Positions 1 to 59,700 of a stretch of DNA of 59,700 nt are shown here, in pieces. The translations under genes were made by a program, and so were the position numbers. The notes beneath the pieces are model-generated. The model was not told the origin of the DNA and did not search any database. It saw only the letters and a program-made list of their open reading frames with translations. The stretch lies in the NCBI GenBank assembly GCA_964587045.1, contig CAZPJY010000006.1:1-59700 (forward strand), given 5' to 3'. Within the stretch, counting starts at the first letter, position 1, and each line of letters begins with the position of its first letter. This stretch comes from an uncultured Methanosarcinales archaeon (lineage in GTDB: Archaea > Nanobdellota > Nanobdellia > Woesearchaeales > CAZPJY01).

Positions 1-67
1 AAGATAGGCACAGTATTATATGTTTTTGAACCTTTTTTATATTTTTGTATTCTCTTATGTATCTTTT

Positions 68-1456
68 CTATAGGTAGAGCCTGGGCAAGCCGAGCACCAC
101 GGCGTATTTCCCGTAAGTCCTGAAGAAGCTGTTGCTATCGAGACCCTTGAGCATCCTCAAGGCGGTGTAGGCGGCCTCGAGCAGCTCCTTTTTGCGCTGG
201 TGCCTCAGCATCAGCATCTTCCTGTTGAACTCCTCGACGTCGAGAACGGGCAGGACCTCGCCCATTCGCCGCTTCACTCCGAATGCGAAGATGACCAGGG
301 CCATGTGGAGGCCAATCGTATAGACTGAATACTTCTTTTGTACAGCTTCCTCGAAGAACTTTTTCTTCGGCGGACGCCTCTTTACCAAATCTACCACCTG
401 CTTTGAGTACTTATCGTCCCTGATCTGCAGGCCCTGTGAGAATACGAACTGGCCGAATGTGGCGACTCCCTCGTCCCTGATGATCTGTTGTGCATTCTTT
501 ATGGTCTGAGCCTTTCGCCTGTTGAGCTGACCATCGAGCGTGTGCGTGAACTCGTGCACGATAACGCTGGTGAAATCGTCGTAATCATCAAATTTTAGGC
601 ATTTGAAGAAGAACTGCTCGTTCACGTTGATCTCGAAGTTGCGCAGCTGCGGGTCATAACTCGTGATCTTGGCGTTGGAGCCCTGCATGGCAAAAACCCT
701 TCCGACAAAGGCGAGCACCTCCTTTTCGTACGGCACGACCTTGAAGATTACATTGATGTTGAGCCGACCCTTCAGGGTTTGCCTCAGAGGCCCCACTGAC
801 CTGTCCAAGGCTTTCTCTACCATCAGCCTGATCTCCTTCTTCAGCTGCTCTTCTGAACCTGCGCGCTTGTAGGCGTTAATGATGTTTAGGACCATGTCCT
901 TCAGCCTTTTGTCCTTTACTGCAGTCTCCTGGTCCTTTTCGAAGAAGGACACCTTGGCGTTCACTACGCCGCTTGGTATTGGGTGCGAAAACTGCAATGA
1001 GATTCTCATGGCGCTGGCCAGCTTTTCCTGCGGATAATGCTTTTCCAGCTCCTCGAAGAGCTTCTTCATCTTCTCAAACCTCTTCAGGAAATCATCAATG
1101 AACTTTATCGGCAGAGACAGGTCGTGCTGCATCTCCGGGCTTAGCTGCTGGTAAAGCTTCAGTATCTCGACTTTTTTCCCTCCTACTGAATTGATTTTCT
1201 CCTGAAGGTTTTGGGAGTACTTCCTTCCCAGCTTCCGCTCGAAGTAAAATAGCATCGCTGGGTCGCGGATTTCGCTGATGGCGTTGACCTCGGCGTTGCC
1301 CAGAAGGTAGTTCTTCTTGATGTGCTTCAGCTTCTCGAGAATGCTGTTTGCCACCGGGTCCATGCGGTACTCCCTGTGGTCGGGCAAGGAAAACCTCCCC
1401 CTGTACCTCTTGAACTCCTGAGCTTCAGACTCTATCGCTGTTATCAGCCAGTCCAT
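68..1456 (-). CDS. Putative zinc metallopeptidase (gluzincin-like)
   Basis: 462-aa ORF with VIVHEFTH (HExxH) and a downstream DEGVAT (third-ligand Glu). Confidence 0.55.
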   Translation of the reverse strand: MDWLITAIESEAQEFKRYRGRFSLPDHREYRMDPVANSILEKLKHIKKNYLLGNAEVNAISEIRDPAMLFYFERKLGRKYSQNLQEKINSVGGKKVEILKLYQQLSPEMQHDLSLPIKFIDDFLKRFEKMKKLFEELEKHYPQEKLASAMRISLQFSHPIPSGVVNAKVSFFEKDQETAVKDKRLKDMVLNIINAYKRAGSEEQLKKEIRLMVEKALDRSVGPLRQTLKGRLNINVIFKVVPYEKEVLAFVGRVFAMQGSNAKITSYDPQLRNFEINVNEQFFFKCLKFDDYDDFTSVIVHEFTHTLDGQLNRRKAQTIKNAQQIIRDEGVATFGQFVFSQGLQIRDDKYSKQVVDLVKRRPPKKKFFEEAVQKKYSVYTIGLHMALVIFAFGVKRRMGEVLPVLDVEEFNRKMLMLRHQRKKELLEAAYTALRMLKGLDSNSFFRTYGKYAVVLGLPRLYL

Positions 1457-1489
1457 GGGAGAAAACAGGCGTGCTGAGTATAAAAATCT

Positions 1490-1696
1490 TTACTCGGCCC
1501 GCACGAACCTGGGCGTCTTTGTACCGTTGCGTTCGACCTCTTCTTCAAACATCTTAAGGGGTCTTACCCAGAGCCGGTCATCTTCACCGCGGTACACTAC
1601 CATCTCTTCGAGTGTCTCGGAATGCTTTGCGACTCCGAGCACCTCATACCTGTTCCCTTTGAAGTGCCTGTAAATCCCTGGCTTAATCTTTTCCAT
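1490..1696 (-). CDS. DUF1653 domain protein
   Basis: GIYRHFKGNRYEVLGVAKHSETLEEMVVYR...LWVRPLKMF signature; start moved to ATG at 1696. Confidence 0.85.
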   Translation of the reverse strand: MEKIKPGIYRHFKGNRYEVLGVAKHSETLEEMVVYRGEDDRLWVRPLKMFEEEVERNGTKTPRFVRAE

Positions 1697-1771
1697 ATAA
1701 GATCTCATGACACGTTGGTTAATAAACATTCGCCCAATACTTTTAAATATAGATATATAACGCATCCTCCC

Positions 1772-2221
1772 ATGGTAAAGGACACGAGGAAGTACCGGGT
1801 GCCGACCAAGCAGTACCTCAAGATTGAGGACATGCTCAAGAAGGCCGTAAACGACGTTACTGACAACAGCTACATCATGGAGCGGAACAATAAGATACCT
1901 ATCGCCCTGTCCCGAGACATCGACAAGGAAGAGGCGATAGTGCCCAGCTTCTACATCAGAAAGAAGGGCAGGAACGGAGAGGGAGTCGAGAACCCCGAAG
2001 ATTCAGTCAACGGTCTGCTAAGCTCTGCTTTCGTATTCGCCACCGGACTTGATATCACATGCATAAATGTCTTTGTCCCAGCTGATGATGACCCTCTGGA
2101 ACTCCTGATGTATGTGCCTCCCCACGACAGGTACTGCCTGGAGATTGCCAAGGCATATGAGGGGATGGCAAGGAAAAAGGACATCGTCACGATTAGGGAC
2201 ATGAGCAGAGTCTTCGGCTGA
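1772..2221 (+). CDS. Hypothetical protein
   Basis: ATG downstream of an AT-rich TATA-like region (1741-1760); typical codon usage. Confidence 0.6.
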   Translation: MVKDTRKYRVPTKQYLKIEDMLKKAVNDVTDNSYIMERNNKIPIALSRDIDKEEAIVPSFYIRKKGRNGEGVENPEDSVNGLLSSAFVFATGLDITCINVFVPADDDPLELLMYVPPHDRYCLEIAKAYEGMARKKDIVTIRDMSRVFG

Positions 2222-2223
2222 AG

Positions 2224-2622
2224 ATGGCACTCGTATGGCAGCCCTTCGCAGTCTACCAGGGCAAGTACGGCTTCGGCATCAAGCTCGACCGCTGCTTCGC
2301 CCTTGAGATGATAGCCGCGAAGGTGCCAAAGAAGTTGCAGGATCGGATGAACGTCTTGGGAGAGGAGCTCAACCAGAAGATCGGATACTCATACCCGAGC
2401 CCTTACGACTTCCACAAGGACACCGCTTTCGTTTCCGGCTTCTACCTGGGAAGCAACGGCATATGGCTGGCGCTCGACGACCACTTGGGAGCCGAGCCAT
2501 TGAGTGAAGACAGGCCTCTCCAATACTCCTCACACAACGTTGACGCCAGCAGGGACGCGTACGCTCTGATGGCCTTGGTGGACATGTGGGTCGAGTACTC
2601 CGAGGTTCTGAAAAAAGGCTAG
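2224..2622 (+). CDS. Hypothetical protein
   Basis: 132-aa ORF starting 2 nt after the previous stop. Confidence 0.6.
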   Translation: MALVWQPFAVYQGKYGFGIKLDRCFALEMIAAKVPKKLQDRMNVLGEELNQKIGYSYPSPYDFHKDTAFVSGFYLGSNGIWLALDDHLGAEPLSEDRPLQYSSHNVDASRDAYALMALVDMWVEYSEVLKKG

Positions 2623-3788
2623 TGATTGTCCAGGAAGCTGATAATCTCCTCAGTCACGCCAGCGTTCCTGACAGCCAGGGCGCCGAACTGCTGTTTTGGG
2701 TTCTCGACCATTATGTGTGAGAAGTTGCCGTAGCTAACTCGAGTGTTGCCGAAGGCGTGGTAGACCTTGTCGATTCTGGTTTTGGCAAAAGGTAGGAAAG
2801 GCTTGATGTAAAGGTCCCTTGCGCCGTAAATAACCAATTTGGGCTTGTACTTGATGTACTTGTCATAATAATACTGGAAGAACACGATCCTGCCGTCCTT
2901 CTTCCTGAATTTTATCATCTCCTCAATCAGCTTGAGGTAGTCGGGCAACTCCTTCATGTGCGCAAGATATTCCAGCAGGCTGTGTGCGTCCTTGGTCTTG
3001 AGGAACTGCCAGTTGACGTAGTCAGGATCCTCCTCAGGCTTGAAGTGGACCGGGTTGCCCTCCTTCTCTATCTGCTTCAGAGCCGGCTTGTGGAGCATGG
3101 TCTCGACGATGAACTTGATTGCCCTCTTGGGCAGCCTCCTTATCAGGCCGAGTGCAGGGAGACCTCCTTTCACCTTCAGAACCGGCGCTAGCAGAATGTA
3201 GCAGTAGGGAACGAGCCCGTTGCTGATCACATATTTCATTGAGGATACGATCTCAGACTTCATCTGGTTGTACTCCCCCTCAATCGCCTGGATTAGCCTT
3301 TTCTTATCTTCAGATTTCTCAAGTTTTTCCGCCAACGAATTTATCCTCTCGAAGTGATTGTAGAGCGAGTTCTCCAGGCGGGTGTTGTAACCGCCGGCCG
3401 AGAATACCGCCGCAGTCGATCCGACAGAATGCCCTATCACCGCCACCTGGCCGAAACCGTAAGTGCTCTTCAATAGATGTATGCCCTCATGTATCATCTC
3501 GCAGATGTGCCCGATCGTGTATGGGTCGGGATTCTGGTAGTGTGATGGCAGGTCGACGTTGAGGCAGAAATACCCGGCCTCAGCAAGTCTCTCTGAGAGC
3601 ACCCCCAATCCGTACCGGTTCCCGCTCGTGCCATGGACTACGAGAACGGCCTTCCTCATCTTGTTGTCCTTTGAGTAGATTGTGCCGTGGATCCTGCCAG
3701 TCGAGATGTCCTTTATCTTGATGTCGAACTTCTCACCGCGCTTGATCTTTTCGTTGAGCTCTTTCCTGATTTCTCTCCAGCGGCCCAT
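2619..3788 (-). CDS. Alpha/beta hydrolase
   Basis: VLVVHG oxyanion motif, GHSVG nucleophile elbow, GARD and late SH. Confidence 0.8.
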   Translation of the reverse strand: MGRWREIRKELNEKIKRGEKFDIKIKDISTGRIHGTIYSKDNKMRKAVLVVHGTSGNRYGLGVLSERLAEAGYFCLNVDLPSHYQNPDPYTIGHICEMIHEGIHLLKSTYGFGQVAVIGHSVGSTAAVFSAGGYNTRLENSLYNHFERINSLAEKLEKSEDKKRLIQAIEGEYNQMKSEIVSSMKYVISNGLVPYCYILLAPVLKVKGGLPALGLIRRLPKRAIKFIVETMLHKPALKQIEKEGNPVHFKPEEDPDYVNWQFLKTKDAHSLLEYLAHMKELPDYLKLIEEMIKFRKKDGRIVFFQYYYDKYIKYKPKLVIYGARDLYIKPFLPFAKTRIDKVYHAFGNTRVSYGNFSHIMVENPKQQFGALAVRNAGVTEEIISFLDNH

Positions 3789-3855
3789 ATGTTATTTCCA
3801 GTTCTGCGAGTATATAAACGTTACATATATATAGCAAGGAATCAAGGAAAGCATC

Positions 3856-4049
3856 ATGCTCGATGAAGTCAAAAGGTTTGTCGAGGAATCCTGAAGTGCG
3901 ATTCAAGCAAGAGCATGAGGCATTTCGAGAACACTGTTGAGTGGCTGCTCAAGCTGGATTTCATGTTCAAAAGGATCAGCTCAAAGGAGGCGAGGCAGTG
4001 GGCCCAACCCATGTATGGGGAGGCCTGCAAGCACTTGGAGGAGGTGTGA
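3856..4049 (+). pseudogene. Broken or internally deleted gene remnant
   Basis: MLDEVKRFVEES stops at TGA. An adjacent frame continues SKSMRHFENTVEWLLKLDFMFKRISSKEARQWAQPMYGEACKHLEEV. Confidence 0.35.
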
Positions 4050-4253
4050 ATGATGGGAGTGTTCAAATGGGCAGAAGGGAGGGTGAAGCGGTTCGACATC
4101 TGGGATTTTGCGATGCTGAAGGTGGCGCTCGTCATCCTCGGCATGGTCATCGGAGCCTACATTGCGTCGTTCGTCAGGCATTACGTCTGGGTGTTCGTCG
4201 TGGTGTTCGTTGTGTTGTACGCCCTGTTGATGTTCAAGGCATTCAAGAAGTGA
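4050..4253 (+). CDS. Small two-TM membrane protein
   Basis: 67 aa, two hydrophobic helices, GAGGTG upstream. Confidence 0.65.
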   Translation: MMGVFKWAEGRVKRFDIWDFAMLKVALVILGMVIGAYIASFVRHYVWVFVVVFVVLYALLMFKAFKK

Positions 4254-4256
4254 TGG

Positions 4257-4916
4257 TCACCTGACTTCTGCGTCCACAGCGCACGCCATCCGCCGAAGCG
4301 TCTCCTTGGAGTAGCCGGACAGGTGCTTCTGAGGGTGCAACGTCACGTCGTCCCTATACTGCTGCAGGAAGTACGGCGAGCCTTTTATCAGCCCGTGCAT
4401 GACAATCAGGTCCTCAGAGGTCATGCCGGGCCAGACCGTAGTGCGGAACTCGTGCGGAACGCCGCTCTTCTTGATCAGAGCTATGGACCTCCGTATCTTC
4501 TTCGTCATGCCGGCGACACCGACGACTTTCGCGTAGCGGTCGAGCGGGGCCTTGACGTCCATGGCAACGTAGTCTGCCAGGCCCTCCTTTAGGATAGCTT
4601 TGAGCATGTCAGGGTTCGAGCCGTTGGTATCCAGCTTCACCGCAAAGCCCATTCGCTTGATGTTGGCCAGGAACGAGGGAAGCCCTTTTTGGATGGTGGG
4701 CTCGCCTCCTGACACGACGACTCCGTCGAGCTTGTCCTGTCTGGAGGCCAGGAACTCAAAGAACCTCGCAGGGGGCATCAGGTCGGCCTTGTCCCTTACC
4801 GTTCTGGGGTTGTGGCAGAACGAGCAGCGGAAGTTGCAACCGTGGAGGAAGACCGCGCAGGCGATCCTTCCGGGAAAGTCCTGCAGGGTGGTCTCCTCTA
4901 CGTGGTGTATCTGCAT
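4257..4916 (-). CDS. nrdG: Anaerobic ribonucleotide reductase activating radical SAM enzyme
   Basis: GCNFRCSFCHN (CxxxCxxC), SGGEPT, KLDTNG; directly downstream of nrdD. Confidence 0.9.
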   Translation of the reverse strand: MQIHHVEETTLQDFPGRIACAVFLHGCNFRCSFCHNPRTVRDKADLMPPARFFEFLASRQDKLDGVVVSGGEPTIQKGLPSFLANIKRMGFAVKLDTNGSNPDMLKAILKEGLADYVAMDVKAPLDRYAKVVGVAGMTKKIRRSIALIKKSGVPHEFRTTVWPGMTSEDLIVMHGLIKGSPYFLQQYRDDVTLHPQKHLSGYSKETLRRMACAVDAEVR

Positions 4917-4920
4917 TTAC

Positions 4921-7056
4921 CTATTCCTCAATCATCTTGAACAGCAGCCTGTCGGAGAACTCAGCCTGCTTGCCCTTGTTCCAGTTCATCACCGGCCTGA
5001 TGTAGCCGACGATGCGCGAGTAAACCTCGCAGGTCGCCTGGCACGTGGGGCATGATTCGACCTTCCCCTTGAGGTAGCCGTGCTCTGGACAGACCGAGAA
5101 GGTTGGCGAGAGCGTGAAGTAGGGCATGCGGTAGTTCTCCGCGACCTTTCGCACCAGCCTCTTGACAGAAGCCGTGTCGGGCATCGACTCGCCGAGGAAG
5201 ATGTGGAACACGGTGCCGCCGGTGTACTTGGTCTGTATCTCGTCCTGCAGGTCCATGGCCTTGAAGATGTCGTGGGTGTAGTTGACAGGCAGCTGCGTCG
5301 AGTTGGTGTAATACACACCGATTCCGGGGTTCCTCTTCCAGATGGCCTCATTGGCGACGATTATGCCCGGATACTTCTCCTTGTCCTTCTTGGCTAGCCT
5401 GAACGACGTGCCCTCAGCAGGCGTTGCCTCGAGGTTGAACAGGTCGCCGGTTTCATCTTGGTAGTGGCTTATGACCTCGCGCATGAAGTCCATTATCTTC
5501 AGCGCCATCGCCCTGCCCTTCTCAGTCGTCATGTTCTCGCCGTCGAGGTTCTTGAGGCATTCGTTCATGCCGACGAGGCCGATGGTTGAGAAGTGGTTGG
5601 CCCAATACCTGCCGTAGCGCTTCTGCACGTCCTCGAGGAAGTACTTGGAGTACGGATATAGATGCATCTCCGTGAACTTCTCGAGCACTTTCCTCTTGAT
5701 CTGCAAGCTGTCCTTGGCCGAGTCCATCAGCTTCCTCAGGCGCGCGAAGAAATCCTTCTCGTCCTCAGACAGGTAGCCAAGACGGGGCAGGTTGATAGTC
5801 ACTACCCCAATGCTTCCCGTGAGAGGGTTTGATCCGAACAGCGCGCCTCCACGCTTGATAAGCTCGCGGTTGTCCAGGCGCAGGCGGCAGCACATGCTCC
5901 GCGCGTCGTCTGGGTTCATGTCCGAGTTGATGAAGTTTGAGAAGTAAGGGATGCCGTACTTAGCGGTCATCTTGAATATGGGCTCGAATTCTGGGTTGTC
6001 CCATTCGAACTCCTTGGTGATGTTGTAGGTCGGTATGGGGAAGGTGAATATCCTGCCCTTGCGGTCTCCTTCCATCATCACCTCTGCGAATGCGCGGTTG
6101 AGCAGGTTCATCTCCTCTTGGAACTCGCCGTATGTCTCGTTCTGCGGCTTGCCCCCGATGATGACCGGCTCCTTGGCCAGGCTTCCCGACGGGACCAGGT
6201 CGAAGGTGAGGTTGGTGAAGGGCGTTTGGAACCCCACCCGCGTCGGCACGTTGATGTTGAATATGAACTCCTGCATGGCCTGCTTTACCTCCTTGTACGA
6301 CAGCTTGTCATGCCGGATGAAAGGCGCAAGCAGAGTGTCGAAGTTGGAGAACGCGACGGCTCCGGCCGCCTCGCCCTGGACGGTGTAGAAGAAGTTCACC
6401 GCCTGGCCCAGAGCCGCACGGAAGTGCTTCGGTGCCTTCGACTCGACCTTGGCCGAGACGCCGCCGAAGCCTTTTATAAGCAGGTCTTTAAGGTCCCATC
6501 CGCAGCAGTAGACCGATAGCATGCCCATGTCGTGGATGTGGTAGTCGCCGGAGTCGTGGTGCTCCTTGACCTCCTTTGGATAGACGCGGTTCAGCCAGTA
6601 GTTGCTCATGATGTGTGCCGAGACGTAGTTGTTTAGCCCTTGCACCGAGAAGTTCATGTTGCTGTTTTCCTTGACCCTCCAGTCCGACTCCTGCAGGTAC
6701 TTATCCACCATGTCGGCAGAGCTGAGCACGAACCCTATCTTCCTGAGCTCCTCGTGCTGCTTCCTGTAAAGGATGAAGGCCTTGGCGACCTGGAAGAGGT
6801 GCGCTCGCATGAGCTGCTCCTCGATGGTGTCCTGTATGCGTTCGACCTCGAAGATGCCTTCATTTCCCAGCACCTTCTCGGCGCCGTCGACGATCTCGCT
6901 CACCAGCTCGGTCCTGGTCTCTCCCACAGCCTCGAATGCCTTGGTCACGGCGTTTCTTATTCTGCTGCTGTCATAATCCACTATGCTTCCGTTTCTCTTC
7001 TTGACCTTCTTCACTGAACAACACCTCTTACAGCATTTCCGTTCATCTTTCCTCAA
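4921..7056 (-). CDS. nrdD: Class III (anaerobic) ribonucleoside-triphosphate reductase with N-terminal ATP-cone
   Basis: VKKRNG ATP-cone, SMCCRL, EATPAE, CPEHG..CPTC Zn site, YSRIVGYIRP glycyl-radical motif. Confidence 0.95.
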   Translation of the reverse strand: MRKDERKCCKRCCSVKKVKKRNGSIVDYDSSRIRNAVTKAFEAVGETRTELVSEIVDGAEKVLGNEGIFEVERIQDTIEEQLMRAHLFQVAKAFILYRKQHEELRKIGFVLSSADMVDKYLQESDWRVKENSNMNFSVQGLNNYVSAHIMSNYWLNRVYPKEVKEHHDSGDYHIHDMGMLSVYCCGWDLKDLLIKGFGGVSAKVESKAPKHFRAALGQAVNFFYTVQGEAAGAVAFSNFDTLLAPFIRHDKLSYKEVKQAMQEFIFNINVPTRVGFQTPFTNLTFDLVPSGSLAKEPVIIGGKPQNETYGEFQEEMNLLNRAFAEVMMEGDRKGRIFTFPIPTYNITKEFEWDNPEFEPIFKMTAKYGIPYFSNFINSDMNPDDARSMCCRLRLDNRELIKRGGALFGSNPLTGSIGVVTINLPRLGYLSEDEKDFFARLRKLMDSAKDSLQIKRKVLEKFTEMHLYPYSKYFLEDVQKRYGRYWANHFSTIGLVGMNECLKNLDGENMTTEKGRAMALKIMDFMREVISHYQDETGDLFNLEATPAEGTSFRLAKKDKEKYPGIIVANEAIWKRNPGIGVYYTNSTQLPVNYTHDIFKAMDLQDEIQTKYTGGTVFHIFLGESMPDTASVKRLVRKVAENYRMPYFTLSPTFSVCPEHGYLKGKVESCPTCQATCEVYSRIVGYIRPVMNWNKGKQAEFSDRLLFKMIEE

Positions 7057-7508
7057 GCCTTAAGTTTCTGAATCTCTTCACTGAACCTGTCCACGTCGGA
7101 GAAGCCGCGGTAGACCGAGGCGAACCTGATGTAGGCTACAGAATCGAGCCTCTTGAGCTTCTTCATCACCAGCTCGCCCACGACCCTGCTCGGAACCTCG
7201 GTGCCCTTCCTGCGGCGGAGGGCACGTTCGATGGACTCGGCTGCCATCTCGATCTGCTCATGCTCTACAGGCCTCTTGTTGCAGGCCCTGGACATGCCGC
7301 CAATCAGCTTGTCCATGGAAAACTGCTCCCTACTCCCATCCTTCTTGATGATGGTGAGGTCGATGGCCTCTATCCTCTCGTAGGTGGTGAACCTCTTGCC
7401 GCAGGACAGGCACTCACGCCTCCTGCGGGTGATGTCCTCGTCGCTCTCCCTAGTCTCTGTGACCTTGGTCTGGTCCTTTTGACAGTAGGGGCATCTCACA
7501 TCAATCAA
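7053..7508 (-). CDS. nrdR: Transcriptional repressor NrdR
   Basis: CPYC...RRRRECLSCGKRFTTYE Zn ribbon, ATP-cone, VAYIRFASVY. Confidence 0.95.
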   Translation of the reverse strand: MIDVRCPYCQKDQTKVTETRESDEDITRRRRECLSCGKRFTTYERIEAIDLTIIKKDGSREQFSMDKLIGGMSRACNKRPVEHEQIEMAAESIERALRRRKGTEVPSRVVGELVMKKLKRLDSVAYIRFASVYRGFSDVDRFSEEIQKLKA

Positions 7509-7647
7509 CTCCTTTGGACTCCTTTTATAGGTTTGGTTGATTGGGAATCATCCCCTTTATGATGTAGAATAGGAGATAGATATCCCATCATAGATAAGCA
7601 AAGCTATAGCAACTAGCATAACTAAGAGAAGCTATATGTTTGCTTAT

Positions 7648-7695
7648 ACGCTATATGTAGTGTTTAATTTTGAATTTGCACACCACATCTAGTAG
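7648..7695. promoter_or_regulatory. Tandem NrdR boxes
   Basis: ACGCTATATGTAGTGT (7648-7663) and ACACCACATCTAGTAG (7680-7695) resemble acaCwAtATaTwGtgt; starts 32 bp apart; upstream of nrdRDG. Confidence 0.8.
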
Positions 7696-7716
7696 ATTAA
7701 TGAATGGGGTCGGTCA

Positions 7717-7724
7717 TATATAAA
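7717..7724 (-). promoter_or_regulatory. Probable TATA box of nrdRDG
   Basis: TTTATATA on the minus strand, ~22 bp from the nearer NrdR box (7680-7695). Confidence 0.5.
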
Positions 7725-7806
7725 GATTTCTGAAATCGAAAATATAGTATTTCAACCACTATACTGCAGACAGAATATGACTTTTGAGTAGTAAGGAAAA
7801 AGAGAA

Positions 7807-7998
7807 TTATTCGATGACCTTGATGCATCCGGCAGGGCAGGAGGCCTCAGCCTCCTTGTTGCAGCCAACGGCGTCGAGCTCAGTCTTCTTCGGCCTGGCC
7901 TTGTTGGTCTCGTTGTTCATCTCCCAGTTGTCGGCGCAGGCGACTGTGCACGCTGCGCACCCGATGCAGGTCTCCTCGTTGTACTCAATCTTAACCAT
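7807..7998 (-). CDS. Ferredoxin (single cluster)
   Basis: CIGCAAC...CPAGCI. Confidence 0.9.
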   Translation of the reverse strand: MVKIEYNEETCIGCAACTVACADNWEMNNETNKARPKKTELDAVGCNKEAEASCPAGCIKVIE

Positions 7999-8044
7999 AT
8001 TATCCCTCCTAAAACACTAATAAGGGGTTTTCCCTTTAAAAACC

Positions 8045-8284
8045 TTATTGCTTATTCTCCGCGATGGCTTTATTGACCTCTGAGATCATCTCGTCAATCT
8101 TGGCATCGTCCATGCCGTGTCCTTTGCATCCTTCCTCGATGGTTTCATAGTATGAGACGTGGCATCCTATGCAGTGGAGGCCGAAGTCCATCATGACCAT
8201 CGCCGACTCAGGATATGCGCGGACAACTTCTCCTATGAGCATGCCCTTCTTGACAGGGCCTTCCTCGTTTTCCTTCTTTGCCAT
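8045..8284 (-). CDS. DUF1858 / hybrid-cluster-associated redox disulfide protein
   Basis: YPES...FGLHCIGC...ETIEEGCKGHG. Confidence 0.85.
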   Translation of the reverse strand: MAKKENEEGPVKKGMLIGEVVRAYPESAMVMMDFGLHCIGCHVSYYETIEEGCKGHGMDDAKIDEMISEVNKAIAENKQ

Positions 8285-8350
8285 GGACCTGGGAAAATCC
8301 GTCGCCCTATAAAAACGTTGTGGAAAAGCTGTCTGTTGCTTTTATCTCCT

Positions 8351-8430
8351 ATCCGGAAGATATCCGGCCGAGGAATAACGCATCTGAATTATATCCGGAT
8401 TTTATGGAATAATTCTGATAATATCGGAAA
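8351..8430. promoter_or_regulatory. Helically phased ATCCGGA-like motif array upstream of unit 1
   Basis: atccggaa 8351, atccggcc 8362, atctgaat 8382, atccggat 8393, ttctgata 8413, atcggaaa 8423; AT-rich TATA-like box near 8455. Confidence 0.55.
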
Positions 8431-8488
8431 TTTGTTCTCTTTTTCTCAATAACGCTTAATAAAATTCTCGCACGCTTCCCAAGTCACA

Positions 8489-9007
8489 ATGGAAAACAAA
8501 AAACGCATTTGGCCGAAAATCATCAAATACGGCTTCGTGGCAGGGCTGGCAGCGACTTTTGGGGTTTACTCAAGCGACACGGTGAAGAAAAACATCGACG
8601 AGTTCAGGTACCGCAAGGTGCCTGCAGCAGAGCAGTTCGTAGACACATGGGGCTCAATCGACCTCAAGGTCGAACGGGTCCGGAACGGAAGCGGCGAGCT
8701 GGAGACCTACCTAAACATAAGTGGAGAGAGGCTCCCTGTACTCGAGTCTGGGAACGGCTACCAGCTCGGCAGCGACGAATACCTGATGGACCGGGTGGGC
8801 TCGATGGACCTGTACGAGTTCATGGACCAGGTGGTGCCGCGGCTCGATGACGAGCAGAGGGAAGAGCTGGCGGGAAGGCTGCTGGGCAGCCTGCAGAAAG
8901 GGAGCCGCTACGAGGTCATCATGGACCAGATGGGATCCAACATCAAAGAAGAGCTCAAGGACTTCGGGGATTTCTGGGAGCGCTTCTACAACGACAAGAT
9001 CAAGTGA
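8489..9007 (+). CDS. Membrane-anchored hypothetical protein
   Basis: N-terminal hydrophobic helix; first gene of the cluster. Confidence 0.7.
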   Translation: MENKKRIWPKIIKYGFVAGLAATFGVYSSDTVKKNIDEFRYRKVPAAEQFVDTWGSIDLKVERVRNGSGELETYLNISGERLPVLESGNGYQLGSDEYLMDRVGSMDLYEFMDQVVPRLDDEQREELAGRLLGSLQKGSRYEVIMDQMGSNIKEELKDFGDFWERFYNDKIK

Positions 9008-9017
9008 GGTGGATGCG

Positions 9018-9191
9018 ATGCTCAGAACCGCGTGGAAAATGGTCAAGAGGGGACTGCTCTACACCGGGATTTTCGCTGTGGGCTACTACGTCGGCGCAGG
9101 AGGATGCTCAGGGCGCCAGTACGACGCAAAGCCGAAGCAGGTGATCGAGCACAGGATAGAGAAGAACAGCCTGGAGGACAGGATAAGATGA
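9018..9191 (+). CDS. Small single-TM protein
   Basis: MLRTAWKMVKRGLLYTGIFAVGYYVG; GAGGTGG upstream; stop overlaps the next ATG. Confidence 0.6.
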   Translation: MLRTAWKMVKRGLLYTGIFAVGYYVGAGGCSGRQYDAKPKQVIEHRIEKNSLEDRIR

Positions 9192-9361
9192 ACCTGCGTG
9201 AGCTCATCATCCTCAAGATGGTGTTCCTTGCGGGGTACGCGACAGGTTACATAACTCAGTCGAAGGCGCCATACGCGCCCCCGCCGGCAAGGCAGGAGGT
9301 AAGGCAGCCACAGCACCCGACCATCGACCAGCTGCTGAGGGAGAGCTATGGAAAGCAATGA
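9188..9361 (+). CDS. Small single-TM protein
   Basis: MNLRELIILKMVFLAGYATGY; ATGA overlap with the previous gene. Confidence 0.6.
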   Translation: MNLRELIILKMVFLAGYATGYITQSKAPYAPPPARQEVRQPQHPTIDQLLRESYGKQ

Positions 9362-9995
9362 TGGACGGGCACTCGAGCTGCTGGTGGCCGAGGTCCTCAA
9401 GCGGCAGGGCAAGCGGAAAGTCGGGACGAGGATGGACATAACTTACAGGAGCGACGGGCACCTGCTTGTCCACAACTACGACGTGGTCTTCTACGACCAT
9501 GGGTTGGGTCCTGTCAGGTGGGGACTCCATGTGGCTGAGGTCAAGTGCTACACGAGCTCCAAGGTGCCCGAGGTCGACATAAATCACTACCTGGGCAAGC
9601 TGCAGGACAACCGTATCGAACCGGCCAACGCGCTGTTCTACACCATAAGCGACTACACCAGGAAGGCACGCGCTAGGGCAAAGCTTGCCGGGCTAACCCT
9701 GCTCAACGGCAACGAGCTCGAGCGGGACTACCACACAGCCTTCGGAACAGACCCCAAGCTTGAGGGCATGCTCAAGAAGCTCTGCTCGGCAGAGACCTTG
9801 ATAAGGGAGAAGTCAGCGTCCGCCCGCAAGGTGAGCAGGTTCACCAAGGGGGCAACGCTGGCAGACCGTTTCCTGGCAGCGAGGATCGGATCGCTGATCA
9901 AACGGAAGCAGAAGTTCGAGGAGAAGATATCAAGATATCGGGACAAGCACAACATCCCGAAAATAGAGCAGATGATAATGGAGGGAAAAAAATGA
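9348..9995 (+). CDS. Mrr-like PD-(D/E)xK restriction endonuclease domain protein
   Basis: GRALELLVAEVL...YDVVF...VAEVKCY...SDYTRKARARA...LLNGNEL, matching the Mrr_cat pattern. Confidence 0.75.
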   Translation: MESNDGRALELLVAEVLKRQGKRKVGTRMDITYRSDGHLLVHNYDVVFYDHGLGPVRWGLHVAEVKCYTSSKVPEVDINHYLGKLQDNRIEPANALFYTISDYTRKARARAKLAGLTLLNGNELERDYHTAFGTDPKLEGMLKKLCSAETLIREKSASARKVSRFTKGATLADRFLAARIGSLIKRKQKFEEKISRYRDKHNIPKIEQMIMEGKK

Positions 9996-11047
9996 CAACG
10001 ACCGAAGCAAAGCAGGATGAGGACATACTCTCCCGCATGCAAAAGGAACAGGATGTAATCGACAAGGAGGAAGAAGTCGACCTGAGAAGCATAAGCGAGC
10101 TACTCCGCGAGGGGTCCTCTGCCACGGATAGGAGAAGGGGCAGGTACAACGAGACCGTTGGTTACAGGAACCTGAACAACGTGCTAAGGGAGATGGCCGA
10201 GCTGCAGTACCAAATAGAGAAGCGCTTCAGGGAGAAGGCTTCGCCCTACGTGAGGTTCTTCGAGGGCGTCAAGGAGAAGTACTTCAACTTGCTGGGCAGG
10301 GAGTACCAGAGGTTCACCCTCGACGAGCTGATGAGGATGCAGGTGACCAACGTCGAGAAGATCAACAACCACCTGCAAGAGGTCACGGGCAACACCAAGT
10401 TCGTGATAGACGACCTCCTCGACCACAAGAAGAGCGTGGTGCTCGAGAGGAAGGCGGCGAAGGAGGGCTTCAAGAAATACTCGACGGAGCTCGCGCAGAA
10501 GATCAAGAGGCACAAGGAGGTCACGGACGAGCTCAAGACCATGAAGAGGTCGGACCCGCTCTTCGACGACTATGAGATAGACCAAATGGAGCTGGACAAT
10601 GACATAAGCGAGCTCAAGCTCAACGCGACAGACCTTGGGACCAAGATGGTCTTCAAACATGACGAGCTGGGGCTTCTCAAGCAGTACGACAAGCTGATGA
10701 AGGTTTCATACAGCAGGTGCAAGCTGTTCTCCAGCAACGTCAAGAACATCAGCGAGCATGTAAAAAGCGTCCAGCCCTACATCAGGGCGCTCAAGGACCA
10801 GCAGGAGGGCATGGCCAACCTTTACAAGGCCGCAAAGCCACTGAGCGACTTCATAGTCAAGAGCATGGGACTGCTCGCGGAAGGGACGCGCGAGATGGGC
10901 AACATAATCAGGGAGGACCGGCTGAACGGAAACTTCCCAAAAGAGATGAGCGGAAGCCTGTCCGGCACGGTCAACGACATCCAAGCGGTCAACAGCCAGT
11001 ACTCTGACGAGCTCATCAACAGGATACAGGACTACCTCGACGGATGA
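9992..11047 (+). CDS. Long alpha-helical coiled-coil protein
   Basis: 351 aa, heptad-rich, no catalytic motif seen. Confidence 0.7.
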   Translation: MTTTEAKQDEDILSRMQKEQDVIDKEEEVDLRSISELLREGSSATDRRRGRYNETVGYRNLNNVLREMAELQYQIEKRFREKASPYVRFFEGVKEKYFNLLGREYQRFTLDELMRMQVTNVEKINNHLQEVTGNTKFVIDDLLDHKKSVVLERKAAKEGFKKYSTELAQKIKRHKEVTDELKTMKRSDPLFDDYEIDQMELDNDISELKLNATDLGTKMVFKHDELGLLKQYDKLMKVSYSRCKLFSSNVKNISEHVKSVQPYIRALKDQQEGMANLYKAAKPLSDFIVKSMGLLAEGTREMGNIIREDRLNGNFPKEMSGSLSGTVNDIQAVNSQYSDELINRIQDYLDG

Positions 11048-11820
11048 AGATGGCGCAGCTGAAGGCTTTCAGGCTTTACAGGCACCTCGCGGACCTCGAG
11101 AAGTGTCTGAAGGCCCTCTGCGAAAGGGTGGCTGTGCCCGACCTCGGAGGGGTGGTCAACGCGGTGCACGCCCTCAAGTACGAGCAGGTAGGGGAGATTG
11201 CGCAGGGCAGCGGCTTTCCTGTGGCAGGGGCGTACTACCAGCTGAGGCGCGACAGGGACATGCTGTCGGGCCGCACCGTCGAGGAGCGCGACCTGGTCTC
11301 GGAGTTTTCGCAGGCACTCCTCTCCAAGGACAGGAAGGCTGTCCGTGAGGCGCAAGAGGCCTACAGGGAGAGGAGGTACCTCAAGGCCGTTACCAAGCTG
11401 GCCCTGCCGCAAGAGGATTACGCCCTGGTAAGCGACGGGGAGATGAGGGGCTCTGAACTGAGCCACGACCCTAGCACGCCGTGGATCTGGAGGTGGTACC
11501 TGGCTGTGGGGGACTTCCGCAAGGCAGAGGTGGCCCAGTACGAGCTCTGCGAACCTGAGAGGCTCGCCAAGGTGCTCTCGATGAAGGGGGCTGACGTCGC
11601 TGTGGTCGAACGCACCTCGCTTGGGCCGTTCCACTCCAACGAGGCCAGGACCGACCTGGGCAAGCTCCTGTCAGAGGGCGAGTTCGCCCTTGAGCTTCGC
11701 AGGCAGACCTACACCCCTGTCGGAGGCTCGACCTCTGTTGTCACAGTCCTGGTCGGGTGCTGGTCTGGGGACTCCATTGCCCAGGCTGTGCCTGAAGCAG
11801 ACATATACAGGGTGGCATGA
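11044..11820 (+). CDS. Hypothetical protein
   Basis: 258-aa ORF coupled on both sides by ATGA overlaps. Confidence 0.6.
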   Translation: MKMAQLKAFRLYRHLADLEKCLKALCERVAVPDLGGVVNAVHALKYEQVGEIAQGSGFPVAGAYYQLRRDRDMLSGRTVEERDLVSEFSQALLSKDRKAVREAQEAYRERRYLKAVTKLALPQEDYALVSDGEMRGSELSHDPSTPWIWRWYLAVGDFRKAEVAQYELCEPERLAKVLSMKGADVAVVERTSLGPFHSNEARTDLGKLLSEGEFALELRRQTYTPVGGSTSVVTVLVGCWSGDSIAQAVPEADIYRVA

Positions 11821-13367
11821 TGGAAGTAAGGATTGCGGATGAGCGGATGCTCGAGGCCAGGCGGTCTGCTGAGTCGCGCCTCTACAGGAGGTACGACCAC
11901 GCAAGGCTGCTCACTCTCGGGAGGGACAAGCTTAAGCTGTCTGCTGAAGAGGCGATACTTTGTGACGGCATTGAAGGCTTGGTTGCCGCTTACCAGACTG
12001 TTTCTGAAAGCCTCGGATCTTACCCTGATGACATCAGGAACGGCTACTCGTGGTACGCCGCAGGGGCGTACGGCAAGTCGGTGCTCTCAAGGCTTCTGAG
12101 CCCACAGCCCATCCACCGCTCCCTGGACGAGTTCTCAAGCCTGTGCCCGGACTTTTCGGAGATCAACAACGGGGGACTTTCAGGGCCTTCATCCAGGAGC
12201 CTGGTGGAGTCCTCATACTTTTCGATAGTCAAGATGCTCAAGAAGCCGGAGGAGGTGACAGACTTCTCCTTTTGGTTCTTCGACCAGATAAGCACGAGGG
12301 GCCGGGCGCTCGCAGCCTCGCGCGAGATGCCCCACCTGGTAATAGACGGGCTTGCCATAGGACCTGCTCAGGAATCGGTTCTGCCCAAGGAGACCTTCGG
12401 CGACATAATCGGCCAGGACGAGGCCGTGGGCCGCATAGAGGAATTAGTGAGCCACGTCATGAAGTACAACACCCGCCGGTGTGTAAACCCGGTCGGGGAG
12501 TTTGCCAACTACGTGCTGCTGTACGGATATCCGGGAATGGGCAAGACCAGCACCGTGAAGGCCATCAAGAGGAAGATGCTGGAGGTCGGCTCCAGGAACG
12601 GCAAGCCAGTTGTTGTCAGGGAGGTTGACGGGGGAATCAAGGACAAGTGGTACGGCAACACCGAGCAGGCTTTGATAGCCAGCTTTGACGCGGTCAGGGC
12701 CAGGGATGTCATAGGGCTGCTGGTGGTTGACGACGCGGACGGACTTTTCCCCAGCAGGAACCTACTGGGCCACGGCGACCCCTCGAGGGGTCCGCAGCAG
12801 ACCCTGATGAGCCTGCTTGAAGGGGTCAAGACAGAGAACAGGTACAACCACCTGGTGGTTTTCATGACCAACCGCATGGACGACCTGGGCGAGGCGGTGC
12901 TTCAGAGGACTAGCCGGGCCCAGTTCGAATTCGCGAGGTACTCGAATGAGGGCCAGTATGAAAGGCTGATCAAGAAGAAGAGCGAGGGCTTCGACAGGTT
13001 CAAGGTAAAGGACTGGAAGGCTGTGGGGGGGTACTGCCTGGACAACAAGCTCTCGGCACGGGAGGTCACCAACGCTGTGACCGATGTCATAACCACAAGC
13101 AAGCGCTACAAGGACGAGGACTGGATGTACTCAAACGACTGCGACCCTTCAAAGGTCACCGAATCGATCAGGAAACAGTACAGGACTGTGACGGATAAGG
13201 AGCTGCTCGAGGCCTTGGCCGGCAAGGTGGAGATGCGCAGGCGCGGCAGGGAGATCCAGAGGTCATCCGAGATCAGCCAGATGTCTGAGCAGATACTCAG
13301 GCGGTTCGAGGCCGAGGACCTCGCTATAGAGGCACTTGCAAAGAGGATGGGTGAGGGGGATGGATAA
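11817..13367 (+). CDS. Classical-clade AAA+ ATPase
   Basis: Walker A GYPGMGKT, pore loop KWYG, Walker B LLVVDDAD, SRH-like MTNR..LGEAVLQR. Confidence 0.9.
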   Translation: MMEVRIADERMLEARRSAESRLYRRYDHARLLTLGRDKLKLSAEEAILCDGIEGLVAAYQTVSESLGSYPDDIRNGYSWYAAGAYGKSVLSRLLSPQPIHRSLDEFSSLCPDFSEINNGGLSGPSSRSLVESSYFSIVKMLKKPEEVTDFSFWFFDQISTRGRALAASREMPHLVIDGLAIGPAQESVLPKETFGDIIGQDEAVGRIEELVSHVMKYNTRRCVNPVGEFANYVLLYGYPGMGKTSTVKAIKRKMLEVGSRNGKPVVVREVDGGIKDKWYGNTEQALIASFDAVRARDVIGLLVVDDADGLFPSRNLLGHGDPSRGPQQTLMSLLEGVKTENRYNHLVVFMTNRMDDLGEAVLQRTSRAQFEFARYSNEGQYERLIKKKSEGFDRFKVKDWKAVGGYCLDNKLSAREVTNAVTDVITTSKRYKDEDWMYSNDCDPSKVTESIRKQYRTVTDKELLEALAGKVEMRRRGREIQRSSEISQMSEQILRRFEAEDLAIEALAKRMGEGDG

Positions 13368-14325
13368 CCTGGAAGAGCTTGCGACCACCCTTGGACGATT
13401 AGGGGAGAAAAACGATTTAATCCTCGATGACGGCTTCGTATCTGAGTTCATCGGAGCCCTGGACTGGTGCGGATCGGTCGTTGCTAGCAGGCAGTCCAAG
13501 CGTTTCTGCGAAAGGGTGCACGGCCAGGACATACCAGAGGCGCGCAAGCTGCTGGCCAGCCTAAAGAAAATTTCACTATTCTACAGGAGGATAGGCCTAG
13601 CGCCTGACGGGACTGAGGCGCTCGTGGAACGGGAGCTCTCCCACGCCGAGGAACGAGTGAGGGTGGACATGATTAATCTCAGTAGGGCGGCTGAGGCCCA
13701 CTTGGACTACATAGAATGCCGTGGGGGAGGCAGGGAGGCCGGTGACCTTGGCAGGGTGGTCGCCACCATGAGTGACCTTGCCGCAGGCTACAAGAGGTCG
13801 CACCCTTTGGTGGGTGTGGCCAAGGGCCTGATTGAGTCTGTCAGTGAGACGCGCGGCTTCGCAGGCGATCCTGAGGAGTGGGCCCGCAGGTACGTAGAGA
13901 CTGTGGGGCAGTATGAGAGCTCAGGATTCTACAGTTTCGTGCCCTACGGGTGGGGTACCATCCTAAGCAGGAATAGCGCAGCCGCTGGGGATGCGAAAAT
14001 CGTCAAGGAGAATGTGGAAGGAGCGGGTCCGCTCAGGATACCAATCGCTTATGCTTTCGATAGGTGCATGAGGGCTGCGGTCTCGAGGTCTAGGGGCGAC
14101 TCGGCAGTGAGGATAGTCCCTGATGTGGAGGAAAAGGATTCGTTTGTTGTGCTCAACGTCTATGACAACGGCCCGGGATTCGACGCGAGCTCCGGTGAGG
14201 GATGGGATTACCTGCTGGCCAGGGTTTTCGTCGAGTCTGTTGGCGGCAGCCTGACACTGCAGGGTCTAAAGGAGAGCTCGGACTGCAGGGGTTACTGCAA
14301 CGCCACGCTGAAATTTGCCAAGTGA
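13360..14325 (+). CDS. Protein with a degenerate C-terminal GHKL/HATPase-like domain
   Basis: LNVYDNGPGF (G1 box) and LARVFVESVGGSLTL; N and G2 boxes not recognisable. Confidence 0.55.
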   Translation: MDNLEELATTLGRLGEKNDLILDDGFVSEFIGALDWCGSVVASRQSKRFCERVHGQDIPEARKLLASLKKISLFYRRIGLAPDGTEALVERELSHAEERVRVDMINLSRAAEAHLDYIECRGGGREAGDLGRVVATMSDLAAGYKRSHPLVGVAKGLIESVSETRGFAGDPEEWARRYVETVGQYESSGFYSFVPYGWGTILSRNSAAAGDAKIVKENVEGAGPLRIPIAYAFDRCMRAAVSRSRGDSAVRIVPDVEEKDSFVVLNVYDNGPGFDASSGEGWDYLLARVFVESVGGSLTLQGLKESSDCRGYCNATLKFAK

Positions 14326-14328
14326 TTA

Positions 14329-14439
14329 TTCCGGTCTGTGTGAATGCAATCTTGGATTTCTTACAGCCAATCCAGAAAAATTACGAATCTCAACGGAATA
14401 TTTTCAGGTCTCCCGGAATTCTTCCAAGATTTTCCGGCA
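14329..14439. promoter_or_regulatory. Helically phased TTCCGGA-like motif array upstream of unit 2
   Basis: ttccggtc 14329, atccagaa 14370, ttacgaat 14381, tcccggaa 14411, ttccaaga 14422, ttccggca 14432; TTTAAA at 14446-14451. Confidence 0.55.
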
Positions 14440-14494
14440 AACCCATTTAAACTTGTTTTCTCGACGATAAATAGCCTTAGGGCGGAGGGATACA

Positions 14495-14935
14495 ATGAGA
14501 AAACCTTACGAGAACGACAAGCCTCTTTATGTCACGATCGAGCTGGTGACTGCCAAGACGCTTGACCCGACTCTCACCAAGCATGTGCCTGTGGAGTACA
14601 CAAAACAGAGGTTTCGGGACCTGTTCGATTTCATGATCGACCCCGAGAAGGACAACCTCAATCCGGGTTACACCATTGAAGAGAAGGCGACAGCAGAGAC
14701 CCTGAACGACTGGATTAGGAAGTACCAGCGCAACTCCGAGGACAAGCTCATCATAACCTACAAGGTCGACGGAAAACCGGTCGAGGACGCAGACCTTACC
14801 CTCGATGACATGGTGGGGGACTTCACCGACAGGATAATCCAGGTCGACAAGGTCGAGAGGGACGACGGCATCGTCGTGCCGGTCAAGAAGATCCACCTCT
14901 ACACGAGGTACGAGGATGGTGGGGCGGGATATTGA
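14495..14935 (+). CDS. Putative ubiquitin-like (beta-grasp) modifier with C-terminal GG-AGY
   Basis: YKVDGKPVEDADLTLDD and IHLYTRYEDGG parallel ubiquitin LIFAGKQLEDGRTLSD and LHLVLRLRGG; lies ahead of E2/JAB/E1. Confidence 0.65.
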   Translation: MRKPYENDKPLYVTIELVTAKTLDPTLTKHVPVEYTKQRFRDLFDFMIDPEKDNLNPGYTIEEKATAETLNDWIRKYQRNSEDKLIITYKVDGKPVEDADLTLDDMVGDFTDRIIQVDKVERDDGIVVPVKKIHLYTRYEDGGAGY

Positions 14936-16263
14936 GCGATCCCCACTCCGAGCTCCTGGCTGCAAACACCATCTTCGACTCGCTCCGGCTCACACGGGAG
15001 CCGGTGCTGGTCTGCGGAAGCAGGATGTACTCAATCGACATCCCCCTGGGTGAAGACCCGTCGGATTTCATCATCATCGACAGTACCAAGTACCCCCTAG
15101 AGGAGAGCCTTCCTGTGAGCAGCCTAGAAGCGATGTACCTCGACGACAACAGGGCTGGCATTGAGGGATACCTGAACCAGTACTTCATCTCGCTCAAGGA
15201 CAGGCACAACCGCCTGAGCGACGAGCTGAGCAGGCTGGACGGGATCTACTCCTCGATGAGCGAGCTCTCACTTGAGACCTTCATCAAGGTCGACGTCTTC
15301 CGGCAGTTCATCAACCTGTACAGCAGGAGCGCGGGCGGGAACCGTCAAACCATCGACCAAGACGTCGTAAACCAGTCACTCGAGATGCCAGACGTCCCGA
15401 CGGTGAGGGAGCTGTTTTCAGGCGAAAGCTTTTTTCGCAGGTACGTGGGCAGAAAGGATTTCCTCTTCCTGGATGGGAAGGTGCGCCAGGTCCAGGAGGT
15501 AAACAGCGAGGGCACCATCAGGATAGGACGGATAAGTTACGAGCAGGTGGGCGAGCCGATCCCGATGATTGAGTTCTGCGAAGGCTACAGGGAAACCATA
15601 ATATCCACGATTGATGCGCTCCTAACTGAGAGGGGCAAGGGGATCCTCAAGTCCATCGAGGAGAAGGTGAGGTGCAAGGAGTCCCTTGAGGCCAGCATAA
15701 GGGATTACCAGCAAGAAGTCGACATAGACAGGGACCTGCCCCAGCTCTCCATCAAGCAGATGAAGAAGGACAGGTACCAGGTCGTGATGGATCACCCTCC
15801 CTTCATCATCAAGAGGTCCAACTGCGGAGAGCCCAAGTTCTACAGGTTCGACGCCTTCAAGGCAAAGACCACGGTCAGCATGAAGGGCAAGACAGTCACA
15901 GTCCAATCACTGCCCAAGGTCGCCAAAGGGTACGCTCACCCATTCGTTTTCGGTGACGGCAGCATCTGCTACAACCCCGACTCCGACAGGCTGGCCGAGA
16001 CCATAGGGATTGACAGGCTGCCCATGTCGTTTTCCATCGACGGCAAGGACAGGATGCTGTACGCCAAGCGGATAGCCATGATGTTCGACCAGTGCAGGGA
16101 AGTGATGACCCGGGGCTACTTCAAAGACGAGAATGACATGCACCCTGTGATAAGGCTGTACCCTGAGAAGTTCCCGAGCAGCCTGATGACACAGGCCGCC
16201 GCGCTCAGGTCTGGCCTGAAGGTTTACGACAACGACAACAAGGGGGTGGTGATGGTTGGATGA
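14932..16263 (+). CDS. Putative E2 (UBC-fold) conjugating enzyme with a long N-terminal helical extension
   Basis: GYAHPFVFGDGSICY (His 15937, Cys 15967) resembles the UBC motif HPNxxxxGxIC. Confidence 0.6.
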   Translation: MSDPHSELLAANTIFDSLRLTREPVLVCGSRMYSIDIPLGEDPSDFIIIDSTKYPLEESLPVSSLEAMYLDDNRAGIEGYLNQYFISLKDRHNRLSDELSRLDGIYSSMSELSLETFIKVDVFRQFINLYSRSAGGNRQTIDQDVVNQSLEMPDVPTVRELFSGESFFRRYVGRKDFLFLDGKVRQVQEVNSEGTIRIGRISYEQVGEPIPMIEFCEGYRETIISTIDALLTERGKGILKSIEEKVRCKESLEASIRDYQQEVDIDRDLPQLSIKQMKKDRYQVVMDHPPFIIKRSNCGEPKFYRFDAFKAKTTVSMKGKTVTVQSLPKVAKGYAHPFVFGDGSICYNPDSDRLAETIGIDRLPMSFSIDGKDRMLYAKRIAMMFDQCREVMTRGYFKDENDMHPVIRLYPEKFPSSLMTQAAALRSGLKVYDNDNKGVVMVG

Positions 16264-17302
16264 CCCGCTGTCATGCATAAGGATAACCAGGAATGCCATG
16301 GGCAAGGCGCAATACATCTCAAGGCGGATCACGGAGATGACAGGGCTCGATCTCGAAGTCGCGTTCTACCTCCTCAACTCAAAGGATGCCTACGAGTCCG
16401 GGGACATAGCGGTAAGGGAGATAATGCTGCCACACGCACAGGTCGTCAGGGATTCCAAGTACACCATCCCAGGAAACGCGCTGATAATAGACAAGCACAA
16501 CTTCGGGAAGGAATGGGTCATGCACGGCTACGGGCATTCCCACGGCGGCATGGACGCCTTCCACTCCGGGCCTGACGACGATTCGCTGCGCATGAACCTC
16601 AAGTCGGGAGGTCTCAACTACGTCACCACCACGGAAGCCGAGCTGTTCGAGGGCGAATGGGAGGACGGCAGGGCCGTGTTCAGCATTGGCGGCAGGTCGT
16701 ACGTGCTCGATTTCGAGCTCATGGATCTTTTCAAACATGATGCCCTCAACAGCAGGAAGATAATCCTCGCGGAGAGGAGGCCCGAGGAGGTCGAGTTCCT
16801 CTATGGCATGGTCTTCAACAACAAGGGAAGCGATCCCTTCGGAGTCATAGGCATCAAGAGGGATGGTGAGATCACCCTCGAAGGCAGGGTGGGAATCAAG
16901 GTTATAGGGGAAGAATCCGAGTTCGACACAGAAGCGATTGATGCAAGGATGCTCTCCTCCATCAAGTGCGGGAGCAGGCCTCTTAGCGATTACGTCGCGA
17001 GAAAAGGATGCATCTGCAGCCTTCCCGACAAGTATGATCACGAGCAGCAGCACGCGTACAACAAGGACCTGATAGGCCTACATGAGAGATGGGCAGAAGG
17101 CAAGATAGAAGAAGTCGGGCCCGTACAGGAGCGACTCGACGACGACAGGGAGGAGCTGCGCAAGCGCCTGTACGCGCTGAACTCTGGGATGAAATCTCTC
17201 CTCCCTTCAAGGAGGGACAGGGAGGAGTCGGAGTTCATACAGAGGTCGATCAATGCCATCGACGGCCTCATCGAGGAGTTGGAGGCTAGGGGTGGGGAGT
17301 GA
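16256..17302 (+). CDS. JAB/MPN+ metalloprotease 1
   Basis: LEVAFYL (Glu), GHSHGGMDAFHSGPDD (HxH-x7-S-x2-D). Confidence 0.85.
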   Translation: MDDPLSCIRITRNAMGKAQYISRRITEMTGLDLEVAFYLLNSKDAYESGDIAVREIMLPHAQVVRDSKYTIPGNALIIDKHNFGKEWVMHGYGHSHGGMDAFHSGPDDDSLRMNLKSGGLNYVTTTEAELFEGEWEDGRAVFSIGGRSYVLDFELMDLFKHDALNSRKIILAERRPEEVEFLYGMVFNNKGSDPFGVIGIKRDGEITLEGRVGIKVIGEESEFDTEAIDARMLSSIKCGSRPLSDYVARKGCICSLPDKYDHEQQHAYNKDLIGLHERWAEGKIEEVGPVQERLDDDREELRKRLYALNSGMKSLLPSRRDREESEFIQRSINAIDGLIEELEARGGE

Positions 17303-18726
17303 TGGAAGTCGACGGAAGGTACTCGCGCCAGGAGCTCATCCAGGGCTGGGACCAGGAGAGCATGGAGGCCGCATCGGTTATGATCGTCGGCAGCGGGCCT
17401 CTCGCCCAGTACGTCGCCTCCCACATGGCGGGGCTCGGTGTTGGCAGCATGTATCTGATAAGCAACTCGAAGATAGACTCCGCCCTGCCCTCAGAGTTCA
17501 TGACATCGATCCCGAGCAGCGGGCGGTTCCTCAAGGGAGCCTCGAAGGTCGAGCTGATGGCATTCATGGTCGAGGAGATCAACACGACGATTGACGTGAA
17601 GGCCATGCACACCAACTCTCTCGAGGCGCTCGTGGCGTCATACGAACCCACTGTGATAGTGGACGCTACCAACCAGCCCAGGTCGAAGATAAAGAACCTC
17701 GACATAGCGAGGAAGTACAAACGGCCCCTCATCTCCGCGTCTTGCGGTTCGTCATACGGAGAGCTCATCAGCATGCTGCCCGGCCTTGAAGATGTGGATC
17801 TCGATTGGGACTCTTTCTACCTGTCGAACTACGAGGGCAGGGAGCAGGAGCCTGCGATCAGCGGGGTAATCGCCGGCCTGGTGAGCGATGAGGTGCGGAA
17901 GAACATCTTCACGTTCGAGGGCATGACCTATTCAGACGCGCCCAATCCCAGCGGCAACGTCATCAGGTACAACCTGGCATCGCCCACCCGGAAGGGGACC
18001 CAGGACGCGCCGAGGCCCATGATGGACTACTACCAGGGGTTCTCTGCGCTCGTGGTCGGAGCTGGGGCTGTCGGGACCTATGTCGCGCTCGCCCTCGCGG
18101 CGAGGGGGTTGGGAAGGATTACCTTGGTTGACAAGGATGTGGTGGAGGGAACCAACCTCAACAGGCAGCTGCTCTACTACCGTGCCGTCGGGCAGAAGAA
18201 GGCAACCACCCTGGCGGAGAGGCTCATGATGGTCAACCCAAACGTGAGCGCCCGGGGAGTGGAGGAGTGGTACGACGAGGGCGGCATCGAACTGGTGGAG
18301 TCCGGAAACAATGGAAAGCCCTTCGATGTGGTTTTCTCATGCGTCGACTCAAACAAGGCCCGCTTCCTCATCAACGAGCACTGCGTCCGGGCAGGCGTGC
18401 CGCTGATCGAGGGAGGCTGCTCAGAATCCTCCGGCCAGGTCAGGATGTACCTTCCGGGAAGGATACCCTGCATAGACTGCCTCTTCGACCTTGCGAACTT
18501 CAAGGAGAAGAAGACTGAGAGGAGCTTCTGCGGCCAGGACGCAACGCCGAGCGTCGTCATGCCCAACTGCGTCATCGGATCCCTGATGGTCTCTGAGTCG
18601 AGGCCTGCCCTGTACCCGCTCACCTCGACGCCCATAGACAACTACATCCGGTACGACTCCCTGGGGGTCGGGGATAAGATAGGCATACAAAGAAAGGAGA
18701 GGAAGAAGAATGGCCACGAATGCTGA
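17299..18726 (+). CDS. E1-like activating enzyme with tandem ThiF domains
   Basis: N-domain RYSRQ...GSGPLA (degenerate). C-domain GAGAVG, DKDVVEGTNLNRQ, CVDSNKAR, PCIDC and SFC (candidate catalytic Cys). Confidence 0.9.
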   Translation: MMEVDGRYSRQELIQGWDQESMEAASVMIVGSGPLAQYVASHMAGLGVGSMYLISNSKIDSALPSEFMTSIPSSGRFLKGASKVELMAFMVEEINTTIDVKAMHTNSLEALVASYEPTVIVDATNQPRSKIKNLDIARKYKRPLISASCGSSYGELISMLPGLEDVDLDWDSFYLSNYEGREQEPAISGVIAGLVSDEVRKNIFTFEGMTYSDAPNPSGNVIRYNLASPTRKGTQDAPRPMMDYYQGFSALVVGAGAVGTYVALALAARGLGRITLVDKDVVEGTNLNRQLLYYRAVGQKKATTLAERLMMVNPNVSARGVEEWYDEGGIELVESGNNGKPFDVVFSCVDSNKARFLINEHCVRAGVPLIEGGCSESSGQVRMYLPGRIPCIDCLFDLANFKEKKTERSFCGQDATPSVVMPNCVIGSLMVSESRPALYPLTSTPIDNYIRYDSLGVGDKIGIQRKERKKNGHEC

Positions 18727-19876
18727 TGTCGATTTGGACACCGTCAGGCGGGAACTCGGCCCGGTTGAGATCACGAGCGAAGCTTACAGAAAGGTGAGGT
18801 ACATATCCTCGCGGGTGAGCGAGCTCTCAGGCACTCCCATGGAAGTGAGCTTCATACCACTTGATTACAAGGGCAACGGCAGTTCGGTCGTGAGGGAGGT
18901 CTATCTGCCCAAGAAACAGAAGGTAACGCCTTCGTCATGCCTGATAACCTCATCCATCACTGACCTGCACGAGCTGAAGAACGATCCTGACTGGAAGATA
19001 ATCGGATGGGGTCACTCCCACGGAGGCCACAACCTTTACTTCTCGCGGCCAGACCGCGAGGTTATCAGGTCGTATGTGGCCAACCCAAAGAACCACAACG
19101 GATCTTCCTACCATTACTCGGTCGGGCTTGTCTTCAACGACCATGAGGAGGCCTTCAAGGCTGCTTACGGAGTCGAGATGGGCGGCGAATACCACTTCAT
19201 CGACGACGTGGAAGTCAGGATCGTGGACGAGGAGAACGGGATACCCTTCGACAGGGAGGCAATCGACCGCAAGCTGGCGGAGTCCATCCTAATAGAGGGC
19301 AGGCCGCTTGAGGACTTGGTCGAAAAGCCTGACTACAAGACAAGGTATGAGGATTTGCTAGCAGAATACAACAAGGAGACGGCAAGGCTTCGGCAGGCGA
19401 TAAGCAGGCTCAGGGAGGAGAAAGGCTCGCTGCTCGAGCGGCTGGTGGAGGAAGCGGTGCCGGTTGAAACCGCACTCTACGACCGCCTCGGCACATCTTA
19501 CAGACAGAACCTGGAGACATACAAGGATCTTTACGACATAAAGCCAGGAAGTGGAGCGGTCGATGATGTCGTGGAGGTTATCAGTGGCAGTTACAAAAAG
19601 GACGGCAAGCGGCTGTGGACATGGGAGTCCAGGGTGAGCGAGGTCGAGAGCATCCTGGAGGGTGAGATGACCAGCCTCGACGTGAAGAAGGCGGTGGACC
19701 TGATGAACGTCATAAGCACCAACAAGTACCTGGCCAAGAAGCACCCCGAAAAGCTCAGCAAGCTGTACATGGCCTTGGCCAAGCGCACAGTGAAGAAGAA
19801 AGGTGGTAAAGATGCAAAAAAAAGAGCTGGATCTGATAAGGCTGCTAAGAAACGACGCGCGAATAAGTCTGGCTGA
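18710..19876 (+). CDS. JAB/MPN+ metalloprotease 2 with a C-terminal helical region
   Basis: MEVSF (Glu), IIGWGHSHGGHNLYFSRPD. Confidence 0.85.
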   Translation: MATNADVDLDTVRRELGPVEITSEAYRKVRYISSRVSELSGTPMEVSFIPLDYKGNGSSVVREVYLPKKQKVTPSSCLITSSITDLHELKNDPDWKIIGWGHSHGGHNLYFSRPDREVIRSYVANPKNHNGSSYHYSVGLVFNDHEEAFKAAYGVEMGGEYHFIDDVEVRIVDEENGIPFDREAIDRKLAESILIEGRPLEDLVEKPDYKTRYEDLLAEYNKETARLRQAISRLREEKGSLLERLVEEAVPVETALYDRLGTSYRQNLETYKDLYDIKPGSGAVDDVVEVISGSYKKDGKRLWTWESRVSEVESILEGEMTSLDVKKAVDLMNVISTNKYLAKKHPEKLSKLYMALAKRTVKKKGGKDAKKRAGSDKAAKKRRANKSG

Positions 19877-20249
19877 TATAGGACGCAAGACCGGAATGCC
19901 GATCAGCACGGTGTTCGACAAGATGGGCAAGCTGGGCCCCCTGCTTCGGAGGACCGTGGCCATCCCGGATTTCATCCAGCTGGGGTACTCTGTGAGAGTG
20001 GGCTTCCTGATCAAGACCCCAAAGCGGGACCAACTGAGGGAAGTGCTGCAGAGCCATCCCAATGTGAACACGCTGTACAGGATAACCAACGGGTATGACT
20101 ACTACCTCGAGGCCATATTCAGGAATCACGGCGAGCTCGAGGAGTTTGAAGAGGCCATCGACAGGCTGGTCACGAGCAAAATCAAGTTCCACACAGTGGA
20201 GATACTAAACCAGGAGAAGTTCATGACAGGGGAATGCAATGTCTGTTGA
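19812..20249 (+). CDS. Lrp/AsnC family transcriptional regulator
   Basis: DLIRLLRNDARISLADIGRKTG HTH; YRITNGYDY RAM-like domain. Confidence 0.85.
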   Translation: MQKKELDLIRLLRNDARISLADIGRKTGMPISTVFDKMGKLGPLLRRTVAIPDFIQLGYSVRVGFLIKTPKRDQLREVLQSHPNVNTLYRITNGYDYYLEAIFRNHGELEEFEEAIDRLVTSKIKFHTVEILNQEKFMTGECNVC

Positions 20250-20781
20250 CGACAAGATAAGGAGGCTGATGGCCTACCGGCATAGCGGCAGCGAGGATAA
20301 GGTCCGGAGGCTGGTCAACTTCGAGAGCGAGGACCAAAGCGCCCTTAGGAAGCTGCTCGAAAAGGAAGCGGAAGGCGAGCTGCAGGCAGCCTATGAACTC
20401 TCCCTGCAAGCGGTGCAGCTCTACCCTACAAAGCAGGTATTCCCGGTGATCGCGGCCAGGATAGGCTGCGCGCTTGGCGAGGAGGAAGAGGCGGCGAGGC
20501 TGATGTCTGAGCTGAATCCCGAGTCGCTGCCGGCGACCTGCCTGCCCGACGCCTCTTACGTCTACGGCAGACTCGGCATGGTAGAGGTGTCCCTGTCGCT
20601 CATGAGGAAGGCTGCAGCGAGAGATCCGTCCAGGTCCACGCTTCTGAGGGCGGGCGACCATTTCTACAGGCACGGATGGTACGACGAGGCCTACAGATGC
20701 TACCTCGAGGCCGGAGAGCGATCGCTGGACGACGCCCTCAACGAGAAGATCTCCAAGAGCAGGCGCAAGTGCGGGAGGTGA
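20239..20781 (+). CDS. TPR-like helical repeat protein
   Basis: Repeated helical hairpins (AGDHFYRHGWYDEAYRCY). Confidence 0.6.
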   Translation: MSVDDKIRRLMAYRHSGSEDKVRRLVNFESEDQSALRKLLEKEAEGELQAAYELSLQAVQLYPTKQVFPVIAARIGCALGEEEEAARLMSELNPESLPATCLPDASYVYGRLGMVEVSLSLMRKAAARDPSRSTLLRAGDHFYRHGWYDEAYRCYLEAGERSLDDALNEKISKSRRKCGR

Positions 20782-20787
20782 ACAGGC

Positions 20788-21429
20788 TTGTCTGACTACT
20801 ACCTCCTCAAGAAGATCAAGGAGCAGAACAGGAGGAAGAACTACGAGCTCCTCGAGAAGATCAAGGTCGACATCCGCGCCGACAAGGAGCAGGAGCGCAT
20901 CAGGCGAAAGATAAGGGAATCGATCAGCTCGCACACCCTTGACCTGGATGACATCCTTGACAAGTACCAGGTCATCATCACCGACAGGAGCGAGGACTTC
21001 CCATTCATCTACTCAAAGGACCTCACCGAGGTCAACAGGATCACAAGGGACCTCCCTACCAGGATGGATAAGGCGAGAGCCATCTTCGGCTGGTTCGAGG
21101 AAAACATCAACTACTCAAAATCTGGTGATGTGGGTTACAGGAACTCCGAAGAGGTCTACTGCCAGAAGCAGGGGATCTGCGGGGAGATGTCTTACCTCTA
21201 CATCACCCTGGCCAGGTCGGCAGGGATGCAGGCTGAGATGGCCTACGTCGACAGGGACGCTTACGGAAAGGAAGTCCATCACGCCTGCGCATGGGTAAGC
21301 GTTGAAGGAGGGGACATTTTGGTGGATCCGGCCTACCACGCCTTCGGCATCAGGCACGAGAGCTATAGGACACTCTCGGACAGGGAGGTGACAGAGCTGT
21401 TCAGGGACTGGAGGTATTGCCATGCATGA
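20788..21429 (+). CDS. Transglutaminase-like (Cys-His-Asp) protein
   Basis: KARAIFGW, GICGEMSYLY, HHACAWV, LVDPAY. Confidence 0.85.
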   Translation: MSDYYLLKKIKEQNRRKNYELLEKIKVDIRADKEQERIRRKIRESISSHTLDLDDILDKYQVIITDRSEDFPFIYSKDLTEVNRITRDLPTRMDKARAIFGWFEENINYSKSGDVGYRNSEEVYCQKQGICGEMSYLYITLARSAGMQAEMAYVDRDAYGKEVHHACAWVSVEGGDILVDPAYHAFGIRHESYRTLSDREVTELFRDWRYCHA

Positions 21430-23089
21430 GGCTAGGGACAGGATCGCATCCATTGTACAGGACTACGACGATGTGAGCTGGGAAGAGCATGGATTAGGCG
21501 ACGAAGCATCGCTCTACTCATCACTCAAGCTTAGGGAATGGGAGCGGGTTCCACTCCCGCGCTCGCCCAACCCGCATGATTACATAACAGCCCAGAGATA
21601 CCTGGACAAACTGAAGCACAGGTCTCTCGAAAACGCGGTAGTTGAAGCCAACACTATTGAAGACCTGATCCTTATCCTTTACCTAGACGGCTTCCCATCC
21701 CGCTCTGGAAGCGGTAGCATGATGGATGCGATCGACAACCACCTCGGCGGACACCTCACACAGATGCGCTTGGGTGAGCTCAAAGCTTTGGAGGACCGAA
21801 TCAATAGCCTGCAGGCCAGGGCGTCCCGCATAAGTGGCGGGTTCTCTGAGGCCCAGGAGGTGATGGACCTGATGGCTGAGGAAAAGGCACTAAGTGCGAT
21901 GACATTCACCCAGCTGCCCCTGCCCCAGGTCCAGGAAGCGTACGAGGCGACTGCCGGGATGCTTTTAAGCGCTTCGGAGAAGGTTGGCGCAGCGGTGAAG
22001 CTATTCTCGGAGACGCTCGCCGGCATGAGGTCGTCCCTCGAAGACGATCTGGAAGGATTGAGCGTGGAGGGCGCCGGATTCGCTTCAAAGCTCAGGAGGA
22101 TATCCGCAAGGCTTGAGAAGATGTCAATTCCTTTAAGCACCTCTCATCTGGAATGGTACGAAAGCTTTGAGGGGCGTATTGAGAGCAAGAAACAGGAGAG
22201 GCAAGAATACAACAGTCACTCTGCACAGCTGAGGAGAATCACTTCCAAAATCCAGGACCTGCGGGAATCCTCTGACCGCCTGACTTTCCAAATCCTGTTG
22301 CCCGGATGCGCCAAGCTCAAAGAATACGCCCAGGCGCTGCCGTCCGTCCCCTCGGTTACCTATCCCTCACTGGAAGAGTCGGTCGCCCAGGCCAAGCGGG
22401 CCCGGGAGGAGGCTGTTGCCGCGCTTGATGGGAAGTGGCAGGAGGCGAAGATGAGGATAGAGCAGATTCTGCAGGTCGGCAAGGCCTACGAGGACGCAGT
22501 CAGCCTGAGCCCCCAGCTGGAGAGCAGGGCATATGATGTATCAGCCAGGCTGGGGCAGGCCCTCGATGCTTCGGAGTCAATCGGTTACACCAGCGGAGCC
22601 GAAAAAGCCAGGCGTTTCCTCGCGGCGCTGCAGGGCAAGCTGGAGGACCGGGTCCGATGCAGGGAGAATTGCAACATGCTCATGAGGATAGGGAACAGGT
22701 TCAGGAAGGTGTCCAAGCCTTTCAGGAGGGCTGTTGGGAAAGACCTGGACGACTACGCACTCGACGTCGTGGGTTCGAGCTTCGACAGCTTCTGCAAATT
22801 CCGCCAGGATCTGCTGGGTATGGTGTCACACCCAAAGACCAACTCCCAAAGGGAAGCTTTGCTGAGGGCTGTCGAGCAGGCCATGATTGATTCCCGGAAC
22901 TACGCCAGGCGGCAGTCGGCTCTCCTCGAACGGTTCTCCACGTTCTGCGAGGGCAAGTACGAAAGGACCAGGGGATGGGACCCGTTCGGGAGGAAGCAGC
23001 GCACATACGAGCGGCTGAAGGTGGTGGCGAAGGCATACGCAGTGTATTCGGCCAAGCTCGACAGGATGGCGGGTGATATGGATGGGTGA
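21422..23089 (+). CDS. Large alpha-helical hypothetical protein
   Basis: 555 aa, helical/coiled-coil composition, overlaps both neighbours. Confidence 0.65.
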   Translation: MHEARDRIASIVQDYDDVSWEEHGLGDEASLYSSLKLREWERVPLPRSPNPHDYITAQRYLDKLKHRSLENAVVEANTIEDLILILYLDGFPSRSGSGSMMDAIDNHLGGHLTQMRLGELKALEDRINSLQARASRISGGFSEAQEVMDLMAEEKALSAMTFTQLPLPQVQEAYEATAGMLLSASEKVGAAVKLFSETLAGMRSSLEDDLEGLSVEGAGFASKLRRISARLEKMSIPLSTSHLEWYESFEGRIESKKQERQEYNSHSAQLRRITSKIQDLRESSDRLTFQILLPGCAKLKEYAQALPSVPSVTYPSLEESVAQAKRAREEAVAALDGKWQEAKMRIEQILQVGKAYEDAVSLSPQLESRAYDVSARLGQALDASESIGYTSGAEKARRFLAALQGKLEDRVRCRENCNMLMRIGNRFRKVSKPFRRAVGKDLDDYALDVVGSSFDSFCKFRQDLLGMVSHPKTNSQREALLRAVEQAMIDSRNYARRQSALLERFSTFCEGKYERTRGWDPFGRKQRTYERLKVVAKAYAVYSAKLDRMAGDMDG

Positions 23090-23516
23090 TGCAGAACGGA
23101 GGTTCAAGCGGATACTGGACTCTGCCAAGGCGCCGAGGAAGGGCAGGCTGAAGAACCTGCTCATCTGCGGGCTGGTGGCAGGTTGCGGGCTGAGCTACTA
23201 CGCCGGCATGCACCACGTATCGCCGGAGGCCGCGGAAGATGAGCTGGCAAGATACGCAGGGCCCGTCGCGGGATTGTTCGGGATAGAGAGCGTGATGCCT
23301 CCGCCTGAAGATTCCTTCAAGGACTATGTATACCTCGTCAAGAGGGATGACCGGCTCTGGGACATCGCTCAGAAATACGCAGGCGACCCCTACCTTTGGA
23401 AGGAGATTGCAGATTACAACCACAAGCCATGCGGCATGCTCTCGGAAGGGGAGGAGCTGCTGCTTCCTAAACACATCGTCAGGTTCGCTGACGGGCTGCA
23501 ACCTGCGAAACCTTAA
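23082..23516 (+). CDS. Membrane-anchored LysM domain protein
   Basis: TM helix, then YLVKRDDRLWDIAQKYAGDPYLWKEIADYN..LSEGEELLLP. Confidence 0.85.
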   Translation: MGDAERRFKRILDSAKAPRKGRLKNLLICGLVAGCGLSYYAGMHHVSPEAAEDELARYAGPVAGLFGIESVMPPPEDSFKDYVYLVKRDDRLWDIAQKYAGDPYLWKEIADYNHKPCGMLSEGEELLLPKHIVRFADGLQPAKP

Positions 23517-23542
23517 TATAGCGGTAAGGCAAGTGACTTCTC

Positions 23543-23896
23543 ATGGACCTGTCACCGCTTGTGATTACCAAGTTCGCAATCGAGATAATCGCCATCGCGT
23601 TCCTGACCTACACGTTCTTCGACCTGATGTACGTCGACAGCAGGATAAAGAAGAGCCAGATTGCCGAGAGGTTCGAGATATTCCACAGGTACAAGATATT
23701 CCGCTCTGCGCTGATTTACATCGTGGTCGCGCTCTACTTCTTCCTGCTCTCAAGGATCGCCTTCTATTTCACCGACAACATGGTATTCCAGGACTCGCTC
23801 GTGATCATCGGCGACCTCTTCGTGATAGTGTTCACTCTCAACATGTTCAGGATGGTGAGGCACTACGCCGAGATCCACGGCATCAACAAATCTTAA
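23543..23896 (+). CDS. Three-TM membrane protein
   Basis: Three hydrophobic helices; TATA-like element near 23513. Confidence 0.7.
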   Translation: MDLSPLVITKFAIEIIAIAFLTYTFFDLMYVDSRIKKSQIAERFEIFHRYKIFRSALIYIVVALYFFLLSRIAFYFTDNMVFQDSLVIIGDLFVIVFTLNMFRMVRHYAEIHGINKS

Positions 23897-23922
23897 ATAA
23901 TAACGCGTTCTTGCTAGTGGCA

Positions 23923-24588
23923 ATGGAAGATGAGATACTGAAGGACATGCGAGACGCGGCTGATTCCGAGGAGAAGCCCAAAAAGAGGTGGTTCTCGCCA
24001 GCCATAGCCGCCCCACTGATGATATTCCTCCTGGTGCTGATGGTGATCCCCTACTATGGGGTCAGGCTTAGTCCCGAGCCGAGGAACATACCCACTCTCA
24101 ATTCCTTGACCGGCGGAGACTTCGTGATGACCAACACTTCGGTGCCGAGAAACCAGATCCTGCTGCAGGTCAACCCAAACGACCCGGTGGTAAAGCAGAT
24201 CGCGTCGCGCATCGCTGTCCAGTCCTGCCCGTCAGGGGCAAGGCTCTGCCAGGCCAAGGCTATCTACTATTTTGTCAGGGACAACATAAAATATGTGGGC
24301 GACCCTCCTGACGAGTACGTCGAGAGCCCTGCTGAGGTCCTGTATGTCGGAGGCGCTGACTGCGACGGACACGCCGTTCTGCTGGGCAGCATGCTGGAGG
24401 CGATAGGCGTGCACTCCAGGTACGTGTTCATGCCCGGCCACGTTTACAACAGCGCCTACCTGCCTGACGCGAAGAAGAGCATAAGGGGCGACGATGACTA
24501 TGTCGAGCTCGACGCGACGTGCAAGACCTGCGACTTCGGTGAGCTGCCGCCGTTCCAGGCAGAAAAGACCTTGAGAGTTGTGGGTTGA
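23923..24588 (+). CDS. Membrane-anchored transglutaminase-like protein
   Basis: TM helix; AKAIYYFVRDNIKY, GADCDGHAVL, PGHVY, ELDAT. Confidence 0.8.
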   Translation: MEDEILKDMRDAADSEEKPKKRWFSPAIAAPLMIFLLVLMVIPYYGVRLSPEPRNIPTLNSLTGGDFVMTNTSVPRNQILLQVNPNDPVVKQIASRIAVQSCPSGARLCQAKAIYYFVRDNIKYVGDPPDEYVESPAEVLYVGGADCDGHAVLLGSMLEAIGVHSRYVFMPGHVYNSAYLPDAKKSIRGDDDYVELDATCKTCDFGELPPFQAEKTLRVVG

Positions 24589-24618
24589 AGGAGTACTTAT
24601 GAGAGTCTTTGCATTTAA

Positions 24619-25506
24619 TCAACCTTCTTCGACATAGTCCCTGACCGCGGTGACCTTGTAGCTCCGGCCGACCTTCTCCCTCTTTATCATGCTCTTGTAC
24701 TCAAGGTTGGAGACCACGGCAGACACCTTTGACTTGGACCACGACAATTTCGAGCAAATCTCCTTTTGGCTGAGGGTCCCCTTGCCTATCGCGGACAGCA
24801 CCTTCTTCTCGTCAGGGCTCAGCAGGGACGCGGGCACCACCGGCCACACCTCCTTGCGGTTCTCCCTCCAGAGCGCTATCACGAATCCGGCGCCCATGCC
24901 CGCTGCAAGGATGATTACCATGATGAGCCAGACGCCCCATTGCTCCTCGCCCACTCCTGTTATCGATGTCTCCAGACTCTCATGACCCCTGTAGCGGATG
25001 AAGTACCGGGTTGGCAGTTCCGGACGCGTGGCGCTCCAAAGCACTGAGATCGCCCTGCCGTCAGTGAGGATAGAAGAGGGCAGGGGCACCACAGGGGTCT
25101 CTCCTCCAAGGTCCAGGTAGGTTCCTATCGGGAGCTGCATGCTGTAGGTGAAGCTCTCCGGCGTGGAGGGCAGGTTGAGGGTGCGCGAGAAGGAAAACGT
25201 GTCATCCCCTAGATCTAGGACGACCTTGGGCAGGTCGTACGAGACCGAGACCTCGCACTGGGTGCAGTCAAGGCTTACATTGACCTCAGAAGCGGGCTGC
25301 CCGTTGACGAGGATGCCCTTTGCGCCTTGCGGCAGCGTGAGCGTGAAACTGCTGGTGGTGACATTGCTCATGAGGATGGATACGCTCTCCCGGACCGAGC
25401 CGTCATCTGCCAGAACGTCATCTATTGCGACCTCATCAAGGATGAGTGCTGATGAGGATCCTGCAATCAGCAGCAGGACCAAAAAACTCAACACATAAAT
25501 TCGCAT
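24619..25506 (-). CDS. Membrane-bound regulator (extracellular domain, TM, C-terminal winged HTH)
   Basis: Signal peptide, TM helix, LSPDEKKVL...SQKEI...WSKSKVSAVVSNLE...IKREKVGR. Confidence 0.75.
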   Translation of the reverse strand: MRIYVLSFLVLLLIAGSSSALILDEVAIDDVLADDGSVRESVSILMSNVTTSSFTLTLPQGAKGILVNGQPASEVNVSLDCTQCEVSVSYDLPKVVLDLGDDTFSFSRTLNLPSTPESFTYSMQLPIGTYLDLGGETPVVPLPSSILTDGRAISVLWSATRPELPTRYFIRYRGHESLETSITGVGEEQWGVWLIMVIILAAGMGAGFVIALWRENRKEVWPVVPASLLSPDEKKVLSAIGKGTLSQKEICSKLSWSKSKVSAVVSNLEYKSMIKREKVGRSYKVTAVRDYVEEG

Positions 25507-25517
25507 AGGCTGCGGAA

Positions 25518-25578
25518 AGTTCTGAACTATTTAATTCTATTGTTGAAAAGGCCGGCTCTCCGAGGAAGGTTCTGAACT
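25518..25578. promoter_or_regulatory. Two copies of palindromic RGTTCTGAACT, 50 bp apart
   Basis: AGTTCTGAACT 25518-25528 and GGTTCTGAACT 25568-25578 in a divergent intergenic region. Confidence 0.5.
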
Positions 25579-25706
25579 TTCGTGGGCCCATATTTTGCCT
25601 TCTGGGGCTGTTTTGGGCCATCCTCCGGAAATACGGTTCGGACGCTAAGCAGAGATGAAATAAATACTACAAGCCATTCCGGACGAGCTGGCGAAAAAGG
25701 CCGGAG

Positions 25707-26294
25707 ATGATAATCATGGGATTGAAGACATTGTTCGCACTGCTCGCTGTCATAATGATACTTGGTGCCATCGCTGTAGCTGCTGAGGATGATCATGAGG
25801 ATGACCACGAGGACGACCATTGGGAATCGGATGACGAATGGGATTTCAGTGACGACTTCCAGGAACCGGTGATAATCGCGACACCTGTTGTGGAACCTGT
25901 CGTCGAACCGGTAGTAGATTCTGCCCCGCAGGTCGAGAACCAGACACCTGATGTCGTTGTCACCCCAGTTGAAATACCCATCATGAAGGACACCTCGATG
26001 GAAGATGACGACGGGGACGGCATACTGAACAAGGATGACCTCTACCCGGGCCAAAACGACCTCCTTATGCGCGACAGCGACGGAGACGGCACGGTCGACC
26101 TGTTCGACGTGCATCCGGGAGAAGACGACGCCGGCTACTATGATGTGGACGGAGACGGGATCATGGACAAAAACGACAGCGACACTACGAGACCAACAGA
26201 CAAGGACCATGACGGGATTGATGACGCCTACGATCCGCACGACGACAGGTCCTTCGTCGTTAGGATGCTCGTGTGGCTCGGAATGATGAGGTGA
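25707..26294 (+). CDS. Secreted acidic protein with DxDxDG (TSP3-like) Ca-binding repeats
   Basis: Signal peptide, EDDH repeats, DDDGDGI / DSDGDGT / DVDGDGI / DKDHDGI. Confidence 0.75.
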   Translation: MIIMGLKTLFALLAVIMILGAIAVAAEDDHEDDHEDDHWESDDEWDFSDDFQEPVIIATPVVEPVVEPVVDSAPQVENQTPDVVVTPVEIPIMKDTSMEDDDGDGILNKDDLYPGQNDLLMRDSDGDGTVDLFDVHPGEDDAGYYDVDGDGIMDKNDSDTTRPTDKDHDGIDDAYDPHDDRSFVVRMLVWLGMMR

Positions 26295-26296
26295 AA

Positions 26297-26527
26297 ATGA
26301 TGGTTGTGATTCAGTACAAGAAGAAATCCTGCATCGGAGCTGGAGAGTGCGAAGCGGTAAGCCCGGCTCTCTGGAAGGTGCTCAACGACGGCAAGGCGGA
26401 GCTAAAAGGCGCCAAGCTCAATGAGGACACCGGCCTGTACGAGCTGGAGGTCGATGACGCGCTTGTAAAGGAGCAGGAGCTGGTCATAAGAAGCTGCCCG
26501 GCCAACTGCATAACGCTGAGGCGGTGA
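26297..26527 (+). CDS. Ferredoxin (3Fe-4S type)
   Basis: CIGAGEC...SCPANCI. Confidence 0.85.
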   Translation: MMVVIQYKKKSCIGAGECEAVSPALWKVLNDGKAELKGAKLNEDTGLYELEVDDALVKEQELVIRSCPANCITLRR

Positions 26528-26530
26528 GCA

Positions 26531-27175
26531 ATGGAAGCCAGGGTCTCACGACTAAGAACTGCGGCCGAGGATATATACGAGCTTGTCCTTCGTCTGCCCT
26601 CAGCCCTGGAACATAAGCCGGGACAGTACGTCATGCTATCCTTCCCGGGCGATGATGAGAGCCGTGCCTACTCAATCGTAAGGGGAGGGAAAGAGATGAC
26701 GATATACTTCAAGGGACAGGGGTCATTCACATCCCGCATGGTGAAAGTCAGGAAAGGCGATACCATCAAAGTCAGGGGACCGTACGGGCGTTTCGTTCTC
26801 CCTCCAGGGGACGCCCGTATTGTCCTCGTCGCCGGAGGCATAGGCATCACTCCGCTGTACGCGATGGCGGCAGAGCTCGAAAGCACCCGCGCGGCCGATG
26901 CGGTCCTGTTCTACTCCGCCCGCACCCGCGCCTCGATGGCCCTGCTTGATGAGATATCCCGTTTCAGGCACGTCAAGGTGCACCTCCGCGCGACCAGGGA
27001 AGGCGACCAGCGGGTTGACGCCGAGTCAATAATGCGCGAGGTTCCTGAACTCGGAGCCGCCAATGTGTTCCTCTGCGGGCCTCCTGTGATGATCGAGAAC
27101 TTCAGGACGCAACTAACCGGCCTGGGCCTCCCCCCAGAAAGGATATGGAGCGAGGATTTCAATGGCACAGCGTGA
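26531..27175 (+). CDS. FAD/NAD(P)-binding oxidoreductase (FNR family)
   Basis: PGQY, RAYS, GPYG, AGGIGITP, CGPP. Confidence 0.9.
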   Translation: MEARVSRLRTAAEDIYELVLRLPSALEHKPGQYVMLSFPGDDESRAYSIVRGGKEMTIYFKGQGSFTSRMVKVRKGDTIKVRGPYGRFVLPPGDARIVLVAGGIGITPLYAMAAELESTRAADAVLFYSARTRASMALLDEISRFRHVKVHLRATREGDQRVDAESIMREVPELGAANVFLCGPPVMIENFRTQLTGLGLPPERIWSEDFNGTA

Positions 27176-27980
27176 CGTACCCATGATGGGCGGCACTGTG
27201 AGGTTCGTGCTCTACGATGTCGACGACTTCATAGGCAATGAGGTTTTAGACGCAGTGACCAAGGAAGGGCACAGACTGCAGAAAATCTTTAACCTTTATG
27301 ATCCTGACAGCGAGCTCTCGAGACTGAACTCCTCCCGCTCAGCTGATGTATCGGGCGAGATGCTTGAGGTCATCAGGACAGCCTTGGAGTTCTCCAGGCT
27401 CAGCCGCGGCAGGTACGACGTATCAAAAGGCATGGAGTTCCTAGCGCGAAAAGGCGGGAGGGAACTGCAACCTGTCAGCTGCACGTACAAGGACGTGAAT
27501 GTGACAGGCAATAGGGTGTCACTTCGCCACCCCGATGTTCTCATGGATTTGGGAAGCATCGCAAAGGGTTACATAGTCGACCGACTCGCGTATTTCCTGC
27601 GCGAACAGGGAGTCGAGTCGGCTTTCATAGACGCGAGAGGCGACATGCTGATTTTCGGGCAGCACCTGGAGGTGGTGGAGATTCAGCACCCGCGCGAACC
27701 TTCTAGCGCCGTTGCGACTGTGGTGCTGGAAAACGCTGCAATAGCGACTTCTGGGGATTATAATCAGTTCTGCGGCTCCTTTTCGAAGAGCCACATCGTC
27801 GGTGCTAATAAATTCGCGTCCTCCACTGTTATATCATCAAGCCTGATGGATGCCGACGCCAGGGCTACCTGCATGTTTCTGGGTGACCCTCAGACCGCCG
27901 CGCAGGGAAGGCCCGCCTTGGCAGTAACAGTTGAAGGGGCATTGATACCCATGAACGGCTTCCTTGAGGTGGGACGATGA
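27162..27980 (+). CDS. apbE: FAD:protein FMN transferase
   Basis: SELSRLN, DLGSIAKGYIVD, IQHPR, AIATSGDY, SHI, ADARAT. Confidence 0.9.
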   Translation: MAQRDVPMMGGTVRFVLYDVDDFIGNEVLDAVTKEGHRLQKIFNLYDPDSELSRLNSSRSADVSGEMLEVIRTALEFSRLSRGRYDVSKGMEFLARKGGRELQPVSCTYKDVNVTGNRVSLRHPDVLMDLGSIAKGYIVDRLAYFLREQGVESAFIDARGDMLIFGQHLEVVEIQHPREPSSAVATVVLENAAIATSGDYNQFCGSFSKSHIVGANKFASSTVISSSLMDADARATCMFLGDPQTAAQGRPALAVTVEGALIPMNGFLEVGR

Positions 27981-28861
27981 AGACGCGCACGCTCTTGCTA
28001 TTCAGTCTGCCCTTCATGATAATCTACATCGCGCTCTCCATCTCCCTCAGAACGAGCGAGGCCATATGGCTGCTGACTCGCGTGTTCGGCCTGCTGTCAT
28101 ACGCTTTCCTGTTTATGACCCTCCTGCTGGGCGAGGTGCGGATGCTCTCCAAGGTCAAGGGAGACGCGCCGCTCTTCCGCTTCCACACCCCGCTCGCGAT
28201 ATTTACCACCTTCCTCGTCGCCCTGCATTTCATATCCGCAGCAGCCGAAAGGTACAAGTGGGGAGTTGGGCTGAGTTTTACCGACTATCTGGGAGCGGCC
28301 TTTGGGGACAAGTGGCTGGTGCTCCTCTCCATGGGCACTCTGGCCTTCTACCTGATGCTCCTGATTGGCGCCACTTCCTCTTCTCTGGGCATGAGGGTTC
28401 TGAGGTACAAGAGGTGGAAGGTCGTACATTTCCTGAGCTACCTTGTATTCTTCATCGCATACGTTCACAGCGTCAATCTCGGAACAGACATTAAGACATC
28501 CATACTCGCCCCATTCATCAAGCCTCTCATCCTGGCGTCGTTTGTGATCATACTAGCTATGCTCTTGACGCGGGTCCTCAAAAGCCTGCGTGTGTTCCGG
28601 GCTGCAGAGGACGCGCAGCTGGCTGCGGTATTCTTCATAATCCTCATCGGCGGAGCAGTAATCGGGGCTGCGATGCTCCAGTCAGGTGAGGACAGGGTCT
28701 CGTCAATTACAGCAGACATCGCTGCGACAAGGAGTGATGTGGACAAGATGATAATCGAGACTGCCCGCATCGGTGACCTGAACACGCAAATACAGAGGCA
28801 GGTCGAGCAGACGGTGCTCAACAACACACTTTTGCAGACAGGAGGTGCTCCGAATGGATGA
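27977..28861 (+). CDS. Ferric reductase-like (MsrQ-like) heme-binding membrane protein
   Basis: Multiple TMs; FH...LH and WKVVHFLSY...YVH His pairs. Confidence 0.8.
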   Translation: MKTRTLLLFSLPFMIIYIALSISLRTSEAIWLLTRVFGLLSYAFLFMTLLLGEVRMLSKVKGDAPLFRFHTPLAIFTTFLVALHFISAAAERYKWGVGLSFTDYLGAAFGDKWLVLLSMGTLAFYLMLLIGATSSSLGMRVLRYKRWKVVHFLSYLVFFIAYVHSVNLGTDIKTSILAPFIKPLILASFVIILAMLLTRVLKSLRVFRAAEDAQLAAVFFIILIGGAVIGAAMLQSGEDRVSSITADIAATRSDVDKMIIETARIGDLNTQIQRQVEQTVLNNTLLQTGGAPNG

Positions 28862-29315
28862 GGACAATGGCACGGGAAGGATGGCCTGGGGTGCAGCGAC
28901 TGTGATGCTCATACTGATCTACATTGCCGGAGCGGTTTATCAGAGCACCGATTTCTCCAGGCGCGAGCAGGGACTGATGGAACAGTTCGCTGTACTTGAG
29001 AGCCGCAGGCAGGAACTCACCCAAAAGATGATAGACATCCAGAGCACGCAGGTCATGCTTCAGGCCCAGCTCGAGAGGGAGACGGACTCTTTGAGGCGTA
29101 CAGAGCTCATGATGCAGCTGTCTGATGCGACGAAGGCGCAGGAAGCCCAGGCCCTGCTCGATGCGCAGGCTGAGCAAGTACGCATCGCGGCAGAACAGGC
29201 TGCGCAATTGCAAGCCCAACAGCTTGAACAGGCTAGACTGGAAGCGCTCCGCAGGCAGCAGGAGCTGGCTGCCAAGGTCGCTGTTACCGTGAAACCGAGG
29301 ACTCGCGCCTCCTGA
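28854..29315 (+). CDS. Membrane-anchored coiled-coil protein ending in TRAS
   Basis: N-terminal TM, Q/A-rich coiled coil, C-terminal KPRTRAS. Confidence 0.7.
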   Translation: MDEDNGTGRMAWGAATVMLILIYIAGAVYQSTDFSRREQGLMEQFAVLESRRQELTQKMIDIQSTQVMLQAQLERETDSLRRTELMMQLSDATKAQEAQALLDAQAEQVRIAAEQAAQLQAQQLEQARLEALRRQQELAAKVAVTVKPRTRAS

Positions 29316-29354
29316 ATCGAAAGCATTAAGAATCTGAGCCCTAAGCCACATCCC

Positions 29355-29981
29355 ATGGTAAAGGTGCTTGTTTTCGGGGACAGCATCACCTGGGGTGCGT
29401 TCGACCTGGAGAAAGGGGGCTGGGCCGATAGGCTGAAGACACACTTCCTGAAGGGCTATTCAGAGTGGGGAATCCAGGTCTACAACCTAGGTGTCTCTTC
29501 TAACGACACCAGGGGGGTCCTGCAGTTCCTGGAGCAGGAGATAGCTAGGATCGCCAAGATCGAGCCCGAGGACAACATCCTCCTCTTCTCGATAGGAACC
29601 AACGACCCTAGATACTTGGACAGGAAGGGCAACTACTATGTGCCTTTGGGCGAGTTCGAGCAGAACCTGAAGAGAATCATATCCGTAGGGCGCAAGCACT
29701 CGGACAGGCTGATTTTCACAGGGCTCATGAAAGTCGACGAACGACTAACCAAGCCGTGGAAGGAAAACGAGTACTGGGAGAACGAGGACCTTGAGAGGTA
29801 CGACAGGACGCTCAGGTCGGTCTGCAGGAGCGAGAAGGTCGACTTCATACCTCTTTGGGAGGTCATAGGGGAAAACGACTTGTGCGACGGCCTCCATCCC
29901 GACGCCGGAGGCCATGAGAAGATATTCCGCAAGGTCTTGGAGTACTTCGAGCAGAGCAACCTAATCCGCGCTTATTCATAG
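29355..29981 (+). CDS. SGNH/GDSL hydrolase
   Basis: FGDSITWG, NLGVS, GTND, DGLHP. Confidence 0.9.
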   Translation: MVKVLVFGDSITWGAFDLEKGGWADRLKTHFLKGYSEWGIQVYNLGVSSNDTRGVLQFLEQEIARIAKIEPEDNILLFSIGTNDPRYLDRKGNYYVPLGEFEQNLKRIISVGRKHSDRLIFTGLMKVDERLTKPWKENEYWENEDLERYDRTLRSVCRSEKVDFIPLWEVIGENDLCDGLHPDAGGHEKIFRKVLEYFEQSNLIRAYS

Positions 29982-29991
29982 AGGTGGTAAC

Positions 29992-30624
29992 ATGAACAAA
30001 TCATTGTTCTTCGGAATCCTTTTCCTGGGATCCGTGTGGGGCATACTTGAGGCTACCATGGGAAACATCCTGCACTGGATCGGATTTTTTCCTGGGACGG
30101 GAATGGTGATGACGTCAATCGGGATAGGCATTATGTCGTTCGCACGCGCGTTCTACAGGAAGGCCGGGTTGGGAATCGCGCTGGGAGCCATCGCTGCGGC
30201 CTTCAAGGCCTTGGACTTCCTCGTGCCCGGCAGCAACGTGCTCCGTCCGATGGCTGCAATCATACTGACCGCCCTCGCATTCGAGGCCGTGACGACGCTG
30301 GCTGACAGGTGGAGGGAGACCGTTCCTAGGAACCTCCTGACAGGTGCTGCGGCCGGCTACGTGTCAATCGCCGCTTTCGCATTTTTCACAGCCTATGTCA
30401 TGCGGTTCGACTACTGGCTGGGCAAGGGCTTCGCCGGCATCATCAGGTATCTCCTTTACGAGGAGTGGACCTTCGCGCTCGGAGGCCTCATCATGCTCAC
30501 CCTTGGCTCATATCTGGCCTCGAGGTTCAGGATCCCGCTCAGGAAGACGGTGGCGCTGCGCCAGTTCCACTATGCGGCGGGCGCTGTCGCTGTAGGTCTG
30601 TTCATAATCGCGGCGGTGGTCTAA
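29992..30624 (+). CDS. Multi-pass membrane protein (ECF S-component-like)
   Basis: About six TMs in 210 aa. Confidence 0.55.
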   Translation: MNKSLFFGILFLGSVWGILEATMGNILHWIGFFPGTGMVMTSIGIGIMSFARAFYRKAGLGIALGAIAAAFKALDFLVPGSNVLRPMAAIILTALAFEAVTTLADRWRETVPRNLLTGAAAGYVSIAAFAFFTAYVMRFDYWLGKGFAGIIRYLLYEEWTFALGGLIMLTLGSYLASRFRIPLRKTVALRQFHYAAGAVAVGLFIIAAVV

Positions 30625-30625
30625 A

Positions 30626-31858
30626 ATGAGGAAAGAGATTGCTCTTCTCCTGCTCCCACTGCTGATAGGGTGCACGCCAGCACAGGACCCAGGCGTCCAG
30701 GAACTGAGCCTTCTATTCCGCGGACAGGAGCAGGTAGTGCAGAAGGCGAGCGTTCCTCTGACTGACCTCATAAAGGATGTCAATCTCGGAGATCCCAACG
30801 GCTACGTCTACACTCTCAAGGGGGACAGGTCCGCGACGATTACGTACGACGAGTTCTCCCGCGGCAGGATTGTCGGAAACGGACTGGAGTTTGACGGAAT
30901 AATCTGCGAGTGCGCCGACATCAAAAACCTGTCAGGCATCGAGATCTACCCTGCCATCACTGTGAGGAACGGGCAACGCGAGTGGATCGCGACTGGAGAC
31001 CTCGCCACGTTCATCCGGGAATATGTGACCAAGACCCCCGAAGCCTACACCTACAGGGTCAACGCTAGCGACCCCGTCGCCCTGACTGACCTCTCCGTGG
31101 ACCAGCGCGCTTTGGTCACCATGGTCAGGCCTGAGGGCGCTGTGGAAGTCATGTTCAACGGCGAGGAACGCTCGTCCCTGTTCACCAATACATCTCTTGA
31201 GGAAAAAATACGTAAGGTCGTGGCCAAGCCGGAGGACTACTTGTACTCGCAGAACGGAACTTGGGTCGAGTTAAAGGACCTAGCAGATGGGGATGTCGTG
31301 CTCGCAAGGAAGGTGATCTACGTTGACGGCGAGCCCAAAGAGGTCAGCGTCCGTGACGACACCGCGCTTGCAGGTTTGGTGGGGGTCGAGAACCCATCTG
31401 ATTTCGGCTACGTGCTGACTTCGTCCGGCGGATTCTCCCCCCCTCCCCTCTCCTGGGAAGACTTCAAGGAGGGGGTTTGGCATGCGAAGGGGCAGGTGGC
31501 TGATTACCCGAAACTCTCTGCGAAATACGCGGTTCGCGACCTCGAATCGATCACCCTCATAAACGGCTCGGCGAGCCTGGTTCCCGACGAGATCATGATA
31601 GACGACATAGTCGGCCGCCTCACCCCTATCGAATACGACGGCCAGAGGGCTGTCTTGCTCTCGAGCTTTATCGGGATCGACCATCCCGAGACTCATGAGT
31701 ACAAGCTCATTGCAGACGACGGCTACAGCCCGGAGCCATACTCTTGGGATGACATGCAGCAGGGCTACTGGCTCCTGGACAGGAAGGAGACACTCTTTCC
31801 GAACAAGGACATCGGCAAGAACCGGATCCGGGACCTGGAGAGGATCGTGATCCAATGA
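30626..31858 (+). CDS. Putative lipoprotein with repeated domains
   Basis: LLIGC lipobox; internal repeats (SWEDFKEG / SWDDMQQG; VRDLESI / IRDLERI). Confidence 0.65.
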   Translation: MRKEIALLLLPLLIGCTPAQDPGVQELSLLFRGQEQVVQKASVPLTDLIKDVNLGDPNGYVYTLKGDRSATITYDEFSRGRIVGNGLEFDGIICECADIKNLSGIEIYPAITVRNGQREWIATGDLATFIREYVTKTPEAYTYRVNASDPVALTDLSVDQRALVTMVRPEGAVEVMFNGEERSSLFTNTSLEEKIRKVVAKPEDYLYSQNGTWVELKDLADGDVVLARKVIYVDGEPKEVSVRDDTALAGLVGVENPSDFGYVLTSSGGFSPPPLSWEDFKEGVWHAKGQVADYPKLSAKYAVRDLESITLINGSASLVPDEIMIDDIVGRLTPIEYDGQRAVLLSSFIGIDHPETHEYKLIADDGYSPEPYSWDDMQQGYWLLDRKETLFPNKDIGKNRIRDLERIVIQ

Positions 31859-32352
31859 GGATAATACTCTCATCGAAGCAGCATGTAGGGAAGACCACCG
31901 CGTGCGAAAAGCTCGTCGCGCTTCTTGAGACCGATGGGGTGCGCTGCGGAGGCATTCTCTGCCTGGGCGATGAGGTCCGCGACCTCGCCGGAGGGAGCAT
32001 GCGCTTCCTTCACCATGAGGAAACAGATGATTCAGTTAAGGTTGGGAGGTTTTGGATAGGGAGGGACGCCCTGGATTTCGCCGAGAGGGCCATCCTCTCG
32101 TCCGTCGCCAAGGGACACCTGACCTTCGTCGACGAGTACGGCATGCTGGAGTGGAGGATGCAGGGCCTGCACCGGGCGACGGAGAAAGCGCTGGAGCGGG
32201 GCAGGGCCGTAATTCTGGTCAGGGAGACGCTCCTTGAGAGGTTCCTTGAGAGGTTCAAGGCTTACCGGTTCGAGATCTTCGTGCTGGATGAGGGCAACCG
32301 GGACATCCTGCCAGTCGAGATGAAAGTTTTGATATCCTCCTCGCTGAGCTGA
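31855..32352 (+). CDS. THEP1-like NTPase
   Basis: HVGKTT Walker A, VDEYGMLE. Confidence 0.75.
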   Translation: MRIILSSKQHVGKTTACEKLVALLETDGVRCGGILCLGDEVRDLAGGSMRFLHHEETDDSVKVGRFWIGRDALDFAERAILSSVAKGHLTFVDEYGMLEWRMQGLHRATEKALERGRAVILVRETLLERFLERFKAYRFEIFVLDEGNRDILPVEMKVLISSSLS

Positions 32353-33272
32353 GCTGGCTGGATCCAATCCCTCCATTTCTTGTTGTGCACAACCTGCCTG
32401 GTTCGGTCGCTCCATTCGACAGGCTGGTCAGGCAGGTACATGTACATGACGTACTTTGGGTCCCTCTCATGGTCCCACCTGAAGAAGTGCGTGATCTCGT
32501 GCCTGGCTGCCTCGAACAGGCCGGCTCTGGTTTCCGACCCCACGTTGAACAGGGCTGCGAGGCCCAGATCGAACTTGCAGATGCCCCCGTTGAAGACCAG
32601 CTCGCCGTTTTTCACCTGCCCATGCTCGCTCGACGAGTAGATGATGGACAGGTCCGCATCCTTGCGGGCTGCCCAAATCCGGTTGAGGTTGGAATCATAG
32701 AGAAGGTTTGACCCGCCGCGGACCACCCTGTTTTCAACCAGGCGTATTCCGAACTCCTTTTCGATGTGGTCGGAAACCTCGGCGAAGTTGCTTTCCGCAA
32801 TCTCCTCCCCGGCTTCGCTCAGCTTGTTGTAGTAGACATCCACCATCAGCTTGCGCGTCAGCCCGTACAGGCTGTCGTATGTCTGCTTGGTCAGGTCCGC
32901 CAGGTCCAGGACTTGGGACACTTCCTCTTCAGCCATGGCTCTTGGATGGTACCGGCCGTCCAGCCTGCCGTCTGCTGAGTCCAACGCGGCCAGCTCGAGG
33001 CGCATCCTGGGCAGGAGCACACCCAGTCTGCCGAGATAATCACTTGAAAGCCGCTCCTCGACGAATGAGCATCCTTCGAAGGTCGGAATCATCCTTTCCA
33101 CTCGGCGCATGGTGCTCTCCACAACCATCAGGTGCTCCTTTAGGGGCTCCCTCATGGACAGCACCCTCTGCTCGACGCCATAGACTCTTGCTGAATCGAC
33201 TACCCTGTCCTGTATCCCGCCTGCGTAGCCGAGGGTTGCGAAGGCAGCGATCATGAGCGCTGTTTTCCTCAT
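32262..33272 (-). CDS. Secreted metzincin/matrixin-like metalloprotease
   Basis: Signal peptide; HEITHFFRWDH followed by a YVMY Met-turn. Confidence 0.65.
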   Translation of the reverse strand: MRKTALMIAAFATLGYAGGIQDRVVDSARVYGVEQRVLSMREPLKEHLMVVESTMRRVERMIPTFEGCSFVEERLSSDYLGRLGVLLPRMRLELAALDSADGRLDGRYHPRAMAEEEVSQVLDLADLTKQTYDSLYGLTRKLMVDVYYNKLSEAGEEIAESNFAEVSDHIEKEFGIRLVENRVVRGGSNLLYDSNLNRIWAARKDADLSIIYSSSEHGQVKNGELVFNGGICKFDLGLAALFNVGSETRAGLFEAARHEITHFFRWDHERDPKYVMYMYLPDQPVEWSDRTRQVVHNKKWRDWIQPAQLSEEDIKTFISTGRMSRLPSSSTKISNR

Positions 33273-33350
33273 GTGGGGGCTGGTCTTCTCTGTCTTTATA
33301 TAAAACTTAAGCTTATATATAGGCGGATTCTCCCGCACGAGGAGGGATTG

Positions 33351-33776
33351 ATGATGGCACTTGAAGCATGCACAGAAGCGTTGATATTGAAAGCGGAATA
33401 TTCCGGGAGGTTAAGCTTCATCATGATTAGCTTGGCGGATGATCTGATTAAAAGCACAGGCAGCATCCAGGCCGCAGTTACTAAAGCCTATGAGACCAAT
33501 ACCCATGCGCATAACTGCCTGAGGCAGTTCTCTGAGCTTCCGGAAGTTACACAGAACATTGACGAGACCAAGTTCATAGGTCTAGCTATTCGGGATTACC
33601 TGCCCTCCTACTACGCCCTAAGGGGCATTTATGACGCCATGAAGAACGGCGAGCCGGTTTACAGGCAAATCTTTGCCGAGACCCTGAAGCAGGTGGTAGT
33701 CCACCAAAAAGGCATCGAAATCGCCCTCGGGGAAGTCTTTCACCACGACATAAATAGCATGCTTGGCTTGTCATAA
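33351..33776 (+). CDS. Hypothetical protein
   Basis: GGAGG upstream of the ATG; helical composition. Confidence 0.5.
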   Translation: MMALEACTEALILKAEYSGRLSFIMISLADDLIKSTGSIQAAVTKAYETNTHAHNCLRQFSELPEVTQNIDETKFIGLAIRDYLPSYYALRGIYDAMKNGEPVYRQIFAETLKQVVVHQKGIEIALGEVFHHDINSMLGLS

Positions 33777-33812
33777 CAACATTTATAAAGGGAAAGTTGT
33801 TCCCCTCATCAG

Positions 33813-33864
33813 ACACGGAGACCTCGTGTAAATCCCGCGGAACTACCGCCTGGGGAGGCGGTAG
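33813..33864 (+). promoter_or_regulatory. Structured 5' leader of the rpl1 operon
   Basis: TTTATAAA at 33782; hairpins ACACG/CGTGT (33813-33829) and CTACCGCCT-gggg-AGGCGGTAG (33843-33864). Confidence 0.45.
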
Positions 33865-33879
33865 GAGGGGTGAGGTGCC

Positions 33880-34530
33880 ATGGAAAAGAAACAGGTTTTA
33901 GAAGCCCTACAGAAGCTGACTAAGGACGCGAAGGAGCGAAAGTTCGCACAGAGTGTAGACCTCATAGTCAATCTGAAGAACATCGACATGAAGAAGGCGG
34001 ATCAGCAGGTTGACTTCTACGCGCTTCTCCACCACACGGTCGGAAAGAAGCTCTCTGTCTGCGCCCTCATCGGGGGTGAGCTCGCGTCTGAAGCCAAGAA
34101 CACCTGCGACGAGTCCATTGGCGAAAGGGAATTCGACACCTATGCCAAAGACAAAAAGGCCTCCAAGAAACTAGCCGCAAAGCACCAGTGGTTCATAGCC
34201 CAAGCGGACATCATGCCCAAGGTCGCGCAGGCCTTCGGACGCGTGCTGGGCTCAAGGGGCAAGATGCCGAACCCAAAAGCGGGGTGCATCGTCCCTCCCA
34301 AGACCAGCCTGAAGCCGCTGTATGATAAGCTGCAGAAGACCGTCAGGATTAAGACGAAGAACCAGCCGGTCCTGCACATGAAGGTCGGGACCATCGGCCA
34401 AAAAGAGGATGAGATTGCCGATAACATAATGACAGTTTACGATCAGATAATACACCACCTACCTCAGGAGGAGAACAACATAAGGTCGGTTTTCCTCAAG
34501 CTAACCATGAGCAAGCCGGTCAAACTATAG
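33880..34530 (+). CDS. rpl1: 50S ribosomal protein uL1
   Basis: RKFAQSVDLIVNLK, GRVLGSRGKMPNPKAG, KLTMSKP. Confidence 0.95.
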   Translation: MEKKQVLEALQKLTKDAKERKFAQSVDLIVNLKNIDMKKADQQVDFYALLHHTVGKKLSVCALIGGELASEAKNTCDESIGEREFDTYAKDKKASKKLAAKHQWFIAQADIMPKVAQAFGRVLGSRGKMPNPKAGCIVPPKTSLKPLYDKLQKTVRIKTKNQPVLHMKVGTIGQKEDEIADNIMTVYDQIIHHLPQEENNIRSVFLKLTMSKPVKL

Positions 34531-34534
34531 GAAA

Positions 34535-35383
34535 ATGGCACACGTCGCAAAGCACAAGATTGGGACCGTCTCCGAACTGGAGAAGCTGTTCACGTCGAAC
34601 CCGATAATCGGAACTGTGGACATGGAGAACATGCCAACGCCGCAGCTGCAGATCATGAGAGCTCAGCTCAGGGGCAAGGTTCAGATAAAGGTGGCGAAGC
34701 GACGATTGATCAAGATAGCTATCGAGAACTGCAAGGACAAGGTCAAAGGCCTCGATCAGCTCAACAGGAAGCTTCGAGGGATGCCTGGGGTAATCGCCAC
34801 AAGCGAGAACCCTTTCAGGATATTCAGGACCATCCAGGCAAGCAAGTCGCCGGCCCCTGCCAAGGCTGGCCAGACCGCTCCCAGGGACATCACGGTCAAG
34901 GCAGGTCCCACCCCATTCATGCCCGGTCCGATAATCGGGGAGCTCGGCTCTCTAGGGATACAGACCGGCATCGAGAACGGCAAGGTTGCCATCAAGGCGG
35001 ACAAGATTGTCGTAAAGGAGGGCGAGGAGATCAGCGCGAATGTCGCTGGCTTGTTATCAAGGCTTGGAATCCAGCCCATGGAGATCGGGCTGAACATCGT
35101 GACGATGCTAGAGGACGGCGTGACTTACGACGCGAAGGTCCTCAACGTTGATGAGAAGGAGTATTTAGACAACATCGGCCAGGCTGCGCGCTGGGCGCTC
35201 AACCTGGCTGTCGAATCGGGTTTCCCAACTGCTGAGACCGTGCAGATACTCATAATGAAGGCTGCGCAGGAGTCGCGCAACCTTTCAGTCTCTGAGGGGA
35301 TTCCGACTCAGATGACGATAGGACTGCTGCTGGGCAGAGCCGAGGCCGAAGCGGCAGGTTTGAAAGGGACGGTCGGCCAATGA
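34535..35383 (+). CDS. rpl10: 50S ribosomal protein uL10 (P0)
   Basis: LQIMRAQLRG, PAKAGQTAP, GPTPFMPGP. Confidence 0.95.
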   Translation: MAHVAKHKIGTVSELEKLFTSNPIIGTVDMENMPTPQLQIMRAQLRGKVQIKVAKRRLIKIAIENCKDKVKGLDQLNRKLRGMPGVIATSENPFRIFRTIQASKSPAPAKAGQTAPRDITVKAGPTPFMPGPIIGELGSLGIQTGIENGKVAIKADKIVVKEGEEISANVAGLLSRLGIQPMEIGLNIVTMLEDGVTYDAKVLNVDEKEYLDNIGQAARWALNLAVESGFPTAETVQILIMKAAQESRNLSVSEGIPTQMTIGLLLGRAEAEAAGLKGTVGQ

Positions 35384-35404
35384 TATTTACATGGAGGGAT
35401 TGAA

Positions 35405-35719
35405 ATGGAGTACATCTATGCTGCAATGCTCTTGCACAAAGCGGGCAAGAAAATCGATGAGGCTTCAGTAAAAAAGGTGCTGGAAGCTGCAGGAGTCAAG
35501 TCTGATGAATCTCGAATAAAGGCTCTCGTCGCAGCCCTTGAGGGGGTCAACATCGACGAGGCAATCGAGAAGAGCGCGGCTGTGGCTGCGCCGGCGGCTG
35601 CGCCAGCAGCTGCTGCAGGGGAGGCCTCCGCCTCTGAACCGAAGGCAGAGGAGAAGCCGAAAGAGGACAAGAAATCCGAAGAGGAAGCTGCAGCCGGGCT
35701 GGGAGCACTATTCGGTTAA
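35405..35719 (+). CDS. rpl12: 50S ribosomal stalk protein L12 (aP1)
   Basis: [11 protein letters not shown]...[13 protein letters not shown]. Confidence 0.97.
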
Positions 35720-35769
35720 AAGATCACAGGGAGGGGATTTTTTCCCCTTCAAAGAGTTCGTGAGTGGAC

Positions 35770-36711
35770 ATGCCTGAAGATAACAAGGAGATCGTGCAAC
35801 AAATACTTGCAGTCAAAAAGGAAATCAATGCCTTAAGGACCAGCCTCAATGAGATAAATCAGGAGAAGGAGACCTGGTTCGAGAAGAAGGAATCTTATTC
35901 TAGTGAGATAAGGAAGCTTATCGGCAATGTGAAGAGCGCGAAAGGCGAGCGCAACCAGTATACAACCGAGGTCAAGGAAGCCAAGACCCACAGGAAGAAG
36001 TTCAACGACGAGATCCGGAAGAAGATAACCGAGATCAAGAAGCTCAAGGACGAGCGGGACTCGTTGCTTAAGGACTCTAGGGTCAGGTTCGATCCGCTGA
36101 GGCTGAAGAAGGAGATTGATGGGCTGGAGTACAAGATTGAGACCCAACCCATGTCCTTCGAGGCCGAGAAGAGGACCATGGCCCGGATCAAGGACATGAA
36201 GCGCGAGCTCGAGGGCTCCAAGGGGATCGTCGATGTCAGCGAGAACATCAGGAAGCTGTCCCGCGAGATAAGGGACCTCAAGAAGCAGGCCGACGAGGTC
36301 CATGCCAAGATCCAGAAGAAGGCGGCTGAGAGCCAGACCAAGCATGAGGAGATGCTGGCCAAGTCTGGTGTGATTGACGAGCTCAAGGCCAAGGAGGAGG
36401 AGGCCTATAAGAAGTTCTTCGAGCTCAAGCAGAAGTTCACAGAGATCAACAACCAGCTAAAGGAGAAACTCGGTGAGCTGAACGGCCTCACCGATCAGGT
36501 CAACCAGATCAAGGCCAAGAAGAAGAAGGAGCGCCATGACAAGGAGGAAAAGGAGCTCAAGGACAAGGAGAAGGTGGTCGAGGAGAAGATACAGAAGGGC
36601 AAGAAGCTGACCACTGAGGACCTGCTCCTGTTCCAGAAGATGGAGGCCGGAAAGGAAGAGTCCTCCCCCGAAGAGAAACCTAAGCCGAAGAAAAAATCCT
36701 CAAAGAAGTAA
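35770..36711 (+). CDS. Archaeal coiled-coil protein (COG1340-like)
   Basis: Long K/E coiled coil; LEYKIETQ, KGKKLTTEDLL. Confidence 0.75.
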   Translation: MPEDNKEIVQQILAVKKEINALRTSLNEINQEKETWFEKKESYSSEIRKLIGNVKSAKGERNQYTTEVKEAKTHRKKFNDEIRKKITEIKKLKDERDSLLKDSRVRFDPLRLKKEIDGLEYKIETQPMSFEAEKRTMARIKDMKRELEGSKGIVDVSENIRKLSREIRDLKKQADEVHAKIQKKAAESQTKHEEMLAKSGVIDELKAKEEEAYKKFFELKQKFTEINNQLKEKLGELNGLTDQVNQIKAKKKKERHDKEEKELKDKEKVVEEKIQKGKKLTTEDLLLFQKMEAGKEESSPEEKPKPKKKSSKK

Positions 36712-37155
36712 TTCTTTCTTGCTCTCTTCGTAGCTTTTTTTCACCTCACCGATGATGATTTTCTGCTGCTGGATGTACCCGTCGAAGATGTCGTTCATCT
36801 TCTTTCCAAGCTCCCTCATGTCATCAAGCTCAATTTTCGAGAAGTCGATGAAACCGTCTTGTTCCCCATCGAGCTTGTCGAAGCTGTCGATGATATCATC
36901 ACCCTCCAGCGTGTACTTGTAAATCTTTGACATCGGCTCGATGTAGGAGTCCCTTTCCTCCACGGGCAGCATGCCGATCAGCTCGAGATACTCCTGGTAG
37001 CCTTCGACCATCAAGTTTTTTTGGTCCTTGACTGCCCTAAATATCGCCCTTCGCTGTTCGTATGACCTTGTTTCTAAATGGTCTATGATTCCGATTGTGC
37101 CCATCCCCATCGCGTAGCAGGCTATGCCTATGGTTATCTTTTCTTTTAATCCCAT
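36700..37155 (-). CDS. Membrane-anchored hypothetical protein
   Basis: N-terminal TM; start at ATG 37155. Confidence 0.55.
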   Translation of the reverse strand: MGLKEKITIGIACYAMGMGTIGIIDHLETRSYEQRRAIFRAVKDQKNLMVEGYQEYLELIGMLPVEERDSYIEPMSKIYKYTLEGDDIIDSFDKLDGEQDGFIDFSKIELDDMRELGKKMNDIFDGYIQQQKIIIGEVKKSYEESKKELLL

Positions 37156-37181
37156 ATGAGGGAATCCAGAACAGTTTATAT

Positions 37182-38504
37182 TTAAGTGTACCGCATCGAA
37201 AGGCTGCCGAGCATCCTCGTCTGTTTCCTTATCACATTCGGGCTCTTGCGGAAGATGAGGGCGAGCCTTTCCATGAATGAGTATTGCCGTCTGAATGTCT
37301 TGGCCTGCTGCCACAGCTCAATCTTTACCTCACCGTCTTCTGGGATTACCTTGACATAGGTCAGCTCGTAGTCCGGCAGGAAGAGAGGGAAGAACTTGAA
37401 GTTGGTCGGATGTGACTTGAGCTGCTTGGACCAGGAACCGCAGTTGGCAACACACATCGTCCTGTGCCTGACGGTCAGTCTCTCAATCCCCGGGTAATGG
37501 GTGTGACCGTATACAAAGATGTCTGGTTTCACGCCTTTCTTGAATACGTGCGGTTCCTTTCCCTCAGTCATAAGTCGGAGCGAGTTCTGTATATGAACGT
37601 TCTGCATGTGAATCAGTTTAGATATGTCCTCAATCCCGTACTTCCTGAGGACTGCCTGCACGTCACGCTTAAGGAACTTGAGGTAGAATCCTGAAAGGAT
37701 GAACGGGATGTCGATGAGGATTATCAGGATCAGCATCACCAGGAGCCACGTCGGTAGGGAGTAGACCTTGATTGGGGAGCTTATGGAGAAGAGCGCGATG
37801 AGTATTATCACGGGCAGTATCTTGGTGAATATGAGCGAGACAAGCACGGGAAGGAGCAGCACCCTAACAGTCTTTCCGGACTCATGGTAGAAGTAGTTTG
37901 AGAGGAACCACCAAGGCATGGCTGAGGCCGGCTTGATCTTGCTGATATCAGGCAGCCACCTCTTGCCGTTAGCCCTCCTCATGCCGCCGATGCTGAACAC
38001 GACCTCCGAGGACATGATGTGGCCCAGAGACTCGATCGGACGCTTGTTGAGGTCGTTTATCCTGCAACGGGGGTCGAACTGGCTCCCGTGCTCTGAATAC
38101 ACGATAAGGCTCTTGCCGCCTTTCCTGAGCACCTTCTCATAGTACAGGGTGTTGTCAGTCCTTATCCCATATTCGTTGAGGGTGTCCCTGAGCCCTTTTT
38201 CATAGTAGATCTCGAAATCATGGTTGCCCATGAGGTAGTAAACCTTGTTCCTTTCCGAGAACTGCTTTATCCTCTCGAACATCTTCTTGTACTTCGGCTT
38301 ATCGATGGTGCGCCTTATCTTGGATGCCTTGTCACCCTTTATGTGGGCGAGCTCGAAGAAGTCGCCGCCAAGCACCAGCTCGATGTCTTCATGTTCACCC
38401 TCAAGCCTGTCGAGGAAAGAGATGAATTCCTTTATGCTGTCAAAGATGTCCAGCTGGCCTTCCCCTCCTATGTGGAAGTCGCTGACGAAGACGAGTACGC
38501 TCAC
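37182..38504 (-). CDS. Calcineurin-like metallophosphoesterase with inserted TM segments
   Basis: SDFHIG, GDFFE, GNHD, EHG, GHTH. Confidence 0.85.
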   Translation of the reverse strand: MSVLVFVSDFHIGGEGQLDIFDSIKEFISFLDRLEGEHEDIELVLGGDFFELAHIKGDKASKIRRTIDKPKYKKMFERIKQFSERNKVYYLMGNHDFEIYYEKGLRDTLNEYGIRTDNTLYYEKVLRKGGKSLIVYSEHGSQFDPRCRINDLNKRPIESLGHIMSSEVVFSIGGMRRANGKRWLPDISKIKPASAMPWWFLSNYFYHESGKTVRVLLLPVLVSLIFTKILPVIILIALFSISSPIKVYSLPTWLLVMLILIILIDIPFILSGFYLKFLKRDVQAVLRKYGIEDISKLIHMQNVHIQNSLRLMTEGKEPHVFKKGVKPDIFVYGHTHYPGIERLTVRHRTMCVANCGSWSKQLKSHPTNFKFFPLFLPDYELTYVKVIPEDGEVKIELWQQAKTFRRQYSFMERLALIFRKSPNVIRKQTRMLGSLSMRYT

Positions 38505-39124
38505 TTGATTCCACCCAGATAATCGAATACCCCGTGCAGGTCGGAAATTGCTCCTTTTGTGTTTCCTTCACGGTCGATAAGTAGCGCTCGCATGCCTAAA
38601 GACTTGGGTGCGTCGACATCCTTTTCCTCCTGGTCGCCTATCATCAGGGTCTCTTCCGGGCTGACTTTGAGCTGTCTGAGGGCCATTTCGAAGATGGCAG
38701 GCTCGGGCTTTTTCATGCCCACCTCGCAGGACAGGATAACCGTGTCGAAGTATGATTCGACGCCAAACCTCCTCATCACTGGCCTGGTTATGGGGATGGT
38801 GTTCGATACCAAACCGAGCTTCAGTCCACGGGACTTTAGGCCTTCGAGAACCTCGAGTGTCTCGGGAAAGAGTTTGCTTTGTGAGACAAGCTTGTCCCAT
38901 TCGTCCATCAGTTGCGTTAGCAGGCTTTCAGGTTTTCCGACCTCAAGCAGGAATTCTGAGAAAACTGTCTCAGGAGGCTTGTCTTTGAGCCTCCATTCCC
39001 TTCCCTTGCCCAGAATGAATAGCTTGTGGGCGTCTGGTCCTATTATTGATGTGATATCCTTAAACCAGCCAGCCCTGTTGAAAGCGAGCGTTCCCCACCA
39101 GTCGAAGATGACAGCCTTAATCAT
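38501..39124 (-). CDS. HAD-superfamily hydrolase
   Basis: IFDWWGTL, VSN, KPEP, IGDQEEKD. Confidence 0.9.
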   Translation of the reverse strand: MIKAVIFDWWGTLAFNRAGWFKDITSIIGPDAHKLFILGKGREWRLKDKPPETVFSEFLLEVGKPESLLTQLMDEWDKLVSQSKLFPETLEVLEGLKSRGLKLGLVSNTIPITRPVMRRFGVESYFDTVILSCEVGMKKPEPAIFEMALRQLKVSPEETLMIGDQEEKDVDAPKSLGMRALLIDREGNTKGAISDLHGVFDYLGGIK

Positions 39125-39217
39125 TGGAAATTGGAGGATATTGGGATATAAAAATGTATCATAAACCTTAAATATTATCGCTTGCAGGTGAACCACAATC
39201 AATTAGGGGGTTACTAT

Positions 39218-39622
39218 ATGGCAGAATGGATACTGAAAGTGTATGAGGAAGCTTACACGGACATCTCTCTGAACGGAAAGGTCGTCGAGGGAAGGGTGCC
39301 TGACCCGTCTAACCCAGACAAGAACTACGGGCTCATATTGCCCCAAGACGAGATAATATTCCAGGCGATTCACAGGGACGGGACTCCTATCAAGGGGCTA
39401 GAGGAGATGATTTTCCCGGTCACCTACAACCACCACTACGCGACTGTGGGGGAGATGCTCGAATCCGAGGGCCTTGAGAACCTTGTGCCTGGGTGCAAGA
39501 GCATCGAGGAAGGGATAGAGGTCTATCTGGGCTTCCCAGGATATGAGGAACGCGTTAAGAAATACGGCATCTACGCAATCGGCCTCGGAGACCAGGTGTA
39601 CTATCCTCCCCCCATAATATAG
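39218..39622 (+). CDS. ASCH domain protein
   Basis: NGKVVEGRV, EMLESEGLENLVPG..SIEEG..VY..KYGIYAI. Confidence 0.75.
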   Translation: MAEWILKVYEEAYTDISLNGKVVEGRVPDPSNPDKNYGLILPQDEIIFQAIHRDGTPIKGLEEMIFPVTYNHHYATVGEMLESEGLENLVPGCKSIEEGIEVYLGFPGYEERVKKYGIYAIGLGDQVYYPPPII

Positions 39623-39623
39623 G

Positions 39624-40593
39624 ATGGGATACAACCCTGTGCTCGACACTACCCGGCCCATAGTGGAGGACGCCCAGGACGTCTCGATTGACGGCACTGC
39701 TCTTGAGAGGCTGGCCCAGAGCATGGGTGGAATGGAGCTTTCCCCTCCTAGCATGGATGAGCCCATCTACCCCAAAGGCATCGGTGACGATGTGATTGAT
39801 TTCTTCATGTTGGGCAACAGCATAAACTTCGCTTTCACCGACTTCAGCACTGGAGAAAAGTTCGCAACGACATACGCCGGCGCTGATTGGAGGGGTTCGC
39901 TTGCGATGTGGGCCTGCCTCAAGAGGGGGGTGGACAACGGGATCATTGACCATCACGGCGGCAACCTGCAGAGGATCGGTTACAGGGAGCTAGAGTTCGT
40001 GTTCATGGGCAACAGGCAGATACCAATGCTGCAGGAGCGCCTCGACATCTTCCACGAGGTGGGAGCGGTGCTATCAGAGAAGTATGAAGGGTACTTCCAC
40101 AACCTGGCTCTTGGTTGTGGGGGAAGGCTATTCGATGGTGGAAGGGGACTGGTCGAGAGGCTTACGGCCGACTTCCCCTCATTCGACGATTCCTGCATTT
40201 ACGAGGGCAGAAAGGTCAGGTTCGATAAACGCGCGCAGCTCTTGGCTGTGGATATCCAGTCTCGTTTCCATCAGCATGGGATAACTTTCTTCGAGGACAT
40301 GGACGACCTGACCATGTTCGCTGACTACAGCGTTCCCAACACCCTTCGGCGAGGGTGTTTTGGTCTATTCATCCAGGCTCGCGGATGCTGTCGACGGCAG
40401 GATCCTGATCCCAAAAGATCACCAGTGGGAGCTAGAGATACGCGCTTGTACCATTCATGCGTCGGAGAGGCTGCGCGCTCGTATTGGGGAAATCCGCGGG
40501 GAAGAGATTTCCATCGTAGAGGTGGACAACTACCTATGGCACAAGAAGAACAGGTCCCACCCGCACCACCTTACCCGGACGATTTTCTATTGA
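39624..40593 (+). pseudogene. Queuosine salvage protein (Qng1/DUF2419), frameshifted near 40350
   Basis: INFAF, FPSFDD, FDKRAQL and LTMFADYSVP lie in one frame; GVLVYS, EIRA, VDNYLW and HHLTRTIFY lie in another. Confidence 0.75.
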
Positions 40594-40645
40594 TAGAAAG
40601 GATTATAAAACATCACCGACTCTCCTGCTTATGGGGTGGAACAGC

Positions 40646-40975
40646 ATGGCAGAAAAAAGAATAAATTTTACAATCAATGAGGGAACGTCTTTCTTTGCAG
40701 AGGAGATAGCGGTTATGCACAATCCAGTAAAATTCATAATCGATTTCAAGAGCATAACTCCGCGTTTTGACATGCGCAACCGGGAGATGCAGCCCATGGT
40801 TCTTACGCATAACGTCGTTCAGATAGACCCCTATGTGGCAAAGGATTTCCTAAAGGTGCTCAAAAACGTCGTCACTCAGTACGAAAAGCAATTCGGGACC
40901 ATCAAGAAGCCGAAAGGTGTAGAGCAAAAGAAAGTAAAAGTGGAGAAATCTGAGACTCCCAACTATTTCGGCTGA
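40646..40975 (+). CDS. DUF3467-like protein
   Basis: FIIDF...V..DP..AK.F..VL...V..YEKQFGTI pattern. Confidence 0.7.
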   Translation: MAEKRINFTINEGTSFFAEEIAVMHNPVKFIIDFKSITPRFDMRNREMQPMVLTHNVVQIDPYVAKDFLKVLKNVVTQYEKQFGTIKKPKGVEQKKVKVEKSETPNYFG

Positions 40976-41157
40976 GAAATAAATTCTGTGTATTGGCACT
41001 TGCCGCACGTCAGCCTGTTGCCGTGCTTGGCGAGCAGAAAACCCTGGCCGCATTTCGGGCATTCATTATTGGCCCTCGTGACCTTGTCCCCTTCCACCTT
41101 GTAGTTCTTCCAGATCTGGTATGGCTTCTTCTTCTTTTCCGCCTTCTTCTTGGCCAT
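40963..41157 (-). CDS. rps27ae: 30S ribosomal protein eS31 (S27ae)
   Basis: CPKCGQGFLLAKHGNRLTCGKCQYTEF. Confidence 0.95.
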   Translation of the reverse strand: MAKKKAEKKKKPYQIWKNYKVEGDKVTRANNECPKCGQGFLLAKHGNRLTCGKCQYTEFISQPK

Positions 41158-41159
41158 GA

Positions 41160-41685
41160 TTAATCCCCTTTCTTCTCAGCTGGTTTGGTTTCTTCTTTCT
41201 CTGCTGGTTTGGTTTCTTCTTTTTCTGCTGGTTTGGTTTCTTCTTTTTCTGCTGGTTTGGTTTCTTCTTTTTCTGCTGNNNNNNNNNNNNNNNNNNNNNN
41301 NNNNNNNNNNNNNNNNNNNNNNNNNNNNNNNNNNNNNNNNNNNNNNNNNNNNNNNNNNNNNNNNNNNNNNNNNNNNNNGTTTGGTTTCTTCTTTTTCTGC
41401 CGTCTTCTCTTTCTTTGTGTGCTTCTTTATTGAATAGGCTGGCTCGACAGATTGGAACGCTTCCTTGTTTTCGTAGACGAAGGCTGATACCTTGACCTCG
41501 TTCTTGCCGTACTCCTGATCTATTTTTCTGACGACGACGAGCTCGGGCTTTGCCTTCACTGCCGTTGCCACTGCTGTAACCATCTCCTTCCTCGACGGAG
41601 TGAGCGCAGTTCCCTTGACGGAAAGGTCGTACTCAGTTCTAGACAGGAGGGGCCTCTCTGTCTTCTCTAGGATGTCTATGTTCAA
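41160..41685 (-). CDS. rps24e: 30S ribosomal protein eS24 with repetitive C-terminal tail (spans the assembly gap)
   Basis: PLLSRTE, TPSRKE, IDQEYG; after the gap the AEKEETKP frame ends AEKKGD* at 41160. Confidence 0.85.
41180..41401 (-). repeat. 24-bp tandem repeat (AEKEETKP) interrupted by a 100-N gap
   Basis: CTGCTGGTTTGGTTTCTTCTTTTT repeated at least 4 times before the gap, and one more unit after it. Confidence 0.9.
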
Positions 41686-41874
41686 TCAGACCACCTTCAA
41701 TGCGTACTCTCCCTTCGCTTCTGATTCTATCTTCTTAGCGATCATCGATTTCGAAGGGTCGATTATGAAAATGCGTCCCTGCCAGATTGTGCTGAACTTG
41801 TTGCCCTTGCAGTTTGGGCACTCGTTCTCCTCTACGAACATCTTGCAGTTCTTACATGCTTTTTTCCTTACCAT
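41686..41874 (-). CDS. spt4: Transcription elongation factor Spt4 (RpoE'')
   Basis: KACKNC...CPNC...WQG...SMIAKKI...GEYALKV. Confidence 0.93.
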   Translation of the reverse strand: MVRKKACKNCKMFVEENECPNCKGNKFSTIWQGRIFIIDPSKSMIAKKIESEAKGEYALKVV

Positions 41875-41876
41875 TT

Positions 41877-42458
41877 TCACTTCTTCTTGGGTCCTTTTTT
41901 ACCTTTCTTCTCGTCTTTCTTGCCGAGAAGATCCTCTTCAATCCACTCGAGCTTGCCGAGGCCCTTCTGCCGCATGGTCAGGCCGAGCTTTGGGTTGGTG
42001 ATGTCCTTGTAGCTTATGGCGATGATCCTCGCCTTGCACTTGTCATTTACCTTCAGCACACGCTTCGATTCTTTGCCGGCCAGGACCTTGTCCTTTGATA
42101 GGGAAACGAAATCGTCCATGGTCTGTGATATGTGGATCATGCCCTCGATTGGGCCGATGCTCATGAAGACGCCGAAGTCTGCTATATCACGGACCTTGCC
42201 CATGACCACCTCTTTTAGCTCAGGTACGAAGCTAAGCAGCTGGAAGGTGGTCTCATAGTACGCGGCACCGTCGCCGGCTATTACCACGCCTTCACCGATG
42301 CCTGTCACATCCGCGATGTCTACCACTATACCGAGGTCTGGGGAGATAAAGCCCTCATATTTTTTCTTCACTTGCTGGATTATCGCTTCCTTGACCTCAT
42401 GATCGAATTGGTCCGGTGGCACGCGGATGAAATCCTTAACCTCAAATCGATAAAACAT
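41877..42458 (-). CDS. rpo7: RNA polymerase subunit E' (Rpo7)
   Basis: IRVPP, GDGAAY, FGVFMSIGPIEGMIHISQ, LTMRQKGLGK. Confidence 0.95.
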   Translation of the reverse strand: MFYRFEVKDFIRVPPDQFDHEVKEAIIQQVKKKYEGFISPDLGIVVDIADVTGIGEGVVIAGDGAAYYETTFQLLSFVPELKEVVMGKVRDIADFGVFMSIGPIEGMIHISQTMDDFVSLSKDKVLAGKESKRVLKVNDKCKARIIAISYKDITNPKLGLTMRQKGLGKLEWIEEDLLGKKDEKKGKKGPKKK

Positions 42459-42872
42459 TTACATATACCCCCTGTGTTCTATGACCAGATGGCTCTTTCC
42501 TCGCAATGTGACGAGGGGAATCCCCGCGTCTTTAAGTTTTTTTCGAAGGGCTGCGTCCTGCGTGGCGACCCAGATTTTACCCTTCTCAGCTTCTGTGGAA
42601 GCTTTCTGGAGGATGAAATCGTCAGCAGTTTTAAAAGCTTGCGTTTTTAAGCGTGCCAATCCCTTGGTCCTGATGAGCTGCAGGGCCATCTCTGCCGCAC
42701 GTCGGTGCGAGCCCTTCTGGTTCCTTATTATCCCCTCGAGCTCCTCGATGACGATATCAGGCACTACCAACCGGATAGGCCTGTGGGCAATCATGTGGAT
42801 CTCTGAGAATATGTCTACCTTGAACTGTGCTGGGATGAGCAAGAAGTTGGTGTCAAGTATCACAGAAATCAT
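42459..42872 (-). CDS. PIN domain protein (Fcf1/Utp24-like)
   Basis: ILDTNFL, EEL, ADD, VATQD; usual position upstream of rpoE'. Confidence 0.85.
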   Translation of the reverse strand: MISVILDTNFLLIPAQFKVDIFSEIHMIAHRPIRLVVPDIVIEELEGIIRNQKGSHRRAAEMALQLIRTKGLARLKTQAFKTADDFILQKASTEAEKGKIWVATQDAALRKKLKDAGIPLVTLRGKSHLVIEHRGYM

Positions 42873-43150
42873 ATGCTGTGGGTAGCGTGCGCTATTTAAA
42901 TAGCTTTCGGGGCCAGATGTCTTGCAGGGGCCTGATGCGCCCCTCTTCCTCTGCCTCTTCATAATGCCGTATCGCTACCTCATCCTTCTGTTCTGGCGTC
43001 ATAATGAATTGTAATGTAGCCCGAGAATAAATATAATCGTTGCACATGGACAGTCAACACTGAGTTAGCACCTGAGGGTGATTATCTCCCTTCGTGTCGT
43101 GGCAATTAATACAACAATTTTTTTATAACGGTTGCAGTTCCTTTCATCAT

Positions 43151-43864
43151 ATGGACATCAGGACAGTACTCAAGAGCATGGGGCTCACCCCAAACGACAT
43201 AAGCGTCTACACCACCCTACTCAGGCTTGGCATGAGCACTGCCGGGCGGATAGCAAAAGAGGCCCACACCAACAGGACCTGCACCTATGACGCGCTCAAA
43301 CGCCTGCTGGAACGCGGTCTGGTCAGCTACGTGGTTCAGGCCAACCGAAAATGGTTCAAGGCAGTCAACCCAAAAAGGCTTCTGGAGCTCCTGGAAGAGC
43401 AGAGGAAAGACGTCCAAGGAGTGCTCCCGCAGCTTGAGGGGCTTTACAACCAGACCAAGTCAGAGGAGAACGTGACCCTTTACAAGGGACTGAAGGGAAT
43501 AAAGAGTGTCCTCCAAGACATCATCCGCACAGGGAAAGACAACTGCGTGTTCGGAAACGAGGGCCAGCTGCAGGAGAGGATGCCCTACTTCCATCCCCAC
43601 TTCATCAGGCAGCTCAACGAGAGCGGGATCAAGACCCGGCAGATAGTGAGGAAGGGCCGAAAGGGAGAGATCTCCAAGCAGTCCAGGACCAGGTACGTCC
43701 CAAAGGAGGTAAAGAGCCCTGTCACAACCAACATATATGGCAACAAGATCGCAATCATCATCTGGACCGCAACTCCCGAAGCGGTCATCATCGAGAACAA
43801 GGCAGCGGCAGACTCATACCGGGCTTACTTTGAGGTGATGTGGGCTGCTGCGAAGGCCGACTGA
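43151..43864 (+). CDS. TrmB family transcriptional regulator
   Basis: GLTPNDISVYTTLL, RTCTYDALKRLLERGLV, IYGNKIAI, FEVMW. Confidence 0.88.
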   Translation: MDIRTVLKSMGLTPNDISVYTTLLRLGMSTAGRIAKEAHTNRTCTYDALKRLLERGLVSYVVQANRKWFKAVNPKRLLELLEEQRKDVQGVLPQLEGLYNQTKSEENVTLYKGLKGIKSVLQDIIRTGKDNCVFGNEGQLQERMPYFHPHFIRQLNESGIKTRQIVRKGRKGEISKQSRTRYVPKEVKSPVTTNIYGNKIAIIIWTATPEAVIIENKAAADSYRAYFEVMWAAAKAD

Positions 43865-43901
43865 TTTTTTCCTGATTCTCCACAGAATCCCGCATGAACG
43901 C

Positions 43902-44350
43902 ATGGATCAAGCATTAGCGGGCGCTCTGGCACCCCCCACTCCTTTCGATAATGTTCCAGATAACCGTGGTGAACATGGTGCTCTTCGCAAGCTTGGCCGC
44001 GTCGGCGATAATCCTCACGAACTCAGAGTCGCATCACCTTCCCAAGCTACGGACGACACCCCTCTCATACGTCATAGCGATAACTTTCCTGATATTCGGG
44101 CTTTTCGGATCCTCTTCCACACGCACCTCTCGCATAACACCTTACTGGTCGGTAAAAGCATGTTCCTGCTGGATGCGATCCGCCCCCAGCGTCGCTGTCC
44201 TTCCTTCTACTCGACAGGCGGGCAATCGACCTGCTGTACCTTTTCATTTTGATATTCTGCCCGCTCATAGCGGTCAGGTTCATAACATACCTTTTTGCGC
44301 AGCAACTTTCCACCAGGGACTTCCTTAAGGAGTTCCTGAAAGGCGCTTGA
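43902..44350 (+). pseudogene. Multiply frameshifted membrane-protein gene
   Basis: Hydrophobic segments alternate between frames, with the first shift at the poly-C run near 43932. Confidence 0.4.
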
Positions 44351-45098
44351 GCGTGTCAAGCATCCTGAGCGCATCGCCGAGTGGGTCGGGGCTCTCGTTG
44401 ATGACTGAGATGTCGGCCCTGCTCCTCAGGAGAGCTGATATGAGGTCTTGCATCTCCCTCTTTCCTGTGAGCTTGTGCCTCTTTTCCCCCTTGTCCCCGA
44501 ACTCGATGCCTGAGAAGTGCGAATGGATGTGCCTCATCCCTTTCAGCTTGCTCAGAACCTCATCATAGTCGACGCTGCCGTTCCTGGCCAGCAGGTGCGC
44601 GAAGTCGACGCATATCGAAGTCCCCAGCTCGTCGCGTAGGCGTATCAGCTCGTCCAGGTCGCCGAATTGGCTGGGCTTGCCTGTAGTCTCGGGAGCGAGC
44701 GCAATCTTTTTGCCCTCGAGCCTCTCCTGCACCTTTGAGATGGCTTCGCTGACCAAGGCCATGACATCTTCTGGCTTCCTTCCCTGGTAGAATCCTGCGT
44801 GGAACACGACGTAACGCGCGCCCATCTGCTCCCCTCGCAGCGCCGAGTCGGCTATCCTCTTCATGGAGGCGCGCACCTTCCCCTCCTCAAGCGACGCGAG
44901 GTTTATGAAGTAAGGCGCATGCACCGAGAGCTGGATTCCGCTCTCCCTTGCCGCGTGGCCCAGCTCAGCCGCCTCTTTTTCGTCGAACCTGACCCCGTAG
45001 GTGAACTCGACTTCCAGGCATCCCAGCCCCTTAGACGCCACTCCCCTGATCCCGTCAGGCGTGCTGAGCCCACCCCCTGCTGGTCCTATCCTTATCAT
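44325..45098 (-). CDS. Endonuclease IV-like TIM barrel (AP endonuclease 2 family)
   Basis: SVHAPYFINL, FHAGFY, PETTGK, CVDFAH. Confidence 0.88.
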   Translation of the reverse strand: MIRIGPAGGGLSTPDGIRGVASKGLGCLEVEFTYGVRFDEKEAAELGHAARESGIQLSVHAPYFINLASLEEGKVRASMKRIADSALRGEQMGARYVVFHAGFYQGRKPEDVMALVSEAISKVQERLEGKKIALAPETTGKPSQFGDLDELIRLRDELGTSICVDFAHLLARNGSVDYDEVLSKLKGMRHIHSHFSGIEFGDKGEKRHKLTGKREMQDLISALLRSRADISVINESPDPLGDALRMLDTLKRLSGTP

Positions 45099-45174
45099 AT
45101 AAAATAAGGCTCCTTGAGCTGATATAAAAAATGTCGGAAAGCATTATATATGCAAGCCTTTCAACCTCATCACT

Positions 45175-46422
45175 ATGGAAATGCTGAACAGGGTGCTCGG
45201 AAGGATCCGCCCAAGGGACGCGGGGCTGATTGAGACCGTGGATGCTTTCGTCTCCCAGCTAAATTCGATCATGTTTTCCATGCACATGAAGGCCAAGGCG
45301 GTCACCGGCGGTTCCATCGCCAAGGGAACCTATCTCGAAGGGGATTATGACGTCGATATATTCGTGGCTTTCGACCGCGATTACTACAGGGACGACAACC
45401 TCTCGGCCGAGCTATCGCGCGCGCTGAAATCGTTTGATGGTGTGGAGAAGGTCCACGGCTCGAGGAACTACTTCCACCTCATCCACAAGGGCATAACATT
45501 TGAGATAGTGCCTGTTCTCGACGTCTCGGAACCATCCCAGGCCAAGAACGTGACTGACATGTCCCCACTGCACGTTGCCTGGTTCTCGAGAAGGGCCAGC
45601 GTGCAGACGTCGGATGAGGTCCGCTTGGCCAAGCAGTTCTGCAAGAGCGCCCGGGTATATGGGGCCGAGAGCCACATCAACGGCTTTTCGGGCCATGTCC
45701 TGGATATTCTTGTGATACACTACGGCTCCTTCCTCAAACTGGTGGAAGCCGCCTCAGACTGGGAGAAGCCTGTGGTGATCGATGTCGAGAATCATCTCGC
45801 GAACCCTCTCGAGGAACTGAACGCTGCAAAGGTCAAATCGCCCCTCATCCTAGTAGACCCAGTCCAGCCAGACCGCAATGCCGCAGCAGCGCTGTCCGAG
45901 GAGAAGTTCAACAGGTTCATCGAACGCTGCCGTGAGTTCCTGGCTAAGCCAAGCGAGAGGTTCTTTACGGTCAAGACGTATTCAGAAAGCCAGCTCAAGG
46001 ACAGGTTCACAGGCCAAAGGCTGGTGCTGTTGGAGGTTAGCCCTGCCGACGGCAAAAAGGACGTGGTCGGAGCCAAGCTGCTTAAGGTCTTCGAGCACAT
46101 ACTGACCCACGTGAAGCTCAACGACTTCAACGTGAGGGAGGCTGACTGGCAGTGGGACGGCTCGGCGCTCATGTGGTTTGTCTTCGGCACCGAGGACCTG
46201 CCCAGGGTCAAGAAGCATATGGGCCCTCCGGAGAAGAAGACGTCTGATGCCAAGGCCTTCCGCGAGGCCCACGTCCGCGACGAGGTCTGCGGGGAGTTCG
46301 GAAGGCTCTATGCCATTGTCGAAAGGGAATTCACCAAGCCTGAGGCGTTCATCGAGCACCTGATCAAGGACGAATTTGTCACCAGCAGGGTCCGCAATAT
46401 AAGGCTGATAGCGAAAACTTAA
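45175..46422 (+). CDS. cca: Archaeal CCA-adding enzyme
   Basis: GGSIAKGTYL..DYDVDIF, GAESHINGFSG, DPVQPDRNAAAAL. Confidence 0.95.
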   Translation: MEMLNRVLGRIRPRDAGLIETVDAFVSQLNSIMFSMHMKAKAVTGGSIAKGTYLEGDYDVDIFVAFDRDYYRDDNLSAELSRALKSFDGVEKVHGSRNYFHLIHKGITFEIVPVLDVSEPSQAKNVTDMSPLHVAWFSRRASVQTSDEVRLAKQFCKSARVYGAESHINGFSGHVLDILVIHYGSFLKLVEAASDWEKPVVIDVENHLANPLEELNAAKVKSPLILVDPVQPDRNAAAALSEEKFNRFIERCREFLAKPSERFFTVKTYSESQLKDRFTGQRLVLLEVSPADGKKDVVGAKLLKVFEHILTHVKLNDFNVREADWQWDGSALMWFVFGTEDLPRVKKHMGPPEKKTSDAKAFREAHVRDEVCGEFGRLYAIVEREFTKPEAFIEHLIKDEFVTSRVRNIRLIAKT

Positions 46423-46448
46423 TAATAGTAGCAAGCTCTTTTCAGCTG

Positions 46449-46925
46449 ATGCTCAACGAAATACTGCTGGTAATATTCATAACGTTCATTCCCGGGCTCG
46501 AAGTGAGGGCCAGCATACCATACGGAATACTCCTCGGCGGCCTGCCGTGGTGGCTGGTGTTCCTGGTCGCATTCGGCTCAGATATCGTGCTTGCGGTAAT
46601 CAGCTACTTCATATTCGCCAAGGCGATTCATCTAATCAACAAGATCAAGCTCATAGGCAACTTGTATGAAAGGGCGGTGGTGCGCACCCAGAAAAAGATC
46701 AGTCCTTACGTGGAGAAGTACGGCAAGTGGGGCCTTGCAGCCTTCATTGCCATCCCCCTTCCCGGGAGCGGTGACATCACCGGCGCCCTCGCCGCCAACC
46801 TGCTGGGCATGAGGTTCAAGAGCTTCCTCATGTCGGCAATCGTCGGGACCGCGGGAGCGTCCATCACCGTGACCGCGATTGTGATGACAGGCGTGGGACT
46901 CTCAAGCATATTCGTTTCGGTGTGA
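46449..46925 (+). CDS. Small multidrug export family (COG2426) membrane protein
   Basis: PGLEVRASIP, FIAIPLPGSG. Confidence 0.8.
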   Translation: MLNEILLVIFITFIPGLEVRASIPYGILLGGLPWWLVFLVAFGSDIVLAVISYFIFAKAIHLINKIKLIGNLYERAVVRTQKKISPYVEKYGKWGLAAFIAIPLPGSGDITGALAANLLGMRFKSFLMSAIVGTAGASITVTAIVMTGVGLSSIFVSV

Positions 46926-47536
46926 AAATGGCCTGGAAAATTTGGAAAAAGGAGGATGTCGGATACATCATCGCGGCTTTGGCTGTGCTCGTGCTCCTCC
47001 CTTTCGACATACCAATCGAGAGGTTCATAATCAGTCTCCAGGTCCCGATAATCTACGGGTTCATGGAATGGATTAGCTATTTCACCTCCATCCTGGTGGT
47101 GCTGCTAATCATGACAAGCCTCTTTTTGTGGGAGGAACGCAAGAGGGCCTGGATACCTCCCCTCTGGATAAGCTTCATATCGTCATTGGCAGTCGGATTC
47201 CTGCTCAAGGTGCTGATCGCCCGCCCCAGGCCTGAAGGGCTGGTCATGCTGCTTCCGCTCACCAACCTCGTGGACTACTCCTTCCCCAGCGGTCACACCA
47301 TCGCCGCGTTTGCGGCCCTGCCCGTCCTCCTCAGGGAATATCCCAGCATGAAATGGTTCTGGATTTCTTTCGCTGTACTGGTCGGGCTGAGCAGGCTGTA
47401 CCTCGGAGTGCATTACCCAAGCGACGTCGTTGCCGGGGCCCTGATCGGATATGTGCTGGGCAGCCTGGCGGTTTTCCTAAAGGTAAGGTATGACTTTCCC
47501 AAGATCATGGACAAGAGGTACAAGGGGAGGGCATGA
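46922..47536 (+). CDS. PAP2 family phosphatase
   Basis: KVLIARPRP, SFPSGH, SRLYLGVHYPSDV. Confidence 0.92.
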   Translation: MKMAWKIWKKEDVGYIIAALAVLVLLPFDIPIERFIISLQVPIIYGFMEWISYFTSILVVLLIMTSLFLWEERKRAWIPPLWISFISSLAVGFLLKVLIARPRPEGLVMLLPLTNLVDYSFPSGHTIAAFAALPVLLREYPSMKWFWISFAVLVGLSRLYLGVHYPSDVVAGALIGYVLGSLAVFLKVRYDFPKIMDKRYKGRA

Positions 47537-48111
47537 TGGAGTTCCGCCGTAAGGTGTTCCACGCTCTATACGGCACTGCTGCGGCTTTCCTCATCCACTA
47601 CAGAATCCTCGGTACCTGGTTCTTCACAGGTCTACTCCTGCTGGGGCTGGCTGTCTCGGCGGCTGCGCATAGGTGGAGGATACCTGTTATCGCTTGGTTC
47701 CTGGACACTTTCGAAAGGGAGGCCGACAGGGCTACTTTCCCCGGCAGGGGCGCGATATATTATACTGCCGGAATCCTGCTCGCGCTCCTCATATTCCCGG
47801 ACGCAATAGCAGCCGGAGCGGTGATGGTTCTCGCTTGGGGAGACTCCTTCGGTCCGCTTTTTGGGATGCGGGTGAAGAGACCGAAGTACCAAAACAGGGC
47901 AGGAAAGAACGTTGAGGGCCTGGCGGCTGGGACCGCAGCAGGAGCCCTCGCTGCGTGGTGGTTTGTGGGCCCCATCGCGGCGCTTATCTCGTCCATAGTG
48001 GCAATGGCATTCGAGTTCGAGGAGATGCGTATTGGGAGGACATTGCTCAACGATAACCTGGTGATCCCGATAATAGCCGGCGGTGTGATGTACCTGGTCC
48101 TGCTGTTCTAA
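47533..48111 (+). CDS. Dolichol/phytol kinase-like CTP-dependent membrane kinase
   Basis: RRKVFH, WGDSFG, KNVEG, NDNL. Confidence 0.8.
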   Translation: MMEFRRKVFHALYGTAAAFLIHYRILGTWFFTGLLLLGLAVSAAAHRWRIPVIAWFLDTFEREADRATFPGRGAIYYTAGILLALLIFPDAIAAGAVMVLAWGDSFGPLFGMRVKRPKYQNRAGKNVEGLAAGTAAGALAAWWFVGPIAALISSIVAMAFEFEEMRIGRTLLNDNLVIPIIAGGVMYLVLLF

Positions 48112-48129
48112 AATAAAAAAAATAAAAAA
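48110..48129 (-). terminator. Oligo-T terminator candidate for the microprotein operon
   Basis: A-rich run on + (T-rich on -) just past the last small ORF. Confidence 0.35.
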
Positions 48130-48158
48130 GGAGGTAAGCTACGATAAGTAGAAAACCG

Positions 48159-48215
48159 TTACTTCTTCTTCTTTGGTTGTTTTGCCTTAGGTTTGGCTGT
48201 TTTCTTCTTCGCCAT
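48159..48215 (-). CDS. 18-aa Lys-rich microprotein MAKKKTAKPKAKQPKKKK
   Basis: Translated by hand; GGAGG upstream of the ATG. Confidence 0.5.
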   Translation of the reverse strand: MAKKKTAKPKAKQPKKKK

Positions 48216-48242
48216 TTTTTTTATTCCTCCATTAAATTAGTG

Positions 48243-48302
48243 TCAGATCTCATCGTCCTCTTCATCGTCCCAGTCCTCATAGTCGTCTTCGGGTTCGAAC
48301 AT
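48243..48302 (-). CDS. 19-aa acidic microprotein MFEPEDDYEDWDDEEDDEI
   Basis: Translated by hand; GAGGTG upstream, overlapping the previous stop. Confidence 0.5.
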   Translation of the reverse strand: MFEPEDDYEDWDDEEDDEI

Positions 48303-48313
48303 GGGTCCACACC

Positions 48314-48424
48314 TCACAAGGGTTTGTTGCAGTAAGGGCAGATGACGGAAAATCCCTGAAGCTTTGCCTTTTTCTTCAGCTTCCTTCCGCAATGCGTACA
48401 GACCAGCTCCTTCTGCCCTTCCAT
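48314..48424 (-). CDS. 36-aa zinc-ribbon microprotein
   Basis: MEGQKELVCTHCGRKLKKKAKLQGFSVICPYCNKPL (CxxC...CxxC). Confidence 0.65.
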   Translation of the reverse strand: MEGQKELVCTHCGRKLKKKAKLQGFSVICPYCNKPL

Positions 48425-48497
48425 GGCTGCAGAAACCGCGCGATTAGTATTTCAATGTATGGTTAATATTAACAAAGGAATAGGGATAACAGGTTGG

Positions 48498-49052
48498 TTA
48501 TTTCTTCTTTTTCAGGAAGAACTCGTCGAGGGGGAACTCCCTCTTGTCCAGTATCTCATACAGCAGGCCCACGAAGCTTTGGGTTATGATCCTGTCAGTC
48601 GAGAACGGGTAGGCCTCCTTGATCTCCACCTCGCGTGAGAACTTGGTCTGGATCTTGATCAGGTAGCGGTCCATCTGCTCGAGGTCTCGGAAGCCCATCA
48701 GCAGGATGTGGCTGACGTTGGATTCGGGCACGCGGTAGGCGTTGATTACGTAGGGTATCCTCTTGATCCTCTCGCTTATGACCTCGTCTGGCATCGCCTC
48801 CCACACTTCTGGAGTGAGCTTGATGACCAGCAAGGCCATGATGTTGATTCCTATCTTCTTGAGGTCGATTATCGGCATGTATCCCTTGATGATGCCTGAT
48901 GCCTCCAGCTTCCTGCGTATCTTGAAGACGGCTTGGGGGGAGAGGCCCATCTTCTTGGCAATTTCCGTATCAGGCATCTTGGCCTGCTGGATGATGCTCT
49001 TGAGGACGGACTGGTCGTTCTTGTTGAGCTTGAGCAGAGAATCTGGTTTCAT
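48498..49052 (-). CDS. Lrp/AsnC family transcriptional regulator
   Basis: TEIAKKMGLSPQAVFKIRRKLEASGIIKGYMPIIDLKKIG. Confidence 0.88.
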   Translation of the reverse strand: MKPDSLLKLNKNDQSVLKSIIQQAKMPDTEIAKKMGLSPQAVFKIRRKLEASGIIKGYMPIIDLKKIGINIMALLVIKLTPEVWEAMPDEVISERIKRIPYVINAYRVPESNVSHILLMGFRDLEQMDRYLIKIQTKFSREVEIKEAYPFSTDRIITQSFVGLLYEILDKREFPLDEFFLKKKK

Positions 49053-49136
49053 TTGTGCTATACCTTGCGCCCTTTGATATTTATTCCTTTCGAAACGGCA
49101 CAAGTTTTTTATAGCCCACTCCTTTCACCCTTTGGG

Positions 49137-50150
49137 ATGAACTCAAGAACATTTTTCCGGAATACCAGCTTCGATTTCCCTGACATCATAGGTCACGACA
49201 GCGTGAAGAGGCAGGTTGCGTCAGCCCTGATGACAGGAAGACACATCATCATAGCAGGCCCGCCCGGTGTGGGCAAGACGACACTCGCAAGAGGCATCGC
49301 CTCGCTGCTCCCCGAGATGGAGCTTGCTGACTGCCCGTACCACTGTCTTCCTAACGATCCACTCTGCCCTGAGTGCAGGACCCATTCTCCCAAGACGAGG
49401 AAGGTGAAGGGCATCGAGCGGTTCATACGCGTCCAGGGAAGCCCGGACCTCACAGCTGAGGACCTGATAGGGGACATCGACCCTGTGAAGGCGCTCAAGT
49501 TCGGGCCGCTATCAATCGAGGCCTTCACGCCCGGCAAGGTGTTCAAGGCCAATCTGGGGCTGCTGTTCTTCGACGAGCTGAACCGCTGCCCTGAGAGGCT
49601 GCAGAACACGTTGCTACAGGCGCTCGAGGAGAGGAAGGTTACCATCGGTAGCTACGACGTCGACATAAGGGCGGACTTCGTTCTCGTGGGGACGATGAAC
49701 CCAAACGACTCAAGCACAGAGAAGCTCTCCGACGTCCTCCTGGACCGTTTCGACATCATCCAGATGGGATACCCAGACTCCCTCGAAAATGAGATGGAGA
49801 TTGTTAGGAAAAAGGGCCAGAATCTTGAGGTGTCCTTCCCCCTTGGGATGGTTGAGCTCGCGGTGTCATTCGTCCGGCATCTTCGGGAGGACGAAAAGCT
49901 CGACAAGCTTCCAAGCGTCAGGGCATCCCTCGGGCTGTTCGAGAGGGCGCAGGCCAACGCTGTGCTTGATGGGAGGAAGGTGGTGGAGAAGCGCGACATA
50001 GAGGCCGCGGTGCAGTCCGTGATCAGCCACAGGATCAGCTTCAAGCCGTCCCACAAGTTCCTCAACGAACCCAAGACTTACCTTTCTGAGCAGTTCAGGG
50101 CGTTCGAGGAGCGGTTCACCCCTTCAGTCGAGAAAGGTGGTGGCCTTTGA
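49137..50150 (+). CDS. MoxR/ChlI-like AAA+ ATPase
   Basis: GPPGVGKT, QGSPDLT, FFDELNR, TMNP, LLDRF. Confidence 0.9.
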   Translation: MNSRTFFRNTSFDFPDIIGHDSVKRQVASALMTGRHIIIAGPPGVGKTTLARGIASLLPEMELADCPYHCLPNDPLCPECRTHSPKTRKVKGIERFIRVQGSPDLTAEDLIGDIDPVKALKFGPLSIEAFTPGKVFKANLGLLFFDELNRCPERLQNTLLQALEERKVTIGSYDVDIRADFVLVGTMNPNDSSTEKLSDVLLDRFDIIQMGYPDSLENEMEIVRKKGQNLEVSFPLGMVELAVSFVRHLREDEKLDKLPSVRASLGLFERAQANAVLDGRKVVEKRDIEAAVQSVISHRISFKPSHKFLNEPKTYLSEQFRAFEERFTPSVEKGGGL

Positions 50151-51348
50151 CAGCCGGCCAGACGAAGCGGAAAGGGGGGTGAAGCCCCGCGCAGAGGTCA
50201 AGGAGCAGATTGAGGAGCTTCAGGGGGCCGTGGGCAAGCAGCAGGACCACGATTCCCTCATGCATTCAGTGTTCGAAAACGACAAGGAGGTCGTCGAGAA
50301 CGGCATGATGCTGGCCGAAGCCTCGAACAGGGGCTTGGGCATGTTCATCCCCGATATGATATTCTCGCAGCTCGTCAAGAACTTCCGCATGGCCAAGACC
50401 CTGTACGGAGACAACGTCATAAGGAACCTGTCAGAGTACGATGTGGACTACGTTGAGAAGAACCTCCCCATCCCTGAGTTTCAGCGTGAGCTCAAGGAGA
50501 GGCTGGAGAAGAAGGTTGATAAGCTCAAGGCCGAAGGTCTGATCAGCGAAGACGGGAGCGTAGCTGAGAAGGGTGTCACTCTCTCAGCGCTGGTGATGTG
50601 CTTTGAGGAGCTCGACCGGCTCATCCCCAAGGGAATCGAAGGCGAGACGGTTTCGAGACGCAACAGCGTGTACGGCGATAAGTATGAACTCTCGAAATTC
50701 TCAAGCGGCTCAAGGTACAGGGACATATCAGTCAAGCAGTCTGTCAAGGTGGCCTTGAGACGGGGGCATTCGCGCCTGACGCAAGACGACCTGCGTGTGC
50801 ACAGCCGCATCCAGCACGGCAGCGTGTACCTGGTCTACGCAGTCGACGCGAGCGGGTCGATGAGGGGGGAGAAGATTGGCAGGGCCAAGAAGGCCGGGAT
50901 AGCACTCGCCTACAAGGCGATCGAGTCCAAGGACAAGGTGGGGCTGCTGGTATTTGGGTCTGAGGTCACAGAGGCCATACCTCCGACCGATGATTTCATG
51001 CAGCTTGCCAGGAGCATCGCCCGCGCCAAGGCAAGCAGGCAGACCAACCTGGCCGCGACGATAACAAAGGCGGTGGAAATATTCCCTGAAGGAAACCATT
51101 CAAAGCACCTCATCCTGATAACCGACGCGCTGCCGACGACAGGGGCCAAGCCTGAGGACGAGACCATGTCGGCTGTGGCGAACGCAAGATCTGCTGGGAT
51201 CACCATCTCGGTTGTGGGTATCAGCCTCGACGCAAAAGGTGTGAGCTTAGCAGAGAGGATGGCGACCTTGGGAGAAGGGAGGTTCTACGTCGCGAGGGAG
51301 GACGAGGAGCTCGACACAGTTGTGCTCGAGGATTACTACTCGCTCTAG
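50137..51348 (+). CDS. VWA domain protein (partner of the AAA ATPase)
   Basis: DASGSM MIDAS motif, TNL, ILITDA. Confidence 0.88.
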   Translation: MVAFDSRPDEAERGVKPRAEVKEQIEELQGAVGKQQDHDSLMHSVFENDKEVVENGMMLAEASNRGLGMFIPDMIFSQLVKNFRMAKTLYGDNVIRNLSEYDVDYVEKNLPIPEFQRELKERLEKKVDKLKAEGLISEDGSVAEKGVTLSALVMCFEELDRLIPKGIEGETVSRRNSVYGDKYELSKFSSGSRYRDISVKQSVKVALRRGHSRLTQDDLRVHSRIQHGSVYLVYAVDASGSMRGEKIGRAKKAGIALAYKAIESKDKVGLLVFGSEVTEAIPPTDDFMQLARSIARAKASRQTNLAATITKAVEIFPEGNHSKHLILITDALPTTGAKPEDETMSAVANARSAGITISVVGISLDAKGVSLAERMATLGEGRFYVAREDEELDTVVLEDYYSL

Positions 51349-51941
51349 CCGAAGACCAGCATCCTGTGGTCCCGCCTGAGCCTGGTCTTCACCGCATCGA
51401 ACGCTTCTTGCATCCTGTCCCAGCGCAGGAGCTTCTTTCCGCTTGCAGGGTCGTAGAGAAGGAACTTCTCGTCGCTGTAGTCAAACACAGGAAGGTAGTT
51501 GGACACGGCCCGCTTGTTCCTGAGCAGCCCCGCGTTCAGCCTCAGGAGGAGCAGCTTCCCGTTCTGGAGCAGCTTCTTTACCTCTTTGAGGTCGAAATCC
51601 CTCGCCTCTATCTTGATGCCCTGTGCCTGCGCTTTTTTCAGCATCAGCCCAGAGCCGAAAGTGGCCTCCTCGACGTCCACGAGCTTGTAGCTCCTGAACC
51701 TGTACATGGGGAACTTGTAATTGGGATCGCCCACCACGATCTTGACAGGGATGCCGAAGGAATGTGCTATGAGGGCGAGGCCGTATATCGAGCTGCCCCT
51801 GGTGGGGAGTGCGACGCTCCGCTGCCAGAACTCGTACTCGTGCTCCTTTGAGAGGGCGAAATCGGGCTTGAAGCGTTTGACTATCATCATCAGCGCAGCA
51901 GACGCGCTTGTAAACTCTGTGGTCTGCTTGTAATACCTCAT
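51345..51941 (-). CDS. Peptidase C39-like (DUF3335-like) protein with the catalytic Cys replaced
   Basis: YYKQTTEFTSASAALMM, YGLAL, LYDP. Confidence 0.6.
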   Translation of the reverse strand: MRYYKQTTEFTSASAALMMIVKRFKPDFALSKEHEYEFWQRSVALPTRGSSIYGLALIAHSFGIPVKIVVGDPNYKFPMYRFRSYKLVDVEEATFGSGLMLKKAQAQGIKIEARDFDLKEVKKLLQNGKLLLLRLNAGLLRNKRAVSNYLPVFDYSDEKFLLYDPASGKKLLRWDRMQEAFDAVKTRLRRDHRMLVFG

Positions 51942-52018
51942 AAATTAACCTTTGTAGCCCTCTGATATAAATAGCTTGCCACAAAATATATAATCTGGTG
52001 TGGGTTTTCTGAGTCATC

Positions 52019-52615
52019 ATGAAAATACTCGCGTTTGTGGACCTCCACGGTGATTTGAAGACCCTGAAGAAGGTAATCAGGAAGGCCTCAAAGGAGAAGG
52101 TCGACTACATCCTGTGCGCCGGCGACATCACGGTTTTCTCCCACGAGCTCGAGTTCCTGCTCTCAGAGATGAACACTTCGCCCTGCCCAGTCCTGATGAT
52201 ACACGGCAACCACGAGGAGGCTGGTGAGATGGAGTCGGCCTGCTCACTGTTCAAGAACATAACCTTCATGCATGACAAGACGCTACGCGATGGCGACGTC
52301 GTATTCGTCTGCCACGGGGGCGGAGGCTTCTCGATGAAGGACCTGCAGTTCGAGCGGGCCATGCCCGAGCTTAGGAAGAAGATAAAGAAAGGCGATAAGG
52401 TGGTTCTGATGACGCACGCGCCGCCTGCGAACACCGAGCTCGACTTCATCTACGAGGACCATGTGGGGAGCAGGCCCATCAAGAAGTTCATCACCGAGGT
52501 CAAGCCAGTGCTTGCAATATCCGGCCACCTGCACGAGAACGAGGGAGTGGTCCAGAGGAGCGGGAAGATCTTGATGGCAAACCCAGGCCCTGAAGGGATG
52601 GTATTCGAGGTGTGA
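52019..52615 (+). CDS. Metallophosphoesterase
   Basis: DLHG, AGD, GNHE, THAPP, GHLHE, NPG. Confidence 0.9.
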   Translation: MKILAFVDLHGDLKTLKKVIRKASKEKVDYILCAGDITVFSHELEFLLSEMNTSPCPVLMIHGNHEEAGEMESACSLFKNITFMHDKTLRDGDVVFVCHGGGGFSMKDLQFERAMPELRKKIKKGDKVVLMTHAPPANTELDFIYEDHVGSRPIKKFITEVKPVLAISGHLHENEGVVQRSGKILMANPGPEGMVFEV

Positions 52616-52617
52616 CA

Positions 52618-52863
52618 ATGGAAGAGAACATTGAACTGTACAGGAGCGACGGCGACCGCCTGAACCCAAACGGCCCCTGGACGCCTTCCGAGGCAGAGGC
52701 CCGCAGTTTCGGTGACGAGTTCGGTCACAAGTTCCTGTACAAGATTTCAGTACCCAGGAAGTACTACGAGGATCATTTCGTGCCCAGCGGGTACGGCATG
52801 AAACCCGATGTTGACCTTGAGCTCGCCCTCTCAGACGAGGACGTCGAGAGGGAACCGATCTAG
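52618..52863 (+). CDS. Hypothetical protein
   Basis: 81-aa ORF following the previous gene. Confidence 0.5.
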   Translation: MEENIELYRSDGDRLNPNGPWTPSEAEARSFGDEFGHKFLYKISVPRKYYEDHFVPSGYGMKPDVDLELALSDEDVEREPI

Positions 52864-53804
52864 AACCTCATTATCCTGTCCGGCGTGTCCTCTTTCATCA
52901 GCAGAGCCACCCTGCTGTTCTCCTTTTCGTCGATGATTCTGTATCCGCAGCTTTCAGCAATCTTCTCTGAGAACTCGACAACTTCGCGGTGGGTGGGCAT
53001 GTTCTTGATGGACAGCCTCTGCCTGGAGCTTCCGACGAACATGTAAGCCTTGACCTCGACGAAGGTGGCGTCAGCGCGCTTGATGAGTTTTGCGTACTCT
53101 TCCGGGCTTTCCATGTTCATCCCTTTTATCACGGTGATCCTGATGGCGGTCCTGGTCTTGTCCTTGAGCGCCTTCAGAGCGTCGAGGGACCTCATCAGCC
53201 TGTCCCAACCGTCCTTGAAGGCCGGTCGGTCTATCTGCCTGAACAGCTGCTCGTTGGGCGCGTCGACCGAGATGTAAAGCTGAGTTGGGGGCTCCAACGA
53301 CGAGAGTACTTCTGGCAGCTGGCCGTTCGAGACCACGAAGGTCGAGAAGCCCCTCGAGTGAAGCTTGCGTATCAGCTCGCTGAGTTTTGGGTAGATGAGG
53401 GCTTCGCCTGTAAGGGATATGGCGAAGTGCTTTGGGTTCTGGGACTCATCGAACTTCTGCTTGCTCACCTTGTCGTTGCCCCCGAAGCCGGTGAGGAGCT
53501 TTCTCTGCGCCTTAATCGCGTTGTCGATAATCTTGTCGGGCTCGTCCAGCTCTCTTTGGCCCATCTCAACTCCGACGGTGTGCTCCATATCCCGCCAGCA
53601 GAACACGCACCTGTTCTGGCAGTATCCAACGCTCACTGACATCTGGCAGCACAGATGGCACCTGATGCCGTAAAACCTCTCCTTGTAGCAGACGTCCTCG
53701 TCCCTCAGCGATTTCTTGGTCCAGGTGCATATCTTTACCGCCGAATGCTCCCCTGCCATTCCGTACTGCTGCTTTTCGAGGGCTTGCCGGGCCTTTTCGT
53801 CCAT
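52860..53804 (-). CDS. taw1: 4-demethylwyosine synthase TYW1/Taw1 (radical SAM)
   Basis: HSAVKICTW, CYKERFYGI, CQNRCVFCWR, HFAISLTGE, EVKAYMFVG. Confidence 0.93.
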   Translation of the reverse strand: MDEKARQALEKQQYGMAGEHSAVKICTWTKKSLRDEDVCYKERFYGIRCHLCCQMSVSVGYCQNRCVFCWRDMEHTVGVEMGQRELDEPDKIIDNAIKAQRKLLTGFGGNDKVSKQKFDESQNPKHFAISLTGEALIYPKLSELIRKLHSRGFSTFVVSNGQLPEVLSSLEPPTQLYISVDAPNEQLFRQIDRPAFKDGWDRLMRSLDALKALKDKTRTAIRITVIKGMNMESPEEYAKLIKRADATFVEVKAYMFVGSSRQRLSIKNMPTHREVVEFSEKIAESCGYRIIDEKENSRVALLMKEDTPDRIMRF

Positions 53805-53875
53805 TCCCCCCTGGGAACACATGATGCAATTTAAATCCTTCGCGGAAAAGTTTAAATAAGCCGAGCCTAGGCATA

Positions 53876-54169
53876 ATGATGATGGATGAGAAAGTCATCA
53901 GGAAGGGCATCAGCTACGGGGAGCGCAGGATTGAGATAACAGTATACACCAACTTTCTCAAGTACATCGGCGCCATATGCATCCTGATATCCACCTTCTC
54001 GTTCTTCTACTCGGGCGAAGAGTATTTCGTGACAATCATAACCCTAATTGTCATTGGATTGATAATGGTGGCTGCTGGCATCGGCTGGGAGCTCTATGAC
54101 AAGTATGTATTCAAGAAGTTGAAGCGGGAGATGGATGGCGAGGAGAAGGAAAATGGAGATTACATTTGA
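53876..54169 (+). CDS. Two-TM membrane protein
   Basis: Two hydrophobic helices; TTTAAATA upstream. Confidence 0.65.
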   Translation: MMMDEKVIRKGISYGERRIEITVYTNFLKYIGAICILISTFSFFYSGEEYFVTIITLIVIGLIMVAAGIGWELYDKYVFKKLKREMDGEEKENGDYI

Positions 54170-54659
54170 GGCCCTGGACCATGCGTACGCAAGGATCAGC
54201 AAGAACAAGAAGGTATCATCATGGATGAAATCCAATGAGGGCAGCTTCCTGGCCAACGCTTTCAACACAGCTGAGGGCTCGCAGTTCGGGCCATGGCAGT
54301 TCGGATTCTTCCACCCATCGACCAAGATGATGGTGGCCATAAACGCTACCATGCAGCCTTCCATATCTGAGCCTTCGGAGATACTGGAATCAGGCAATCC
54401 GATAAGGGAGCTTGACCTAAGCAAGGTCCGAATCAAGCTGGATGATGCTCTCGAGAAGGCTTGGGAGGCTGGCAAGAAGCACCCGAAGGAATCATTCATC
54501 CGGAAGCTGGTGATCCTCCAGCATTCTGATAAGCAGCACTGGAACATAACACTCGTTTCCCAGTCCCTGAACACCCTGACTGTAAAGGTTGATAGCCAGT
54601 CCGGTGCTGTACTCGACGAGCAGTTCGGTTCTCTGATAAGTCAGGCATTCGGAAAATGA
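54153..54659 (+). CDS. Hypothetical protein
   Basis: 168-aa ORF overlapping the previous stop; PepSY-like ending VKVDSQSGAV. Confidence 0.6.
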   Translation: MEITFEALDHAYARISKNKKVSSWMKSNEGSFLANAFNTAEGSQFGPWQFGFFHPSTKMMVAINATMQPSISEPSEILESGNPIRELDLSKVRIKLDDALEKAWEAGKKHPKESFIRKLVILQHSDKQHWNITLVSQSLNTLTVKVDSQSGAVLDEQFGSLISQAFGK

Positions 54660-54926
54660 TATTGCAGAATATACTTGAAAAACTATAAGTTTCATAACCT
54701 ACATTTCCTGTGGAAACCTGTCTGATCTGTTAATACAGTGGGTGGGCTTCCACTCGAGGTGGGCGAGCTTCTTCTGGAGGGTGACCCCAATACATCATTT
54801 TCTCCTTTTATCACTGGAAAGAAGGCCTCTTTCGTCGATATTCCATATGAAATATAGTGAATTTGAAAATATATTTCTCAGTTTGATAGTATTTATATAC
54901 AAGCTTCACCATTCCTTATACTGAAA

Positions 54927-55100
54927 CCCAGACCGAAAGAGGAGGATGATCTCATCCTCCGGAAAGTTGTCGCGAAACACAACCTTTATTTCCAATGGAG
55001 GCCTGGGAAGTGACAACAAGCGAGTACTGTGTTGGTGGGTCACTCGAGGCACACCCCCTGCAGATGTGCGTTCTGCCATCAGCACACAGCGATTACAGTA
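54927..55100 (+). ncRNA. Candidate structured RNA or 5' leader
   Basis: Two multibranch stem systems just downstream of a TATA (TTTATATA at 54892). Confidence 0.4.
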
Positions 55101-55118
55101 ACAATTTTGGAGGCAAAA

Positions 55119-55217
55119 ATGACCGGCAACAACATAAGTTACGACACAGTGAAGAAGAACAAGACACTTTTTGAGAGCCTACAGCCGAAAGACAAGGATC
55201 ATTCTGAGAACAACTAG
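55119..55217 (+). CDS. 32-aa small ORF
   Basis: GGAGG at 55109, then ATG; MTGNNISYDTVKKNKTLFESLQPKDKDHSENN. Confidence 0.35.
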   Translation: MTGNNISYDTVKKNKTLFESLQPKDKDHSENN

Positions 55218-55299
55218 CACCACAACGTTTATTAAATACCTCGGTTTCCTCACGTTATGCAATTCAGTTCTAAGAACATAAGTGGATGGGGGGCCGCGA

Positions 55300-56061
55300 A
55301 TGCAAGCTTATATCAGTGGAATGGTACCTACATCTGGGATCGACTCCCCGAGCAGGACCTTTATGACCATCTATTTTTCGGGATGTGACTTCAACTGCCC
55401 AACTTGCTCAACCCCTGACCTAATCGAACCGAAATCCGAGTTCCTGATTGACCTTTCCGAGATAAGGAGGGAGATAACCACCCTGGCCCCCGAAATCCAG
55501 GGCGTCTTTTTCAGCGGAGGAGAACCGCTCCTGCAGAGGCAGGCCCTGCTCACGCTAGCAAGGCACGCCAAGACCAAGGGCCTACTGGTAGCGGTTGACA
55601 CCAACGGCTCGAAGCCAGAATCCCTCCGTTCACTCCTGTCCGAGGACCTGCTCGACATAGTCTACATGGACGTCAAGAGCCCCCACACTGTGAAATTCAA
55701 CGAGGTCACCCGAAGCAGGACCTTCTTCAAGAGTGAACGTGACATCATGAAAGGGGTGAGAGACAGCCTGGTGCTGCTGAAAAAGCATGAGGACAGGCTG
55801 GAAATTGTCCTTCAGACCCTGATAGTGCCCGGACTGATCTACAAGAAAAGCGACCTCACGAAGATAGCGAAGATGATAAAGACGCTGGACGCAAGGTGGG
55901 AGCTCGTCGCCTACGACCCGCAGGGCACCAAGTCCAAGAGGTATTCTTCGGTTGAGCCTCCAACAGTCAAGTTCCTAAACAACCTCAGGGAGGACATACT
56001 AAAGGAGCACGCAACCCTGAGGATTGAAGTCAAAGCAGCCGGTCAAGACCAGATATTTTGA
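55300..56061 (+). CDS. Second NrdG/PFL-AE-like radical SAM activase
   Basis: GCDFNCPTC, FSGGEPL, VDTNGS, MDVKSP. Confidence 0.8.
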   Translation: MQAYISGMVPTSGIDSPSRTFMTIYFSGCDFNCPTCSTPDLIEPKSEFLIDLSEIRREITTLAPEIQGVFFSGGEPLLQRQALLTLARHAKTKGLLVAVDTNGSKPESLRSLLSEDLLDIVYMDVKSPHTVKFNEVTRSRTFFKSERDIMKGVRDSLVLLKKHEDRLEIVLQTLIVPGLIYKKSDLTKIAKMIKTLDARWELVAYDPQGTKSKRYSSVEPPTVKFLNNLREDILKEHATLRIEVKAAGQDQIF

Positions 56062-56767
56062 CATCCCTCTCCAGCTGTCCCTTGAGGTTGTCAGGGCAGG
56101 AATGGACGAGCTTAGGGATTACCAGGCTCAGAATGTCATCATGGACCTCTTCAGGATCCTTCGTGCCGTCGATCGAAAATATCGTTGCGTCCTGCTCCCC
56201 GATTATGGAGTAGTTCTCTGCGACCACGCTCTGGAAGCTGCGCCCGTTGAACTTCTTTTCCTCATCAGGACGCCTGCCTAGCCGCTTAAGGCTCACCTCG
56301 ACAGGTATGCGGAGAATTATCGTGAGGTCGGGCATGAGGATTCCAGAATGCATCCTTACTATCTCCTCGAACATCCTGAGCCTGTCCGCACCCACCACGC
56401 CCTTCTGGGCGGTCTGGTAGGCCATGGTCGAGAATAGGTAGCGGTCCTTTATCACCACTCCCGCAGGCTTCGAGAGGGCTTCCTTGATGAGAGGCTGGTG
56501 CTCCCTCCGGTCCTTGACGTACAGGTTGAGGAGCTCAGCATGGCTGGAGCCCGGGTCGTCCTCCTCCCTCAGGATCTCCCTGATCCTTAGCCCGTACTTT
56601 CCGTACGTTGGATCCCTGGACAGGAGGATCTCTGAATACACCTTGCTCAGATTGTACAGCGAGTCGACCAGCCTGGCCACCTGAAGCGTCTTCCCGCAGG
56701 CTTCGATGCCCTCGAAAGCCACGAAAAATGAGTCATTATCGTTCCTGGGCAGAGAATCGAACATCAT
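56030..56767 (-). CDS. tmk: Thymidylate kinase
   Basis: FVAFEGIEACGKT, DRYLFSTMAYQ, PDLTIIL. Confidence 0.92.
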   Translation of the reverse strand: MMFDSLPRNDNDSFFVAFEGIEACGKTLQVARLVDSLYNLSKVYSEILLSRDPTYGKYGLRIREILREEDDPGSSHAELLNLYVKDRREHQPLIKEALSKPAGVVIKDRYLFSTMAYQTAQKGVVGADRLRMFEEIVRMHSGILMPDLTIILRIPVEVSLKRLGRRPDEEKKFNGRSFQSVVAENYSIIGEQDATIFSIDGTKDPEEVHDDILSLVIPKLVHSCPDNLKGQLERDVKISGLDRLL

Positions 56768-58149
56768 CTTACCACCTCAGGCACCAGGTTCGGTGTGACC
56801 CGCCGGGCCAAGCCTTCCATCAGACCGGCGATCTCGCGTATCTCCCACTGGGCGTGCGGGGAGATGCGCAGCCTCCTTATGTGGTAGAGCTCCCTTGCGT
56901 TGACGGTCAGGGTCACCAAGCGCACGACTCCGTTGGGCAGCACGTAGGCGGCTGCGTCCGGATACTCCTGCTGCAAAACCTTGAAGGCCTTCTCCGACCT
57001 GTCGTACACGTCGCCCAGCCGGTCTGCGAGACCCATCCCGCTGATGAAGGGCGGCACCTTGAAGCCGAAGCCTGTGCTGTAAGGGGTGGGCTCAAGGGAC
57101 ATCATCCTGTGCCTGATCATCTGGTGCTGGCAGGCCTCGCTCATCAGCGCCTCGAAGACGTAGAATGCCTTCTCAAACTCCCTCGGGGGCAGCTCGTTGT
57201 GGCGCATGCCCTCCAGGCTCTGCCTGATCACGAATCCGGAATCTCCCAACAAACGCTTAGCCTGTCCCAAAGTGATCCCGTGCCTGCTCTTGAGTATGCT
57301 CGCTGCCACGAGCTCCTCCAGTCCGGGGTCTGAATGCACGAGGGACACGGCTTCGGGAAGGGAATCTGGGGGTATCACCTTCTGCCTCCCCTCATACCTG
57401 CTGGTTGGCTCGCTCACCTCTGGGAAGAGCGACGGCGCGACCGCCATCACCTGCTCTTTGAGCCTCCTCCCGACCTCCCTTATCTCCTCTGCTGGGTGGT
57501 TTTCGGCATGTACGATGAGCCTCTCCAGCGCTGTGGCGTTGACGGTCGCTCCCACCCGCGTATGCGTTGCCAGGGGGAGCGCGTACCTCAGGTCCTCCTT
57601 GGCCTTCTCCTCGATCTTGGGCCTCTTGTCGAGGTCGTAGTTCTCTTCAGCGAACCTCACGCCGGCCTCGAAGTTGTCAAGGTAGAATCCGAACTGCTCC
57701 TTGACTGTCTCGCAAAAGAGCTTCCTGAGCTCCTCGTTCCTGATCTCTGGGGGGGTGGTGTAGTTGCCTGATGTGTGCGGCACGCCTTCGGCCATCTCGT
57801 CGAAGCTGACCTTGACGTAGCGCTGAGACTGCTGGATGCCGCTCATCAGTCGGTGGCCGAAATGGAACATGGACCAGTACCTCGAGAGACCCTCGAAGAG
57901 GATGTTGAACGTGGCGGCCTCGGCTATGGCGTAGTGACCCCTGCCGAAGAGGATCGCCTTATTCCTCTTCCTGGCGAGATCTATGTCCTCGATGGCCTTG
58001 CTCTTGATGGTGTCGAATGGCTCGTCGCTTTGGCTGATCCTGGTTATCATCCGGACGATGTATTCAGGAGTCTTCGGGCTGCCCCTGTACCTGTCCGGGT
58101 TCTGGATCATATCTAAAGGCAGGTTGTAGCCTAGCAGTTCGACGCGCAT
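56764..58149 (-). CDS. thyX: Flavin-dependent thymidylate synthase with tandem ThyX domains
   Basis: GHYAIAE, HRLMSGIQQSQRY, EDLRYALP; second domain RHRMMS, NAREL, HAQWEIR. Confidence 0.88.
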   Translation of the reverse strand: MRVELLGYNLPLDMIQNPDRYRGSPKTPEYIVRMITRISQSDEPFDTIKSKAIEDIDLARKRNKAILFGRGHYAIAEAATFNILFEGLSRYWSMFHFGHRLMSGIQQSQRYVKVSFDEMAEGVPHTSGNYTTPPEIRNEELRKLFCETVKEQFGFYLDNFEAGVRFAEENYDLDKRPKIEEKAKEDLRYALPLATHTRVGATVNATALERLIVHAENHPAEEIREVGRRLKEQVMAVAPSLFPEVSEPTSRYEGRQKVIPPDSLPEAVSLVHSDPGLEELVAASILKSRHGITLGQAKRLLGDSGFVIRQSLEGMRHNELPPREFEKAFYVFEALMSEACQHQMIRHRMMSLEPTPYSTGFGFKVPPFISGMGLADRLGDVYDRSEKAFKVLQQEYPDAAAYVLPNGVVRLVTLTVNARELYHIRRLRISPHAQWEIREIAGLMEGLARRVTPNLVPEVVR

Positions 58150-58267
58150 TCAGTAGCGGTTGCGGAGCGTTGCTTATATACTTATGTTACCCAAAAACAG
58201 GGACAGCGTTGCATACTTATTTTCCATCGCAATAATATTTTTATACTGAGTTGCAAGCCTAGGACAG

Positions 58268-58855
58268 ATGGCATCGACCAAGGTATTCGCCCTCGTTGGG
58301 ATGTGCGGGTCAGGCAAGAGCGTCGTTGCAGACCACCTTGTGAGCAAGGGGTTCGGATTCTTCAGGTTCGGCCAGATAACCCTGGACGAGATCAAGAAGA
58401 GGGGGCTTGAACCGACTGAGGAGAACGAGCGCCCCATCAGGGAGGAGTTCAGGAAGAAATATGGCATGGCGGCTTATGCCGTCCTTAACTTCCCGAAGTG
58501 CGACGAGCTCAAATCAAAGGGACACGTCGTGGCTGACGGGATGTACAGCTGGGAGGAGTACAAGGCCTTTGAGGAGAGGTACGGGGAGGATTTCGTATGC
58601 ATCGCAATTGTCGCCTCCCCAAAGGTTAGGTACGCCAGGCTCGCGTCGAGGGAGTATGATCCCGCTGCGGATCCCAAGATGAGGAACAGGCCGATGACTG
58701 GGGACGCCGCACGCTCCAGGGACTTCGCTGAGATTGAGAAACTGCACAAGGGCGGGCCGATAGCGATGGCCCACAATACGTTCGTGAACGAGGGAACTGT
58801 CCAAGAGCTCCTCTCGTTCGTCGACAAGGCTCTGCACGGTTACGGGATAAAATGA
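58268..58855 (+). CDS. P-loop nucleotide kinase (UPF0200 / dephospho-CoA kinase-like)
   Basis: LVGMCGSGKS, VADG, RD..EI, GGPIAMA. Confidence 0.75.
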   Translation: MASTKVFALVGMCGSGKSVVADHLVSKGFGFFRFGQITLDEIKKRGLEPTEENERPIREEFRKKYGMAAYAVLNFPKCDELKSKGHVVADGMYSWEEYKAFEERYGEDFVCIAIVASPKVRYARLASREYDPAADPKMRNRPMTGDAARSRDFAEIEKLHKGGPIAMAHNTFVNEGTVQELLSFVDKALHGYGIK

Positions 58856-59328
58856 AACGGATAGGCTGGGACGACTACTTCATGAAGATGGCTTACCTCG
58901 TTAGGGAGAGGGGTACCTGCCTGCGCCGCAGGGTGGGGGCTGTGGCTGTAAGGGACAGGCGCGTGCTCGCCACGGGATACAACGGCCCTCCCCGCGGGCT
59001 GCCGCACTGCGACGAGCTGGGCGGATGCCTCAGGGACAAGCTGAACGTGCCCAGTGGAGAGCGCGCGGAGCTCTCGCGTGCGGTGCATGCCGAGCAGAAT
59101 ATCGTCGCGCAAGCCGCGTTCCACGGCGCAAGCATAAGGGGCGCGACCATCTACGTGACCAACCACCCCTGCAGCACGTGCGCAAAGATACTCATCAACG
59201 CAGGAGTAAAAGAGATTGTGTTCTCAGAGGGTTATCCTGACCAGCTTGGAAAGGACATACTCAAGGCATCGACCGTTAAGGTGCGTCAGGTGCCTTTCGA
59301 CACCAAGCAGATGCTCATCGTGCCCTAG
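58852..59328 (+). CDS. dCMP deaminase
   Basis: WDDYFM, TGYNG, HAEQN, PCSTC. Confidence 0.92.
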   Translation: MKRIGWDDYFMKMAYLVRERGTCLRRRVGAVAVRDRRVLATGYNGPPRGLPHCDELGGCLRDKLNVPSGERAELSRAVHAEQNIVAQAAFHGASIRGATIYVTNHPCSTCAKILINAGVKEIVFSEGYPDQLGKDILKASTVKVRQVPFDTKQMLIVP

Positions 59329-59699
59329 CGCGTCGAGACGTCGATTGTGCGGATGGCGCCGCTTTCGAGGACGATGTCCATTTCGACCATCTTCGCCTCG
59401 GAGTATTCCTCTTTCCAGTCGTCGAACTCGATTGAGTGATCCCAGCGATTCTCGTCGACAGTTACGTAGGCTGGCAGGATGAAACGGACGTGCTCCCACT
59501 CCTTCATCTCCTTGAGGTGGGGCATGAGTGCTTCCTTCTTGAATCTGAAGCCGCTCGTGCCTGAGAATCCGTCGTACGATGCCGACGAGGTCCCGTACCT
59601 CATCTCCAAGAATACATCATGTTCTGCCAATCGGAACCCGATGCGGTATATGCTTACAGGGAAGCCTTCCTTGTGTCCCCGGATAGCCTTCCCAGGGAT
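59325..59699 (-). CDS. Hypothetical protein, 5' end outside the window
   Basis: Frame stays open to the window edge (IPGKAIRGHKEGFPVSIYRIGFRLAEHDVF...). Confidence 0.55.
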   Translation of the reverse strand: MPGKAIRGHKEGFPVSIYRIGFRLAEHDVFLEMRYGTSSASYDGFSGTSGFRFKKEALMPHLKEMKEWEHVRFILPAYVTVDENRWDHSIEFDDWKEEYSEAKMVEMDIVLESGAIRTIDVSTR

Positions 59700-59700
59700 T

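Follow-up and report, generated by a model that had tools for sequence, protein, structure and literature searches.

Single-chain E1 enzymes in which an inactive adenylation domain (IAD) is joined to an active one (AAD) are already known from prokaryotes: the structure of one of them, BilD of the bacterial ISG15-like (BilABCD) operons, has been solved (PDB 8TYZ/8TZ0; Chambers et al., bioRxiv 10.1101/2023.09.26.559546). Eukaryotic Uba1/UBA6/UBA7 and the heterodimers SAE1-SAE2 and NAE1-UBA3 are also pseudo-dimers of an IAD and an AAD, in which the IAD carries RYSRQ. Asgard/Caldiarchaeum-type E1s and bacterial single-domain E1s of Ub-E2-JAB operons (such as that of a Crinalium plasmid, L092) have one adenylation domain per chain, which bears both RYSRQ and NLxRQ, and work with Ubl, E2 and JAB partners. 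Bub operons and CBASS Cap2 likewise encode prokaryotic E1/E2/JAB conjugation machinery; Bub forms Tyr/Ser oxyesters, has its E1 fused to a JAB or an E2, and includes BubE (Ye et al., bioRxiv 10.1101/2024.11.21.623953). How a symmetric ThiF/MoeB dimer became a eukaryotic E1 with one active site is open, and a common ancestry has been argued from BilD.

We analyzed a 59,700-nucleotide stretch of archaeal DNA (the window) that encodes a two-half E1. An initial annotation contrasted this enzyme with the homodimeric ThiF, MoeB and UbaA; because the BilD structure is known, the two-half architecture alone is not new. The more important feature is the operon to which the gene belongs, which that annotation overlooked.

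The E1 gene belongs to a conserved operon

The E1 gene is part of an operon encoding a small protein with a Gly-Gly tail, an E2-like protein, a JAB peptidase, the E1 and a further JAB peptidase. The enzyme combines two ThiF-fold halves in one polypeptide, and we consider it likely that it acts as the E1 of a system for conjugating a ubiquitin-like tag to proteins. Its features in the window are as follows.

14495..14935, + strand: putative ubiquitin-like tag, 146 aa, ending in EDGG and then AGY (Gly-Gly 142-143, three-residue tail)
14932..16263, + strand: E2-like protein, 443 aa, with a C-terminal UBC-like domain (Y334-x-H336-P337-F-V-x5-I345-C346)
16256..17302, + strand: JAB/JAMM metallopeptidase 1, 348 aa (H94-x-H96-x7-S104-x2-D107)
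17299..18726, + strand: E1 open reading frame, 475 aa from GTG; residue numbering follows the GTG start
17299..17973, + strand: E1 N-half, predicted IAD, ThiF-fold, without the catalytic motif set (R10 codon 17326-17328)
18025..18726, + strand: E1 C-half, intact AAD (C391-x2-C394; C411 codon 18529-18531; H473-x-C475)
18710..19876, + strand: JAB/JAMM metallopeptidase 2, 388 aa (H102-x-H104-x7-S112-x2-D115), overlapping the E1 stop

Genes of the operon overlap by 3-17 nt. The ATG at 17302, which overlaps the upstream TGA (TGATG), is the likelier E1 start; the database copy has 474 aa. At 47 of 61 loci the tag, E2 and JAB genes all lie within 6 kb on the same strand, a count that relies on HMMs trained on those very loci; in a second set of 67 loci the same HMMs recognized the tag in 58 of 61 family members, the E2 in 55 of 60 and the JAB in 47 of 48. 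With U for the tag, which leads the operon in most loci, the orders among the 61 loci include U-E2-J-E1 (22), U-E2-E1-J (13) and U-E2-J-E1-J (3); the first equals BilABCD and the last is that of the window. PADLOC reported no known defence system beside the window's operon, only generic E1-E2 ThiF and AAA matches, and neither a sigma-70 promoter nor a terminator was predicted upstream by models that are ill-suited to archaea. Pattern scans with the window's E1, sensitive to close relatives only, found no relative in a collection of genome contigs or in one of viral contigs. In titles and abstracts, with subscription journals falling outside the search, we found no description of the operon for Woesearchaeota, Pacearchaeota, Nanobdellota, Nanoarchaeota or DPANN, and none of a version linked to ClpX.

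An inactive and an active half in one chain

Pfam ThiF matched the E1 in two stretches (E 5.8e-56). The N-half could have proved to be unrelated to ThiF; an HMM of the ThiF core, built on 31 single-domain E1/MoeB sequences, gave it 69 bits (residues 6-161, E 2e-21), which identifies it as ThiF-fold, and gave the C-half 123 bits. Pfam searches of the 475-aa protein and of family members returned ThiF/Rossmann matches only, with no FCCH, SCCH or UFD. A Cap2-like E2-E1 fusion was rejected, because the PADLOC E1-E2 matches are strongest in the C-half and the N-half, unlike that of Cap2, is a second adenylation domain.

The motifs named in the initial annotation are all in place. The N-half has R7YSRQ11 and a degenerate loop (G31SGPLA36), with neither DxD nor NLxRQ, and the C-half is intact (G254AGAVG259, D278-x-D280, N286LNRQ290, C348VD350, C391IDC394, S409FC411), with K301 also present. 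This asymmetry is family-wide and not due to chance. Among 60 aligned homologues G254, G256, D280, N286, R289, K301 and C411 are invariant, while NLxRQ occurs in 0/60 N-halves and GxGxxG is retained in 7/60. R10 is Arg in 53 of the 60, and is invariant across all 61 sequences of alignment A1. The catalytic set of MoeB/UBA1 (Gly41, Arg73, Lys86, Asp130; PMC12355090) is complete in the C-half only; the N-half retains the Asp130 equivalent, D122, as do 45/60 homologues, and the C-half of the window's copy has no RYxRQ of its own.

The AlphaFold2 (AF2) model of the E1 (pLDDT 90.8, pTM 0.93) points to the same arrangement. Its best VIA match is UBA7 (Z 35.6, 2.9 Å, 410 aligned), with Uba1/UBA6 at Z 33-35 (~430 aligned) and BilD (8TYZ) at Z 33.2 (3.0 Å, 381 aligned); single-domain MoeB/ThiF reach Z 27 at most, over ~220 residues. 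The model thus aligns across both halves with single-chain Uba1, UBA6 and UBA7, in agreement with the proposed inactive-plus-active pseudo-dimer. Assuming no early gap, the alignment start offsets (4 paired with 3 in 8TYZ) would place R10 on residue 57 of human UBA1 and residue 9 of BilD. UBA1 Arg57 is a trans-arginine (PMC12355090), and so is Arg9 near the N-terminus of E. aridi BilD (Chambers et al., bioRxiv 10.1101/2023.09.26.559546). At the other end, E1 residue 475 pairs with the BilD Zn ligand Cys493.

A predicted catalytic cysteine on a short crossover loop

C411 lies 17 residues beyond C394 (11-47 among the 60 homologues), on a crossover loop that is free of helices in the AlphaFold model. 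The Zn cysteines vary: CxxC is found in 40/60 homologues and in 1/60 members of the bacterial branch, where the loop Cys is kept in 58/60. The invariance of C411 against this background singles it out as the predicted catalytic residue. In UBA5 and ATG7, too, the crossover loop bears the catalytic Cys (PMC12355090), and Asgard/Caldiarchaeum-type and bacterial single-domain E1s have a Cys soon after the crossover CxxC.

A short loop Cys of this kind also resembles MoeB-type enzymes, and the sources annotate the E1 as ThiF/MoeB. The protein might then serve a ThiF/MoeB-type sulfur relay, forming on the small protein a thiocarboxylate that is used to thiolate cofactors or tRNA, and conjugate no proteins. 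A class-V aminotransferase family (cysteine-desulfurase-type fold) close to 5/61 loci and radical-SAM genes following some would fit such a role. We regard it as very unlikely, since NCBIfam scores are far under cut-off (TIGR02356, 167 vs 275 bits; TIGR02355, 107 vs 377; UbaA, 104 vs 450), the E1 has two adenylation domains against the single one of ThiF/MoeB/UbaA, an E2-like protein with an invariant Cys is present at 54/61 loci, and scans of 61 neighbours found no rhodanese, MoaE or ThiG. The genome also has a separate single-domain ThiF-like gene, on C7, which groups with MoeB/ThiF.

Partners of the E1

The E2 assignment is putative, and combines a motif with middling fold scores. In an alignment of 51 homologues, taken from upstream genes only, C346 is the sole invariant column and H336 and P337 are at least 90% conserved; after HP, Asn is outside the four commonest residues. 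In an alignment with a UQ_con protein (E 0.012) the motif falls on HPNV..FC. The AF2 model (pLDDT 88.7) gave six E2-fold entries in VIA (Z 6.1-6.7, middling) over residues 106/112-406/419; Foldseek with the model returned nothing at E<=0.001, a PDB profile search with the alignment nothing at E<0.04, and the 51 members have no consistent Pfam match. N-terminal to the UBC-like domain is an internally duplicated module of beta-sheet and long helix (~1-110 and 156-263; HHalign 97%, E 1e-10). Among 50%-identity representatives, 786 clusters belong to the family at E<=1e-10.

Its position and glycine motif suggest that the small protein is a ubiquitin-like tag, which may have a beta-grasp fold. Gly occupies a conserved C-terminal column in 44/51 aligned homologues, GG falls within the last 32 residues in 30/51 (tails 0-19 aa), and EGG or QGG is present in 57/61 members of the bacterial branch. 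Pfam on the 51 members, a PDB profile search and Atlas gave no match to known Ubls, nor did HHalign comparison with Crinalium Ubls, BilA, and the C-termini of Asgard E1s and Uba1.

Both JAB proteins match Prok-JAB (JAB 1 weakly, E 0.077; JAB 2, E 0.0057) and their own-family HMM (E 2e-31 and 1e-33), and the HxH...D pattern occurs in 47 of 56 family members. JAB 1 is predicted to trim or remove the tag.

Comparison with Bil and other systems

The E1 shares with BilD the single-chain IAD-AAD build, the N-terminal trans-Arg and the lack of a UFD, and the operon shares with Bil the Ubl, E2, JAB and E1 set in mostly the same order (the Ubl being recognized by position and glycine motif), a tag glycine hidden by a tail and no visible E3. 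However, BilD has a mobile helical CYS domain of ~80 aa where the present family has a short Cys loop, and none of five BilD N-halves scored as ThiF. PF14459 and PF14463 are absent among 25 of the 27 families listed for 60 members, and PF14459 has no match in the window's own genome; in controls PF14459 matched the pNGR234a BilD and PF14463 matched L100 and L101, L102 matching neither. The E2 also differs, with 270-620 aa, HP-x7-IC and the duplicated N-module, whereas BilB has CEHH or a Cys with a downstream His. HHalign against single NGR234 BilB and BilA sequences gave probabilities of 0.5% and 0.2%, and the tag against a 5-row BilA profile 0.1%, all with weak templates. Two JABs are frequent here, and the hosts are mainly DPANN-type archaea and Desulfobacterota, whereas the type II Bil table has no DPANN-type archaea and one Heimdallarchaeon. 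Bil operons are further marked by lysine conjugation and anti-phage activity. We rejected a plain BilD: neither the N-domain Pfam families of BilD nor its ~80-aa CYS domain was seen, and the comparisons with BilA and BilB detected no similarity.

Compared with Uba1/UBA6/UBA7, the E1 lacks FCCH and SCCH as well as UFD and is under half the length. The single-domain systems of Asgard/Caldiarchaeum-type archaea and bacteria differ in having a Pfam-recognizable E2 (UQ_con) and form separate clades in our trees. Unlike Bub and Cap2, both predicted catalytic cysteines are invariant in this family.

Origin of the asymmetry

The initial annotation had left the Uba1-like asymmetry as convergent or ancestral and had proposed separate phylogenies of the two halves. 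We built trees from 48- and 45-row subsets of 88 rows (153-154 columns; few eukaryotic rows and no SAE1, NAE1, UBA3, UBA5 or ATG7). Among the rows excluded from the first subset were the long-branch L031, L063, L072 and L085, the two bacterial members, and the Cap2 and PaaA-like rows. In its tree a 94/99 branch separates both E1 halves and the BilD AAD from the eukaryotic, Asgard and MoeB domains; in the second tree (no BilD, mostly other taxa, another aligner mode) the E1 halves are sisters (96/90). Thus neither half joins the eukaryotic domains in these two careful trees, which favours an independent duplication; a quick tree of all 88 rows gave the N-halves and the window's C-half no resolved position. 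We conclude that the asymmetry probably arose by internal duplication within this E1 family, separately from Uba1. Of the two sides of the earlier proposal, these trees favour the convergent one.

A two-half ancestor shared with Uba1 (and BilD), which would make the asymmetry ancestral, we judge quite unlikely. AU tests on the first data set rejected the grouping of the C-half with the eukaryotic AAD (p 0.012; p 0.0065 with BilD added), but did not reject C-half monophyly alone (p 0.27) or the N-half with the Uba1 IAD (p 0.075), and on the second did not reject the C-half with the eukaryotic AAD (p 0.072), so shared ancestry is still compatible with the data. Domain order and trans-Arg position are the same in both enzymes, structural coverage is greater against Uba1 than against BilD, and the top PDB sequence matches of the profile are Uba1, UBA3 and SAE2, with BilD outside the best 60 of 84; Chambers et al. 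(bioRxiv 10.1101/2023.09.26.559546) also argue that BilD and canonical E1s share ancestry. The fold match to Uba1 is non-discriminating, however, because a ThiF homodimer fused in tandem would match it whatever its origin, and the family lacks the additional Uba1 domains.

A bacterial branch with a ClpX-like ATPase

Of 401 genomes from the phylum (probably Nanobdellota), 52 carry the two-half E1, and the E2-like protein is patchy (9/31). In the Desulfobacterota branch the operon gains a ClpX-like ATPase, which lies within it at 43 of the 67 loci of the second set. Walker A, Walker B and GYVG are present in 40/40 full-length copies; a regular expression for the IGF-type loop matched 0/40, so docking on ClpP may fail.

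The same conjugation chemistry could serve proteostasis or remodelling, with the tag marking proteins for an AAA+ unfoldase: the ClpX-like motor in the bacterial branch, and the proteasome or CDC48/PAN-type ATPases in archaea. Four archaeal loci have a homologue of the ClpX-like ATPase, and at four others another AAA gene lies immediately upstream. A CDC48/PAN-like AAA gene in the same orientation is present in the window (11817-13367), and the genome encodes two proteasome subunits. Nevertheless, such an ATPase is found at only 8/60 other archaeal loci, against an unmeasured background rate, and the window's AAA gene is two genes away and shows only weak similarity (25-29% over 138 aa) with the other AAA family. 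The possible loss of ClpP docking and the patchy presence, unlike that of a core degradation pathway, also count against this purpose, and we think it rather unlikely.

Discussion

If the pathway resembles those of Bil and Uba1, a JAB would remove the tail behind the tag's glycine. The C-half would then adenylate that glycine with ATP, with R10 from the N-half taking the part of a second subunit at the active site, and C411 would receive the tag as a thioester before it moved on to C346 of the E2-like protein. With no E3 present, the duplicated N-terminal module of the latter probably selects targets; the tag would end on target lysines, and the JABs would reverse the linkage. As to what the pathway is for, an accessory conflict or antiviral function, as for Bil, is our first guess, and unfolding of tagged proteins by AAA+ ATPases follows closely.

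We tentatively suggest, with somewhat more doubt than confidence, that small-genome DPANN archaea have a large ubiquitin-like conjugation system of their own, with an independently duplicated, Uba1-style asymmetric E1, BilD perhaps as an eroded offshoot and a branch with a private ClpX-like unfoldase. If so, the E1 would be a minimal intermediate, joining a eukaryote-like IAD-AAD body to a MoeB/UBA5-like loop cysteine; BilD would be an offshoot and not the sister of Uba1, which would undercut the derivation of canonical E1 architecture from Bil-like bacteria; and the ClpX-like branch would be a parallel invention of ubiquitin-directed unfolding. Hundreds of two-half E1s with an alignable inactive half make convergence and ancestry testable by phylogeny, and the family allows mechanisms to be compared without a mobile CYS domain. 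The operon is widespread and unannotated, and no Pfam model covers the tag or E2-like families. In a phylum of archaea with reduced genomes, roughly one of every eight genomes sampled encodes a probably complete E1-E2-tag-protease cascade.

Architecture of the E1

The conjugation unit in the window consists of five overlapping genes:

14495-14935, putative tag
14932-16263, E2-like protein
16256-17302, first JAB protein
17299-18726, + strand, E1 ORF, 475 aa (residues numbered from its GTG)
18710-19876, second JAB protein

The likelier E1 start is the ATG at 17302, which overlaps the stop codon of the upstream gene. Pfam ThiF matches the E1 twice, and an HMM of the ThiF core built from 31 single-domain enzymes scores 123 bits on the C-half and 69 bits on the N-half, placing the latter in the ThiF fold as well. 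All the motifs from which the initial annotation had read a degenerate N-half and an intact C-half were found in the ORF, and the asymmetry is real and conserved in the family: among 60 aligned members, NLxRQ occurs in no N-half and GxGxxG is retained in seven, R10 is kept in 53, and G254, G256, D280, N286, R289, K301 and C411 of the C-half are invariant.

The AlphaFold2 model of the E1 (61 sequences; pLDDT 90.8, pTM 0.93) was compared with known structures using VIA-align. The top matches, UBA7, Uba1 and UBA6 (Z 33-36, ~3 Å, 410-438 residues), cover both halves, which bears out the structural part of the proposed Uba1-like design; BilD, the E1 of bacterial BilABCD operons, ranks next (8TYZ, Z 33.2, 381 residues aligned; 8TZ0, Z 32.9), and single-domain MoeB, ThiF and SAE2 give Z of ~27. 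Assuming gap-free ends, these alignments imply that R10 corresponds to residue 57 of human UBA1 and residue 9 of BilD, and C475 to BilD Cys493. Arg57 of UBA1 is a γ-phosphate ligand, and UBA5 and ATG7 carry their catalytic cysteines on the crossover loop (PMC12355090). BilD joins an inactive adenylation domain (IAD), which supplies Arg9, to an active one (AAD) and a CYS domain, with four Zn cysteines (Chambers et al., bioRxiv 10.1101/2023.09.26.559546). Eukaryotes are therefore not alone in having a single-chain asymmetric E1, and its presentation as novel was too strong.

At its C-terminus the window E1 has H473-x-C475 where CxC is expected, and this motif may complete the Zn site. The Zn motif varies among family E1s (CxxC in 40/60, terminal CxC in 34/60; CxxC in 1/60 of the bacterial branch), unlike the loop cysteine, which is constant.

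Distribution and partner proteins

The window genome (1.6 Mb) is archaeal by an rpoB_arch match above cut-off and carries a second full operon on another contig, C11:

L031 (G000:C11:11000-29000), 5202-12458, tag, E2, 560-aa JAB and E1

The E1 there is followed by a gene without assigned function and a protein-kinase-domain gene, a pair also found after the E1 of L042. Named full-length E1 homologues come from Woesearchaeota, Nanobdellota and Aenigmarchaeota, with single proteins from an unassigned archaeon and from Gemmatimonadota, which makes Nanobdellota the probable phylum of the host. Of 401 genomes of the phylum, 67 matched the E1 profile at E<=1e-40; by hand count, the match spans both halves in 52 genomes, is partial in three and is confined to the C-half in 12. 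Neighborhoods (~7 kb flanks) were sampled for 60 of the 78 other E1 matches; in these and the window, the small gene is present at 51/61 loci, the E2-like gene at 54/61, a JAB gene at 53/61 and all three at 47/61, as counted with HMMs trained on these same loci; contig ends truncate several of them.

The small protein, the putative tag, ends in a conserved glycine and a tail. L065, L068 and L077 each have two or three tag genes, tandem or repeated, and one tag-like domain in L065 forms an N-terminal fusion with a 408-aa protein. The E2-like family (786 clusters at E<=1e-10), for which no Pfam model was found, has a single invariant residue, C346, within YxHPF-x6-IC, and an internal duplication makes up its first 260 residues. 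The E2-like model aligns with UBC-fold proteins at Z 6.1-6.7; among 45 Foldseek matches listed, ~25 are E2s judged by title, none significant. Directly after the E1 in eight loci (L049, L054, L058, L061, L069, L071, L075, L082) lie genes for loosely related 820-1070-aa proteins without a Pfam match, some of whose neighbors have a radical-SAM domain; these proteins are candidate targets or adaptors.

Relation to Bil and to a bacterial branch

Bil and Bub are defined by Ye et al. (bioRxiv 10.1101/2024.11.21.623953). Against BilD controls taken from named plasmids, the E1 family profile aligned only over the C-half, and the family lacks both BilD N-domain Pfams and the CYS domain; nor do the operon's partner proteins match BilA or BilB. 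The whole type II Bil table contains no DPANN archaea, and excerpts of PMC11354881 and PMC1779556 describe no such family. The operon represents a probable conjugation system that resembles Bil but is separate from it and occurs mainly in DPANN-type archaea.

Two further operons lie on plasmids. A haloarchaeal Bil-like operon on Natrinema zhouii plasmid NZ_CP084885.1 (L102, 1285-4047) has a small gene, an E2-sized gene, a JAB and a 477-aa E1 that clusters with BilD in trees, yet has a short loop from CxxC to the next Cys and lacks both BilD N-domain Pfams. The one on a Crinalium epipsammum plasmid (L092, 3857-7334) combines an E1 of one domain with two small genes of Ubl size, a UQ_con E2 and a JAB, and adjoins a type IV transfer gene.

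For a bacterial branch, 67 loci were retrieved, mostly from Desulfobacterota MAGs, with five labelled archaeal. The tag family is present in 59, E2 in 57, JAB in 47, a small unknown gene in 45 and a ClpX-like ATPase in 43. The arrangement is as follows:

L107-L173, Desulfobacterota branch, tag, E2, ~150-aa unknown, ClpX-like ATPase, JAB and E1, in two circularly permuted orders

These E1s lack the Zn cysteines. The ClpX-like gene argues for tag-directed unfolding in this branch; a regex search found no IGF-type motif in the ClpX-like copies.

Origin of the two halves

Tree groups were labelled by us from Pfam architecture, source names and motifs. A quick 88-row tree of the adenylation core nested BilD among most of the family's C-halves (97) and gave no firm position to the N-halves or to the C-half of the window E1. 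A careful 48-row tree set both halves and BilD apart from Uba1, SAE2, Asgard and bacterial single-domain E1s and MoeB (94/99), and in a 45-row tree without BilD the two halves are sisters (96/90). The placement of BilD, which involves long branches, is weaker. In AU tests, run after the trees had been seen and with Uba1 hypotheses taken from the initial annotation, joining the C-half to the eukaryotic AAD gave p 0.012 and 0.072 in two data sets and 0.0065 with BilD added, and joining the N-half to the Uba1 IAD gave 0.075; p was 0.42 for both halves together and 0.27 for the C-halves alone. Of the "convergent or ancestral" origin first proposed, the trees lean toward the convergent part; p of 0.072 and 0.075 leave some probability to Uba1 kinship of either half, the ancestral part. 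On these sequence comparisons, independent duplication is quite likely, in preference to an origin shared with Uba1, and this E1 has probably come to the Uba1 design by a separate route.

Proposed mechanism and role

The domain asymmetry, the conserved cysteines and the operon are established. In the pathway we propose, JAB would trim the putative tag, the C-half would adenylate it with the assistance of R10, and a thioester would form on C411; the tag would then move to C346 of the E2-like protein and be conjugated to lysines.

Three other co-oriented genes lie near the unit:

9348-9995, + strand, Mrr-type restriction endonuclease domain (PF04471, E 1e-7)
11817-13367, + strand, 516-aa AAA ATPase, CDC48/PAN-like matches below cut-off
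19803-20249, + strand, Lrp/AsnC regulator

The Mrr-type gene, the only defense-like gene recognized near the operon, heads a run toward the AAA gene, which lies 1.1 kb upstream of the tag gene; its product shares only 25-29% identity, across 138 aa, with the AAA family preceding the operon in L032, L035, L036 and L043. The regulator directly follows the second JAB gene, and its family occurs near the operon in 6/61 loci.

Patchy spread (also E2 in 9/31), the presence of two copies in several genomes and a gene order that varies suit an accessory conflict system, although PADLOC recognized no specific system among nine window proteins and 40/61 neighbors scanned had no Pfam match. The conjugation system, seen at the level of the operon, is a larger object than the E1 from which it was approached.
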